Source of the DNA: Ophelia neglecta
Lineage: Eukaryota
Length of the DNA: 64,000 bases
Direction of reading: 5' to 3'
Assembly: GCA_965285935.1 (NCBI GenBank)
Contig: OZ260664.1
Span: forward strand, 22,506,001-22,570,000
Of this stretch, positions 1 to 64,000 are shown piece after piece. Every line of letters begins with the position of its first letter. Within the stretch, counting starts at the first letter, position 1. The position numbers and the translations under genes are program-made. The notes below the pieces were generated by a model that saw nothing but the letters and a program-made list of their open reading frames with translations, made no database searches and was not told where the DNA came from.

Positions 1-3000
1 AAGCAATTGAATTCGCAAGCTTGGCATGCGGCACCACATAACATATAAGAAAGTGGAAAACAAACTTGAAAGGCCGCCAAGTTGTCAATTCAAGGCTCTA
101 TAAGTGTGAGAGACACTTAGTGAAAATTTAATAGTGTGGCACACGGAAATAGCATTACAGATTTGTGACATCTGTAAGAAAAGCACTTTAAGCCAATTAT
201 TGGCAAGAAGCTTTACTAAGCATTTTTGCTGTAGGCATTACAAACGTTCCCTTCATTCAATTTATGTAATTAACACAAAGCAAAGTTGCCGATAACCAAT
301 AGACTGTTTTGACATGCTATATGAGTGTCTATATATATATAGCTCCCACAAATTATTTCAATAAGGATTCTCGGTAGAAAACTATTTAGACTCGATACAA
401 GCAATCGTTTTGGGATATTACTGATATTTGTTTACTCGGGAATACACACATGGACCTATATTGTATGAACAACTATTTAAAACTACTTCATATACCTGCT
501 TAAATTTCATATTTATTTGTTGTTTCTTTCGTAAGTTTACTGCGCTGGAGGCAAATATATGCCTAAGAAGAACATACAATGTTTAAAACTTACATCAGGC
601 ATACCAAAAGATATCATGCCTCAAGAGAATTACGTGCTTGACCCAATGTTTTGAAGTTTCAATAGTGCCAAGTGATTATTATTTTAATTACCCAAATAGG
701 TAACTAGTAGTTTTTTACCGGTTAAAACGTCGATGCCAGGGCAATCCAACAAAGTTATTTCTAAATCAGCCTTCTTATCTACACAGTTTTACAAGATTTG
801 AGTCAGATGAAAACAATTCGCTGGTTAACATATGACGAAGCATTACAAATTAGCGGCGTATACGATTAATTAGAGAATAAATGTGTTAATACACATGAAG
901 TTGTCTTCTAAACTTAAACACACGTAAAATGGAGTATTATAAATGTCCTGCATGTACGTTCTGGAAGCTTCTTGTGACTTGAAGCTTTTACTTCAAAGCA
1001 CTCTCCATAAATTCCATGTACTATTAAGCTCCTCTTATGCAACACCCCTTCGCAAAAAGCCCAACCATTTCCCATGATGAGCGTGAAATTATCATGTGCC
1101 ATGTATACTGCTTCGGTCTTTTGGCCATGAATAAGCGCGTTTTGTTCATGTGCATTTGCAACAGCCTGCGAGCCTGTGACTTCAGAAAATTCACTTCGGA
1201 CTTCAGCATATTTTCATCCTTTGGCGCCAACATTGCACTATAGACTATATGCAAAAGACAATTATTTTCGAGGATTCAGTGCATACCGGAACAAATGTCA
1301 TTTTCAAAATGAATTTGCCTGGTCAAATGCGTATTCCTATAAGGATTTGAAAGCGTTAAAAGTAATGTGAGTGCATTGGTTCAATGTGTGGTCATTGCCT
1401 GTGTCTGTTGACAGCTAGAGTTCTGGCCACCTGCTGATCAACTCGGTGTGCAGTGCTCGATGGCAGCTTGACCAATGTCTTCCCTAAAGACCACGGTCCG
1501 CTCACCAGCTTCATGCATCACCAGTCCGCCTGCACGGATAGCTGGCTTGGTCGTCTAAGCTTGTCTCATCCTATCACCGACGGTCGAGGCAACACTCTGA
1601 ATTCCAACCCTACCATTGAGTTTATTTAAAGCTTGTAAATAATGATAAATTTGCGTACTGTATTTCCGTGGCGTTCGATTTCACTTGTCTATGTGGAAAC
1701 GCATTCTTTACTATAAAATTTACGATTTACGGCCTAACATTTTCTTTCATTTCTACAATCACTAATCCATCTATGTATAATTGTCTAGATCTTTATTAGT
1801 GACTCAACTGTGGCGTAGCATACAATTACTAGTTGGGTCTAATGAGTATATCTATTATATTTAAACGATAATATTTGACATATAAGGCAACTGCTTTTAA
1901 TTATTAACTGCTGATTAATTGTCAGCATAAATCACTATGATAGATACCACGCAATTTGATAAATGAAACTAGTCGAATGGCAAATGAAAAACTGTCAAGT
2001 TGGTGGCGGTCCTGCAATTATTTTGAGTGGGCATGAATATTTTGAATATTTTCGGGAATCCTGTGCAATGAAAAAAGGTAAACTTGCGCGGCCAGGTCAG
2101 CACGGGGCCACTGACGATTTCAACAAGGCATCCTTTTTTAGCATGCAATCAATTTTAGGAACATTTGCTTATATTATATATTTCACTTGATCACAATTTC
2201 GTTTTCATCTGCAGTGACTTAAATGAAATGAAATAATAGCCACTATATCCTTTGCCGATAGCGAAACACCAAATCCAAATATGCTAAGACATTGAGTCTC
2301 CGAGGAGGCTCAAAGGTACTTTGCATAAAGGAGCACCGACCACTTTTTTATGTTCTAAACTAAACCCGGTTTTTATAATAGGTGTACAGGTATGCAAAAA
2401 ACTTAAGTGGTTTGTGGTGCATTCATGGATTATGCTTTGTAACGATACTATAGTGTAAAACAGTTCCACAGTATACATCCCAAGAAAAGGGATTTTTTAA
2501 TTAGTCAATACCACATACATTACCATCAGTTTATATGAAAGGCTTCTTCTTCTTCATTTACTTGATTGCCTTGGAGCCAGGGGTTTCGCAGTTGCAAGTA
2601 TATTGGCTATTTTATATGCTTCTATCTTATAAATGTACTCAGAAGGTTCTGAATCACCCACTGCTGTACGACCCGATGTCTTAAATGTTTCTCATTTGCT
2701 AATGTATGAATTGATCGCTTGTGTCAAAATATAAAACAAGCAAGAAAGTGAACAACCTATGACCATCTTGTTAGATGCCCTACGAGAGTCTGCCATGCAA
2801 TAAGACCTCGAAACATTGTGGCACATTCAACATGCAGGTGTCATAACGCTGGGTCAGTATTTGAACACGAGACCAAAGATGGGTGTATTCTATCCCTTTA
2901 TACAATGAGGAAAATGGTATGAAATCTAAACAATAGTACTTTATCATGTTACTTGTGTAAAGTAACCAGTTCCGTTTTTATTGACGACGTGTATCTGCAA

Positions 3001-6000
3001 TGTGAGATATCAAATCTGTATGAAGCAGCTGCACTTGCCCCCTAGCCTTAGATAAGCGGAAAAGATCACTCAAAGCTATTGCAGTATTTTGCTGCGTCAG
3101 TGTTAAAACAACTTACACATGAGCAGAGCCATCGATCGTAATTCGACTTTTCTCGAGCCTGATGAAATCCAAGTAATAGCAAGTTTGCTATTAGAGAACC
3201 AAATCTTTTCTTCTGGCAACACCTTAAGCAGGAGTGAATGACGAGGCAAAATCATTGATCCCCAATAGTCCACATAACCGGTTGGCAGAAAGACTATAGC
3301 TTTGAAATATATGTTCGTTTCTAAAGAAAAATATGATTTAATAATAACAAACCCCGGGGCTGTCATTGGTATCTTTCAGTTTTAAAATGTTCAATCAATG
3401 AGACACTTACTGAGTGTTTTGTTATTGAATGAAAACAAATAATCTACTTATTTTCTGAATTGAGGATGACACGTCACTTCTCAAGCCAATATATCGTATA
3501 GTAAATCTTTTCCATAGGAGAACATATATAAACCCGCGACCAAACAGAAACACGGGAGTGGCTACCCAGCAGAGCTAGTCCTCATTGGCAAAACACTTCC
3601 ATCCACACCGGGACAACATTGTTGGTGATGATGACGTCAAGTAGGTCGATAAACTGAGGTGCAATTCAAATGTGTTCGAAAATTCATTATGTATTCACCA
3701 AATAGGTCCAGATATAGGTACGATTCTTCGTAAATTAGCTATCGAACGATTTTTGGCGTTCATGCTGTCACATCTTTGAAATATTTTTCTCCTAACACGC
3801 TAATAAACTTTTTGGGAGATGCGTTCAGGTGTTTGTTGCCTCTAGCATAAAGCAGGTGATGACTCATTTGAACCGATTTAAAGGCCTCTACATCATTAAT
3901 GATTTTCTACGCGGAATCCAATCTCGTTTTTTGTTGTTGTTCGAATTCAATGGCCGACATGGGAAATTATTTCCTAGCCGGATTAAAAGCCTTGCGCGGT
4001 CCTCTTTTGATTATACACCCTCATTCAATGTTCGTCTAGCCAATTTCTAAAGAAGATATCATGGTATTCATTTATTTCATAAATATATTTTTTTCTAGTT
4101 GGTCAATGTTTTTGAAATATATATTCTTCTCTAAAGCATTACCATTCTTTGTTTTTCAGAATACATATAATTTATATTAATTTGAGAAAGAGGAATTCTA
4201 AAAGTTTTGGTAGTTAAAAACAAAAGAGAAAACATATATGGCGCATTTCGTAGCATATATTTCTATTATTTGTTTATAACATTACCGCCAGCTCATAACG
4301 AATTTCCTTCGGCAATATACCTGTAAACAAAACATGACTTTCTGCCATTTAATCCATACGCTCTGCCATAATCTAACAAAACAATGAAAAGAAAAAAAAG
4401 GAATTTGTGACTTATATGGTTAGCATATTTAAACCGAGAGGAATAGTGATTCTGTTCGTTTCCCTTGCATTTCCATGGTCATTTTAAACAACCTGTCAAG
4501 CTATGGCTATTTCACACTTACTACACCTGCATTTGACTGTACATAACTGAATGCGCCACAGCCAGTCTACCGACTCAGCAAGGTTCTACATCATAAAACG
4601 ACAAATGGTATTACACAGTGCTCCTGCTCGCTTACAAATGTACTTTCTGAGACAGCTTGGTGTTTAATTCCCGTAGTTAGAGACACTATGGACTTGGCGA
4701 ACTTCGCACACACTCAGGGTTGAACTTATTTCTTAAATAGGATACTGTTTAATAAATGTTAGCAATGGAAAAAGCGATCGAGGCTATCTCCTAGGGAGTG
4801 CACCCAAATATTTCGAGACACATTTTGGTCGTGGTATGTAGTGACGTATTTCAGCAATCTACTGATAACCAACTGCGCTCCTTTCGTTGCAAATGGGTAG
4901 CTATTCACAAGGGTATCACTAGTTGTTTCAACAACATATCACATCTAGTTCCAATGTAAGTTTTCCTCTATCTGTGCATATATGTCTTTACCAATATAGA
5001 AATAATAGATAACAACAGGCCTTATAGAATCGATTATTTGTACAAGAAAATGTCATCTAATTGTATGCTGTGGTAATTTGTACTTAACCATTCTTTATTT
5101 ACTCCCTTGCCAATTAAAGCGTTAGTGACAAAAACTCCTAGATATCTTCTGCGTTATATTTAGGTAACCGAATGACCGAGTTGATGCCTATTTGCTCGCT
5201 CTCAAGGTGGGAATATTTTTCAGGCGGTTAATTAAGATTATGAAGATCATTTCTGTTAATTACCTGAAGTGACTTCCTAAAGTTGTTTTTTTAGTTTTCT
5301 TTTTTTTTATTATATATATTTTTATTCTAGGTAATTTTTGTTCATAGTGCACAAGATATTCAAGTTTATCAAAGTTCATAATACAAACAGAATCAGAGTG
5401 AAAAATAATAGTTATGCTAAGCAAAAATTTACTAATAATAAAGATAAAACTGCATGCTTCTATTGGAAATATTATATATTACTCGATATTGTACTTTAAT
5501 TACGAAAGAGACGTTATTGGCTAGCCCTATGTACGGACATAATATGGTGCTAGCCAGATTGAATTAATATATAAAGCACACACACACAAATGATTCCGGA
5601 AATAATAAGACGAGGTACATCAGAATATGTCTGGTGCTCGTGTTAAAGAGGAGATGAGGGCATAAGCAAAGCTGCTTATATACCCTGATAGAAAAGACAT
5701 TATTAAATACTTGATAGAAATGCAGCGCAGGTGCAAGTGTGCATGAATGGCCCGAGATATTGAGCGTTCTGATGCGAAACAAGGTTAACTTATCTTGACA
5801 ATGACCAGAGATTTATACAAATCAACTTCCTATTGGCATCAATCGAAGGGAAATCTTTAGTGAGTGCCCAACTCCAAACCGCGTCTCCATGCATGTTATA
5901 CATTCTAAGATGTTAAGCAAAGCATGCGAAAAAGATGAAAATAAACAATTCGTTATTTGCCGAACTTCGGACACTCAAGTGCCCCTAACACAACTGAACA

Positions 6001-9000
6001 AACAAGTTCGGACAGTAAGCTGATAAGCCAGAAGAGTCGGTGCAGAAGCCACCCCCCCCCCCCCCGGTCCCTGCGTGGAACATTTACTCTTCATCCTTCC
6101 AACTCACACATGATGATGGGCAATACAGTATTTCATAAGAGGCTTCTTGTGATATAATCAACGAGTCTGTCATAGCGTTTACTGAGCCTTACTTCTGTCA
6201 ATCGTCTGCAGAATTGTGCGCCTGCATTTTTTATCCGCCATCTTACAGAATCAGCACTTTCATTTGCCTTAAGTGGTAATACTGGGTTAACGAGCTTTCT
6301 AAAATGGTGCAGTGCACATTCAGACGTTGAATTGACAAAACTGCCCAGATTGGCATGCCTTTTAATCGAGTTTCAACGACCCCCTCCCCATCCTTGATTT
6401 ACCAACTTACAGCTGAATGCAAGAAAAGGAAGCTTGAGACGAAGAAATCTTAAGACTGGGGCTTTAACGTAAATCCGACTACCAACTACTTGAGTTTCGG
6501 TGTAATGAGAACAGCTTCTATCTGTATAATTTATACTGTCAACGTACAGCTAGTGAGATATGAGAATTTCCAAGGGTATGAAACACGTAGTAAATAAATA
6601 GAATTATACGTTTAAGGTGCTAAAGTTCGGTAGGCAGAGTCACAATAACATTGTGTTGAAATTTTACATGTGAAATACCATAAGTGTACAATAATTGGAT
6701 GTCATGCCAGCCTTTTCTATTTTGTATTATATTTTTGTCTCCGTTGGTTTACATGTTTTCCTGTTTAGCGATTAGAATAGCTTTGTTGTTGACTTCAAAA
6801 GGAAAGTTAACAAACATAGCATCAGTCTATGGTAATAAGGTAAAAAAAATATCTCAACACATTGGCTAACAAAAATTTGAAATAATGCTTAGTGCGTTTT
6901 CGAAACAATGTGTCCTTTTACATAGGACACATTGGCAGCTCTATCGTCATTTTAAATATCACACTTTTCCATGTCATACACATACACATTTGTAGAAAGC
7001 CCAATCCGATAATTCATTTCGCGCTTTGTACTATCTTTGAGCTTTTGATGACGTTTCAAAAATTCTTGGCTATGGTATGTCCTTTTCAAAGACCAGACAT
7101 GGAAACCACTTCGGCTTTCTATACTCTGTGAATAAACACGCTTCCTCAAACAGCGACTGTATATTAATCAACTAAACTTTAGTTATATCCGTCATTATTG
7201 TTTGAATATTGAAGTTTTTGGACACTGACCAATTGGTCTGTGATCTCGTCTGAATTATTTAACCAAGTCATGTTCCCTGGAATCCAGCAGTTACATTTTA
7301 GTTTGTACCAGGGTCAGTCCTAGACAATGAAAAGATTTAAAAGAGAAAGAACTCTTTGTTAATTGTTAGCACAACCTTTGCAATGAACAAATATAAAACC
7401 TATACTTGTACTGTTAACACACTTCGTTCTACTGATTCCTTTTTTTTATTCTGTAAAAGTAAAGGCAACGCACCCTAGGAATAGTTTGAAAGAATGATCT
7501 TTTTCAATCACTTAATTCTTCTACATGACGGGCGGTAATGTTAAGGGTGAATATGACTTAAGCCCATCAAGGCAACACAATTCAAATATACAATTCATTA
7601 CCCTTAATTTGTTGCCACATTTATATATACTTTACAACTGGGAACAAACGTTTCTGCATGGCTTTTATATTTACAACGGAAAACAGCCCTGTCCGTTATA
7701 TTTTAGATAGCTAAACTTTGGGAGAGAGTTTAACTTCTATTACTACGGCACAGAAAGCGGAAACATGTACAAACGTCACATGGATTGTGAATTGAAAAAA
7801 TTAAAACTATAACCCGGAAATCAGTTCAAATAGAATTCTTTGTGATTGTGCACTTGTGTGTGTTTGTGTGATAATGTTCAGGTAGTCGTGTACTGCAAGT
7901 CATGCATTAGAACAAAAAGTTTTGCTGTGGAGGGTTGGATCATTTCAGCTACAAATTAACACCTACCTTGTTTGGAAAACATTACTTCTCAATTCTACAA
8001 CCTGCGTATACTTGGCTTATGGCGTTTACTTACACTTGGCATTGGTGTGCTTGTGCACCGGTTGTTATGTGTATACAAATGTGTTGGTGTACCGTGAAAT
8101 CCAAGTTGCTATATACATTCAGATGTGTTATTTTAGCCAGTTTTATTTATTTTTGCTTCAACATGTTAATGAATCAGGTTAATGATGTTTTAGTTGAACA
8201 ACAACAATTTTCTGTTACATAAAAACACCATTTTAGATTCAGCTTGCGGACCTTAGACTTAAAGCAATAAACCGGCAGGGTTAATAGGCTTTTTACCCTA
8301 CAAAAACAAGTTATATTATACTTACTTCTCATAAGTACTTCTCTAGGAAAGGAGTATACGGAAGGCCATAATTGCCTCGGAAAGGTAATTGATCGAAAAA
8401 TAAGGGAATAACAATGGGATGCGATATCTGTATTCTGTAACATATGTAGGCGGCCTTTTATTTTGAACCAAGCAATAGATCTGGACAGACAAAAGTGCAT
8501 CTGATAGTTTCCATTACTCATGTCTAGGCAGCTGCATTTTTGTCCCTGTTTAAATTTGAAATGTCAATAACACCTTCCCGAAGACTTACCCCCTTACATA
8601 ATAGCTTCAATAGTCAGTCCCTCCATTATGCCCAAACGTTAACAGTGATGGTGTTTCAAATTTCTTTAGTTAAACCCAAATTCTTAAAGCATTATTTTCT
8701 ATTTCAAATGCATCCTTCATTTTAGGGAGACCAATTTTTTAACATTATTCCATTTAAAAAAATGATCTAAATCTATTATATTATGTGACTTGCGGTTTGG
8801 TGAGTGTACAATTAGTCAGTAAACAAATGTGATAATATGGCGCCTATTATACGTGCTAGCATCCTATGTACTTGTATATGAATTACTTGAATATGGATAG
8901 GATGTCTAAACGGAGGAATCAAGACGGATAAGTAACTGAAGTTTATAACCTGCGTTTTGTATTTTGTGTACTTTGAGTTTACCATCACATCTGCATACAA

Positions 9001-10248
9001 AATGAAGAAACTGTAAGAGGCACCACATGTTAATAGGCATTCCAAGCGCATGCGGTACTCGAATCTACTTTTGTTTCGCATACTGAGCATATTTGATTGC
9101 AGCCAATGAGGGCGTGTCGGCATACTATATAGTCAATTACCTGGGAAACGTTTCTAGAGGTATGGAATTTAATTAATAACCCACTATCCTTCGACAATCC
9201 AAAGCCGAACACACCTGTTAAAAAATTATCTGAGCTCACGATGCATAGATTGATTTGTTAAGATATTTCTATTTACTCCCACATCTTTCTTTTTTTCTTT
9301 TTATTTATTTTTATTGTTGCTTTACCACGGTGAACGTCACGTATCCAGAAAGTAATGTCCTCAGCGTTGTTCTTACGAGATGTCACCAGATTAGTGGTTA
9401 ATTCATGTAAAGAGCCTAGCTCATGTGGTAAAGTATCTTCGTCACCAGCTAACACTATAGACCCGTGACTAAACTGAGACAGCAGTCTGCTCAGTCATCA
9501 CGATATACGGCGATTGCATTATTTATGACATTGTGTGAGCTGAAGTATTTAGACTACTACTTATTTCAGAGCAGAAACCGCCTGATTGCTGTCTCCTTTT
9601 CTGTATATATTGCTGTGTTTTGCTGAAACTTTTGGTATTTTGAAAATGGTTGGAAATAGATCGTACCCTTGTTCTTCTGTGACAACATCACGCTGCAATA
9701 GGTCCAATAAACTGACTTCTTGTGTCTACTTTATTGCTGATAAGGGCAATCATATACACTGAGAAATTGACATAGTCCATCCCCCAAATGTATTGTTGTA
9801 TAAAAGAGGAATTAGAACAGAAATAAAGAAATTTATCATTTGAATAGTGGAAACCTTCTCAATACTCAAAAACATGCATGGTCTTTACTGGTTGTTATGA
9901 TGTGAATGATATGAGAGACAAAGGTGTGTGTTTGAAACTAGCTGTCGATGTTGCCTAGACAAGTGCATAATTCGTTCTCCTTTGTTTGTTGGCAACTGTT
10001 AATTTGGTTTCGATATTATCAATTTTTCACTTGCCAATGAAAACTATTCATATGTCTTTTAAAAGTAGAATATAGACTTATGAAATACAATAACATCATC
10101 GATTGTAAATTATGGCATTTCCTAGTATTGTTATATAGGTTAACACAGCTCAATTTCATCAACTGAACAAAACTCTTGTAATTCTTGGGATTTATATTCG
10201 CTTCCTGAAATTATACCTTCATAAGTTTTCATTCCCGAATTAGCGCTT

Positions 10249-10670
10249 GAGCATTTATCACTATAACACCCTGACATATTACTAGGCTGCTCATCGCTTG
10301 CTTCAAAGGTCTGACAACATAGCTTGAGTGCTTATAACTTGAAAGCAGACTTTGAGTGTTTGCGACCCTGATGGCCTACCATAAGACGTTTATTGTGTAT
10401 CACTCAGATAAGCTGACATCAGACCCTAGATGTTTATCACTCAAATGGTCTGACAGCAGGCCATGAGTGTTCATCGCTCTGATATCTTGACTTCAGACAG
10501 TGAATGTCTCCGACAGCCTGACTTCAGAACTTGTGTGTTAGGCATTCTGATAGCCTGCCATCAGACCAAGAGGGTTTATCACTCCAATACCCCAATATCA
10601 GACGTTGAACGTACATTCTTCTGATAAACTGAAATCAGATGTTCAGCATTTGTTACTCAGTTGGCATCAT
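10249..10670. repeat. Degenerate 37-bp tandem minisatellite, roughly 11 units
   Basis: tatcac/catcgc anchors at 10398, 10435 and 10472 (37-bp period). Eye-derived consensus GAGTGTTTATCACTCTGATAGCCTGACATCAGACCTT. Confidence 0.75.
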
Positions 10671-10860
10671 GCCCAGAACGTTTCTGCCGTGATACCTGTT
10701 TTAAAACCATCATTATTCCTGCAATAAAAACGTTTCCGAATAGATGATATGTCATATGAAATGAGATGAAGAAGACTTACCTTATTCTTTTCTCTTCAAA
10801 ATACAATTGACCTTCCTACGCACTTGTGGGATCTCACTTAGTTTCTATTTTCTGATAGCT

Positions 10861-10975
10861 ACCATACAACTGTTGTCTGCATTGAAGGAAAAGAGGATTC
10901 CATCGGAGAGTCAGAACTACATACCTGTGACATTTAAGTCAATTGCTTGTCCGGATTTCATAGAGGGTCCTGCTT
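10861..10975 (+). mobile_element. Short LINE RT (domain 1) remnant
   Basis: LKEKRIPSESQNYIPVTFKSIACPDFIE resembles FKKG...NYRPVSLTSIACK..E. Confidence 0.35.
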
Positions 10976-13900
10976 AATGCAGATGGCCGCCAGCAAGGAA
11001 TGGCACCTTCCCTTTGACAAAGTCGAATATAAAGGCAATGCCAGCGTTTGAAGGCAACTCCAATGAAGGAGCGCAAGGCACTTGTGTAAACTCCGCTACT
11101 GTTGAGTGCATGACTAATTCAAACTAGACACGCAGCTTCTTCTTAGCGGAACATCTTCAAGAAGTTTCAGTGAATTTTTTTTATTTTTCAAAACCGTGTG
11201 GGTAAATATTCTGACGGTTAAAATGATGACAAGAACTTGGCACAACACATTATATGTTTTCTCATACTAGCTTACTTGTATGCTCAGTTGGCCAAGTTGA
11301 GTTCGTTCAGTGAACATGGAAGTATCACTATAAATGTGTATTTGACAAAGGAGAAGAACACCCTGAATCGGTTTAACAAAAAGAAAGATTCCTAACGGCG
11401 ACTGCTAAGAGAAATTTCACGTTTGCACACGAGACTAAGTTACGTCAAATAATTTTTAAGGCCTTCACAATTTAGGAAGAGAGGGGATCATTCAGTGTGC
11501 AAAGGTTAATTGCTCTACGTACAGTACAGTAGTCTATTGCCATTTTGCTCGCATGCGACAAAAAATAATTTCATCACCGGCGAAAATCACACTGATTTTA
11601 CCCAGACCTGGTGGAGGGTTGTATATCACTGGTCGTTTCTACTAAACTTTCATAAGCCATTTACTTCGAACGTGATACGAAACTGGAGCAGTTCAAGGGA
11701 GAGTCGTCACTTATATATTGACTCTCCTTACGTGTCTTAAATGAGTATTTTTAAAAATTATAAAAATACTGACATATAACAAAAACAGCATTAAAAAAAG
11801 TCACTTATAGGACTAACTAAAATAAAACTATTACTGATAACTACCAAACCTTAGCTCATTTAAGAAAACTGCCAATATGGATATGAATAAGCGCACGAAC
11901 ACATCATAATGACATTCAGCTGGTAATTATTTGAACACGCAATTTGCGGTCGGTTTAATGGGTATTCAACAAATATTAATTTCATTTGCTTATATTTGAA
12001 ATGAGGACACTTTCTCCCATTTATTCGGCAACTTTTCAAACTAGTATCTGGCTGTTCCTTAATTGACTGAAAGGATCCTGGAAAATGTTTGGTTAAAATT
12101 CAGTTGCATTTTACACTTTAAGTGATGTTTGTTAGCATGAATGTACATTTGTACTTCCACATTTAACGTATGATGTACATCGCCATTTATAAACAAATTA
12201 GTACCATCCTTGTAAATCATTCCGACAGCCATGCTAATAAAGCACGTATGAAGTCAAAAACAGCAACATGTTTCCTGTTTTGAAAACGACCATTTATCTC
12301 TGCTGGCACCATGCATCCGACGAGGCCATTAAATGATAAGAGTATTTTCTGTAGTTGACTTAGTAGACCGTATTCTCGTCTTAAATAAATGTATTTTCAG
12401 ATAAAATATAGTTTGTTATCCGCAAATTGGATTGATTGAGTCCAGGAATTCTTGACGAGTGAGTATGCTCAAGCTGTTTTGGATGAAATGATTGCTTTAA
12501 GGGGTGTCCTATTTAAGAATCCGACGGTCGCCACTTTGGCATGGTTGAGCTTATTTTCATTCAAAAATTTAGAGCGGACCATCGAAGCCCAAAGTGGAAA
12601 TTGTTTGAGGCTCTTTTTGTTATGGTAATTTAGCGCTTTCCAGACAATATTGCTGCGGCAGAATTAGGCTTTTAAGGATATGGGAGACAATTGTGTCGTC
12701 TCTGCTGACAGCAACAAATAGATTTGGATTGACGACCATTGTAGGCTCCCCAAGGGCATATTTTATCTCTTTCATCGCTGATCACTGACTCGTTTGTGTT
12801 GTGTTCTGACCCGCATCATGGACAACTGGTGACTACCTCTCACTGCAAGTGATATCAAATTGATGTTTTCATTTACTATTATTTGCAATACAAGATTATT
12901 TACTAATTGGGAGCTGGAGATTAATTAAGTGATGTGTGTGGGGCTGTGGCGGCTGGTTCTTTATGATTTCAGGGCTATTATCGACTAATCGTTTGGCTTT
13001 GCCTGCCCAGTATCAACTTCGGTGTTTTTAAACTACATGACCTTTTTGGCATTTTTGACCATACCTAGAAACCGGTTTAAACAGTCAAAAGGAAACCTTA
13101 GGTGTCTAGAGTGATACGACTCTGACGCATAAAAAGAGTTCAAATTAAAACTACAATGCCAAAATATAAACTTGACACCCTTTTGACAGAGCAAAAAGAT
13201 TGATTTCCACTTTACGGAACGACAGTAAGAAATATTAGTATAGTCCAGCTTAAGGCGTATAGGCCCCTGTTTGATAAAATATTAAAGCCTGCTTGGATAG
13301 TCTGACGTAAGTAAGCAAAGTCAGAGAAAACTTGCAGGTTATAATCGGCGAGTGCTGTATGTGATTGTGCGTAGCCAATTTACGGAGTCCTATATGGTCG
13401 ACTTAGTTTGAAAAATTCCTTGAGCAGACATTTTGTAGCTATTTTATGACTTGGCAGAAGGCTGCAATCATTCTGACATGTAATAAGGTAGAATGGCTAA
13501 AAACGAAACTGCACAATTTTTGTGAGTGGATCCATATGAGAACAAAACCAAAATTTCAGGCATATTTGACTGGAGAAGGTTTTATTATAATTACGCAGGC
13601 ATGCTAACCCACATATGTGTAATTGTGAGGAAAATGTTTAGTGAATTACATATTGAACAGATATCCATCTAAAGTTGAAGAGATTTTTTCTTAAGTTTCT
13701 GTATACCATTTTTCCTACGTTTGTGAATGGAAGACATTAAATGCCACATGCACTAGTTCCGATATATCCATAGAATCTTATTTAAGTGTGCATCTACATG
13801 ACTAGTTTATCAATTTGTTCAAAATATGGATTGGCAAGTTGGTATATCAGTTAATTCGTTGAGGGGTAACGTTAGTTTGTTTTAAAACGATATTGTCATG

Positions 13901-14709
13901 TGAACCTTCTTATCGGTGATTCGGTAATGTTCTTTTGCATCTGGCATAATTTCTATTATGCATTCACTTGTTAGAAACTAAAGCATACATGTTATAACTG
14001 TTCTGTTTTGCGCATTGCATATTAACATTACACTTTAGCCATATCAGATGTTCCACACCAACTTAAATTGGAATGTTATTAAAGATACCGCTTTAACATG
14101 ATACGTTAAAAGATAAACGAATCTTGAAGCAAGTAGGAATTGAGGCAAAATATATATTACTTCGTTATTGGCACACACTTGGGATGCAGTAGTTATGAAA
14201 AATTACATTGAAAGGATGTCATTCACGCCATACGTTTATTTCAACCATATCTAGTCGTGGAAGATATATATACATATATATTGTTTATTTTCAAACACTT
14301 ATTTTGCCTGCGTCTACAGATTCAAGGTCATTATAGTCAAACCAGGACAAACAGAGGTTTCATGGACTATGAGAAATAATAATAGGAATGTTGACACTCG
14401 AGCGCCGACGGGTTAAGGGCGTATTCAAAAGGACTATTGCCTTCGTTCTTTTTTCTTCGGTTCCACTGAGAAGAGAAATAGGATACAACCATGTATAAGT
14501 AAGGTTTATTTGTTCGTCACACGTACAGTATACACACAACTGACATCTGATGGTAAATAAACCCCTGAAATCTCTTGAAAAAGATATTTCTTAGAAAACG
14601 AAAAATTATCATTAAACTGGACGTATATATACACACATGGACATGCTTTCAATTTTCTGAAAAATTGCTCTTGTCATCCAATTTGAACGCCTCGGGCTGC
14701 ATTATTTTA

Positions 14710-14990
14710 ATAAAAAGCAAACCCCTCAGGGTTTGCGGTAAGGGGATAATAGACGGGCGGTGTATGCACTTGTGAAATTGTACTTGAATGTTCTAGGATG
14801 TAAAATCCGTATATATTTTTGAAAGGTTCTACATGTGTAGGAACTTTATTGACGAACAATTTAGTAAAAACGTAGGTGCCGAAGGCATCCTTCAGCATGT
14901 ACTTTAAGTGGAATTACGACGGATCAACTAATTGCTTAAGTGTAATGAGGTGATCTCGGAAAGATGTCGAGCATTCATCTATTCATCGGA
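14710..14990 (-). mobile_element. Possible Gypsy-type integrase remnant
   Basis: LDIFPRSP...VIPL, LKDAFGTYVFTKLFV...FKN...ISQVHTPPVYYP...NPEGFA resemble the integrase core order (D.FSRFP / L..IF..YG.P..LVSDNG / H..T.PYYPQSNG.AE). Catalytic motifs are eroded. Confidence 0.4.
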
Positions 14991-17900
14991 TGTAGGGTGC
15001 CAACATGATCTGTTTCACCCTGTTTTTTTACAGACTTATCACTCCTAGTGCTGTGTGACCATGCAAGTGTTTACTGTTTAAAATATACTATGATCTAGAT
15101 GTACATATACATGTTAAGGGGCACTTCAAGTGCATGCAGTGCAATTCGAACAGGTCATTGTCGATTTTGACGCAAGAAACATCAGGTTGTGATTTGGCGA
15201 CTTTGCTTAGCTGACGGAGCAGGTTTATATTGCCTGGATGTTTAATTTTGTGATAAAACCACCAATATATATAGTGATGCAGTTACCGCGACCTCTTCGT
15301 ATATTATTGTTGGAGATTTATTGTGAATAAACCTGTTTGCTGACAAGTAAAAATCAGGCAAAGTGACACGCGATGTACTAAAGTATCCTCGGTAGATTTG
15401 GTATGTTTAATTATTTATCAAAATACGACTAGTGTTTGTCCTACTCGTGGGAGTTACTGTATGTCTTTGACTGCAGTTTCATATGCGAGGTAATTGTGAC
15501 ATTCTTGTTACTCACTGTATGTTCTATATAGATATAAATCGCGATGCCGGTATAACCTCATGAGTCAGTGTATATATCATTGAAATGTTAAACACGTGTT
15601 AAGATTTTGTGATTCTCTTAGCCTGCCACTGTATTTGTTTAAGTGAGTCTTAAAAGTAAGTATTACTTTCTCGTCTTTCAGTAAACCTATCTACCATGGT
15701 AAATGCGTCAAGAAGAAGATGTCACCACTCGCGTGTGTGGCAAAAGCCTATTATACACTTATGTTTTTAAATGGAATCATCGACTAACTGCATGACAAAG
15801 TGTAGCAAGCTCCGATTTTCTTAACTTCTGCGATGTTTCCTTTAACCTGGGTCCCATCACGTTATGATATTTTCTGTAGCACCCGAAGGTCGAAGTTTAA
15901 TCAAAATAAGGCTTAGTTGATTTTTCGCAATTAAAATAATTTCTTTTGACTTCTATGTTCATAGATTACTACTATGATTTCAAGGTTGTATTATAAATTC
16001 AGATGTTTAGATTTGGAAAACTTTAATTTTCTTCTGTTACTAGTCTAATATCATAAATATATTTAAAAAGAACTTAGGTATGTTTTTATGAGGATTGATA
16101 TCTTTATACCGTACAATGACGTTTTCAAAGGATATATCTATTGCTGTTTTTTCTGACTTCCAGAGTGTAACTCGCATTTTCTGGTCTTTCTTTTGTGGGA
16201 GAAATGCAAATGGTCCATTAATGAAGGTATCCACTTTCAATCATTAGCCCTTATATCATATTGCAATAATATGCGGTCTTTGTTGCAGCACCATGAAAGC
16301 TAAAGAATTTGCCTAGTTCAGATATGCAGCAGATTTGCCAACAGGTGTGACTATAATCGGTGGGCTTTTAGCGGAGATGTTTGAATAAAAAGTTCTCATT
16401 CTGTTTTTAATACAATTTGAGTATAATTATGTGACGAAAACAATATTACTGTACCGGATATCTGAACGCTGAAGAATTCTTAGCTTAAGTCCACAAGGTT
16501 AATAATCTTCAAAATACATTAATGACAAATCATCGAACACCTGGATGTAAGACTTATGATGTGTTAAATATCGTTTTCCGTTTGTTTAATGACACTACAC
16601 TATTTACTATGTATATAAATGTTTACACGCAAGTTATCTCTAGATAAAATCGGTTAACAGTGACCTGTCGATATTTGGACTCACACGATTATTATTTATA
16701 TGCTATTTATATACACTAACTAACTTATAAATCTGTTTTTTTTTCGGTGCACTCAACCAGCCTACTCGCACTAATCTACACGAAATTAATTTCCACTAAA
16801 CATAACAGCAACTAGTGGTTACAGCTCCTCGGGTTTTGTTCTCGGTAACTTCCAAATTTACTTAAACAAGTAAACAAGCACAAATGCTCTGATATGAGTT
16901 ATTTCTTGTATGATTTTGTTATAACCACAAACCAAACAATATTCATTTTAATATCATTCAATATTATCTTTATTTTTTGTTCCTGCCAGGTATCTGTTAT
17001 AAATACGATAGCCTAGATAAATGGTCGTTAGGAAAACTTCCGATTACAAACATCGATAGCAGTGGAAAACTTCTCCAATGTAGTCTATTGATAAAAGAAA
17101 AATAACATTCTTATAATGCTATTTGTTGAATAATGTACTACTACTGCTGTAGTAAAAGGACTGGCTTTATAAACACACAAAAACACTACTCAACAGAGTT
17201 GATGTGGGAAAGACCATTTTAGATAACATTTCTTCTTTGCAACTAGTTTCCACTCCCACTTGATGGTTCCATACAAACTTAAATTCCCACAAAGTATTGT
17301 TTGGGCTCAATGACTTAGCTTGTCCGTTACAGATAAGCCAGATAATGAAACTGTTTAATCTTATCAGCCAGGCATATATCTACATGATATCAGCTAGCTA
17401 AAGAATGTTAGACTGGGCAACTTGATTAATCAATGAGACTAACAAACAATTCTTAACTAGTGTTCGAAAATAAAAATGACAACATTCTTCGTCTGAAAAC
17501 GACTACAATAACCTTGTGGATATTCATTGCGTTAGTGATTCTTGGTATATTGATTTATTTCATTTCTTTTTTTTTAAGTTGAGTGATATTCCACTGGGAA
17601 ATGTGCACTTTATTGAGATAAAACTTGATATAAAATGGCATATAACCATATAATGTCTATAAAATACAGTCTGCCTAGGATGACATCCATGATTTCCTTA
17701 TTCGCCACGACTGTGTCGATTGAGCACCTGGGAAATCCGGCACCTTAATCCCCTTATCACAAAATAGTTGAGAGATTAATTATGTTCTATTGCCCCTAGT
17801 TAGTTATCATGATAAGCGCATGTAAATGTGATTAACACAAATAAATAACCAAACAATGCCAACAACTGTTGTTTTAAAATTGAAAGTAGATCTGGAAGGG

Positions 17901-19198
17901 GAACTTAATTAATGACAATTAGCTAATAATGTTATTGGCGGGTTGTTCTTTTTTGCTATAAAGGAACTGTGTATTGAGTCAAAACCACGCATGAACAGAT
18001 TTAAGACTAAAGTTGCTTGGTTGATAACAGAAATTGCTTCATTTCAGTTAGGTATATGCTTCGTATTGATATGAGTTTGTGATTCGTTGAATATGTTTAG
18101 TTATATTTTACCTGAGGATCTCCGAGAGATTTAAGAAATATTCTTGACATTTGTGACTTTTCTTTGTCTGCCGCGTATCCCAGTCAGAATTATATAGCGT
18201 ATTTTCTATGGAACATAATGTTTCTGCGCCCAATATTGTATGTGCGGTCATGTCCATATCTGTTCCAGGACACTCATGGATTTGACGTTACTGATGTGCA
18301 TATCAGTACAAATTCCTTGGTTTTTCCTGGCTCATAATCTGCTCAGAGGTGCCATAAATATTTAATCCACTTGTGTTTTCAATCTACCTATGGATGACTA
18401 CACTCATTACGGGCGACAAGAGATATGTCCATCTTTGGTTATGTAGGAAAACGAAGTTTGCTATCTCCCTACGTTAATACCGGAAGATGAATAAAACACC
18501 GCCTGCCGTCTAAGGATAATATATCACAATTTTATAAAAGTGCATTAAGCCCCTATTTGACATGGTTGAACATATTGAGCGTTCGTGTCTCTATTCCGTT
18601 TTAAAAAAATGTGCATTTGAAAAGTTAGATTTTTCTCAGACTCTTTTATTATATGAAGCTACACCTACAAGTTATACATATATATAAATGAACCGTGAGG
18701 TAGTTTAAATGAGAGCTTAGAAAATAATAATAATATGCACAATTGCCAAACATTCTAACTACAAAATAGAGAACTATAAGATAACAACTATTAGAGCTCA
18801 ATTTACTAGCGATACATGACGGTATGTAAGTGTTAAAACAATAAGTGAAATATGAAACATAATTCTAAGCATTATGTGCATTGAAGTAGTATGGTTGTAT
18901 ACAAACATATAATCCCCACTTGAGATTTATTGTATCATCATAAATGTGTTATGCCTCTCCCTACATATACAAGAATGTAAGCGACAGGGACCGTTAGTCT
19001 GTAGTTTTGACTTATCAAATTTAGTTTTATCCAAAAATAAAACAAGATGCTTTCATCGTTGAAAGTGCAGAAGATTCACAATAACTACAAAAATAACATT
19101 TCTTAAAATATGAATAGTCTTCTACCTTTATTACAATATGGATACTTCGAAGAGAAGATGTGACAAAACGTATATAAATGCTTGCTGCCCGTAAGATT

Positions 19199-20731
19199 TC
19201 ACCTTGCTTTGAAATGTACCTTATATGGTCTTGGTCTGAGCACGACACCTGGAATTGGGTCAAGGCTGTAGGTCACATGGTCTACTGGGGTCACATTGAA
19301 TTTCTGGAGCAGTTTAACAAGAAAGAGAAACACCTCAGTTCGGGAAATGTTCTCACCGACACATTGTCGCCTCCCGATTCCAAATGCAGAGTATTGTGAT
19401 GCAAGTTCTGGGTTTATAATGCCATTTTTCAGAAATCGATCTGGCTTAAATAGAAAAGGATCTTCCCATAGTTCACTATCTCTGTTGATAGAATACAGAT
19501 TGACTAGCACAAACGTATTAGTTGGTACCTGCCAGCCGTTCAGCGATGTGTCTTTGATGGTAGAATGAGGAAGAGCGAACGGTACTGCCGTTGAGTGGCG
19601 CAGAACCTCATGTACGCATGCGTGAGTGTAATGCATATTGTTCATCAGGGCAACAGTTGGCTTTCGGTTCTTCCCCATGACGACGTCTATTTCATCCTGT
19701 ACACGCTTTTGCACATCCGGGTTTACTGCCATGTAAAGCACTGTCCAGGAAATAGTGAGATAAACAATATCTAACCCCGCACCTAGGTATTCTTGCACAG
19801 TGTGCATCACGTGATCCGGTTCTAATACGCATGGTCGTCGGACGCCGATCTCAATCAGTGCGTCCAAACAGTCACGAATGCGGCCTGACTCAAAGGTTTC
19901 TAGATGTCGAGCTTCCTCCTTTCGAGTTAGTCTAAGAATGTCGTGGCACACATCTTCAATCTCGCGACACAGATGGGACATGAAAACACGTGCCCAGGGG
20001 AAGAAATTTAACAGATTTCCACGATTGTGGCAACCTATCAGCTGCAAGGTTTTTTCTACCATTTTAATAAAATCCTCACCTGTGCAGTTACCATAGCAGA
20101 GTCGATATTTAGCACGCGCAACTGCCCATATAATGTCTTTCTCTGGGTTAATTGCACAGCCCTCATAACTTTTGAGTTTTTCCAACAAACTGGTGAATTC
20201 TTCGTCGATTGTACTGTCAAGAAATCCGCAGCTTTTTACACCCAGTTTGATTGCTCGTTCTGCCAGTTTCCGGTGCGCCTTCCATTGCGGACTGTAGCTA
20301 TTGAATACCATGCTCTTACCTTCGGATGCCTTTTGAAATGTCAATAAGGGTGGTCGACCGGCAAAAGTAGTCGCTTGGTCTACGAGAGCCTTCCGAACAG
20401 TAGCCAGTCCATTAAGAACCAGGACATCGGTGTTGCCAATTTTCACCCGAAATAAGTCTCCGTGCTTCCGACGGAATGAGGCCATTGTGCTCAATATGTC
20501 TCGACTAAAGAACAGGCATGGCGTCCCAATGCCGGGCACGCTCCAGGGACCCGGGAGGGTTCGAGATGCTCGAGAACGGCGGGCTACCAATGCTGCCAAC
20601 ATAAGCAAAAGACAACTTAGAAAGACTGTCAATGTCCACAAAGTGCTCTTCTCGCAGGCTAAGGCTGTCTCCTGCCCATTGTCTGAATTGTTTTTTAAAT
20701 CTGGCGTTACTTTAAACAACACAGAGGCCAT
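19199..20731 (-). CDS. Cytochrome P450, CYP2 clan, CYP1-like (CYP1A/1C-like); uninterrupted CDS, 510 aa from first in-frame ATG
   Basis: Motifs in order: signal-anchor LWTLTVFLSCLLLMLAALVA, basic RRSRASR and proline hinge LPGPWSVPGIG; CYP1-type FAGRP and GKSMVFNSYSPQWKAHR (WxxxR); I-helix GAGLDI; K-helix EVLR; PFALPH; FKPDRF; heme motif FGIGRRQCVG (Cys codon 19361-19363). The ORF track starts at a GTG (20860), but the first in-frame ATG is at 20731. Confidence 0.95.
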   Translation of the reverse strand: MASVLFKVTPDLKNNSDNGQETALACEKSTLWTLTVFLSCLLLMLAALVARRSRASRTLPGPWSVPGIGTPCLFFSRDILSTMASFRRKHGDLFRVKIGNTDVLVLNGLATVRKALVDQATTFAGRPPLLTFQKASEGKSMVFNSYSPQWKAHRKLAERAIKLGVKSCGFLDSTIDEEFTSLLEKLKSYEGCAINPEKDIIWAVARAKYRLCYGNCTGEDFIKMVEKTLQLIGCHNRGNLLNFFPWARVFMSHLCREIEDVCHDILRLTRKEEARHLETFESGRIRDCLDALIEIGVRRPCVLEPDHVMHTVQEYLGAGLDIVYLTISWTVLYMAVNPDVQKRVQDEIDVVMGKNRKPTVALMNNMHYTHACVHEVLRHSTAVPFALPHSTIKDTSLNGWQVPTNTFVLVNLYSINRDSELWEDPFLFKPDRFLKNGIINPELASQYSAFGIGRRQCVGENISRTEVFLFLVKLLQKFNVTPVDHVTYSLDPIPGVVLRPRPYKVHFKAR

Positions 20732-20877
20732 ATCGAGTTTTCTTATGCAAAAATGTTGTCCACGTTGCCTGGCCAAACATACAGAAGGCAAACAGTGATG
20801 GTCAGCATTAGTTATAGCTGACAGCGACCAAGCTAAGAACGCATCGCTGCCTACGTGCACTGCGGGCTTACTACATC

Positions 20878-20965
20878 TGACCCCAGCGGGCCATGTATTT
20901 AGGGTTATCTAAGCCCATCGGGTCAGGGACGTTCAGTGAACGACCGACAAAGTGAACCCAGTGCA
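20878..20965 (-). promoter_or_regulatory. Candidate cis-regulatory module of the P450: nuclear-receptor half-site cluster plus TATA-like TAAATA
   Basis: TGACCC 20878-20883; GGGTCA-ggga-CGTTCA 20920-20935 (DR4-like); CGTTCA-g-TGAACG 20930-20942 (perfect IR1 palindrome); TGAACC 20953-20958; TAAATA on the minus strand at 20896-20901. Confidence 0.45.
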
Positions 20966-21630
20966 GAATGTTCTCGTCTTTGGCTGAATACTAGAAACAA
21001 GAAATTGTCCACGCCGGGTGAACACTCGGTAAACGTTCCTCACATTCCTCATTGCGATAAATTTCACAAAAATGGCAAGCTAAGACATTTAGATCCCGAA
21101 AAGAAAGTTAGTTATTGGGTCGAAATTGCAATGTTTAAGCAGGACAATCATAATTAAATAACAAAAAAAAATTTATTATCATGTACTTTGATTAGCCATT
21201 TGGATTGCCCGTCTTCGTCAGAATACAAATAACATGAGAGATCACATCTTTGTTAAATAGTTATGTATATTTGAAATATTCGTTAATAAACATACAACTT
21301 ATTTTCAACAGACTTAACTTATGTGTGCACTATTAACGGTGGTAGATCATTAGATGTATATAGTATACATTTCACCCAATGGGCCCATCTGTTCTTCTAT
21401 GTCAAAGTAGCAGTAAACAAAAACTGTACGATTACGAAAATTGATATATAAGTAATTCGGATATAAAACTAGATAAACTATGACACGACTGTGTCCTGCA
21501 ATAAGACAACTAGATACATTGACTTACTTACCCATATATATAATCAAATGTCACAAGGGGCGGGGGTCGGGGGGGGGGGGGGGTCAGGTCAGATTCTGCC
21601 CAGTAGGCAAGGCGCATTATTTAAGCCTGA

Positions 21631-21716
21631 ATGTATCTTTAGGGCCAGATCATCAGAAGTACATTCATTACCTTGCATGTATCTTTAGGGCCAGACCATC
21701 AGAAGTACATTCATTA
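21631..21716. repeat. Near-perfect tandem duplication, 46-bp period
   Basis: atgtatctttagggccaga(t/c)catcagaagtacattcatta starts at both 21631 and 21677. Confidence 0.9.
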
Positions 21717-21964
21717 TCTAATTAGTAAATGTTGACCATTTCGTTGTTTAAAACAACATTTCATGGGTTGATACAATTGAAACTTGACGCTCCTGAAATG
21801 TTTATACAAAGGACTAAATAAAAAAAAAACTGAGAAAAAAAGAGAAAATATGGGGGGGGTATAATAATAAAACGAGAGGCTGCAATTGGTAAACGTTCCG
21901 TGGCTAAGACGAATGGCGCTGCTGTTTTATAGTTGTAACAATATTATTAATTCTGTTCTATATT

Positions 21965-22575
21965 TCAGCTCATTGTATGCTGGTCTACCAGATTATATAG
22001 TTCACAAGCTCCAGAGGGTAGAGAATGCCGCAGCCCGTTTGATTGCTGGAGCAGCATACAGTGCTCAATTTACCCCCTACATGTAGGGAAGACATTGTTT
22101 GCTTGCGCGTCGTGGCATACAATATAAACTTTGTATATTGACGTTTAAATGTTTACCCAAAATGGACCCGTCCTACCTACGTGATGTGATTACCCCCTGC
22201 CAAACAAGTCGTTTACTTCGGACAGGAGGGACAAGGACACGTGAGTGCCCAGGGTAGAGAGACGCTTCTACGCGGCTCCTGCCGCCTGGAACAGCCTCCC
22301 ATGACAAATTAGACCATGTGACGAGTTCGTTTATATTTAGATCTAAACTCAAGACCCACCTGATCAGGTTGACCTTTAACTATAGCCTTCAATTACTGTG
22401 TTTCGATTGTTTTAGCAAAAACTGTTGCGCTTTCAATCGTATATTGCTTTAATTAATTTTCGTTTTTAATGTTATTTATGTTTGATGTTCTTATTCTACT
22501 AAATTTCATGTTGGATGATTTAAAATTTCAATTTATAAAACGCGCTATAAATATCTGAAATACTTATTATAAATA
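21965..22575 (+). mobile_element. 5'-truncated L2/CR1-group LINE remnant (ORF2 C-terminus plus 3' tail)
   Basis: Translates SSLYAGLPDYIVHKLQRVENAAARLI..., then IQYKLCILTFKCL..PSYL, APAAWNSLP and FRSKLKTHL with stops and frameshifts. Ends in an L2-type tail cgcgctataaata...ttattat. Confidence 0.85.
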
Positions 22576-25500
22576 GGAAAAGAATAAAATAGATAAGTGT
22601 TATGTAGAAATAGCGTAATGTAGGAGTATGTACCTTTATAGACAAAGCGAAATTATCAATGTTCATATAATTATTAAATTAGTCCAAAATCAACAGCACC
22701 TTTAAATAAATTTAAATAAAATTAAAAAGTAATATATGTTAGGATTTCCTAGGGTTGATAAAAGGTTTAATATAGAACCACAAGAATGCTATTCAATTAA
22801 GGGAAAAAATATATTAATGAATTTGTTATTTTAGTGTGGTTTCTTTTTTTTTCGTCTAAAACGTGATCGAAGCGGCCCGGTAAGCCTTCTAATTAAACTA
22901 TGGTGACTAATATATTATTAGTTCGGTATGCTCTACCATGGTTAGTAGACATTTCGTCTTTCGTTTGTGTAAGAAGCAACCTGTCTTGTTTGTTTGTGGA
23001 CCGACTGATCAATGTTTGTCAGCCGTGGTTGGTTGGTATACTAAACACCGATACCCACCGGACGACTGCCAATTAACAATGTCAATTAATTGTTTGATTG
23101 ATTGAATGATTGAATTCGATAAGTTGAGGACGCCAGTTATGGCCGTAGCGGTGGTACTGGCCGCCCTTGGAGACGCACATCAACATATACAATCAACTTG
23201 TCTACACTACAATTGACATAACATAATGTGTTGCCCATTTTAATAAAGTAGATATTTGTATACAGTCTGTCCTTTAACAACACTGCATTCATAGATATGT
23301 TGACACACAGTAACGGACCTGACTCCATATACCAATGATTGTTGCCTGAAAGTCTCTTGTTCAAAATACGTGTGCTCCATCACATGGTTATTTCCACGTG
23401 ACTTATAAAATGTTACCAGTCTTCCGGACTTTTCGCACAAAATATGCTAACGAAAGAGACCACTTCTGATTAATGAAGCAAATTAGTTGTAACGTTCGGG
23501 CTCAGTAATGCTGCACAGCGCTATGTTCTGTAACTTTACGATTACTGAAGACGTGAAAACGGGGTCAATCATAAATTTGTGAATATGAATTGCTCGCTTA
23601 AATAAGTCGACAATTTTTACAAGTTATCAGTCAGAATTCATGTGTTATAAAGATGGTTAAGCTTTTATTGCCCATAAGATTGATCAATTCATTTTGTTCA
23701 ATTTTTTTTTGTAAATGATCAAAATAAGTACATACAATAGTCCTTTTTTTAACTTGTAAAAAGCAACTGCATTATTATATTGCCGAAAAGCTGTATTAAA
23801 CCTACATTAAGGCAGGTATGTCTGCTCTTTGGTCTTGATTTAATGAACACTACACATAGTTTTTGAGTGAACGTGAACGTGAGAAGTTGCATGGCTACGC
23901 CTGTTGATTTGTGTCTCAAGCAAGCGCTTTTGTGGTAAGTGTTAAGTGACTTGACATTAGTCAGGAAGAAATAGACTGCGAATGAAGATCCGAGTGGTCA
24001 CCGTCAAGTGGAAAGTCTGGCAGTGGGTGCCGCCCTTGTTTTGAACTTTAAAATCCTTTGCAACCTTCATGGTCAGACCATGGTTCAAGGACGCCTTCGC
24101 GTTTGATGGCTCTGTTTACTCTTCTTCCGCGCTGAAGGCAAGCACATCCGACCGTCAGATAGACAACAGAGAAAAACAAGCACAGGCCTTGGGTTAACCC
24201 GGATGTTCAGTTACCTGTCAACGATGTTATCATTGATCGACCCTGATCAGAGGAAGTGACATCAACCTTAAGTTACTTGGCATGTAAGTGTCTGACCATG
24301 ATTGATACTGCTTGAATTATCTTAAACCGTTTCATTGATGTTTTCAACAACAGATAATGTTCAAGAGAAATGGACTGTTTAAACACTCTCCAGAATATTC
24401 CACGAGTATAGTATCTTCTGTTAATCTGTAAAGGACACCCCATAAAGTAACCATGTCAATTCTAGACATAGGCCTGACATCCGGTACACAGCGGAAATGT
24501 AAAGAAAAATAGTGCCAGTTCTTAGAAAGTAGTATTTTTTTTCTTGATATGAAATGTTAAGACAGCACCTTAATTAAACCTTCGATGAAGTTATTTATAG
24601 TTCCTGACATCAGCCTATTAAATACGGGGCAAATGATTTTAGACGATCTATAACGAGTTAGGCTTCAAGTATGAGATGCTGGGTAACTTTCTACAATGTT
24701 TCTAATTCTACCTACAGTAGGCTCACCTATATGATAAATATTACAAAAGTAACAAGGCGTTCGGAAAAGCCAACAGCCTATAACTAGGGAGGGAGGGGTG
24801 CATAGATCCTCCGAGACCTCGTGATTATCACCGCGCACATTACAAACCTTGTCAGATGCTCGTTGTCTCATTAACTCCCATGTCTCACTCTAACAGCGTA
24901 CATCTGCTGTCCATCTGCTGTCTTTAAAACTGAGAAAACCTGCTTCGGCTTTATCGATTCATTCACAGATGATTCAGGTGGCCTATTGACTAGAAGTAAC
25001 ATTATAGACTTCAAACCTAAATGTTTAATTTTTTTTAAATAGAGGTTTTATAATAAATTGACGACGCAAAGGCACAACATTTATCTGCGATTTTTGTGTG
25101 ACATAGACTTCTTTTTCTAATCTGCCAACAAAGCCTGAACGTCCTTTTCCTAACACAGCTTTTAAACCGCGTTGTTATAGTCAGTTAAAATAAAAGCCAT
25201 GTCTTTTTTTACCTATCCAAAAGTAAATACAACATTCAGTTAGACGAAAAACGAGTTATAATTCGGGAAATTCAAAACTCATAGTGGGTGTTTTATAGGG
25301 GAGCTGGTAATGATGGGGGGAGGGGGCAATTGTTTCTGGAGATAAGTAGGTTATAAGGGTTATGTATTCAGAGCTCTTGTTTGGCTCGAGGGAGTTGTAA
25401 TAATGGTCCACTTTCTCATGTCATGGTCAAACGAGACCGATATTTTACAATTTGTTTTGCTCATTTTCTAAACTTTGGTAAGGCATATGTTAATCATAAT

Positions 25501-26392
25501 TGCCTAAAATCATGTCTGCTACTAATCAAAATACACCATAGGACGTTTCGTAACCCCCCCCCCCCCCCCCCCCGCCCACCACCAACATCCTCCTACCCCC
25601 AACCCGTCCACCACTTGGAACATTCCTCAACAAGTTTGTTTATTGGTTAATGTCTGCTAGAATAAGTTCACTTAGCGATGAAAGTACCTCCCGTGCATTT
25701 TCATTGACATAAACTATTGCCTACCATTAACGCATTGCTAATTTGAGTCCGGTTTAGACTTTTTAGCGTCCAGAAAGGATATCAGGCCACACCAGGTCAA
25801 GTGTCTATTAGATGCACAACCAAGGCAATCTGAAAAAAATATACATTGCTGGCTCATAAATATACGCACGATGAGAAAAACACCAATGGGGCTAATTTAT
25901 CTTGGACCAGTGCGAATCAGTAAAAGGTCACATATTTAATGTTACGGTTATCTTTAACTGACGGAGGTCTCAAACAATCAGGAATGCGGAGATTAGATAA
26001 TGTACGTACCTTTTAGGCCGCAGGGAATTACTCAGGCGATGAATGATTCGGATTTACCGATCGCTTATTGGCTAGTTCTAAGTGACATTCAGTCATGTCA
26101 TGTTATGTCGGTTTTATGATTTAGTGAATGGGCCAAGTCTACAACACGTTAATTGTATGTTAAACTTCAGCATTTCATTACTTGAAAACTTTCTAGCTCA
26201 TATATTAAAGGTACTGCCAGTCAATGCAAGATAATGCAAAATCAATGTTATATTTATTTACTGATGAGCGACCGCACAAAAAGGGCCACCATTGACCTTT
26301 GGGATTCATAATTACCTTAATTTATTAGCGTAAGCCATTTGTTTACAGTAAATTGGCGCTTACTATTAACTTACGCGCTGATACCTTCCTCA

Positions 26393-26554
26393 TGTAACAA
26401 CCGGTGGTCTCAGCGGGGTTTGAACTCACTACCCTTGGGTCTCCAGCCAACCACTCTACCAAGTTTGCCAAAGGGGTAACCCCTCTAGCCAAGCTAGTAG
26501 GAGTGTTGTGATCATGCACCAGTGGCCATGACCTGCACATACATCTCTGTTACA
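26393..26554 (-). mobile_element. Solo-LTR-like element (162 bp) containing a tRNA-like Pol III promoter
   Basis: Ends TGTAACA...TGTTACA; flanking direct repeat CTCA (26389-26392 and 26555-26558); minus-strand A box TGGCAAACTTGG (26459-26470) and B box GAGTTCAAACC (26417-26427). Confidence 0.75.
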
Positions 26555-27116
26555 CTCATAAAGATTTATGTCATATAACTACGCATGCGGTCTATTGTAA
26601 TTATGTCACTTCCGGAATGTAAGGCAAAATAATAGGCCATACAGAATACTGTCTATGAGAGAGCGTATTTATTTTCGAACCCTATATTGTTGAACACAAT
26701 GTATTATATATATATGTTTCTGTATACGTAACAGCATCAATACATTTTGGGGAGGTCTTTTCAATTTACTATTTATTTATGCGCAGTACCAACACTGAGA
26801 GCTCTGGATCGAAATCCCGCGCCAGGACATTTTCTCCGTCGAAATACTCCATTCAGACTCACCTGTCTATAAATGTCTTCAATTGCGACCAACTAATACT
26901 GAGCTATAGATCGGCAGTGTTTGATACCTCATCATTGCGTATCCAAAATTTATTTTCCCCACTACATATGTAACATCATGACCCCAAACAATGTAAAAAA
27001 TTATAGACTGTACTATAACAATCACGAGGTCTTCGCCACAATTCAAAGCTTGCAATAAACCCCCCATATTAATATATACTAGCAGGCTGCTCAGAATAAT
27101 CAACTTGAAGTGCTAA

Positions 27117-28440
27117 GGGTAGGCTATTTGATATCGGGGGGGGGGGGGGGGCTAAGGAAGCTTTGAAAGAATTTTTTTGTTCTTAGTTTGTAGGAAAGAA
27201 ATAGAAAATTGTTTTGAAGGAGAAGGAAAAATTAGTTTGATGTAATTAATTCTCGGAAAAATAATATGAGAACTAAATGAAGAAGACATTGCAAGCTACT
27301 GCTATCAGAAAGAACGCACCCGTATCCTATTTTCTCTAAAACTATAGCGCTGGGTATGCATAGCAACATCAACTGGGATTTTAATATCTAATCGAAACTT
27401 AATGCGATGTATTTTTCATATACTTCCAGGCAGTCCTTTCTCTGCATATAAACGGTTTTCAAATTCGTTCTTTATATGGAAAGATTGCACTTACAATGGA
27501 ATAAGGCTATTTATTGCTGGATAATTTTTAACCAGAATTTTTCAGTTCAGCGGGAGTGTGTACGCCCTTCACGGGATCATCGCGTCACTTGGAAAACGAA
27601 AAACCAGTGGAATTTGGCAATCAGGCAGAAACAAAACGCCAGCTGACAAATTACTTTTCACAAAATGGTGTTTTTCAAAATGGTGTTTTTCAAAATGGTG
27701 TTTTTTCAATTCTATATAACCACTGACAAGGCAGTGGATGAATAAAATAAACACTAGAAACAGAAAATATGAAGCCTGTGTTTTTGCCACACACAATTTT
27801 ATTTTATAGTAAACATAAGCATTTCCTCGCTATTATAGCGCTGGGGGTGGGGGGGTGGGGTGGTATTTCCGACCCTCGGGATCGGCCTTTTAATTATCCG
27901 TTAACCGAGAATTTAAGCTTTGATTATTTTGTTAAACGAGATTTGACAATTCTTCCTGATTCGGGATCAATGATTCAAATTTACTGGAACCTGGGCATGC
28001 CCTTTTTAGATTTCCTGTGACTAGGGAATCAGTATTTCAATTTATGGAGATGCGAGGAAAAACCGTATTCCTAATAGTTTGACAAATCAAGATTATAAAC
28101 ATTCGGGATTCGCCTACAGCTCAGTAGCCGAAATACTAATCTAAAAGATTTGTGATGGCGAGTTTCATCTCTGTCGAAACGACGCTTCGCCGCTTAAGAT
28201 TTTCGGCACACTCGGGACACCGCAAAATCAAAAGAAATGAACGAGGTCAGTTTTGCGCAGCTCGCTGGCGGCCCTGCATCGGCAGCCAAGAAAAAAAAGT
28301 AATTTAATGCTGAAAAAGAAGGTTTGTCTGTCATGTATGATACAAAAATGTTTTCGTTGCTACGGAAAAAAATTGTTTGGGAAAAAAATGTTCAGCCCCC
28401 CCCCCCCCCCACACACACACATAGAATTTGATAGGGGCCT
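27117..28440. mobile_element. G-run/C-run MITE (possibly PIF/Harbinger-derived) with probable nested insertions
   Basis: taa|gggtaggctatttgatatc followed by a G run and aaaattgttt sub-repeats at the left; the same sub-repeats and a C run at 28290-28410. The right terminus is degenerate. Confidence 0.45.
27661..27706. repeat. 15-bp tandem repeat x3
   Basis: (caaaatggtgttttt)3. Confidence 0.9.
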
Positions 28441-31089
28441 AGACAATAGACAATAGACAACACAAAAAAAGGCCAAACTGCTAAACCGGATTAAATCCCG
28501 AAATAATCTGACGGGCTGAACTATGGTCCATTGGAAAAATCCAGTCCAGCACATTATCCGTCAGACCACCCCAGCAGCAGGTCTTCAGGGAAGATTTACT
28601 GTCTGCTCTACCAGACAGCAACATATTTATCAACCTCTCCACTGCATACTTGTTATCATTAGCAGTGGGGCACTCTGAACTGGACTGGAACTATCTAGAT
28701 CTAAGACGCGAGAAGACGTCACAGCAGGTTACTATGGGGAAAGTGTACGGGTTTCTGTTAGGGCTATGTAATTTAACCATTTTTCGTATGCTGGTATATT
28801 TATGCACATATTGACGTGCTATGAGGGAACTGCATACCTTGGATATTATAAGTCGTTGACGATCGTATACTTTTAAATTGGTTAAACCAAACAAAACGTA
28901 TTCAAATCGGAATTTCCCACCACTACCGCTACTATGCTAATGAGCGTTACATTAGCCTCCTCAAGGGGGGTCACTAGCATCAAGGCCAGAGGAAGATGGT
29001 ATATTTACCTACTTCTTAGTTAATAACTGTAATAATGAAGAACAATTTAATGCCAGTGTAATATCCCAACGAAAGTATTATAGATTGTTCGCAACTAGAA
29101 ATGTTATAATGGCCGTAAATGGAAAAATAAGTGGCATTTTCTACCCAAGAGGAGACATCCAAATGCTCCTAAGTCCCACATGGGAAGAGTTACAACCCTG
29201 GGTTTGTAGACACATATATATCATACATTGGTGTAGACAAAATGATATCCGAGGCGGATGGAATCTCGGGTGTGGTACATGTACTAGGGCCTGTTATGAC
29301 GGGGAGAGGCTCTGGGTTTTGGAAACCAGACCCATTCCTGTATATCTCACAAAATATAGAACCAAACATGTTAATTTGAGGAAAATTTGGACCTGATCAA
29401 TATCAAATGCAATGTGTTGTGATGGAGCGATTTATAATTTAGAATCAGAATATGGGTAAATTTGCAAGAATCTGGTTCCAGTTTTGTATTTAGCAAGTTT
29501 TCATTTTTCAATGAAAACAGAATTTTGTGAGACATTTTTCTGCCATTTCTTCTGTAAATGAACATTGAAACCCACTCATTCATGTAAGAAGTGTTCAAAA
29601 TTGGACCTCATACATCTAAATACGTCTTCTGAAAAACGCGGCACATTTCGTATGCCTACATATGGTATATAAGTGTGACCCCCTCCCCCCCGCGCGCGCC
29701 TCGAGGTTGGAACCTCATCGAATAATAGGTATTTCGCACAAGTTTGCTCACTTTAGAGAGGTAGAGCGGAAGGCCAATTACAGATAATTACCCATTGTAT
29801 ATGCTTATACATTACCAATAATCTGATGGCAAATTAGTTTTAGCTTCATCATATTTGAGGCTTAACTTCATACCACAAACCATTAAATAGTTATTAAAAC
29901 CTAATGTGACCCTATATTTGCTTCTGTTTGCTCGCATTTTTAATTCTGCTCTTGGGGTAGCATTGGCTTGCTGGGGGGGGGGGGGGAGCAAACTAAAGCA
30001 AGTCACTCATTTTTTCCAAACCAAACTATCCCAATTTTAATTGCATGAAATGATTAAATGAGGTTCATAAGCAACACACAAAACTTTTCTAACAACATCA
30101 ACATTTTCTTTTACATTTGACAGTCATTACTTAAAGTTAGTTTCTCAATCACACTTTTTGGGGAAAAAGGTGAGAAACATTAGGCAAATCTTCCAACTAA
30201 AATATATTGTAGAAAGGTAATTGATTTTCATTAAACAAATTCCTAAGTGGAATATCATTCATTAATCTATTCTTGTTCATCCGGCAGACATCGCAAAATT
30301 CTCAAAATTAGCAAATGTATCTGCGGACATTCAGACAAATATACTTCACAATAAAAACTGAAAATAGAATTATGAAGACGTAAAGAAACATCAAGTATAC
30401 CTTTATAATCAAAATCCTTGGACATTTACCTACATGTAGATATAGTCACAAGAGAAAAAAATATAAAAACTGAATTTGAATTCGATTTTAACAGTTAAAT
30501 ATATTTTTTTATTGAAATATAACACTAGATAAATAACTGTAGACAAAAATAAAACTTTTGCCCCAGTACCATGGCATATATGTAAAGCATCATAGGATAA
30601 AAAATGTCAAAAGAAAATAAGCAGGTCGGTCGTTAATTCAGTGGATGGGAATTGAATGAACTTGTTTTATTGAAAACGCAGGAGTTGGCTTGTGCTGTTG
30701 GTTAATGTTGCATGCATTTTCTAATTTTGCTCAACATTTTGCATCCATAAAAGGTTAAAATAAAAAGGCTTAGGATCTAGCCTTGCTGTTTTTATAGAAA
30801 TATTTATGTCACTTTTCCCGATTGGCCCCTTGAACATCAGCTAACTAGGTACACACCAAACATGTAGGTTATATTATTATAACAGTTCTCAAGTCACTGT
30901 TAGCACAATTAGACAAGCCAAAATGAGCATAAATAGACTAGCTTGTGAACAATATAAAAAAAGCCCCGGCGGACATTTGCAAAGATTATGGATAGGTCAA
31001 ATATCAAAGGGAAACAAAAAGGTCGGTCGAAGAAAAAAGGATAAGTTCCTAACCAAATTTTACTTGCATCCGTTATATGCTTTAAATAC

Positions 31090-31129
<40 letters not shown>

Positions 31130-31972
31130 CATGTAAAAATCACAATACAGTATAAGGTATAAAAGAAGAGGTGAATGGCACATAGACAAGCAAAATAGCA
31201 AAATATAACTGGCATACAGGGAAACCTCAAGTAATACACCCACATTACATGACAGGATAGCACCTAAAGGCTTATAAAGTCTTATTTCCAAGATGGTCCT
31301 TCAAAATATTGGCTAAACACTTTATGTCGCCCTCGTATACACGTTAAATCACAAGATGCTTACATCATGAAAATAAAAGCATAAATGTCATGACTAGAAA
31401 TAAAGGAATTCTGACACCTCATCTCTGACCATTTGGTCAGTATAAAAAACTTTCAAAGCTTTTTTAAAGACAGAAATATTGGAACATGATTTAACTCTGA
31501 CTGGTAGGTCATTCCAGAGCTTAGCACCAGCAAATGCAAAACTAGATCTCCCACAAGAACCCACTCTAGGCAGAATTACATCGTGAGATCTGCTCCTTGT
31601 AGAATAATTGTGCGAAATTTTACTGTGGGTACAGATACATTATGGGGGCAGCCCGTTCAAAGATTTATAAACAAGACACACAATATTATAATTTACCCTG
31701 TCCTGAATATTTAGCCAATTCATTTGATGAAAAATGACCCATCGATATGATGCCTAGGATCGAGACCGTGTACAAAACGGATCACCTTATTCTGGGCGGT
31801 CTGCAACATAGTCCACTCCTGGTTCTTTTCTCAGCCCCATTAAACCAAAAACCAGAACCATAATCAAAGGCTGGATCAAGGCATTACATAAACTCTTTCT
31901 TAGATGACCATCTAAACAACATTGCTTTCTATACAGAAACTTTAATCGCATATTTACTTTCTTGAGAACTGA
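31090..31972 (-). mobile_element. 5'-truncated L2/Crack/Daphne-like LINE remnant with (AATC)n 3' tail
   Basis: Minus strand reads NMRLKFLYRK...LCNALIQP, LQTAQNKVIRF, NWLNIQDRV, HNYSTRS, GRSSFAFAGAKLWNDLP, FKKALK with frameshifts. A 3' UTR follows and ends in the (AATC)n microsatellite at 31090-31128. Confidence 0.85.
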
Positions 31973-31975
31973 TTA

Positions 31976-32077
31976 TGAGGGAAAAAAGATTGTTTTGGAG
32001 GACGCAAAAACAAAAATGTTTTGAAAAAAATTCTCACCCCCCACCCCTCCCCCCTACATTATCAAATGGTCGGCCCC
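31976..32077. mobile_element. Right end of the same G-run/C-run MITE family
   Basis: aaaaatgttttg sub-repeats, C runs, then atcaaatggtcggcccc|taa. Its reverse complement resembles the left end at 27117. Confidence 0.5.
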
Positions 32078-34605
32078 TAACGAGGCAACTATCTGACAAT
32101 CTGGACCAGAGCAGTCAAACATACTGTCCTCGACCTCAGTATGGCTCTGTCAAACTTCTACACTGAAGTTTCCTTTACAAACTGTACAAATTAGTCTGGC
32201 ATCATATGTGACTATATAATCTTTTATATGGGATCAATGCCAACTTGTATGGATCAGTGATCTAGAAAATGTCCAATGACGTAACTGCAAAGTTCGTCTT
32301 CCGTAAATATCAGTACACTACTAGCAATATAAAGGCAAAGTAACGCTCCAAAGACATTTTATCCATAAATAAAGGCCAAATTACTGTGTTTGTCAGGATA
32401 GGACAGTGGAAAGTGGCAGTACAATCTAGGTGATTGGACAGTTTGTCCTAACGTAAGTTACCAATACTTCATGAACTAAAAAGACTAGCACGTGTTGTCT
32501 CCGCGGACATTATTTTCTAGTAATCATCGTTTTGGTGACTATGTATAAAGGATTCTATTTATCAGGTAACCACGGGACTATGATCGTGGCATGCAACCAG
32601 TGATTTGATATCAAATGGTCCCTTATTCCCTGCTCTAAGATAGTAGTTATGCTGATCGTGTTAAGCAGATTTCAACATTGTCGTGACTGCTTAGGTCATC
32701 CCTTTCAGCAACTACTCTCACGCGAGATAAAAGCATGGTAAGGTAGTATGGATCATTCAGTTGAGCTATGGGTTAAGCCAAGAAAACGTGGTATTTAATT
32801 CCTGTCGTGGTTAATGCCTCTATACAAACATGCAATAGGCCTATGAAGCTGTGCGAACCACAAGCAACCTTTGATGCACACCCTATATCTAATTCATACA
32901 CATGTCGTTAATGGTGCTGACGGGAAATCTTTAAAATATATCTAATACATATGTGAAGAAGAGTTCGGCAATACCATTTTAAAGCAACATTTGCATCATT
33001 AGAGGGCATGGGAGCCTAGCAGTGGTATGAATAAAAGACATGATCATTACGGCATTGGCCTGCCATTGTATAAAATATTTTCTAAAACAACCATAGTGAG
33101 AAAAGATAAACATAAGATAGCTTAAGGCGTGCTTGTAATATATCCTAATTTATTAAACTAATATAGATTTGTACAATTTCATATACAAACAGCGCAACAG
33201 TGTATTAAAAAAACTACTTTGTAATGTCCAATGGTGCCACCATATCTGAAAACGACAGATGTTTTCTATATATAATACTTAGGCTATGATTAATATGGTT
33301 TAATATGGTTTCATACAATTGAACTACGGTGAAGTAGCTAAAACAACGAACATCTTAACAACTGAATTGGCGTATACTTGTAAGAAAAAAACAGTCACTC
33401 GTGATTTATTTTGTTGAATGCAGAAAATGCAAAACACAAGTTCTACTTTTTGGTATTTCATTTCGTTTATTTGATATCACTGGCATTCTATTTAAGTCGT
33501 TCTTTTCTACGTAATATACAATTATATACAAAGAACGTTTTGATAAATATGATTCAACACCTGAAAACAAATAATACTTTTTAGGCAAATAATGTTATCG
33601 GATCCTAAGATTAACATTGCCATTTTACTTGTTATTTGAAATCATTATAAGCATAGTTTTAAGAGAAAACAATTACAAATAAAAGATTATGAAAACGTAA
33701 GGAACACATCACCCTTTCCTTCACTATTGTATTACTAATTTTCTACCTTCATATCTCATATTCATAACTCTTTATTCGCAATTGCGCCTTCTTTCTCTGC
33801 GTCTTACATGCGTAGGACATTATCAGATTTGTCTAGTGAAAGTGTTTAATATATATTTATACATTTGTTGTCCATGGGTTCAAGTTCCCAAGGTACAAAT
33901 AGAAGGAGTTGTGGGCGTGTATGCCTGAAAACTTCCAAACTACTGTACCGTCAAGAATAGTATAGAACAAAATTTGAAAGTACGTTTATCTATAATGGGT
34001 AAATGCGTTGGTTAAAATAGGAGAAGAATCTCAGATGAAATCGCGGTTTCGAAAAAAAATACAAAGCATTTTATCTGCAGAATTTTTTTGGCCTCGCCTT
34101 AGGTAGTATCCTTGAGCGAAGATTTGATTTTCGACTCGAATTCTGCATCCTAGAGATGGAAAAGCCAGCGATAACAAATGTTAAGCGGAAGTTCAGGAAA
34201 TGAATCTAGCTCTGGGCAGAATTTCCAATGTCGCAAATGTTCCACATACAGCACACATCTGCGACGTCCCAACAATGGCCTAAAATAAAATAGAAAATAC
34301 AATCAAGCTTTATTTTACTTGTTGACTATTATTAATCTGTTTCTGACATTCAATATATATTGATTGGTGTTGCCTCGCATGGAATATTCATTATTCGGTG
34401 GAATTATACTATATTCCCCCTTTCTTTCAGCACATCATGTTAATATGATGACACAGGATGCAGGCCATTCTTGTACTGCGATAGAGTCCGTATTGTGGTA
34501 CCGGTAAAAGTGTGTTTATTGAAGGTTTTGCCTCTCAAAGATGTACTGAAAGTAGCTCATCGATCGAATTGGCCTGTCCTCTCTGTGGCACGATTTGTAT
34601 TTTGG

Positions 34606-34675
34606 TATTATTAATATTATTTACAATATTTGTAAAGCGCCTTACCTTAAAAAGCTCAAAGCGCTTTACATAAAA
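34606..34675 (-). mobile_element. Isolated L2-type 3' tail stem-loop
   Basis: Perfect inverted repeat tgtaaagcgc (34631-34640) / gcgctttaca (34661-34670), followed on the minus strand by an (AAT)-like tail. Confidence 0.55.
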
Positions 34676-37600
34676 ATTTTTTTTATAAAATTGTAAGGGT
34701 AAAGGATTAAATAGCAGTAGACCAAATCAATAAATATATTTAAACAATAAAAAATCAATGAAAAACCAACAACATCACTGTCGCTGTTTTTATTTGCGAG
34801 TTAACTGAACGATAACACGTTACATCCGCACTTGGCCGATAAAGAAACTGTACATATTTGAACGTCCTTGCCACGACTTTGTATAATTCACGAGCATGCA
34901 TTGAAATTATCATCATACTGCTTCCTAACCAAAGACCTGGGCCTTTCTTAATAGCTATTATCAATGGTCTAAGCCTGGGAATAGGATGTGAATCCTAAAT
35001 AAGCGTGTCAAAACATGAATTTGAATATATAGAGTGTATACGTATGTTCAGCAGGCCCAGATTTAAATTTCAAGGTAGTAAAAAAAACCGTCCACTTCGC
35101 TCACTTCCACCCTATAGCCCCTCTCGCTGCCAGCACGTCTTTTTCTCAGGCAATTGCAACCACCCACACACTGCTACCTGCTTCCCATTCCCCCCCCCCC
35201 CCCCCCCCCAAGAGCAAACGAATGTACACGATTATACTTTATGAAGGTTTTTCTCCGCTAACTCATCAACTTATTAGACCACAGTGTACTAGAAAGAACA
35301 ATATAAACAAATGGGAACAACCAGCGAGTACTATCTTTAAGTACTGAAAGTAGTGGGTGAGTTAACATATCGTCTAAAGTACATGTATATCTTATTTAAC
35401 GAAAAATATCTTTATATCTAAATGAGAAAAAACATTGCCTGGCTATGGGATTCCCTCTCTTCAGCAACCTAGTAATAAAATCGTATTCATAAGTGAATAG
35501 GTACACATTTGCCAAGGAGGGCAGTTGTTCCCTGTTGGTGACAATACGCACCTGGAAAAAATGCAGCTTGGCAAATAGGGGTGAACTCCTATACATGTGT
35601 TGTCACCTCGACATTCAATGTGAAAAGCTAGCTTTCCTATGGCTTACATATTTTATTTCACGGGTTGTATCAGCCGTATATTTAAATCAAGTTGCGGAAG
35701 TGTAGTATGTGAGGGGAAGGAAGCGTATCACATGTTGAACATGTGATACAATAATGTTCAGCTTTGGGTTTTATTTAACCCATCTAAACCGTCATTGTAT
35801 TTTGACTGCTTGAGGAATGAAGGTAAAATGCACCATCGGTTAGAAATACTAGCATGCTTACAGATGAATTTATGTCTTTTCGAGGCAACAGATTGATCAA
35901 ACAAACAACGTTTTAGGGACATATCTTAATTTTATGAGTGGATGTTATTTTCAGAACTAACTAAGGAGTCATCTTCACACCACTACATCCGGTCTCTAGT
36001 GTCCATATACGTATGATGAACAAACGGTCATATGATTCGAATATATATTCTAGATGTTGTTCCTGTACATACAAATAGGTTAATGTCCAAACATTGTCCT
36101 GCATTAAGCACACAGAGTCGTACTATAGTGTGCAGGACTATACATTAAAACATGTTCCTGTAAGAAATACATTAGTCTTGAATTCAGAGCTCAGCGCCTA
36201 TTACCTTCGTTCATTTTCGAATTGGATCACTGAGAAAGGAAACACTGGAAAACTCGTGACCCTTTTCCTAAAGGTTGTGTATAATATAATATGCAAAATG
36301 ACAAAACGTTTTCTTTAAATATCACTGAATTTACCAAAAATAAGGATTGGCTCGTGCTCTATAGCGTGGATTTTTTAAACCATATATCTGGACACAAGAC
36401 GGTGAGAGCTAATTGGACCAGACTATGTGGGCAGGGCTGTCATTGTTAACTTCAGTTGACAGGCGACATCGTAGGCAAATTTACAATATACAAGGACCGG
36501 CCCAGCATGAAATTAGCATTAAAGACTACACTTTGTCTTTATTATTGAAATACATTACTCATAACACTGCCAAATGCATTGTGGTGCAAATACAACTTTC
36601 TTTATACCTGAAAGACTGGAAGGATGACGGGGTGTATACAGGTCTTTTAAAGGAAGATTTCCTTACAAAGGCAGCCATGTACTTATTAAATATAAATCAC
36701 CTTACAAGTATAAAGGAATTATGCTTTTTCTGGCGTTTATATACAAGCATACAATTTATATAGATGTATAAATAAATAATAATGTCATTAATCATAACGA
36801 CCATGGACGCCTGTTACAGCTGTAATCTTTGGCCCTGGACGCCAGTGGGTGCATGGTTACAATATGCACAAACTAAAACTAATTACTCCATATAGTCATA
36901 AATTAACTAGGGGTTAAACTGTCATCCATTTAGTTTCGCCTCAGTAAGACAACTAAGTCAACAATATAATTAATTCAAAATAATTCGAAATAATACAGCA
37001 ACTACAATAACTGTGAAAACCAGCAAAAGAAAAATCGTGTTCCCAGTCCTATATACCCTAGCAAAATTATAAAAAAGAGAATAGAAACTTAAAGTAATGA
37101 AATAGTGTAACACTTAAAATAAACCATGAATTATTAAAATGATTAAATGTTGTTAAAAGACTGTTGTTCTTTACCATACTACCCGAGGAATTTGGGGAAA
37201 AAAACAAAACCAAACAGAGTAATATAGAGAAGTGAAGAGAAATGGGAAGCTCGACAAAAGCTCACCCCCCCCCTCACCCCCCCCCCCCCCCCAAAAAAAA
37301 GGAAAAGAGGAACAAAGCAACACCGCCACGACCATCACCACGACCGCCGCCGGGGACCGAGTGGGCCCGCTGAGACCCAAGCAGTCACCACCGAGGCCCA
37401 ACGGCCGCCGCCGCCGAGACCCCGACGGCCAACCCCGAGGGCCCAACCACCAAGCCAAGACAAAGAAACACCAACATGATAATGATAATACGCCCAGAAG
37501 GTGGTTTGTCTTGCGCAAAAGAAACCCCATAATAGTAAAAAATAATTTACCCAGAAGAGGTGAAGAAAAGGGAAAAAAAAGAAGAAACGAGTGTTAATTG

Positions 37601-38694
37601 GTTTGATTAATTTTGTATAGGTATTCCACATCGAACCAGTCCTGTACCTCAAGAGAACACCTCAACCTGTTTAAATTAATATCATTCATTTTCTTTTTTT
37701 TACGTTTAGGATTACATATCATCCCGCCCGCACATTCATAGACAAACACAAGTCAGGATATACAAAAGTTATAATGGTCAATGTAAAGTTTAACCTGGAA
37801 CAACCAAACCAAGTTTAGTGGTTCCAGGTTTAACCAAGTGCTGTCAACTTGTAGATATTTTTTGTTCGTTCCCTGGGTCACGTTCATAGTTAGAAAATAG
37901 CAATATGTCATCGGGTATTGCCATCTGAATGTGTTGGTGCAGAACATTGCCTTAAAGGAATCACTAATAGGTTAGAAAAACTGAAGAGTTTAATCGAAGG
38001 CTAAATGCGTTTATGCTGTCCAATATTATAGGAATACGGGGGCGCTTATTGGTAATCCGATAACATCTCAAGAAACAGTATATGGCCTGTTCCGACACTT
38101 GATGGATAGCACATCGGCCTTTTACATGTACAGCAAACCTTATTGGTCTGCTAACTGCTACGCCTTTTCATGAACAACCTTCCCAGCATGCTAATAACGG
38201 TGTGTGCGGACCGTATCAAAACATGTTGAAGTTTTTTTTTCTCTAAAGAACTGAAATCTGTTGCTGTTCATTTGACACAAATCAATTTAGAACTTGTTTC
38301 TGCCAATATGTAAATTAGTTCAATCACATATTGCTAAAGAGAATTTTTGGATCAAAATGCCAATCTTAGCCAGAACACATGGAAGTCCAATTTATTCTTT
38401 GCTCTTGTTTAATTTAATAGACATGCGCTCAGAAATAGGTTTAAAATGGTTTACTGACAAAGGATACTACTTACGCTTGTTTACTCTAAATGGTTGTGGA
38501 CTTGGGTTTGAATTTAAAACATCTGCATTGCGTGGTTTTATTTGGCGTTCACCGGTGTATCGATTTCGTATCCATTGCTTTAAGTTAATCAGCTGGAATA
38601 GAACATAACATTAGATGTTATATGTTGGCTATAAGTCAAAAAACAAAATACATTGTCTTAATAAACAAGCAACTGTTTTAGAAAGAGGAATGTC

Positions 38695-39300
38695 TGATTT
38701 GATTTGATATCTTTATTTTCCTCCATTTCTGGAGAGTATGAAATAACATATATACATCCTTCAGATTACAACGATTGAGAAAGAGAAAAAAAAGGTATTT
38801 TAGTATATTACAGATACAATTAAATCCATCTATAAGGTATGAGTGACTGTATTGTATGTATGCATACTGAACTTAACCAACACTATGGTCACACGCGATT
38901 GTAAGATTCTAAAAGACAAGTACGAGCAAAGCGTTTACAAAAAGTGGAATATGTAGGCCTACATACATTTCAATGAATAAGATCTTAATACAAATATATG
39001 CCAACAATGTTTAGCTAATCGGTCCTTAGTTTTTAAAGCAATGGCTCGTGGGCCCAGGTGCAAGTTATAAACTTGGCATCTTCTCATGATGGGTGCTGCG
39101 TTGCTTCAAGAGAAACGCATCACTATTAAGCAAGGGACGAAACATGTTTCTGAGAATCAAACCGAAAGGGCGAACATGATAAAATACCTTTGTCTTCCTT
39201 CACGAGCCGGGAATGATATTGTTTTTGAGCAAGCCATTTCGTGTGTTTGTCATTGCTGGCAATTTACAACTAAATTTGCCCACTGTGCACTGTGTAACGA
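38695..39300 (-). mobile_element. Possible LINE 3' end remnant
   Basis: Minus-strand tail AATAAAGATATCAAATCAAATC (38695-38718), with weak ORF2-end-like peptides (YNLHLGPR...FVLRSY) upstream. Confidence 0.3.
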
Positions 39301-42300
39301 ACTAGTTTTATTAAGGAAACCCCGGTTTTCATGCCACTGAAGGCCGTGCAGGTAGGGCTTCCGGCGGTGTTAGTTGTCAATGGTGGCTTATATCAGTGTG
39401 CCGAGTAAAGTAGTTCATCAGTTGCGACGCCCCAAGGGAAGGGTAAAAGAACAATGCAGCATTGTCGCACCCAAAGTTCAACCGAATCCGCGGCCATTGT
39501 AACAAAGCTTATTACACACGTCGACTGTCTACCTACTAGTATTAACGGTCTCGGTATTCGGCGCGGTGGCGCTGTGCTCTATGATTGGCCCAGCGGCCCG
39601 GGAGCTGTTTGTCACGTGGTTCAGGGTCGGGTCATTCTATTGTTCTCCCAAAGCGCAGCGCTGAATACATTGAGCCGAGTACAAAGCCGCTGCTCCCTGA
39701 CAATATAAGCGAAACCCCCATTCTACATATGGCGATAGGAAATGGCTTTGACATGGCTTCAAATCAACACATCAAAAATACACTACACTGTCATACAAGA
39801 CATTAAGCGAAGCAGTTTTTATCAATCCAAATATGGCATGTAAATGATATGTTATGAGATTAACGGCTGTAATTACAAATGGGGTTTTCGATAAATTTAA
39901 GGCACTTGTCCAAAATTCCAGTTGTTTACAAAAAAAATATGAAACACGAACAATTTTTTTTATTGGAACCGAGACACGGGGTTTCCTGAGTTGGCCTCAA
40001 TGAGTCTTGGATTCATTCTTACTTAAAGTTTCATTTTCCCACATTCAGCTTGTCTAGCTAACAAAGCTACTTTCATGTTTCCAATCATGAAAGATGATAT
40101 TCAGAATGCTCATGATTTTCTCATTTCTTTTCAATGATATTCGGGATTTTTTCATAGTTTTTGGCATTTCAGTTAATCGGGATAAAAAGGTTTGTAATGC
40201 ATAAAAGTATTTCCTCTGCCGTTTGCATTTAAAGACGATTTTAACCAGAATGTTAGCTCGCCATTTTCCTTTTTGAAAACTCTGGCACATTTCGTGTGTT
40301 TTAATTCACTAGTGATTTATTTCGTTTGCAGTGTAGTGTCTTTGTAAACTATATTCAGTCGCTGACTAGCTGACTTGCATGACGGATCTTTACTATAACG
40401 TTTTTAAATGCTTTACTTACAATATACGTCGTATAGATGGGTGGCCGAATTTATCGCTTTTCATGAGTTTGCATTTGCCGCTTGCAGTAGAACGCTTACG
40501 TCACTGCATTGGATACTGTTGTTAGGGAGATTCCGTTCGGATGTCACTCCGCGCGTCGCCAATTGGCTGGATTGCCGTTATGACGTCTTAGACTAGATTT
40601 ATCGGGGAATCCCTTCACCTGATCAACCGCTGTTTTACGGACTGGAGAGTTTGCTGATTGTTTGTGATTATCACGTCCTGAACAGAGGGACATCTAGGCC
40701 TATCAACTGATTCAGCAATCTGAGTGGATTTCACCAAAAGTTACTGGTGTATGAGTACGAGTACATTCCAGGATGAAAGCACTGTCTACCGTTTTACGGT
40801 GCCGAGTAGTCTACCATAGACACATGAACGGATACACTCATCGAGAAAACTCTATTCATTTCAATTTCAACTGTTGAGAGTGTTGCGGAGATGGCGAACT
40901 GCCAACTCTCCAGTCCATGAATAGAAGGGATTTTTTTTGGCAAGTATATCTGCATATTGTTTCTTGAGTAAGGCAATATTTGTATGGCATAGACTAACAT
41001 GCGTATATACTATTCCGTCGCTATGAAATATTTGCATTCAACAAAGGTTTGAAATGTATTATAATAGAACAATAAGTTAAACATCTGCCAAAGTACAGTT
41101 GGTTGGCACCTTGTTAATAAATAGTATAACCGTTATAAACAAAACGCATTTCGAAGAAAACTTTGGCAGGAAGCATTGTACGAGAAGTCCGCTCCAAGCT
41201 GATGGGACTGTTGACATTGATTAGTTCTCATTACTCGCCGCAGGTGGTTACTGAGGTCGCCATAGGAAAACATCCGCATGTGCACACTCACTTCCTTATG
41301 ATATTTCCTCTATAAACGGTCGTATCAAATCTTCTAGTTAGGTTCAGGCTTTAGAAATTCACATCTATCGATAAACCAATTTAGCCTATTGTACAATCGA
41401 CTGGTATTTCCTTTTAGCTTAAAAAACTGTTAAGGTTGCAATAAGAGGTATGTTCATAACATGATTGTCTGCACCTATTTGCGCCCGGATGTCTAACAAT
41501 ACATTGATTTGAATGTGTGTGTGGGATTATTGCTTTCACATTCCAATGTTATCAAACAGTTTCCGCCATTTAACCGTACATCTGATTTAATTACATTAGG
41601 CTCGTATTGGTGACGCTCTTGTAAACTTTGCTCATCTAAAACAGCTTTCTACCTACACGATTCTTCAATAATCAATTTGTTTTAACAACAAAAGTACCGC
41701 GATATTTTAGTCCGGTCTATTTATAACTGAGTCTAAACACATTTGACTTAATGACAACTCATTTAACATAGTACCCTGAAATTAGAAACGACAAAAAAAT
41801 GGTGCTTCATAAGTCTTAAATTCATAAATTAAATGTTATATTAAGGGCTGACTTAGATCTTTTATTTTAAAGGTGATTCAGCTTGGCCAAGATAAATTTC
41901 CTTTATTATCCAATATACCATGATCAGGATAATTATTGTCCACTCTTTTTCACATTACATTTTGATAAACAAAGAATCGCTCAAACAACGGCGAATATAT
42001 TACAATATCTCGCCAAATATGACAAAATCGACTGCCAACCAGGGAGGAAGTTTGAACAACACAATATTCAACCTAGTAGGCATATAGAACCTGCACACTC
42101 ATATATCCTCACCCACGTAAGTATGAAGAATTCATAAAAAAAAAGCAATTAAAATATCATGCACTGTCGGAAATAATTGTGTGTGAACTACTGCTGAAAC
42201 GGACATTCCCGATGTGTAACAGGTGTGTTTGAAAAAAAGGCAGCCTCTTGTTGATAAAGTGTTTTTGATAGTTCGACTTCTTATTTCAACAGCAAGTGAC

Positions 42301-42569
42301 GCGCCTAGCAAGTGCTCTGTGCGCATGTGTGCAATTATTAGACGTTAAAGGGTTAGATGGCCCATCAAACAGTTAGGACGCCTGTGTACTGAATTATGCA
42401 AAAGAGCCCGCGGTGTATACGCAGGCCAAGAGTCATTTGGACTGTAAGCCAAATAGAATTGGTCACATCCAATACGGCCCCCCGGAGATCAGTTCCGGCA
42501 TGTTCGCAAGGTGGCGCGTTATGTATCACGCCGACCCACCTGACACTTCTGGTAGGGATTAAATTCAAA

Positions 42570-42863
42570 ATGGCGGAATGTTGAAAGCGGACGGCGAATG
42601 TAATAAGTAAAAATACTGATATATCGAAGTGAACAGTGACCGACAGCCGGAAATATTTGAAGGAACGGGATTATAACAATCCAGAATTGCAAAAGGCAAA
42701 GCTTTTTAAACTAACAGCCGAGGTGATTGCGCGAGATGTGCCGGTGTTCAAGACAAACGATCACCTTCATCTTGAAACTGAATTCCATACATGTGATGAG
42801 GGCCGTAGATTTGCCGAGTTTTCGAAGACTATCAACACCCCAAACCCCACACAACAGAAATAG
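42570..42863 (+). pseudogene. Disrupted 5' coding fragment with a SAP-like domain, probably transposon-derived
   Basis: aaaATGGCG start, in frame with DISK*TVTDSRKYLKERDYNNPELQKAKLFKL, which resembles the SAP pattern W-TV-xx-LKxYLKERG-x-KAEL. Two in-frame TGA stops. Confidence 0.45.
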
Positions 42864-43731
42864 TTAAGCATGATCGCATATTCAATTTAAAGGCCTAAAA
42901 CTTATAGTACACGGCAGTTATCGGCTGACACTTCCATAACACATGTATTGTTGTAACAGTTGATTTCTTAACTCGACTTTCTCGCAGAAATCGCTAATCT
43001 CGCGCGATAGTGACACAACACGGTGGCGGTTCCAAGCGGCGGTACATGCTAAATAGGCTATATTGCCTATAAAAGTAAAATTACTCCGGGGTCCCCGATT
43101 GATTACAGATTAGATTAATTTTTGTTTGGACAGAGAATACATGTCAAGTGACGTCTTTCCTTTCTAATCTATTCTGGAAGCTTTATTTAAATTGTAGACA
43201 ATTTTGAGACATAACGCGAAGTAAATTCGGCCATCAATACCCGGTGTATGAACCCGCTGGTTGGTAATAAAATATATGTATTACAAGTGATTGATACTCG
43301 ACTTCGTAGCGCATTCATTTACATAACCGGAGCATTGAGATAGCACTTTGTCACGAATAGCTCTAAACATGGTGGCTCACAGTGATCATTGCTGAATTGT
43401 ACCTAGTACATATTAATGCCATAGTTGCTTTCACCTGGTCAGATTACGCCATGATTGGGCTGGCAACCAATTACTTTGTTTTTTTGACAGTCAATTTTGA
43501 ATTTTTTTAATTTCATTCATAATTTTTTTTCAAAACAATACATCCGCAATATAACCCCATTCGTATCGCAAATATCGTATCCCTCACCACCCATATTATT
43601 CTAGAAGATCGTTTGGAAATAAGGCCCTACAGCATTCTAAAATCTTCCTTGATGTGAATTATGGAAACTAGGAACTCGGCTTGAATCGTGCTAAAACTCA
43701 CCACGGGATCACTGCTATTCATTATAATGTA

Positions 43732-43907
43732 CAGTGAAACCTGTGAATTAAGACCACCCAAGGGACTGGAAAAAGCTGGTCTGATTTCTGAGGTGGTCGG
43801 TTTAGAAAGGTTTTTTTAACATTGAAAGCATACAGAATGGTCATATGAGTGGTCTTATTTTACAGGTGGTCTGATTATAGAGGTGGTCTTTAAGGCAGGT
43901 TTCATTA
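43732..43907. mobile_element. Tc1/mariner(pogo)-type MITE, copy 1
   Basis: ta|CAGTGAAACCTG...CAGGTTTCA terminal inverted repeat with internal repeated gaggtggtc motifs. A second copy lies at 61912-62088. Confidence 0.75.
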
Positions 43908-43994
43908 AATACTTTAATTTCTAGGTAAAATCAACCTTATTGTTGATCCTAATTTTTTAGCAACCGGGGCTGCAGACGGTGATTATCAATAATG

Positions 43995-44001
43995 AAAGAA
44001 A

Positions 44002-44045
<44 letters not shown>

Positions 44046-44047
44046 AA
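43995..44047. repeat. (GAAA)n microsatellite
   Basis: Visible directly in the sequence. Confidence 0.9.
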
Positions 44048-44549
44048 ATGGTTAAGTTGATGAGGATATATCGAGACGGGAACAACATAATACAAATATA
44101 CCAAACCGAAGCAAATAGTTTAATTCCAGTCAAAAAGGGCAATAAACGGTTGACCGGTGAGGTCTCACGAGAAAAATAACGCATTAATGTAAAGGTATTT
44201 ATTTATTCTGGGTTCCAGGATAAAGCATTCCTTGTAACTAACCAAAGCTATATCTAAAAACAGGACAGAATAACAAGCTGGGATTACACTCCGTATTTGC
44301 TATCAACTGATGTGGCATTATAGAAACGATTTTAGGAAAGCCGCAAGCTCAACGGATACAATCACATTTTGACAAAACCGACTTGTCTACTTGTTCTCCA
44401 TAATTTATGGTAGAAATCTTTAACGCTGACGACTCGAGATATTATTTTTCCTAAATGACACATTTAGTATGATGTTTTATGTCGAAGTAGTTTCAATGTC
44501 TACTATTTCTAAGGAGCTCCCTACCTTGTTTATTAGGTCCAAGTCGTTT

Positions 44550-45200
44550 TTTGAGTAGGCTGCACGGTCTTCTCCTGGGCCTGTCGGAATCCTGCTTGGC
44601 CGGCATACCGTCACACATACCAGGGTACACAGGGTCAAACTAAGCAAAGAAATTACCGTGGTTGAATACATATCCAACACAAAGTGGCAAGACCTTTGGA
44701 ATCGGCTTGATAGGGAATGTTCCGAACTGTCTCTTAAATATCAGGGCCCCCTCGTAATTGAAAGTAGCGCGGTCAGACAGTTGATCAGCGTCGGGGAGTT
44801 GGCCGCGTTTGGAGCTGTCTACAAGCGTCTTACGCGCAGGGTCAGTGCAACATGCTTATTGGGCAAGTTATCTGACTCACCTGGCTGCAGGCCGGTCAGT
44901 TAGATCAGACTGCTTGCCCCCCCCCCCCCCCGGGGGGAGGGGGTTGGGTATGGGGGTGTTGAGGTTGGCGGGTTTGAAGGGATTTCGCTATCTCTCGTCT
45001 CATCGGCACCCACAGTTGTTTTGGTACAAGTCATAGACCTAGTGTCTTGAATAGAGCGAGTTGGTGTGCTCCAAACTTGCAATCGGGTCACAAGACACAG
45101 CTAGGTAAAGCACTTGCTTTTCTTTCATCTCTACGAGTTGCCTACCTGTAATTTTGCTTTACTATTCTGGGCTACATGGGCCTATAATAAAATAAACTAT
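44550..45200 (+). mobile_element. Possible 3' end of a DIRS/Ngaro-like element (YR remnant plus GC-rich terminal region)
   Basis: GC-rich island. YQGP..I and AVYKRLTR weakly resemble the YR boxes Y.GHSFRIG and SAYKRYIR. Ends with aataaaataaac near 45190. Confidence 0.3.
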
Positions 45201-48200
45201 TAAGAAGAGGCATTCAATGATATTTTACCAATTAAATCCATGGAACTATATTTGATTGAACTATAAAAGTTATTTACCCAAGGCCAAAGTCACTTTTTAT
45301 CAAAACAAATCCCTAAGAGCCATTCAAATTATACCCATACCACTAAGACTGGTCGAAAAAAAGTCCTTTGAATATTTTATGTTCACAGCATCGTGGATAG
45401 AAAATTGGCTCGATGACTCATTTTATTCTATGTTAAAATAGTAATATTTTATATATTACAACATTTTATGTCAATTTATCAAAGTTTTTCCCAATTTCTG
45501 GGTAAAAAACATCCATTCAAAAGATATTTCCGGGTGTATGGATTATATCAATGTTTTATCAGCAATTACCTTCAATACACAATATTAAAAATTGTTTTCA
45601 CATATAATTCACAAAGTAACTTCCATGTGACATATACTATACATAATAGTTCGAATTAAGTTGATATAGTTAGAGATAATTCAGTGAGATAACATATATG
45701 TTTAACGTGCAGGCAGATCTACATGGAGACAAATTTATATGAGTAAAGTTATCAGCGGAGTGAATGTTTCCTAGGTGATGTTTTATATAAACTATAGTCT
45801 AGTATATCAGTGTTAAGGTAACAGCAAAGGCAATACATTTCATAACTACAGGCTCCAGCGCACAGGAAAATTAAAACTTATATTCAGCATTGAAAGTAAC
45901 ACAAACTCCATTTATTTAACCCAATAGGCCATAGTACTTGCTCCGTTTCCATGCCAGCGAGTGGCCTTCAGTTCACTTACAATCAACTACACATCAGCGA
46001 AGTATTTGGTATGAATAGTATTGCTTGCAGATTGAATATCTGAAGATGCATGGGATTTTATCAAGGTTATTATTCGGGATTGTGAATGCTCAAAATACCA
46101 AAACCATTTCCAAAACCAAATGATGCATCGGGCGAAAAGGGTTTAAAATGTGTATAATTGCAGTCTTGAAAGTATTAACATAGGTTTCTAGGACATTGCC
46201 GTGAGGATTGATATCAACTTAAATGTATTTATTCAGATTCCTAAAAAAAAAATTATCTGAACCGTTACCATGACAAAAATGGCCGACAGCCAATTATCCG
46301 TCAACAATGATAACAGACTATCTGTCATTTATTTGGTAGAATGTCCAGTGCGAACATTATTATTACCCATGCTATTTTTTCTTACTACATCTTATATTTC
46401 CACGTTATATTTTCCCCATATAATTATAAGTAAATCATCTATTATAACAGTCATAACCTTCTATCAAGGTAAACCAGTAGCAGTCATTCATATTATCTCA
46501 ACTACTACACGTAACTTCTATTAAGTTACAATTTTATTCTTTAATCAAACGTCAAATACATTATATATTATGATTATATAATACTTCAAGGCTAGACAGA
46601 GGTGAAACTTCACTAATGGCAAGCTGACATGGTTGTAATAACCATACAGTAATAAAAATACCTGAAAAATACCTGAAATACCTGTTAGGGTCAAAGAATG
46701 CCATTTTAGTTTTGAGTGTGTGCATGAAAATAAATGTCTCGGTGAAAACTACTTTTTTGGAAGCACTTAACCCAAAAAGCATACATTTAAAAGATATTTA
46801 TAAACATGTATTTTATTTCTTAACCATGAATCTTGTTCAATTAATTCCGATAATAATGTGTTTCCAGTTAATTTCAGTATTTAAGGCTTGGATGTTTTAT
46901 GCCATAAAATCTTAGATTGCATGATGAAATAAGACGTCTGAGTGTCATTAATTCATTTTATATGGTGCATTATGCACAAGACAGCTAATACTATGGCTCC
47001 ATTTATGCCAAGTATTACCAGTTGCAACAATATAATGTACCATAGTAATTTATGCTTATATGCTCCTTTCTTTTGATTGGTGTATCACATATATTTCTTT
47101 GGTATATTCAATATACTATTTTGCTTGCCAAGTATTACAGCTTTTTATTAGAGTTTTTCCCATACACACTCCATATGTGTTGAAAGGACTTCGAAACTAG
47201 TGAATTATGTAGATGTTTAGTTTCAAGATAGCTGATCTTACAGATATTATTGTATAGATATATATTTCTCTCTGGCTTAATGATTGCAAAATTAGCCATA
47301 ATACAATGATATGTCTTTCCTAATTTACCTATCATGTCTTATTGAGAAAATACTCAGTTGCCCAAATTTAATTTGTACTTATTTGAACAATATGGTATCA
47401 TCAGAAATAAATGATCCATTTACATTAAATAGATCTTTAGCACAGGGTATGTTACTCTTTGAACAGTTCTTCACAAGCCAACATATTCTTTTGGAGATTA
47501 GATTCTTATTGCACCAAATAGAACCTTTTGGGGGGGGGGGGGGATTTACACTTGTCCTAATCATAAAATCTATACCAAATTCTCACGCTATCAACCTAGC
47601 ATCTTATACAACTCTCCATTACTTGTTTCTTATTCATTTTTATTCTTATCAAGCTCTGTTTGAAGAATATTTTTTCTTAGCTGGTCTTTCGAGTAATTAA
47701 TGCTAAACTCATCTTCAGTATGAGTAATCTCCAATCTTCAGTATTTCCAATAGCAGCTGACTAGATAGGTAATTTTTTCTGGTTTGGCTTGTATCAATAA
47801 TATTCAAATATCCCTCCCTGTATTCCAATTCCTCCAATATCATGTTATTACTTTCCAGTATTCTGCCAAAATCTAAAGAAGGTGCCAGAAATAAAACTTA
47901 GGTGCAGAAGTGTCATTTTGCCTACCTAATTTACACATAACCCTCCTAACCCTGAGCCACTGCTGAAATCAAATGATAAGGACCCCTTTTATTAAACAGT
48001 TCAATTGATCTAAATACAAAACAAGTCTTACCCCGCTATATACTGGGATCATAATTGGTTATTTATTACCTTGGACTAGATTATTAAGATCTGGAGGACA
48101 GTGGGCCCACATAACTAGAAGGTCGCATATTACTCTAACGAGTACAGGTATGCAAGTCATGTGATCTATTACAAGGGCGTCTCCACGATATTGCAGAAAG

Positions 48201-50129
48201 GGAGTACAATGCCCATTAACACCAGCAATGCACCAGACAAGGAAAACACTGAAATCAGGATTTTTTGTTATCCAGCTAATAAACAATATTCTTCGCTTGT
48301 TTGGCGCCCTCGAAGCCAGCCCCCGCGTAATTTGGAGTGCTTTGGAATGAATTGAGTTTATTTGGTGCCACTTAACACATAACAATAACATGTACAAAAG
48401 AGCAATGCGGTTTTAACAAATAACAGTAACATCAGGAGGCCAGTAATCAAAGAGACCGTAAGCACCGGACGCTCTATATATTGCATATATACATAGATAC
48501 AGCGGAAGAACACATTGAATACGAGTAAGTATAAGTGGACATATAGTAGCTCATTGCGCGATCCTATAGTGTTGTCAAGAGTCTAAAAATATTATGATCG
48601 ATTCATCTAGATAGAAGAATGGTTTTTTTTTCTCCTGGTGGAAGACATCACAACACATACTGGGCATTAAATATGTTAGCAGAAAGTATGATCAATTTAA
48701 AAGGAGCGCATAATTCGACACATAATGTACAAATAAATTAATAAATATTTATGGGCAAACCGGTGCATCCATAGTCTGCGAACAATTGTTTTCGTGTTAT
48801 TCTTGCCTGTGCCATATTATCTTATTTTCGTACGCCTTTTTTTGGTAAGTTTAGACCCTCCTTTCTAGCTTCTGGAAGACCGCAGACCAAACTATCTACT
48901 TGATATTCCTCGTTTGTCATCGATCATGGCCACTTACCCTGTTACCTACCGTATACACCCATTTGATTTCCAAGTTGCTTAATCAAATTGCAACTTTCAC
49001 ACGGTAATTGCAGCAGTCTGAACACTTTTAAGTGGATTTATTGATTTCTTTTTTAAATAGTGGATAAGTTGATATTTGTGTGTGTGTGTGTGGGGGGGGG
49101 GATAAGCAGGGGTACATTTAATGACACATTTGTTTTTCAATGGTTCATGTTTATTTAAGAAACGTTTTTAACCAATTTGATCGAATTTTGTGGTTCGTTC
49201 TAATTTTGGGTGCTGTAGCTTCGTGTACATAAAACATGAATTTGCAGCACGCACTTGATTTTTACGAGTTTGAGAGGACAAGGAATCCCATATCGTGTTA
49301 ATTCACTGTCTGATCACGATTCCGAAGCACAAGGGAGAAGCACAAGGGAGGATATTTGCGGTTCTTCAAGAGCGGGTACGATTGCGGAGGGTATATTATT
49401 GTTTTATCACACCCTGATTCAGATATGAGCCTACTTGTTTGGTTATCACAGCTAACCTACCCTACGTAGCAGAGGTGATGTTCGCTATGCATTACTCGCC
49501 GCCATCAACCTATGTCGATAAGCGTAGTAAGCCGGCAGCTTTCCAGAGAAACAGAAACGAGGCTTAATGACGGCCGTGTGACGTATATGTACCATGTGAG
49601 GTGATTGGCCCTCTGAATCTAGGCTTTTGGGAAAGCCACCCATCTTGGATAGTCAACCGCGTGCGATCGAAACGAAAACTGTAATCAAATATGTTTACAA
49701 CGTTGACTAGTTAAGATCACAAGTAATGCATTTAAACTAAACTAGTTCCTGCCTTATGAACTACGTGAAGCTAGTTTTCAGCTAACTTTCCCTTGTCTAA
49801 CCGGTAAGCTCCAGTGAGCTTGTCGGTTAGGCCAGATCCCCGCCATTTTTCGTGCCTGTCACTACAAGCAGTTTATCACCTCGCTGCCAATGTGCCTTTG
49901 GTAACCGAGCGTTGATTGGTGAATACTCCGTCTTGCTTACAGTTTAACTGGAGCACTGCGCACCTCCTATTTCCCTCTCCCTTATTACAGACAGAAACCG
50001 GTTGAAAATTACCCTTATACCAACAGCAACTCCAACTCAGCGCTACTTTTCCATTGGCCACCTGCCTCTACCATGTGTATTTGTGGTAGTGTGGTGCTGC
50101 ACCAGGTTGTTAGAAACTTGGAGTTACCA

Positions 50130-51100
50130 TTATCCAAAATGCAGAATCCCAAATCCCCCAAACCTGAATGTCCCCATGTGGCGTACTGAACTAGCTGATT
50201 ATAAAGACTAAGAGTTTGTTGATTTCTTGGAATTCGGTTGACCTTTGTGTCATACAGCATCCTCATGGCCAGTGACCAAAATCAGCAATCCCAAGTCCGT
50301 TTTTAGCAACTTACTTACGTAGAACCGTACATAGAAAAAGAGGTACGTCTAGACCCTTTAATCGACCCATTAAAGCACTTTCCTCTTCCTAGCCCGTTAG
50401 CTTTTACCCCAGTTGGACCTCGCCCTAAGAAAGAGACAGAAGAGAATTGAGTAATAATGGGTCCCAGTTCCCCACAGGATACTTCTACAAATGACGGTGC
50501 TCTAAAACTTGGAAACCAAGGTACTTACATGTATCTGGGTAAACCCAGCAATCTGCACTATCCCTCTGATGACCTGGCTGATAGTAATTGTAAGCGTGGC
50601 CAGGGCTGGTTGCATGATTTGGAAAAGAGAGTCGTGCAAATCGACTGATCCCAATTGATCCAGGTGATTACCACTGACTGAATTTTTGGGTGCGAACACG
50701 CGGTTCAGCTATGCGACACACAACCAGTGGTTTTGTGTTTTCATGATGATGAAAGGTAATTTTGATGCTGTAGGTTATATAGACGACAATTCTGGGGCCG
50801 CCGGGAGAAAAATGATGATTGTGTCGTGAAGTTGGAGACATGCGAAGAGATCGGAGACCATGTTGTAGTAGAATATAGCGAACTCAAGGAATTACGGAAA
50901 ATAGGGCAAGAGGAGGTGAGGTTTCATTTTACTCACGGATCTGGTGCCAGATGTAAATACGAGGCCACGGTTGTGCCTTCATTCCGCCGAAGTTCTAGGC
51001 CCGTAATCATTCAGTTTCAGAATATAGCTAGTCTAGATGGGAAACTGGTTCGGGTTTTACAAAGAGGAAATGCAGCTTTTACTAGACCAAATGACAGCTA
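50130..51100 (+). mobile_element. Decayed DIRS/Ngaro-group (tyrosine-recombinase) retrotransposon: RT remnant and possible YR remnant
   Basis: WRTELADYKD*EFVDFLEFG*P; YIEKE; PVGPRPKKE..VIM..S.P..STNDG; YLGKPSNLHYP; SRANRLIPIDPGDYH*LNFW (from 50630); RT catalytic YIDD at 50776-50787. PSFRRS and MGNW downstream resemble YR boxes (weaker). Confidence 0.75.
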
Positions 51101-54100
51101 AGCAGGTTAAGGCAAAAGTTAGTTTAATAGTCTTACATTAACAATTTTCATCATGGCGAGACAAGTGCAGTAAGGAAGTTTATTGTGCACAAAGGAAAAT
51201 TATAACATTAATTGATCAATAAAAGATATCACGTAAGTTTTATTGAGTTGAAAGTATAAAAGAAATGTGGAGGTGTACGTGTTCTACATGTAATTGATAC
51301 AGATTGTCCTAGACTTGATGAAAGATGTAGAGTGGATCTAAAGACAACTTCTGACACTATTGATGTTATTGTTCTTGAATAGGGTATGCACTGGTTGCAA
51401 AGAAGTAGAATGTATTATGATAGTATAAAGATGTATGAGTTAATACATTTTGCCAAATTTATTCATTCCTGCCTTACTTGTTACTTTCATTGATAGTTAT
51501 GATGTATGGTTATAATTGTGAAATAAATTAGTCATTTACTTGTGACCCATGACAATATATTGCTCAGTTAGAGAAATGCAGCTAAGTTGATTTGTCTCGA
51601 TTGGAAGATGAACTTAATTCATTCCATCGTTTCGATTTCTGGTATTACTTTGCTTGATGCAAGCGTTACACATCTTTATTGGCTCGGAACCTCTTCCCAA
51701 AAGGGCCAAGTGTTATATTAGTGTCACTTAGTGAGTAATAATAATATAATTAAAAAAGGAATATCGCATTGTGTTAGATATCAGTTAAGATAAAAAAAAA
51801 GCACTTGTATTATTGAGCTTAAGAAAAGGGCCAAACCTTCAGCGGACAGGTCGTAACCTGCTCTCAGAGTGTCAGGCGGGATGTTATTTGTAGTGCGCGG
51901 TGGTCCTGTAGAGAATCCCAGAAAACTTTAGTTTGATAGGAAGTTAGCTAATAGAGATATCGACAGTCACTCCTAAACCCTACCCAAGTGCATATTTCTA
52001 GTAATTCAGTATCACCACTCGTAACGTTGTTTGTCGGCCCTGCTTATTTTTAGTAGGCCTACAGACGATGTAGCAGATAACGACAGCCTATGACTGGTAA
52101 TCGTATTATCTGTCCATACTTCCATCATTGTCAAGAACGTGTGAAAGCGCGGCAACAACCATAACAAATCTGTCAAGTAAAGTCCCTGATTACATGACTT
52201 GTCGCCATTGCATTTGCGGACTATCAATTTGCAGAAAAGCACGCCCGTCTAAAGGCAGAGTTAAACACGTCTCCGATAATGTAAATAGACGTGCTTCCGC
52301 CCATTCACCTTGGCACTGAAGTGACCCTCCAGTCGTACTTCACAAGCAAGCATAGAATGGCAAGGTAAAATTCCGTCTTTAAAAATACGAGAATTGACCA
52401 TGCGCCAGTGAAATTTATTTCCTTGTGTCTGTGTGTCTCCCTGTAAATGGTTGAAACTCATAACCTTTGGTTTCATAATTAACGAAGTGTAAAGTCACAT
52501 TTGAAGCCCAAGATATTTCATCATTTGTAGGACGGACTTAGTTGGCCATGGGAAAGTGCAATTTTTATATCTCTCAAAATATACACTATTACATTTATAT
52601 AATCAAATACTACTCAGTTTTCGTATACATGTATAATTTGATAAAGGCCTATAAGAAAGCAAATAATATCTAAAAGAATCATTACCCTATTCATTTCTGT
52701 TCATTCCTATTCATTGTAAAAAAACTAGGATGCAAGTACCTATTGGATATAACATATATTGAAATATCACGATTAAAAAGAAGGGTCATAAGACTTGCAG
52801 CGAGTGGATACCCGGCGTACAGAACAAACTCATTAATCATAATGGTCCAATTAATCAATCCGAGATCATAAGTAGGCACATACCACAAGCTCCCCAACTG
52901 TAAATAAACAGGTAATTCAAAATTAAAATGAATCTATAAAATCTTTATCAAATAACTATGCAAGATGGGATGTCTAAAGACTGACCTAAAGATTGTTTAA
53001 ATGTGCCTCTGTTTGGGCCATGAGTGATTTTGTTTAAAGCGTTTAAATTCTGAATTTTTTGAGCCTTTTACCTACAATAATTGAAGCAGCAGTGCTCCGC
53101 TTATAAAGCCAAAATTCATATTTTTCAAATGATATAATCTATAATATTCTTAAATTGCATCATGGTAAAGCACGAGAAGTGGTCAATCCATATATATGCC
53201 ATGGATGTTTTTTGTGCATAGTTTCATTAGTAACAGTTACACAATAAGATTTTATTTTATATTTCAGAGTCAATTCAGAATCTATTAACGCAATCCTTCT
53301 TGCTTCTGGGAAGTTTGGTTTCCTTTTGTTGTTTGAGTCACAGTGGGTTACATAGGAATTATGACAAAACAAGCAAAAATACTAAAATGTGTGAACTTTC
53401 AGAGTTAATCCATCATCTCTGACTTATTTATTTCAGTAGTGTAGATAAGCCCCATGCTGTTTGTTCCGTCTTAGGAAATTATAACTTTGCATATATATGT
53501 ATATAAGCCCTTCATACTTGAGCATACAAAACTCCGAGCTTTGCGCTTATAAATATTCGACAATACTCTGAGATAACGCGAATAGCAATAACCTCCGTTA
53601 AGAATGGAAACTTATAATGGGCACAAATAGAAAATTGCAATTACAATTCCAAACGCATAGTAACTAGGAATGACTTATCTAATAGTAGGCCGCGTGCTCG
53701 GAGGAACAATTAAAATTGATATTGATAATGACTTTTCATTACTAAATGGCCTTCACTAGCTGGTGTCCACTACATTCCAGTTTGAAAGTTTCCCTGGAGA
53801 CACCGCAATAACGCTTGTAGGTCAAACGTCCTTGGAAATGCACACAGTACGCTAAAAGCCAACATGGTCTGAAAAGCGTACAACTTGAACTAGGAACATT
53901 CTGGATTGAATGGTTGTCTGCTGAAGGTAAAGATTTTTTCCAAGACCAAGTATTTTTTTGTGTAATTAACCCATCGTCTTGTACAGTTGCTACCCTGTTA
54001 TAATTCGCAAAACTTCTTTAAACGATAGTTTGTTTGTGGGTAGTTAAATTGTTTATATATACCTTATAATGTCAAATATAAAAAGTAAAAAACGAGTGGC

Positions 54101-54699
54101 ACGCACTTGGACACATGGACCCCGTCACTTGGTCGAGAAAACACTAATCATTTGACTTCAATCTAACCAGAAGTTATGATCTACAACCGTTACATGTAGC
54201 AATGCCTGAATTTTATCAACAGTTACAATTGAATTATAAGGTCACTTAAAATGATGTTATATTTTTTGCATATGAGTCCAACTAGGCATATTCAAGCTAA
54301 TGCCACTTGAAGAGTGGTGACGAAAAATGCCTTAGAGGAAAAACTAAAAGAAAACGGATCGGATAACCGGCAGATAAATCAGACGAATCGCTCTGAGGTA
54401 AACAAGAACCAGTTTGATTCAACTGGAGACCCTCAAGCAGCAGATTCCGATTGGCGAATTTCATTTGTGCATTCAAATTAAATCGATTTCGCCTGTAGTG
54501 TTATATAAGGTTATATCATGAAATATAACAGGTTACATGAATTCACAATGGTGGATGGAAAAACCTTATCCACCAAATATAATGACACTGATAACAATGC
54601 ATATCAAAACATATTTGTGGTTCAAAACTAATAGAAATATAAGTCACACTGGTGAGAGAAACTGATTCCAACGCCATATATATAATAGAATAAAGTACA

Positions 54700-55950
54700 A
54701 AGACATTGATACCAGATCTTTCATGTGTGCACTCCGACCAACCAAATACATGACCGCATAGGGCGGTGTACAAGTTTACAAATTGGCTGGAGTAATAGGA
54801 TGGTTTTGTGAATGAAATGTTCCAGACTTACATTGTCACATTGTCTGGAATATTGCATGCGTGGGTTGTCCCGGAATGCACTTCCATGAACTATCCCGAC
54901 AGTCATTCGTACATGATATTCTGCTGTATAGTTTCTGGTGATATTACCTTAATGGCCATATTGCTCTTTGCTGTTTAAGAATACATGTATCCAAAATATA
55001 CTTGTGAATCGTATTTTTGTTTACAAGGAGCGCCATCGAAGTGATCTCGGACAGAGGTCTATAAGGTATAATATTACCTACTCGGTCCCGCCACAAGATG
55101 AGATGCTGTCTTTCGCATATTGAGAATTTAAAGTCTGCTAACTGGAGAACAAAGCTTTCCATACACGAAACCATTGAGTTTATCCAGGCAAACTTGATTA
55201 GCTACGTAGGCAGTCATTGTTATTTGCCTGTCAAATAAGGCTCCGCAGTGCATTTTCCATCTATCATACACATACTCTGGATGTTTTTTTTTTAGAAAAA
55301 AGAAGGGCAGGGCAGGAGTTTCATCGTTTGAAGGTGATGACCAGGCCAATGGCTTCTACAAGGACTAGTGAGAAAAGACAATAGGGAGGAGTGAGGCCAA
55401 GTCCCTAATCTCAAAAAAAGCCAGGTGAAAACTCACTTTTGAGATTGTTCAAAAGGAACTAATATACACCACATATAATCTATGCACAGAATATCTCCTA
55501 TCATTATAGGGTTCCATTCTTTCATACTTCTTGAAACATAGATTCTGGTGTTAAAGCTGGTCTGTTGCGTTAAACTCTACCTGGGTAATCGAAACCCAGT
55601 CATGCAACTACGGTAATCCTGTCGGGTAAATGATTGACTTCTTGAAATGCACAGGGAATCAGGCGTTTCCTTGAATACAATTTTAAGAATCCGTGTCATT
55701 GTAGTCATTGTGTCATGTTCTATTAGAAAATAACACGGTACATACCCCGCTCATAATTCCAGCCCAGGGAATGCATTAAAACCGCAGGACACAGACTGCG
55801 GCCAGTGGGTGAGGAAGTTAATAAATGGTTCAGGAGGCACGTCTTGTGTAGGGGAAAGACGTTTGGAGAGTAGTATCACAGGCAAGATGTGGTTAGGGCG
55901 TCCGTATGTCTGCTCAAAAGTTGGCTCTAAATCCGTCATGGCAGACAATT
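54700..55950 (-). mobile_element. Highly decayed CR1-like LINE ORF2 remnant (endonuclease end to RT)
   Basis: Colinear degenerate motifs on the minus strand: EPTFEQTYGRPNHILPVILL, NLKSEFSPG, LPFFFLKK, YVANQVCLDKLNGFVYGKLC, VILYLID, FWIHVFLNSKEQ, VGIVHGSAF. These match the order of CR1 ORF2 motifs (EPTR..LDLIL, KSPGPD, PIFKK, QHGF..GRSC, IYLDF, WI..FL..R.Q, SGVPQGSVL). Confidence 0.6.
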
Positions 55951-58900
55951 CATAGGAATCAGCTACACTATTTAGATTTCAGTCCAGTCGGTGTAATGTC
56001 ATCTCGAATTGTGCGAACATTTACCAGCTTATAATTATAAATCGTATAAATCAAATGTCCAAAACTGCCTTCTCTCGGTTACCTCCCTTTACTTCAGAGA
56101 TATTAACGTAAATTTTATTACCCTAGTAAAGTTTAGTTAGTTAGAAAAATTAAACAATGTTCGTACCAAACATTTTAACGTTTTTATCCCAGTGCATTGA
56201 GTGTTGATTATCTACAACCATCCCAACTTAGAGGAGTTAAGCAGTTTCAGCAGGTTCGTGGCAGATGTCTATAACTAAATTAGGGTAATTTGTTGCGTGA
56301 GTGCTGTTTAAGTAGATAAAGAATGCCACCGAGGCCGTCTCAAAATCTAGCTTTTATTGAGATACTACTGGCTGATGTATTAAACCCAGACTGCATGTTG
56401 TGCCTGTAGTCCAGTGATAATTAGATCTAGTGCATTCAGCAAGTGTGACGCGAATGACCTACAAAATATAGGTAGATGAATGAGCAAAGTGAGAACAGCA
56501 TTTGATAGCATGGTATTCGCCCGTCAAATAGCATCATTAGAAACGCACAACAATAAACCTGGGCCATTTACACACCTTAGATGTATAACTAGGGATGAAT
56601 AAACTTTAAACCATTTAACGTTTAGGTCAAATACTCTTATGTGGCATTAACTTCTATGAAGCAAAATAATCAATTTGAAACTTTTCTCTTCTGGTTTAAC
56701 TACCGACATATATCAACAGGGTTATTGGTATATAACTGGGTGATAACCTGCCAGAGCGCCTGCAGTCACCCCATCGAAAAATGGCATCCTCCAGCAACGG
56801 TCAGAAATGTTTCCCCCTGTTTGGTATTTTATCCTTTAAATCAACTTCTTTAGTAGTTAAACAATGCCAGGGCACATTTTATGTATGATCCAGACTGTAA
56901 ATCGCAAAATGAATTAACATTTGTGATCAGTCAAAAGATGAAGTAAATACATGTAAGTTAAAGATTGAGTAGCTTACTTTAAGGATGGGGTAATTCTACA
57001 GGGATGGGGTAACACACGTTTTGTTCAAATCGTGGTGCATTTCCATGCTTTTTTGCCCGTGGATGGCAAGCAGTTTACCCATCGCAATAGTCAGTTACCC
57101 CATCCAGTTATCCCAAAGTCAGTTGCAGTGGGAAAATATAAATATAAACCGATATTTGATACAACCTTTTAACAGTATTTAATGTCTTTAAATTGCCGTT
57201 GACCCCGATCTCACTTAAGCGAATAATGCAATATAGCAGATTTATTGCCAACAAAGTGCCAATTAAACTTCATAGCCAACAGCCACCCTTAGAAATGATT
57301 ACCCCTGGAGCAATAAAATGATTATGCGTTTATCTTGGGTCTGGGAATTGATGTATGCGCTTCTGTGGCTGGTGGAACCTGATTTCGGATCAATTGATTG
57401 GACTATAATATATTGACTATAATATATTGCAATATCTGGCGGGTATTCAATCCCGTTTTTCTGCCATTACCTAGGTAATTATTTGGAGTAATCATCTTGA
57501 ACTATCAATGCCGTCTTGCTCAAGAAATTGTCAAATGTTTCTGTAGTGGCGGCTCTTGTTTGCATATCAAAATGCCACGAACACATGTGGTAATTTCAAG
57601 AATGTGTTACTATGATCTTTCACCATGAAAACAAAGACCTAGAGCACTATTTGTTCAGTTATCTGCAACATTGGCTGAAGTGTTCTGGAAAATATATGTT
57701 TCAATAAAAAATGGCGGCACTCATTTGAGTATGAATAATTCGCGGACCTTTCGGCAACTTCTTAACAAGGCTTGTTTGTTTTCTACGCACTTCTTTCTAA
57801 TCCAGAAACGTCGATAAGAATATATCCGAAGGGTGCACGAAAACCCCCTTTTCCGACAATCTAGACTACACAGAAAACGAGACGTTTCCGTGATTCGGCA
57901 GCAAGACACATTATATTTCTGTGGTCCCTTTCTAATTGAGCAGTTTTACTTCACGTACCCGTACTTTAATTTGCCGTCTCCATTATTAACGATTTATTTC
58001 CTGTACAGGAAGACAGCTAAGTCACTTATTAAACACGGAGGGGCGGACGAGGAGGTAATGGCATTTCAGTGTGGCACTAAAAAATAGGGCAGGGGTTGGG
58101 GGGTTGCTGTACGGTTAGGGAAAGGGTGAGGGGTAGGTTTATTTGGTCTAGTGTTGTGTCCTTATCTCGGAATTCACCTGCGTCCCCGGAGCCTGCACTT
58201 CCTGAGCAAATCGATACGCATGATCGTGAACAATTTCGCGAAAAGGGCGTATTATTTTTTCTCCACATTGCATGTCAACGAAAACCTGAGACAAGGGGAA
58301 CTTTTTTCAAACAGACAGCGAAATTTAAAAAAAAAGTTTTTTTTTAGCTTGATTTCAACAGGCAGTGGGTGGTCAGAAGTTGTCCATGGTTGTTTTCATA
58401 ATGTTACTGTTTTACTCCGGTTGAATCACCAGGGGTGATTTTTAAGATAAAAATATCAGCATTTTCCAGAAAAAAAGTGAATCAGTGGGAAAGGGGGAAC
58501 TTTTCAAAGATGGTAATGAACTATCATGAATATTTCCTCCTTTTTACCAGGATTGCTTGGCTCGGGCCTGCGCCAGGCTCCTCGTCTCTGCTGTTAATCA
58601 AATACCGGAAGTCAGGTTGGTCCCCCCATTGCCCATACTCAACTAACGCTGAGGGTTTTGGTGTTTTCGGATACATATCAATGAAACGTTAGTTAGCACA
58701 CATCGGGACCTCCTGTGAATACTAATGTATGGTCTAATGCAATACAGGTCTATACTACTTGGACCCGTGGGTAAAACCTACATCACTTGCAAACACACGG
58801 GAAGAAAACGTTTAACAATAGGAAAAAGCAGAAATCAAGACATTTTATTTAAATTTAAGAAGTAACACTGACTACTATCTTCTGCTTTGAGACATGTAGC

Positions 58901-59416
58901 ATCAGTTGCATCACAAGCTTTTCTGACTGATTTTAACAAAAGATACATACTACTTGTTTCCAAATTACTGACCCAGGGTTATGATCTTTCGAAGGTACAA
59001 CAGGCATTTCACAGATTAATATTCATGCAGTATACTGAATTACTTGTATAACACTTGTATAGGGGGCTTGTGGAATTACAATGAATAAAATGATATAGAT
59101 TTTTTGCATTGTTGTCCTGGTTAAGATGGCTCCCTTTTACCGTTGCTGTTACACCTTTGCGTAATAGAGAATCAGTTTTAAAATGTAGTATGGATAATCC
59201 ACAATAACAAAGATCTTGATATGTCTAACATAAAGACATGTAAACTTTACTATATTACTCTTAATCACTGCAATTATTACGGAAATCATTATAAAATGTA
59301 ATCTCAAAGGTACTTCTTTGTGCTTTCAAACTGGGCTCCAGTCTCCACTACTAGCAACATATTTATAGCTAAAATGCTTTCGCCAAATCCATTTCTTTTC
59401 AATGACTTTACTATAA

Positions 59417-59600
59417 GGGTTGGTTGTTTAGGGTTTTTATGTGGCTTTCAACACTTATCTGGTCATATCGCCACAGTACTTGTGAAAGTGGGCCCAATGC
59501 CCTCTTTATAGTGCTGCCTCACTGGAGTACCTGCCGTAGACACCAGACAGGGAACCCAACCCATGCAGTCACATTATACTGATATAGGGTTGACCAGTTG
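59417..59600 (-). mobile_element. 5'-truncated SINE of the Meta/MESC type
   Basis: Minus strand actggtcaaccctatatcagtataatgtgactg...tccagtgaggcagcactataaag...gatatgaccagataagtgttgaaagccacataaaaacc, then an (AACC)-like tail. This resembles the Meta/MESC central domain and tail as recalled from mollusc SINEs; the tRNA head is missing. Confidence 0.65.
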
Positions 59601-61616
59601 ACTGTAGGGGAGAGGGTGTACAGTGTACAGTTGTGCAAATACATACAGTAAGCCAGTATGCATTTTGAGAAATTACCCAGCAATAACCTTTTGACGTGAC
59701 TAAAAATTATCCGTATGGGTAATTGTTTTCAATGGTTAACTAGTTACTTTTTGTTATTGCCCATTCCATTACGTTTTCATACTGTGGACCTTTATACAAA
59801 AAATCCACGTACCCCAGAGGCAGTTGATTCATATGTCAAAATAACCGTTAAATGAAGTAGTACATACACAATATACTATAAATGCATCTAGGGCGCATTA
59901 ATTAATCCTGCTTTCAAGATATTTTTTTAAGCAGTTTCCAATTGAAATTCAAAGAATTCAATAATAAGTCCACAATACAACGTAAATAACACAGAAAAGT
60001 GGCAATAATATCATTTATTATTAATTTAAGCCTTATATAGCTTCTACATTTTTATTAAAGAGCAATGACCCTCCTCAAAACACTCGGAAAACACAAAATA
60101 GGGAGAACAGAAAACCCATTACATACAAAATTACTTTATTTGCCAGGCATGTATACAAATAATAACAAAACAACAAAGGTATAAATTATTTTTTTCATTA
60201 TGATCAACTTATTAAACATCTACACACTTTAATTAATGTATACAACAATACCGTATATATACAAAGACCAGCAAATTGTTCAAACTCATTCAATACCATA
60301 CGATAAAAAGTACATTTTAATGAAACTTTAAATGGTTACCACAGTAACTATGGCTGCTTAATATGAATATATGACATGGCTCCAGTTAAGCTATAATTAA
60401 TGTGCAAGCCTAAAACTTTGTCTTGCAACATTAAAAATGGAATTTGTACAGTGTTTATATACAGGCATTAGTGATGGGTTTAGTTATAATGACTTTGTAT
60501 TATAGGGAGTTATAAAACAACTAAATTCATTTGGCTGATATGATGTGACAAAAATGGACAAATAGTCAAGAAAATTTCACAATTTGGTCAAGAAAAGGTC
60601 TTTTTTTGTGCAAAGAAATGTCTTTAATACTGACAGAAGAAGGGAATAAATCAAAACCACTTGATCTACTGACAATATTTGCTGATTTTTGGCTGACACA
60701 ACTGCAGTTAATAGTAATATAGTTAAAGTGGAAATTTAGGAAAATACTCGCTGGGCGGCTGCAGCTAAATGCTTGTCAGAGACAGATTATCGGACTATGT
60801 TTGATATTCTCATCAGTATGTTGCTTGCTAGTAGGCCAAAGAGTACACAAAAAATAAATTTAACAAACGCACATTTAGCAAGACAGAAGAAAGAATATGA
60901 AACCTCGCCATCATCACTGAATCGGCACAACATGGCAAGATAGTAGTACCACCTTTGATAGAATTTGATTCATCACTTTTTTTTGTTGGACAAAATTACA
61001 CATTTTATTTTTTCATTTTATTTTTCTGAGCAGTTTTTCCCTTTATTGTGGTTTGCATTAAACATGCACAGATTGTTTTCAAACTTGTTGGCAAATAATT
61101 ACCGGCTGGTTGGATATCTTCAACATACTGTATGACATTCAACGTAATGTAGAATTTTTATATATCTACCCCTAATAAATTCTAATGGCCAATGAAAATG
61201 CTTCAGAAACATTCCAATAGCCAATCAAATGCAAAATTCTCAAAAAACGTCCTGCACAAATATAGTGCATGTCAAATGGATCATGCCGTGGACATACATG
61301 TATCCAGGATTTGGCTTATCTATGAGGAAATCTCTACCTGCGATCTATTCGTATTCTCTGCCAAAAGACCACATACAATATTATTCCCTCACATTGATAA
61401 GGAAATGGCATGTGGGGCCGAAAAGAGTCTCTTGGCTAATGACACTGCTTCTAGATGGCAGCTGAATAGTGTATCTTGACCACCAGGAAATACACATGAA
61501 TACAGAGACATCAAACATTTAACATGGACAAAATCTGATATACTTATAGTACAAACGGGATTCCTATTGCACAAAAACCTCATTCTTTTAAATTGTTGGC
61601 CTTCAATCATATGCTT

Positions 61617-61660
61617 ATATATATATACATCTATATATATACATATATATATATATATTA
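61617..61660. repeat. (TA)n-rich microsatellite
   Basis: Visible directly; similar tracts at 61863-61900 and 62345-62410. Confidence 0.85.
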
Positions 61661-61911
61661 ATATGTACAAAGTGATATGGTACAAAAATCCGTATGGCTG
61701 ACATTTGTTAGATAGATACATTTGTATATGTGAATGCGAGTGTAATCGTATAAGCATTATACGAGCACAAAAAATCTAAAATATTCCCTATTATCTGATA
61801 ATAAGCCATGCTAAATTATATCATCAACACTCCAGTTACTGCTTCTGTTTAAACATACTCACATGTATACATATACATATACATATATATATATGTGTGT
61901 GAGTGCATATA

Positions 61912-62088
61912 ACGAGAAACATGTGATTTAAGACCGGCCAAAGGACTGGCAAATACTGGTCTGTTTATAGAGGTGGTCTGTTTACACAGATCATTTTACA
62001 CTTAATGTGTATACTATGCTCTTCATTTAAGGGGTCTGAATTGGCAGGTGGTCTGAATATAGAGGTGTCTTGAAGGCAGGTTTCACTG
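61912..62088. mobile_element. Tc1/mariner(pogo)-type MITE, copy 2 (inside the putative 3' UTR)
   Basis: gaaacatgtgatttaagacc...aggactgg...ctggtctg...gaggtggtc...aaggcaggtttcactg; colinear with 43732-43907. Confidence 0.7.
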
Positions 62089-62101
62089 AATATATATTAA
62101 T

Positions 62102-62340
62102 CAGGGTTCTCCTAATGGTCAAAGAGCAATTAGCCTTTGGCTGAACCTTAAATTCATCAGTTTAGCCAAATGAATCTCACATCCACCATTTCTCAATTTC
62201 AATATAAAAACTGCCTTTTCTGACTTTGTTTCCAAAAAAAATGGCTATTAAGCGAAATAAGCTAACATGTGGTCATATTTATCAGCCAAATTTATCGCTG
62301 TTAACTACATGGCTAAATGGCTATCTTTAAGGGAATCCAG
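62102..62340. mobile_element. Possible hAT-like MITE
   Basis: Starts cagggttctcc and ends gggaatccag, with internal repeated ttagcc/ggcta motifs. The TIR is imperfect. Confidence 0.35.
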
Positions 62341-63005
62341 TAAATGTGTGTGTGTATATATATATATTCATATATTTATTTACAAATATATATATAAATT
62401 TAAATATATTTAGGTTTGCATGCTTGATGAGCATGCAGTTCGAAACCCCCAAAAATATGCAAATATAGCTGATAACTGATAGCAAAATTTAGTTAAAGGG
62501 AATTAGTTAAACTGAGTATTAGTCATACTAAATTAAGGAAAAATTTCTGCTTCTCTTTAATCAAATGTAAGCATGTGTACATAATTGTCTTTAAATATTT
62601 TTAAGAAGATTGAAAAAAAAACAGTTAAATTTCCTCCCGCATGATAATGATAAACAGTTCACACTTGTAGGGTGTAACGATAAGTCCACAATATACAGGC
62701 CATGTCAGCCTCTCATAGTGAGCCTTGAGACATACTAGCATCGCCCAAGCAAAACACTAATTTTCTTTGCGTCATGCATAAATTAGTTTGAGAACCACTC
62801 AATAGGAGAAAGAAAAACAAAGACCACGGTCATCATGGTGTGAGAACCACTCTAAATGCACGTCGCTCCAGCGATCTGGAGAAAGCCCTCTTTAATTAAA
62901 CACGCTACTGTCAAAAAGCACTGATAATGGTAAACAGCCCATGTCAACACGGAGCCAATCCCTTTTGTGCATTGCAATACATTTCAAATGGTTGTCATGT
63001 GATCA

Positions 63006-63473
63006 TCATGTGATATGCTGGTCCCTTAAACTGGGCGAGTCCACGTTTTCATCTGGGGTCATCAGAGACTGCAGTTCGTTACTCTCAGAGTCGACGGAGT
63101 GAACACTCTCCATGCTGATGGCAGGTTTCAGCGCACCTAACTTACTTTCTTCCATTCCATTATTGCCAATTTCTTCCAACACCACATTATCACTATTATT
63201 TCCCCTATTATCGCTCACACTCCTTTTACGTCCTGTATTATCGCTCGTGGCATGTGACCCACTGCTGTCAAGAGCTGGACTGTCTGTTGTGTCTGTTCTT
63301 GACACACAGCAAGGAGCGTGGTACTCCACATGGGTGGGCTGGTAGCGTATGACCTCCAAAACATCAGACTCAAGGTCGCGCAGCACATCTGTGGGCATGA
63401 GCTCTGAGGGACCTAAAGATGTACTAGGACCCTCCAGGTCTATGTTCACTACACTATCACGGCTACCATGGAT
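63006..63473 (-). CDS. Terminal coding exon (155 aa, acidic/Ser-rich, probably disordered C-terminal tail) of a gene continuing beyond the window
   Basis: Open frame IHGSRDSVVNIDLEGPST...LRDQHIT*, GC-richer than its flanks. It begins exactly at a phase-0 acceptor (minus strand ttgtttatcctcctag|ATC) and is followed by an AT-rich UTR-like tract. Confidence 0.8.
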   Translation of the reverse strand: MHGSRDSVVNIDLEGPSTSLGPSELMPTDVLRDLESDVLEVIRYQPTHVEYHAPCCVSRTDTTDSPALDSSGSHATSDNTGRKRSVSDNRGNNSDNVVLEEIGNNGMEESKLGALKPAISMESVHSVDSESNELQSLMTPDENVDSPSLRDQHIT

Positions 63474-64000
63474 CTAGGAGGATAAACAATGGTTAAATAT
63501 CAATATAATATTACTTTGTCCACATATGAAAATAACAAGAATTTGATCAAAAATCGTTATCTATTCATAACTTAATTTATATTCGGTTAATGATCATTCT
63601 ATTTTAAACTAAGTACTGATGAAAGCAGGCTCGCATGCCTAACATTCAATTATTACATGGTATTTTGTCTTTAAGAATTTGAAGCCATATTATTGTAACT
63701 CATAAGCAGTGCTTTGATAAATAATGTTGAATTGGTTTCCAAGTACACAGCTCGTTTCTTCATACATAATGTTGGGCCTCATAAATGAGTTTTTTTTCCT
63801 TATCTGGTATCTTTGCTATGTCTTTGATATTTCTTAAGTATTTTATACCAAAGAACAAACATATATTTCATACCTGAAGTCCATATGCTTTGAGAATATC
63901 TAGCTTACACATTGGACAGCTACGCTGCTCTATCAACCAAGGGTCGACACATGATTTGTGAAACATATGTCTGGAAAAAAGCATTTGAACTATTTAATAA

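Follow-up and report, generated by a model that had tools for sequence, protein, structure and literature searches.

What chemistry is to be expected from a P450 whose helix I carries an Ile at the position of the catalytic Thr is the question raised by a gene of the annelid Ophelia neglecta, located in a stretch of 64,000 nucleotides that was analyzed as a whole and is referred to here as the window. To our knowledge, natural animal P450s lacking this Thr are few, and several of them perform unusual chemistry. The residue aids proton delivery and limits uncoupling (PMC9366932, PMC9112060, both cited here and below from excerpts), being "important but not essential" in several P450s, and its removal raises uncoupling, as in aromatase T310A, whose coupling is 7.4% vs 26.6% (PMC9366932).

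The single long open reading frame of the window spans 19199-20908 on the minus strand, and the 510-residue frame that begins at its ATG (Table 1) shows neither intron nor internal stop. The encoded protein matches the Pfam p450 profile with an E value of 4e-91, and its heme Cys loop, ExxR motif, PDRF meander, P450 fold and N-terminal anchor characterize it as a microsomal P450; a previous sequence-only reading, which had described the enzyme as otherwise intact from the heme Cys, ExxR, PxRF and WxxxR, was right on this point. The AlphaFold2 model, obtained with a 13-row alignment (mean pLDDT 79), places a helix at residues 25-53 around the anchor and breaks helix I at 318-319. Structure searches match the model to CYP1A1 with a TM score of 0.80 and to CYP1B1 and CYP21A2 with Z of 43; the top matches are all clan-2 P450s, a likeness of fold that says nothing on chemistry. 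The best PDB sequence matches are human CYP1A1 and CYP1A2 (E value of 1e-79 and 33% identity for CYP1A1), and the heme loop aligns to that of CYP1A1 with neither gap nor insertion. No Pfam match was obtained for the other 143 stop-to-stop frames of the window (ca. 67 residues or longer), a survey that short exons would escape. Two tandem copies of 46 nucleotides (93% alike) lie at 21628-21719, ca. 0.9 kb upstream of the start codon.

Table 1. Features of the Ophelia neglecta CYP3060 gene, in window coordinates. Clade refers to the CYP3060 proteins and outside to the P450s beyond them.
Feature	Position	Strand	Observation
CDS of CYP3060-family P450	19199..20731	(-)	single exon, 510 aa + stop, ATG 20731 to stop 19199
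Membrane anchor, N-terminal, residues 31-49	20585..20641	(-)	hydropathy 2.45 over 19 residues; basic stretch and PGPW next
WxxxR of C-helix (W150-R154)	20270..20284	(-)	motif intact
Trp202, helix E, clade-specific	20126..20128	(-)	17/17 in clade and 0/60 outside; sister P0025 has Thr
His235, end of helix F, clade-specific	20027..20029	(-)	16/16 in clade and 2% of 60 outside; sister P0025 has Gln
Gly317-Ala318-Gly319-Leu320-Asp321 (groove for oxygen, with the conserved acid)	19769..19783	(-)	G317, A318, G319 and D321 each 17/17 in clade
Ile322 (ATT) at catalytic I-helix Thr position	19766..19768	(-)	CYP1A1 alignment; 16 Ile and 1 Val in 17 clade proteins
Tyr324	19760..19762	(-)	Tyr/His/Gln in clade; mostly Ser/Ala/Thr outside; Asn in sister P0025
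Thr326 (VYLT)	19754..19756	(-)	Ser 7, Ala 8, Thr 2 in 17 clade proteins; opposite an Ala of CYP1A1
ExxR of K-helix (E375-R378)	19598..19609	(-)	motif intact
Heme-ligand Cys457 in FGIGRRQCVG	19361..19363	(-)	loop length normal

Helix I reads EYLGAGLDIVYLT and contains the motif AGLDIVYLT, with Asp321-Ile322 where CYP1A1 has Asp-Thr. Since the AGLDI stretch aligns gap-free with AGFDT of both human CYP1A1 and CYP1A2, Ile322 occupies the conserved Thr position, as the sequence-only reading had claimed. The canonical acid-alcohol pair of helix I is therefore incomplete, the Asp (codon 19769-19771, minus strand) being retained and the Thr replaced by Ile. The Thr of VYLT, which that reading had named as a possible replacement, was considered as a stand-in and discarded, being poorly conserved in the clade and paired with an Ala in CYP1A1 (Table 1).

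ATT is one transition away from ACT, and an assembly error, a private variant or a decaying gene had to be weighed. Three of three contigs from DNA runs extend across the gene and are identical to the window at 19766-19768, but differ from it at 14, 13 and 20 other sites in 2 kb; all derive from the same sample and study, which may be connected with the source of the assembly, and give limited support by themselves. No RNA run was listed as containing the gene. The stronger evidence is the orthologue comparison, in which all 12 sequences with E<=1e-80 (37-48% identity) have GAGLDI. Together they refute the caveat of the earlier reading that the Ile might be a variant or an error. The contigs show 16 differences in the coding sequence, 14 of them synonymous and the two non-synonymous ones at N-terminal residues, which argues that the gene is under constraint; with the frame intact and the variation mostly silent, the chance of error, private variation or decay is negligible.

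Concerning family assignment, the orthologue is Capitella teleta CYP3060A1 (ELT98427), with 46% identity over 493 columns, above the 40% expected within a family, and the two proteins fall in one group with 99/99 support (15 clade rows). The orthologues with a species name are from two annelids, Capitella teleta and Dimorphilus gyrociliatus. Membership in the vertebrate CYP1 family would call for an identity above 40% and a position among CYP1A/B/D in the tree, whereas identity to CYP1A1 is 33% and the vertebrate CYP1s form their own branch. The previous label of a CYP1-like or CYP1-lineage enzyme thus stands as to relatedness, given the best PDB matches, but the family is CYP3060, not CYP1. 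P450 subfamilies are separated at ca. 55% identity. As the Ophelia gene is below 55% to CYP3060A1, the two probably belong to different subfamilies, although they share the single exon and the AGLDIV motif (PMC4229089, also cited from excerpts) as well as the clade.

CYP3060 was named in 2014 and there called CYP1-like (Dejong and Wilson 2014, PMC4229089). CYP3060A1 is the sole row of its Table S5 with Ile at the catalytic Thr position, our entry P0007 agrees with the CYP3060A1 supplement row over the part shown, and EST support is stated for the full-length Capitella CYPs; the excerpts of that paper tabulate the AGLDIV motif (Table S5) and hold no comment on its Ile. In a literature search that had most subscription papers outside its reach, we found no further paper naming CYP3060, nor a description in print of the clade-wide Thr loss, its probable single origin or its companion changes. 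The gene is a new member of a named, uncharacterised family.

To delimit this family, the best 150 matches of a profile search over 1.84 billion representatives were pooled with earlier matches and with loci of the same genome, and the 188 of 249 domain matches that covered helix I were aligned. The clade comprises 17 distinct proteins, after removal of a duplicate of the query and of six near-identical cluster members (all Ile), with pairwise identities of 30-83% (median 43%). Position 322 is Ile in 16 and Val in one of them, and shows the top conservation (0.94) among the 18 Ile-dominated columns; in the 164 non-clade P450 domains it is Thr in 149, Ser in 6, Asn in 4, Ala in 2, and Gly, Pro and Ile in one each. 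GAGLDI in all 12 orthologues against a single Ile in 164 non-clade domains indicates that the conservation of Ile322 is not due to chance. A second, word-index search with a second alignment added no clade members.

The phylogeny was derived from a careful tree of 24 rows, with 15 rows for the 17-protein clade (the other two, being near-copies, were omitted), from which columns 202, 235, 322 and 324 were dropped. It supports the Ile/Val clade at 99/99, with P0025, which keeps the Thr, as its sister (99/97), and FastTree is concordant. A quick tree of 52 rows, with more distant sequences, shows the vertebrate CYP1s on a separate branch and P0025 inside the clade with weak support (87). The topology suggests that the change from Thr to Ile/Val had a probable single origin; given the nesting in the quick tree, the Thr of P0025 may be a reversion. 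P0025 and P0166, both ENA proteins, are the closest Thr-keeping relatives of CYP3060, display SGLDTV and have none of the Trp, His and Tyr companions described below, thus providing a natural control for the Thr to Ile switch. A search started from P0025 yielded no named protein more closely related to it.

Other CYP1-like proteins also lack the Thr, namely P0059 (Owenia fusiformis CAH1774834, AGSHAV), P0076 (AGSEGV), P0078 (AGSEAV), P0090 (TGTQPV) and P0128 (HGSEII), and these represent additional independent losses among the CYP1-like P450s of invertebrates. The arthropod CYP307 (spook), a clan-2 enzyme near CYP1, is said to lack it as well, with an I-helix motif quite different from that of CYP3060. 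Within the Ophelia genome, at least seven similar P450 copies cluster at G000:C5:16.8-19.0 Mb (L008-L014), six of which were seen to have AGTTTT, in which the acid is lost, resembling the expanded Capitella CYP3052 family; one copy of the cluster has an internal stop.

Three positions besides 322 distinguish the clade, i.e. Trp202, His235 and Tyr324 (Table 1). From helix periodicity His235 is predicted to lie on the cavity face, and together with Thr228, Leu231 and Ile232 it builds one face of helix F that is conserved in the clade. Taking the residue roles and numbering of the aromatic slot and of SRS6 in CYP1A1 as we assume them, the alignment shows the slot residues of CYP1A replaced by Leu231, Ile/Met265 and Leu320, and the second distal Thr (SRS6) replaced by Val, Ile or Cys in 16 of 16 clade proteins. 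At 23 cavity-equivalent positions, mapped from what we take to be the cavity residues of CYP1A1 and CYP17, mean conservation is 0.82 vs 0.60 overall. The conserved cavity and helix F face point to one specific substrate rather than to broad detoxification. Residues 151, 155, 159, 454, 456 and 464, which we take from CYP2B4 and CYP1A2 work to be the reductase side, are basic in 13-16 of 16 clade proteins, at or above the level of 60 outgroup P450s; for R159 the figures are 15/16 vs 18/60.

These data bear on one functional assignment, an ordinary CYP1-like xenobiotic monooxygenase that tolerates the Ile. Vertebrate CYP1A1, CYP1A2 and CYP1B1 are the best sequence and fold matches, Thr mutants of P450s retain some activity (PMC9366932), and CYP3060A1 was put forward, from one upstream XRE, as possibly belonging to the AHR battery and acting in PAH metabolism (PMC4229089). 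However, CYP3060 differs from those CYP1s in the Thr to Ile change, the lost aromatic slot, the separate branch and an identity below 40%. A merely tolerated Ile would be expected to drift or to revert through one transition, yet it is kept in 16 of 17 proteins; moreover, CYP1-like paralogues that retain the Thr (L002-L004) are present in the genome, along with only one CYP3060 copy among the 84 scored of 311 candidates. As for regulation, no XRE was found within 10 kb upstream (20732-30732), and the window holds 14 where 14.05 are expected by chance, which further lowers the weight of this assignment; we consider it unlikely.

The explanation we favor, at a probability of roughly 0.45, is that CYP3060 would be a reductase-fed enzyme with a dedicated endogenous substrate and a Thr-independent, substrate-assisted activation of oxygen, and it is preferred because selection maintains the acid as well as the basic residues of the proximal face. 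The enzyme would be membrane-bound and would take its electrons from NADPH-P450 reductase, Asp321 and waters would still deliver protons, and a hydroxyl or comparable group on the proper substrate would supply the hydrogen bond of the missing Thr, as in P450eryF. Ile322 would keep the pocket dry, and His235 and Thr228 on helix F may help to hold a substrate that is probably lipid- or sterol-like rather than a flat aromatic pollutant. Counting against an eryF-like mechanism, enzymes of that type have an Ala that leaves space for water, and Ile is bulky; P450eryF has Ala and P450cin Asn at the Thr site, rather than Ile. The rise in uncoupling on removal of the Thr, as in aromatase T310A, also weighs against a Thr-independent monooxygenase. 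The Thr252Ile mutant of P450cam reportedly retains about a tenth of its activity. P450eryF (CYP107A1), P450cin and peroxygenases are without the acid-alcohol pair (PMC9366932, PMC9112060), and the first two are natural monooxygenases which the predicted activity of CYP3060 would resemble, although they are bacterial and soluble. Also against substrate-assisted monooxygenation, the documented natural Ile cases, thromboxane synthase and fungal 8S-allene oxide synthase, are peroxide enzymes (PMC13049297, again from excerpts).

A variant of reductase-fed catalysis would use the unprotonated ferric-peroxo species, as C-C lyase, deformylase or Baeyer-Villiger chemistry, with the dry pocket slowing protonation. 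The retained Asp and the reductase face are compatible with it, and the steroid enzymes CYP17 and CYP21 are among the close structural neighbours. The CYP17A1 lyase keeps its catalytic Thr, though, and we judge this variant very unlikely. Protonation slows when the Thr is missing, as is well established for P450s (PMC9112060, PMC9366932), but aromatase, a known lyase, keeps the residue as T310 (PMC9366932).

The main competitor of substrate-assisted monooxygenation is a self-sufficient peroxide-converting P450 of the thromboxane synthase or allene oxide synthase type, whose ferric heme would homolytically split a lipid hydroperoxide or endoperoxide in a dry pocket, with neither O2 nor reductase, to yield an oxylipin signal. 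CYP5A1 belongs to clan 3 and CYP74 enzymes are marked by a distal Asn in helix I and a heme-loop insertion. The sequence-only reading had pointed out that thromboxane synthase has Ile at the same site, and this holds: Ile322 corresponds to Ile345 of AGYEI345, a non-polar distal axial residue also found as Ile in the fungal 8S-allene oxide synthase, and CYP5A1 shares Ala-Gly and an acid as well (PMC13049297). Both enzymes convert peroxides with no need of an electron chain, thromboxane synthase doing so despite its acid and Ala-Gly (PMC13049297). Because CYP5A1 is of a separate lineage, the likeness would be convergent. The SRS6 change is in line with peroxide chemistry, though the Thr-keeping sister P0025 also has Val there. 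Lipoxygenase-domain matches occur at four places in the genome, so hydroperoxides could be produced; these and the documented Ile cases give the peroxide alternative its weight.

Opposed to peroxide chemistry are the retained basic residues of the reductase side, above all R159, and the lack of CYP74 clan or CYP8A1 features, with an Ile in place of the distal Asn and a heme loop devoid of insertion. Pfam searches of the window frames recognized no oxylipin gene beside the P450. No cyclooxygenase-like exon was seen in 30 of 44 peroxidase-family loci or in 16 motif matches, which weakens PGH2 as a substrate, bearing in mind that exon-wise and motif searches can miss one. Under the peroxide alternative, CYP3060 would be an annelid-wide P450 that descends from a monooxygenase of the CYP1-like type and reached thromboxane-synthase-type chemistry by convergence. 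Hydroperoxides made by lipoxygenase would be its substrates and a novel oxylipin signal of annelids its product, with no need of oxygen or reductase, and P0025 would stand for the pre-switch state; we regard this scenario as possible, if doubtful. The sequence-only reading had suggested peroxide isomerase or peroxygenase activity; the retained Asp and basic residues agree no less well with a reductase-fed enzyme than with peroxide chemistry, two options which sequence alone cannot separate.

Further observations were made in these genome searches. The lipoxygenase-domain match L048 (G000:C9:32474767-32475426, plus strand) lies ca. 4.5 kb from the clan-2 P450 L005 (G000:C9:32479876-32481306, minus strand), a single-exon gene whose helix I, AGTSTT, retains the Thr and has lost the acid; the two might form an oxylipin gene pair. 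A cluster of about three heme peroxidase genes is located at G000:C2:68.89-68.94 Mb (L019-L021 and others), with motifs of the peroxidase rather than the cyclooxygenase type. The motif search also met a near-identical dispersed repeat at seven places on four contigs (L053, L054, L056, L058, L060, L063 and L064).

These results call into question whether CYP3060 can serve as a pollution biomarker in the manner of CYP1, a use suggested in 2014 from homology and one XRE (PMC4229089). Here a whole conserved, apparently single-copy family probably lost its Thr once and shows three companion changes, and the sister that keeps the Thr can serve as control. CYP3060 would therefore offer a clean case of mechanism change in a P450, and is a candidate for a new endogenous annelid pathway, which may be of oxylipin or sterol nature.

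Follow-up and report, generated by a model that had tools for sequence, protein, structure and literature searches.

The 162-bp unit at positions 26393–26554 of the window (the whole stretch of 64,000 nucleotides analysed) is a solo LTR of a young, gene-less TRIM. This TRIM is likely transcribed by Pol III, is predicted to be primed by tRNA-Lys(UUU), and likely owes its copying and integration to the proteins of a 7.35-kb Gypsy element whose primer is tRNA-Thr(UGU). The probability of this reading is estimated at about 0.78. It builds on features observed directly in the genome: the two-LTR structure, the PBS complementarity, the PPT, the 4-bp target site duplications (TSDs), identical LTR pairs, and TRIM-Gypsy composites bounded by a single TSD.

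In the proposed pathway, Pol III would start near the palindrome of the 5′ LTR and would reach the 3′ LTR without encountering a T4 run. The TRIM RNA would then be packaged in a Gypsy particle and reverse transcribed by the normal LTR scheme, occasional strand transfers between TRIM and Gypsy leaving composites behind. The Gypsy integrase would accept the TG...CA ends of the TRIM. In the window, recombination between two LTRs would have left the solo copy. Two further steps are more speculative, namely that a hairpin followed by TTT terminates transcription in the 3′ LTR only, and that the block around box B was copied from the primer tRNA of the helper.

Elements of this class have already been published. 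How the dependence of a TRIM on an autonomous element is maintained is not known, and partners have been guessed from a shared PBS (Kojima, PMC10886601; consulted in part). The added value of the present case is a partner that is visible in TSD-bounded fusions and that uses a different primer. This would mean that a PBS match may point to the wrong helper and that helpers are better sought through fusion junctions.

The Solo LTR in the Window

The features of the element are as follows (window coordinates).

26389..26392: left copy of the 4-bp target site duplication (CTCA)
26393..26554, minus strand (sense strand of the element): solo LTR, 162 bp, of a 424-bp Helenus-type TRIM
26548..26554, minus strand: 5′ (U3) terminal inverted repeat, putative integrase attachment end; minor-variant rate 0.019 on average among 45 LTRs recovered through their PBS
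26456..26500, minus strand: long imperfect hairpin, much stabler on the sense strand
26472..26484, minus strand: 13-nt palindrome that forms the tip of the hairpin; after it comes the sole TTT run of the element's sense strand
26459..26470, minus strand: putative box A of a type 2 Pol III promoter, TGGCAAACTTGG; minor-variant rate 0.009
26419..26440, minus strand: 22-nt block like positions 38–59 of tRNA-Thr(UGU); 19/22 in the window copy
26417..26425, minus strand: box B, GTTCAAACC; minor-variant rate 0.015
26405..26411, minus strand: GAGACCA, 12 nt before the 3′ end
26393..26399, minus strand: 3′ (U5) terminal inverted repeat, with CA at the end
26555..26558: right copy of the target site duplication (CTCA)

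An initial annotation of this DNA had described a 162-bp element with 7-bp inverted ends (TGTAACA...TGTTACA) and a 4-bp CTCA duplication, carrying on its minus strand an A box, a B box and GAGACCA near the 3′ end, and devoid of a SINE-type tail. All of this agrees with the sequence, the three motifs lying at 26470–26459, 26425–26417 and 26411–26405, and the solo LTR with its CTCA target duplication is confirmed. The palindrome was also placed correctly, but its spelling was that of the minus strand; it is of odd length, with an A at its centre on the plus strand (26484–26472). The minus strand of the window is the sense strand of the element, since in two-LTR copies the PBS follows the 3′ end of the LTR and the PPT precedes its 5′ end.

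The unit within the LTR is only tRNA-like and is no tRNA gene. ARAGORN found no tRNA in the window, Rfam gave no match for the element at E ≤ 10, and a cloverleaf fold of the tRNA-like unit was not obtained. No 3′ tail is present on the solo LTR and no AATAAA was seen in it. In local alignments, the score of the unit against the host tRNA-Phe (52) exceeds those of all 500 shuffles (33.4 ± 4.3, maximum 46), and its score against the tRNA-Lys gene (47) does not exceed all of its shuffles (38.9 ± 4.7, maximum 55). An empty site was searched for in contigs of three runs from one sample of one individual, where no joint skipping the element was seen, a weak observation in so small a sample; two flank contigs of the element site from one sample, which have 1 and 4 differences, each continue into the LTR.

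The TRIM Family in the Genome

A 25-nt LTR motif, searched with at most one mismatch, gave 217 matches in the genome versus 0 for the reversed control. The recurrence of the LTR is not due to chance, a single-copy origin is excluded and, counted by these motif matches, the family comprises 217 LTR copies or more. A DNA search of the organism's own genome (762 Mb) yielded 68 matches from 40 scored of 331 candidates; among the scored candidates, most copies are 96–99% identical and many lie 262 bp apart. Two-LTR copies consist of an LTR of 162 bp, an internal part of 100 bp and a second LTR of 162 bp, that is 424 bp in all, and arrays with a period of 262 bp reach at least 4 units. In the internal part a single A comes first, then the 18-nt PBS; at its other end stands the PPT, a run of 11 purines directly 5′ of the TG of the 3′ LTR. 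These copies, with their PBS, PPT and 4-bp TSDs, bear out the initial proposal of a solo LTR from an integrase-type miniature retroelement; the copies with identical ends and varying 4-bp TSDs that it led one to expect, as well as two-LTR and tandem forms with PBS and PPT, are all found.

The fetched loci hold 93 distinct units with 104 full LTRs. Both termini are present in 56 units, of which 27 are single 162-mers. An exact 4-bp TSD flanks 31 of these 56 (two of the 31 being one duplicated locus), one has a 5-bp and none a 6-bp duplication; identity of 4-bp flanks by chance was computed at 0.005 per unit. Copies reaching beyond the LTR ends, truncation or tails of the SINE kind, and missing TSDs had been named beforehand as evidence against an LTR element. 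They do not characterise the family as a whole, though 37 of the 93 units are truncated or composite and 25 of the 56 intact-ended ones have no exact TSD; about 11 of these 25 are parts of composites or PBS-extended, and the rest are not all explained. Several units without TSD show a one-base difference, or AA before and AT after the element; such AA/AT flanks would fit unprocessed cDNA ends. The solo LTRs L111, L123, L128 and L187 are flanked in this way and have no TSD, as if cDNA ends had been captured by repair and not by integrase.

Six of the 33 adjacent LTR pairs are identical and five more are one base apart, which indicates that the family is young. At L017 (positions 1075–1925; C5:91.317 Mb), two TRIMs are joined tail to tail via 5 bases that resemble both cDNA ends, with TATG on both outer sides and two LTR subtypes swapped between the partners. 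LTR relatives that have diverged further, their U3 being different or their box A canonical, occur at L204 (C5:45.025 Mb), L186, L205 and L050 and are possibly older sister families.

The Predicted Primer of the TRIM

The PBS of the TRIM is perfectly complementary (18/18, or 19 with A58) to the 3′ end of one tRNA, namely the last 15 nt encoded by its gene followed by CCA. A pattern search for the tRNA 3′ end predicted from the PBS gave 66 matches in all, versus 6 for the control, and the gene is present as 47 exact and 15 one-mismatch copies in an array with a 1.93-kb unit on C8. It has a UUU anticodon and a 21-nt intron, adjoins a tRNA-Phe gene and scores 61 bits in Rfam. The array (C8:12.58–12.74 Mb; L061–L080) comprises about 62 tandem 1.93-kb units, each with a tRNA-Phe(GAA) gene and an intron-containing tRNA-Lys(UUU) gene whose discriminator base is U. 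The intron-containing gene is probably the working tRNA-Lys(UUU) of the host, because an intronless form of its anticodon arm has no match in the assembly. Among the papers listed by a literature search, none dealt with such an intron-containing tRNA-Lys(UUU) gene, and the PBS type of the TRIM is absent from Fig. S2 of the published Helenus survey (Kojima, 2024, PMC10886601). Self-priming was considered as well, an 8-mer of the PBS occurring also in the hairpin arm of the LTR, and was rejected, since the perfect match to a host tRNA explains the PBS.

All 56 exact matches to 16 nt of the PBS lie in or beside TRIM sequence, so that no autonomous element with the primer of the TRIM was seen. Three of the 56 run on into non-TRIM DNA; in the one locus scanned for ORFs (L088), an OTU match was obtained. 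There, an ORF with an OTU protease domain (5851–7107) lies about 4.8 kb downstream of a TRIM LTR and PBS devoid of the rest of the internal part.

The Probable Gypsy Helper and Its Composites with the TRIM

Some of the TRIM copies without TSD are joined to another LTR, that of a 7.35-kb element with 54 motif matches (control, 2). One copy of this element has identical 1353-bp LTRs, a GTTG TSD, a PNMA gag and an uninterrupted RT-RNaseH-integrase ORF, that is, in Gypsy order, from which it is taken to be a young Gypsy. Like the TRIM, this Ty3/Gypsy element has TGTAAC...GTTACA ends, a 4-bp TSD and a one-base spacer before its PBS. It differs from it by an unrelated, Pol II-type LTR and by its primer, its PBS matching tRNA-Thr(UGU). 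The two PBSs have in common only the 1-nt spacer A and the first 7–8 nt, and no significant DNA similarity was found beyond the termini and these ~8 nt (best E 0.13). The helper was therefore identified by the footprints of fusion and not by PBS identity. Four independent TRIM-helper composites were found, each enclosed in its entirety by a single 4-bp TSD.

L143: helper LTR that passes, precisely at the PBS, into TRIM internal-LTR-internal-LTR; TSD TGTA
L144: whole helper, 43 nt of tRNA-Thr complement, then TRIM; TSD TATG
C1:2.29 Mb: TRIM-helper-TRIM mosaic with microhomologies of 3–4 nt; TSD CACA
L180/L168: inverted TRIM LTR and helper array; TSD ATAG; occurs at two places but is counted as one

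One extremity of L143, L144 and L180 belongs to one element and the other extremity to another, which indicates that these composites were integrated whole and are not nested insertions. The structure of L143 fits an intermolecular plus-strand transfer. At the L144 junction, the 43 nt are the complement of tRNA-Thr with its CCA, reaching as far as position 34 in the anticodon, and the TRIM is without its first four bases; among the contigs listed from public runs, none bridges this junction. The junction is consistent with plus-strand synthesis having read through the primer as far as the anticodon loop; in HIV-1 such a product is known to arise in minor amounts (PMC13191261, seen in part). 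Taken together, L143 and L144 point to reverse transcription of both elements in one particle. The end-to-end composites (L180, L089, L017) could derive from nuclear end-joining of cDNAs from separate particles. Helper tandem arrays with a period of ~7.2 kb, headed by an inverted TRIM LTR, lie at C2:108.19–108.23 Mb and 108.59–108.62 Mb (6 and 4 units, as judged by motif spacing).

This raises the question of whether the partnership is a dedicated one. The TRIM is also fused to a second Gypsy, with a standard Lys PBS, within one CAAA TSD (L089), and two more Gypsies, 54–55% identical to the helper in pol, adjoin TRIM sequence with no matching TSDs found (L145, L193); the helper may therefore not be exclusive. 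Accordingly, the TRIM may be a generalist mobilised by any Gypsy active in the germline, the composites simply marking the elements then active, and a decentralised mobilisation of non-autonomous LTR elements has been argued for (PMC13570524, as far as consulted). We regard this as the less probable account, though one to be reckoned with: the sense-orientation junctions located at the PBS, the LTR end or the primer tRNA (L143, L144, C1:2.29 Mb) all involve the Thr-primed family, whose PBS shares its first 7–8 nt and 1-nt spacer with that of the TRIM and whose primer matches the B-box block of the TRIM. The unit at L089 (4711–9579; C5:110.87 Mb) measures 4.9 kb; its TRIM U3 ends point outward and enclose a circularly permuted Gypsy fragment with one LTR. 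Each of the inner junctions shows a 5-nt microhomology between the PBS and the gag stop, and one CAAA duplication flanks the whole. The Gypsy at L193 (553–8107; C1:116.85 Mb) has long open frames and stands head to head with a TRIM; no TGG-type PBS was found after its first LTR. In the freely accessible literature searched, no direct description of TRIM-helper chimeras, of a primer mismatch or of annelid TRIMs was found.

The B-Box Block and tRNA-Thr

The 104 LTRs combine two U3 types with two variants of a 14-nt block that precedes box B (YT 63, OT 20, OO 10, YO 5, unclassified 6). All four combinations are present, as strand transfer between co-packaged RNAs would give. Compared over a 22-nt B-box block with three tRNA types only, the T-type agrees with tRNA-Thr(UGU) at 20 of 22 positions, two positions not fitting, and the O-type at 14; tRNA-Lys and tRNA-Phe reach 12–13. 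This tRNA-Thr-like block is carried by 83 of the 104 LTRs. T- and O-type blocks differ at 9 positions, 7 of which take the base of tRNA-Thr(UGU), and their flanks barely differ. A degenerate search returned 37 matches of tRNA-Thr type, one of them the L144 junction, and 2 with the TRIM-type block. The O-type looks like the older subfamily, its copies being more diverged and resembling, by eye, published Helenus elements. It is plausible, if speculative, that the B-box block was captured from tRNA-Thr(UGU), the primer of the helper. In outcome, the "promoter mimicry" of a host gene by Cassandra is a precedent. The mechanism proposed there differs, since mutation or gene conversion, and not the primer of a helper, is held responsible for the mimicry (bioRxiv 2023.07.14.548913, consulted in part).

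Hairpin, Boxes and Predicted Transcription by Pol III

Transcription of the TRIM by Pol III is predicted from its conserved boxes; for published Helenus it is likewise unvalidated, according to the parts of the survey consulted (PMC10886601). Box A reads TGGCA, a one-base deviation from the TRGCY of Kojima, and box B has AGTTC in the T-type, not GGTTC, which is found in the O-type. In the 45 LTRs retrieved by PBS only, on which column variation was measured, boxes, hairpin and termini vary by 0.007–0.036 per column versus 0.115 in U3. No T4 run occurs on either strand of an intact copy, and one is present in 1 of 89 distinct LTRs. The TTT after the palindrome is the sole one on the sense strand of the element.

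The hairpin occupies about positions 54–99 of the LTR. Its 5′ arm (26500–26480) pairs with the 3′ arm, made of the right half of the palindrome, TTT and box A. The predicted folding energy is −22.4 kcal/mol on the sense strand (z −3.3) versus −15.6 on the antisense strand (z −1.9), and that of the core is −16.4 (z −3.7) versus −8.1 (z −0.7). The sense strand is favoured because the mismatches are of the G-U type, which suggests an RNA structure. The start site of a tRNA-type Pol III promoter would presumably fall in or near the LTR palindrome. With such a start, both arms would be transcribed only in the 3′ LTR, so that the full hairpin could form there alone. Short U tracts next to RNA structure can terminate Pol III, though TTT itself was not seen among those tracts in the part of the study consulted (bioRxiv 2020.09.11.294140). 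It may be speculated that hairpin and TTT end transcription in the 3′ LTR only; a read-through RNA would also serve as template. In four Gypsy LTRs searched for the hairpin-TTT module with a cut-off of −9 kcal/mol, it was absent from three, and the fourth gave one weak, unrelated-looking match. The LTR of the second Gypsy (L089, ~6670–6730) has a palindrome and TTT, by eye 14 nt as in sturgeon Helenus, below the hairpin cut-off.

Alternatively, the TRIM could be copied from Pol II or read-through transcripts, boxes A and B being kept for other reasons, such as TFIIIC binding or RNA structure, and the hairpin being a signal for packaging or dimerisation. By eye, and as far as the supplement was available, several published Helenus LTRs have T4–T5 behind box B, which would stop Pol III in the 5′ LTR, and many published palindromes are of even length and loop-less, like dimerisation signals; moreover, TTT is shorter than a normal terminator. 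However, no part of the LTR is more conserved than the two boxes, a T4 run is missing from the element, no AATAAA was seen in the LTR, and the related Cassandra is reported to be transcribed by Pol III (PMC10886601, seen in part). We therefore consider this alternative rather improbable, and Pol III transcription is retained in the preferred reading. If correct, the hairpin-TTT module and the tRNA-Thr block lead to predictions on how Pol III makes an LTR template and on how its promoter is renewed.

Comparison with Known Elements

Helenus (TRIMp3) designates animal TRIMs with a tRNA-like LTR, a PBS, a PPT and a 4-bp TSD, mobilised by Gypsy (Kojima, 2024, PMC10886601; consulted in part). The present element is non-coding, has two LTRs and, with 424 bp, stays under about 1 kb. 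Boxes A and B of tRNA type lie inside its LTR, with one-base deviations from the motifs of Kojima. The PBS, just after the 5′ LTR, is complementary to a host tRNA 3′ end (18/18), a PPT precedes the 3′ LTR, and the TSD is of 4 bp (31/56 exact) in an animal. The tRNA-like part is neither a functional tRNA nor the primer, the PBS matching a host gene. Mobilisation by Gypsy is indicated by the TSD-bounded composites; the PBS of the partner differs, unlike in the pairs of Kojima, where partners were linked by a shared PBS. All testable Helenus features being present, the TRIM is a new family of the published Helenus/TRIMp3 kind. The initial annotation had considered a new family possible; this holds for the family, the kind being already published, as was suspected there.

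By eye, the nearest published families, in the material consulted, are Helenus-1_CGi, -2_CVi, -3_SaGl and -6_SaGl of oysters and Helenus-1_LiLo of a nemertean (PMC10886601), which appear to share CCTACTAGC...GCTAG, GGG-palindrome-CCC, TTT and box A, on to box B (Data S1). Five short TRIM motifs had no match in the part of the supplement consulted. Bivalve Helenus families measure 325–580 bp, compared with 424 bp here, and solo LTRs and arrays occur in both (PMC10886601). Annelids are absent from the six phyla listed for Helenus in the consulted parts of that paper, so that, if the host is an annelid, one phylum is added to the published range.

Ajax, a 5S-promoter TRIM of nemerteans, has a similar size and, by eye, the same order of palindrome, TTT and box A, and differs by a 5S box A/IE/box C, a 5-bp TSD and a Leu primer, where the TRIM has tRNA boxes A and B (PMC10886601, in part). 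A 5S-derived promoter, as in Ajax and Cassandra, is not found in the TRIM, which has a tRNA-type B box and no Rfam match. Cassandra, a plant 5S TRIM, likewise has a Pol III promoter in its LTR and forms tandem arrays; its promoter is of 5S and not of tRNA type, and its autonomous partners are stated to be unknown in the parts consulted (PMC7215508; bioRxiv 2023.07.14.548913). A short R ending inside the 3′ LTR has been reported for it (as cited in PMC10886601). Like the TRIM, biv-TRIM is a small non-autonomous two-LTR element of marine invertebrates; it differs in having no canonical PBS and no detected partner, and the consulted parts of its description contain no mention of a Pol III promoter (PMC6934838).

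That the unit is a SINE, a MITE or a tRNA pseudogene with LTR-like ends by chance, as its A and B boxes, the CCA near its 3′ end, its 7-bp terminal inverted repeats and the frequency of single 162-mers (27/56) might suggest, has a next to negligible probability, since the two-LTR copies, with their 18-nt PBS, PPT, identical LTR pairs and fixed 4-bp TSDs, rule it out and neither a tail nor a cloverleaf is present. The 3′ tail, variable TSD length, 5′ truncation and lack of an LTR pair typical of tRNA-derived SINEs are not the pattern of this family, and a MITE would have inverted termini without the PBS, the PPT and the direct terminal repeats, all three of which the TRIM has.

In many bivalve, nemertean, coelacanth and teleost Helenus LTRs and in both Ajax LTRs, a different palindrome is seen by eye in the same place; others are without it. 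Neither "palindrom" nor "hairpin" occurs in the main text of Kojima as far as it was searched (PMC10886601). A wider picture can be proposed only tentatively, and is doubtful as a whole: the TRIM would ride in the particle of an unlike Gypsy with a different primer, of which 7 nt at the acceptor end are shared; its B box would be renewed from the tRNA of the helper; a hairpin effective by its position and UUU would terminate transcription in the 3′ LTR; and the occurrence of the module across Helenus and Ajax would reflect one ancient origin or a shared mechanism. If true, the presence of the module in Ajax as well as in the Helenus of bivalves, nemerteans, coelacanth and teleosts would argue against the many independent SINE insertions that have been proposed.

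The P450 Gene and Other Neighbours in the Window

One gene near the element is given for context.

19199..20908, minus strand: intronless cytochrome P450 ORF (Pfam PF00067, E 6e-91)

The element lies 5.66 kb from the first in-frame ATG of this ORF (20731), in agreement with the distance of about 5.7 kb first given. The solo LTR is oriented toward the P450 and the first T5 on that strand is met at 26282–26278, 5.5 kb short of the gene; nothing supports an effect of the solo LTR on the P450, including the recruitment of TFIIIC by box B that was initially suggested. The P450 is at most 48% identical to any of its 12 database matches, and the 2 named relatives among these 12 are from annelids (46% and 40%). 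A match to an erythrocruorin-linker domain also passes the cut-off, though such linkers are known from ten phyla (PMC6400237); on this evidence the host is probably an annelid. Elsewhere in the window, two copies of a repeat with GGTGGTCT-type subunits lie 18 kb apart (43768–43911 and 61948–62092); this repeat is probably another small transposon.
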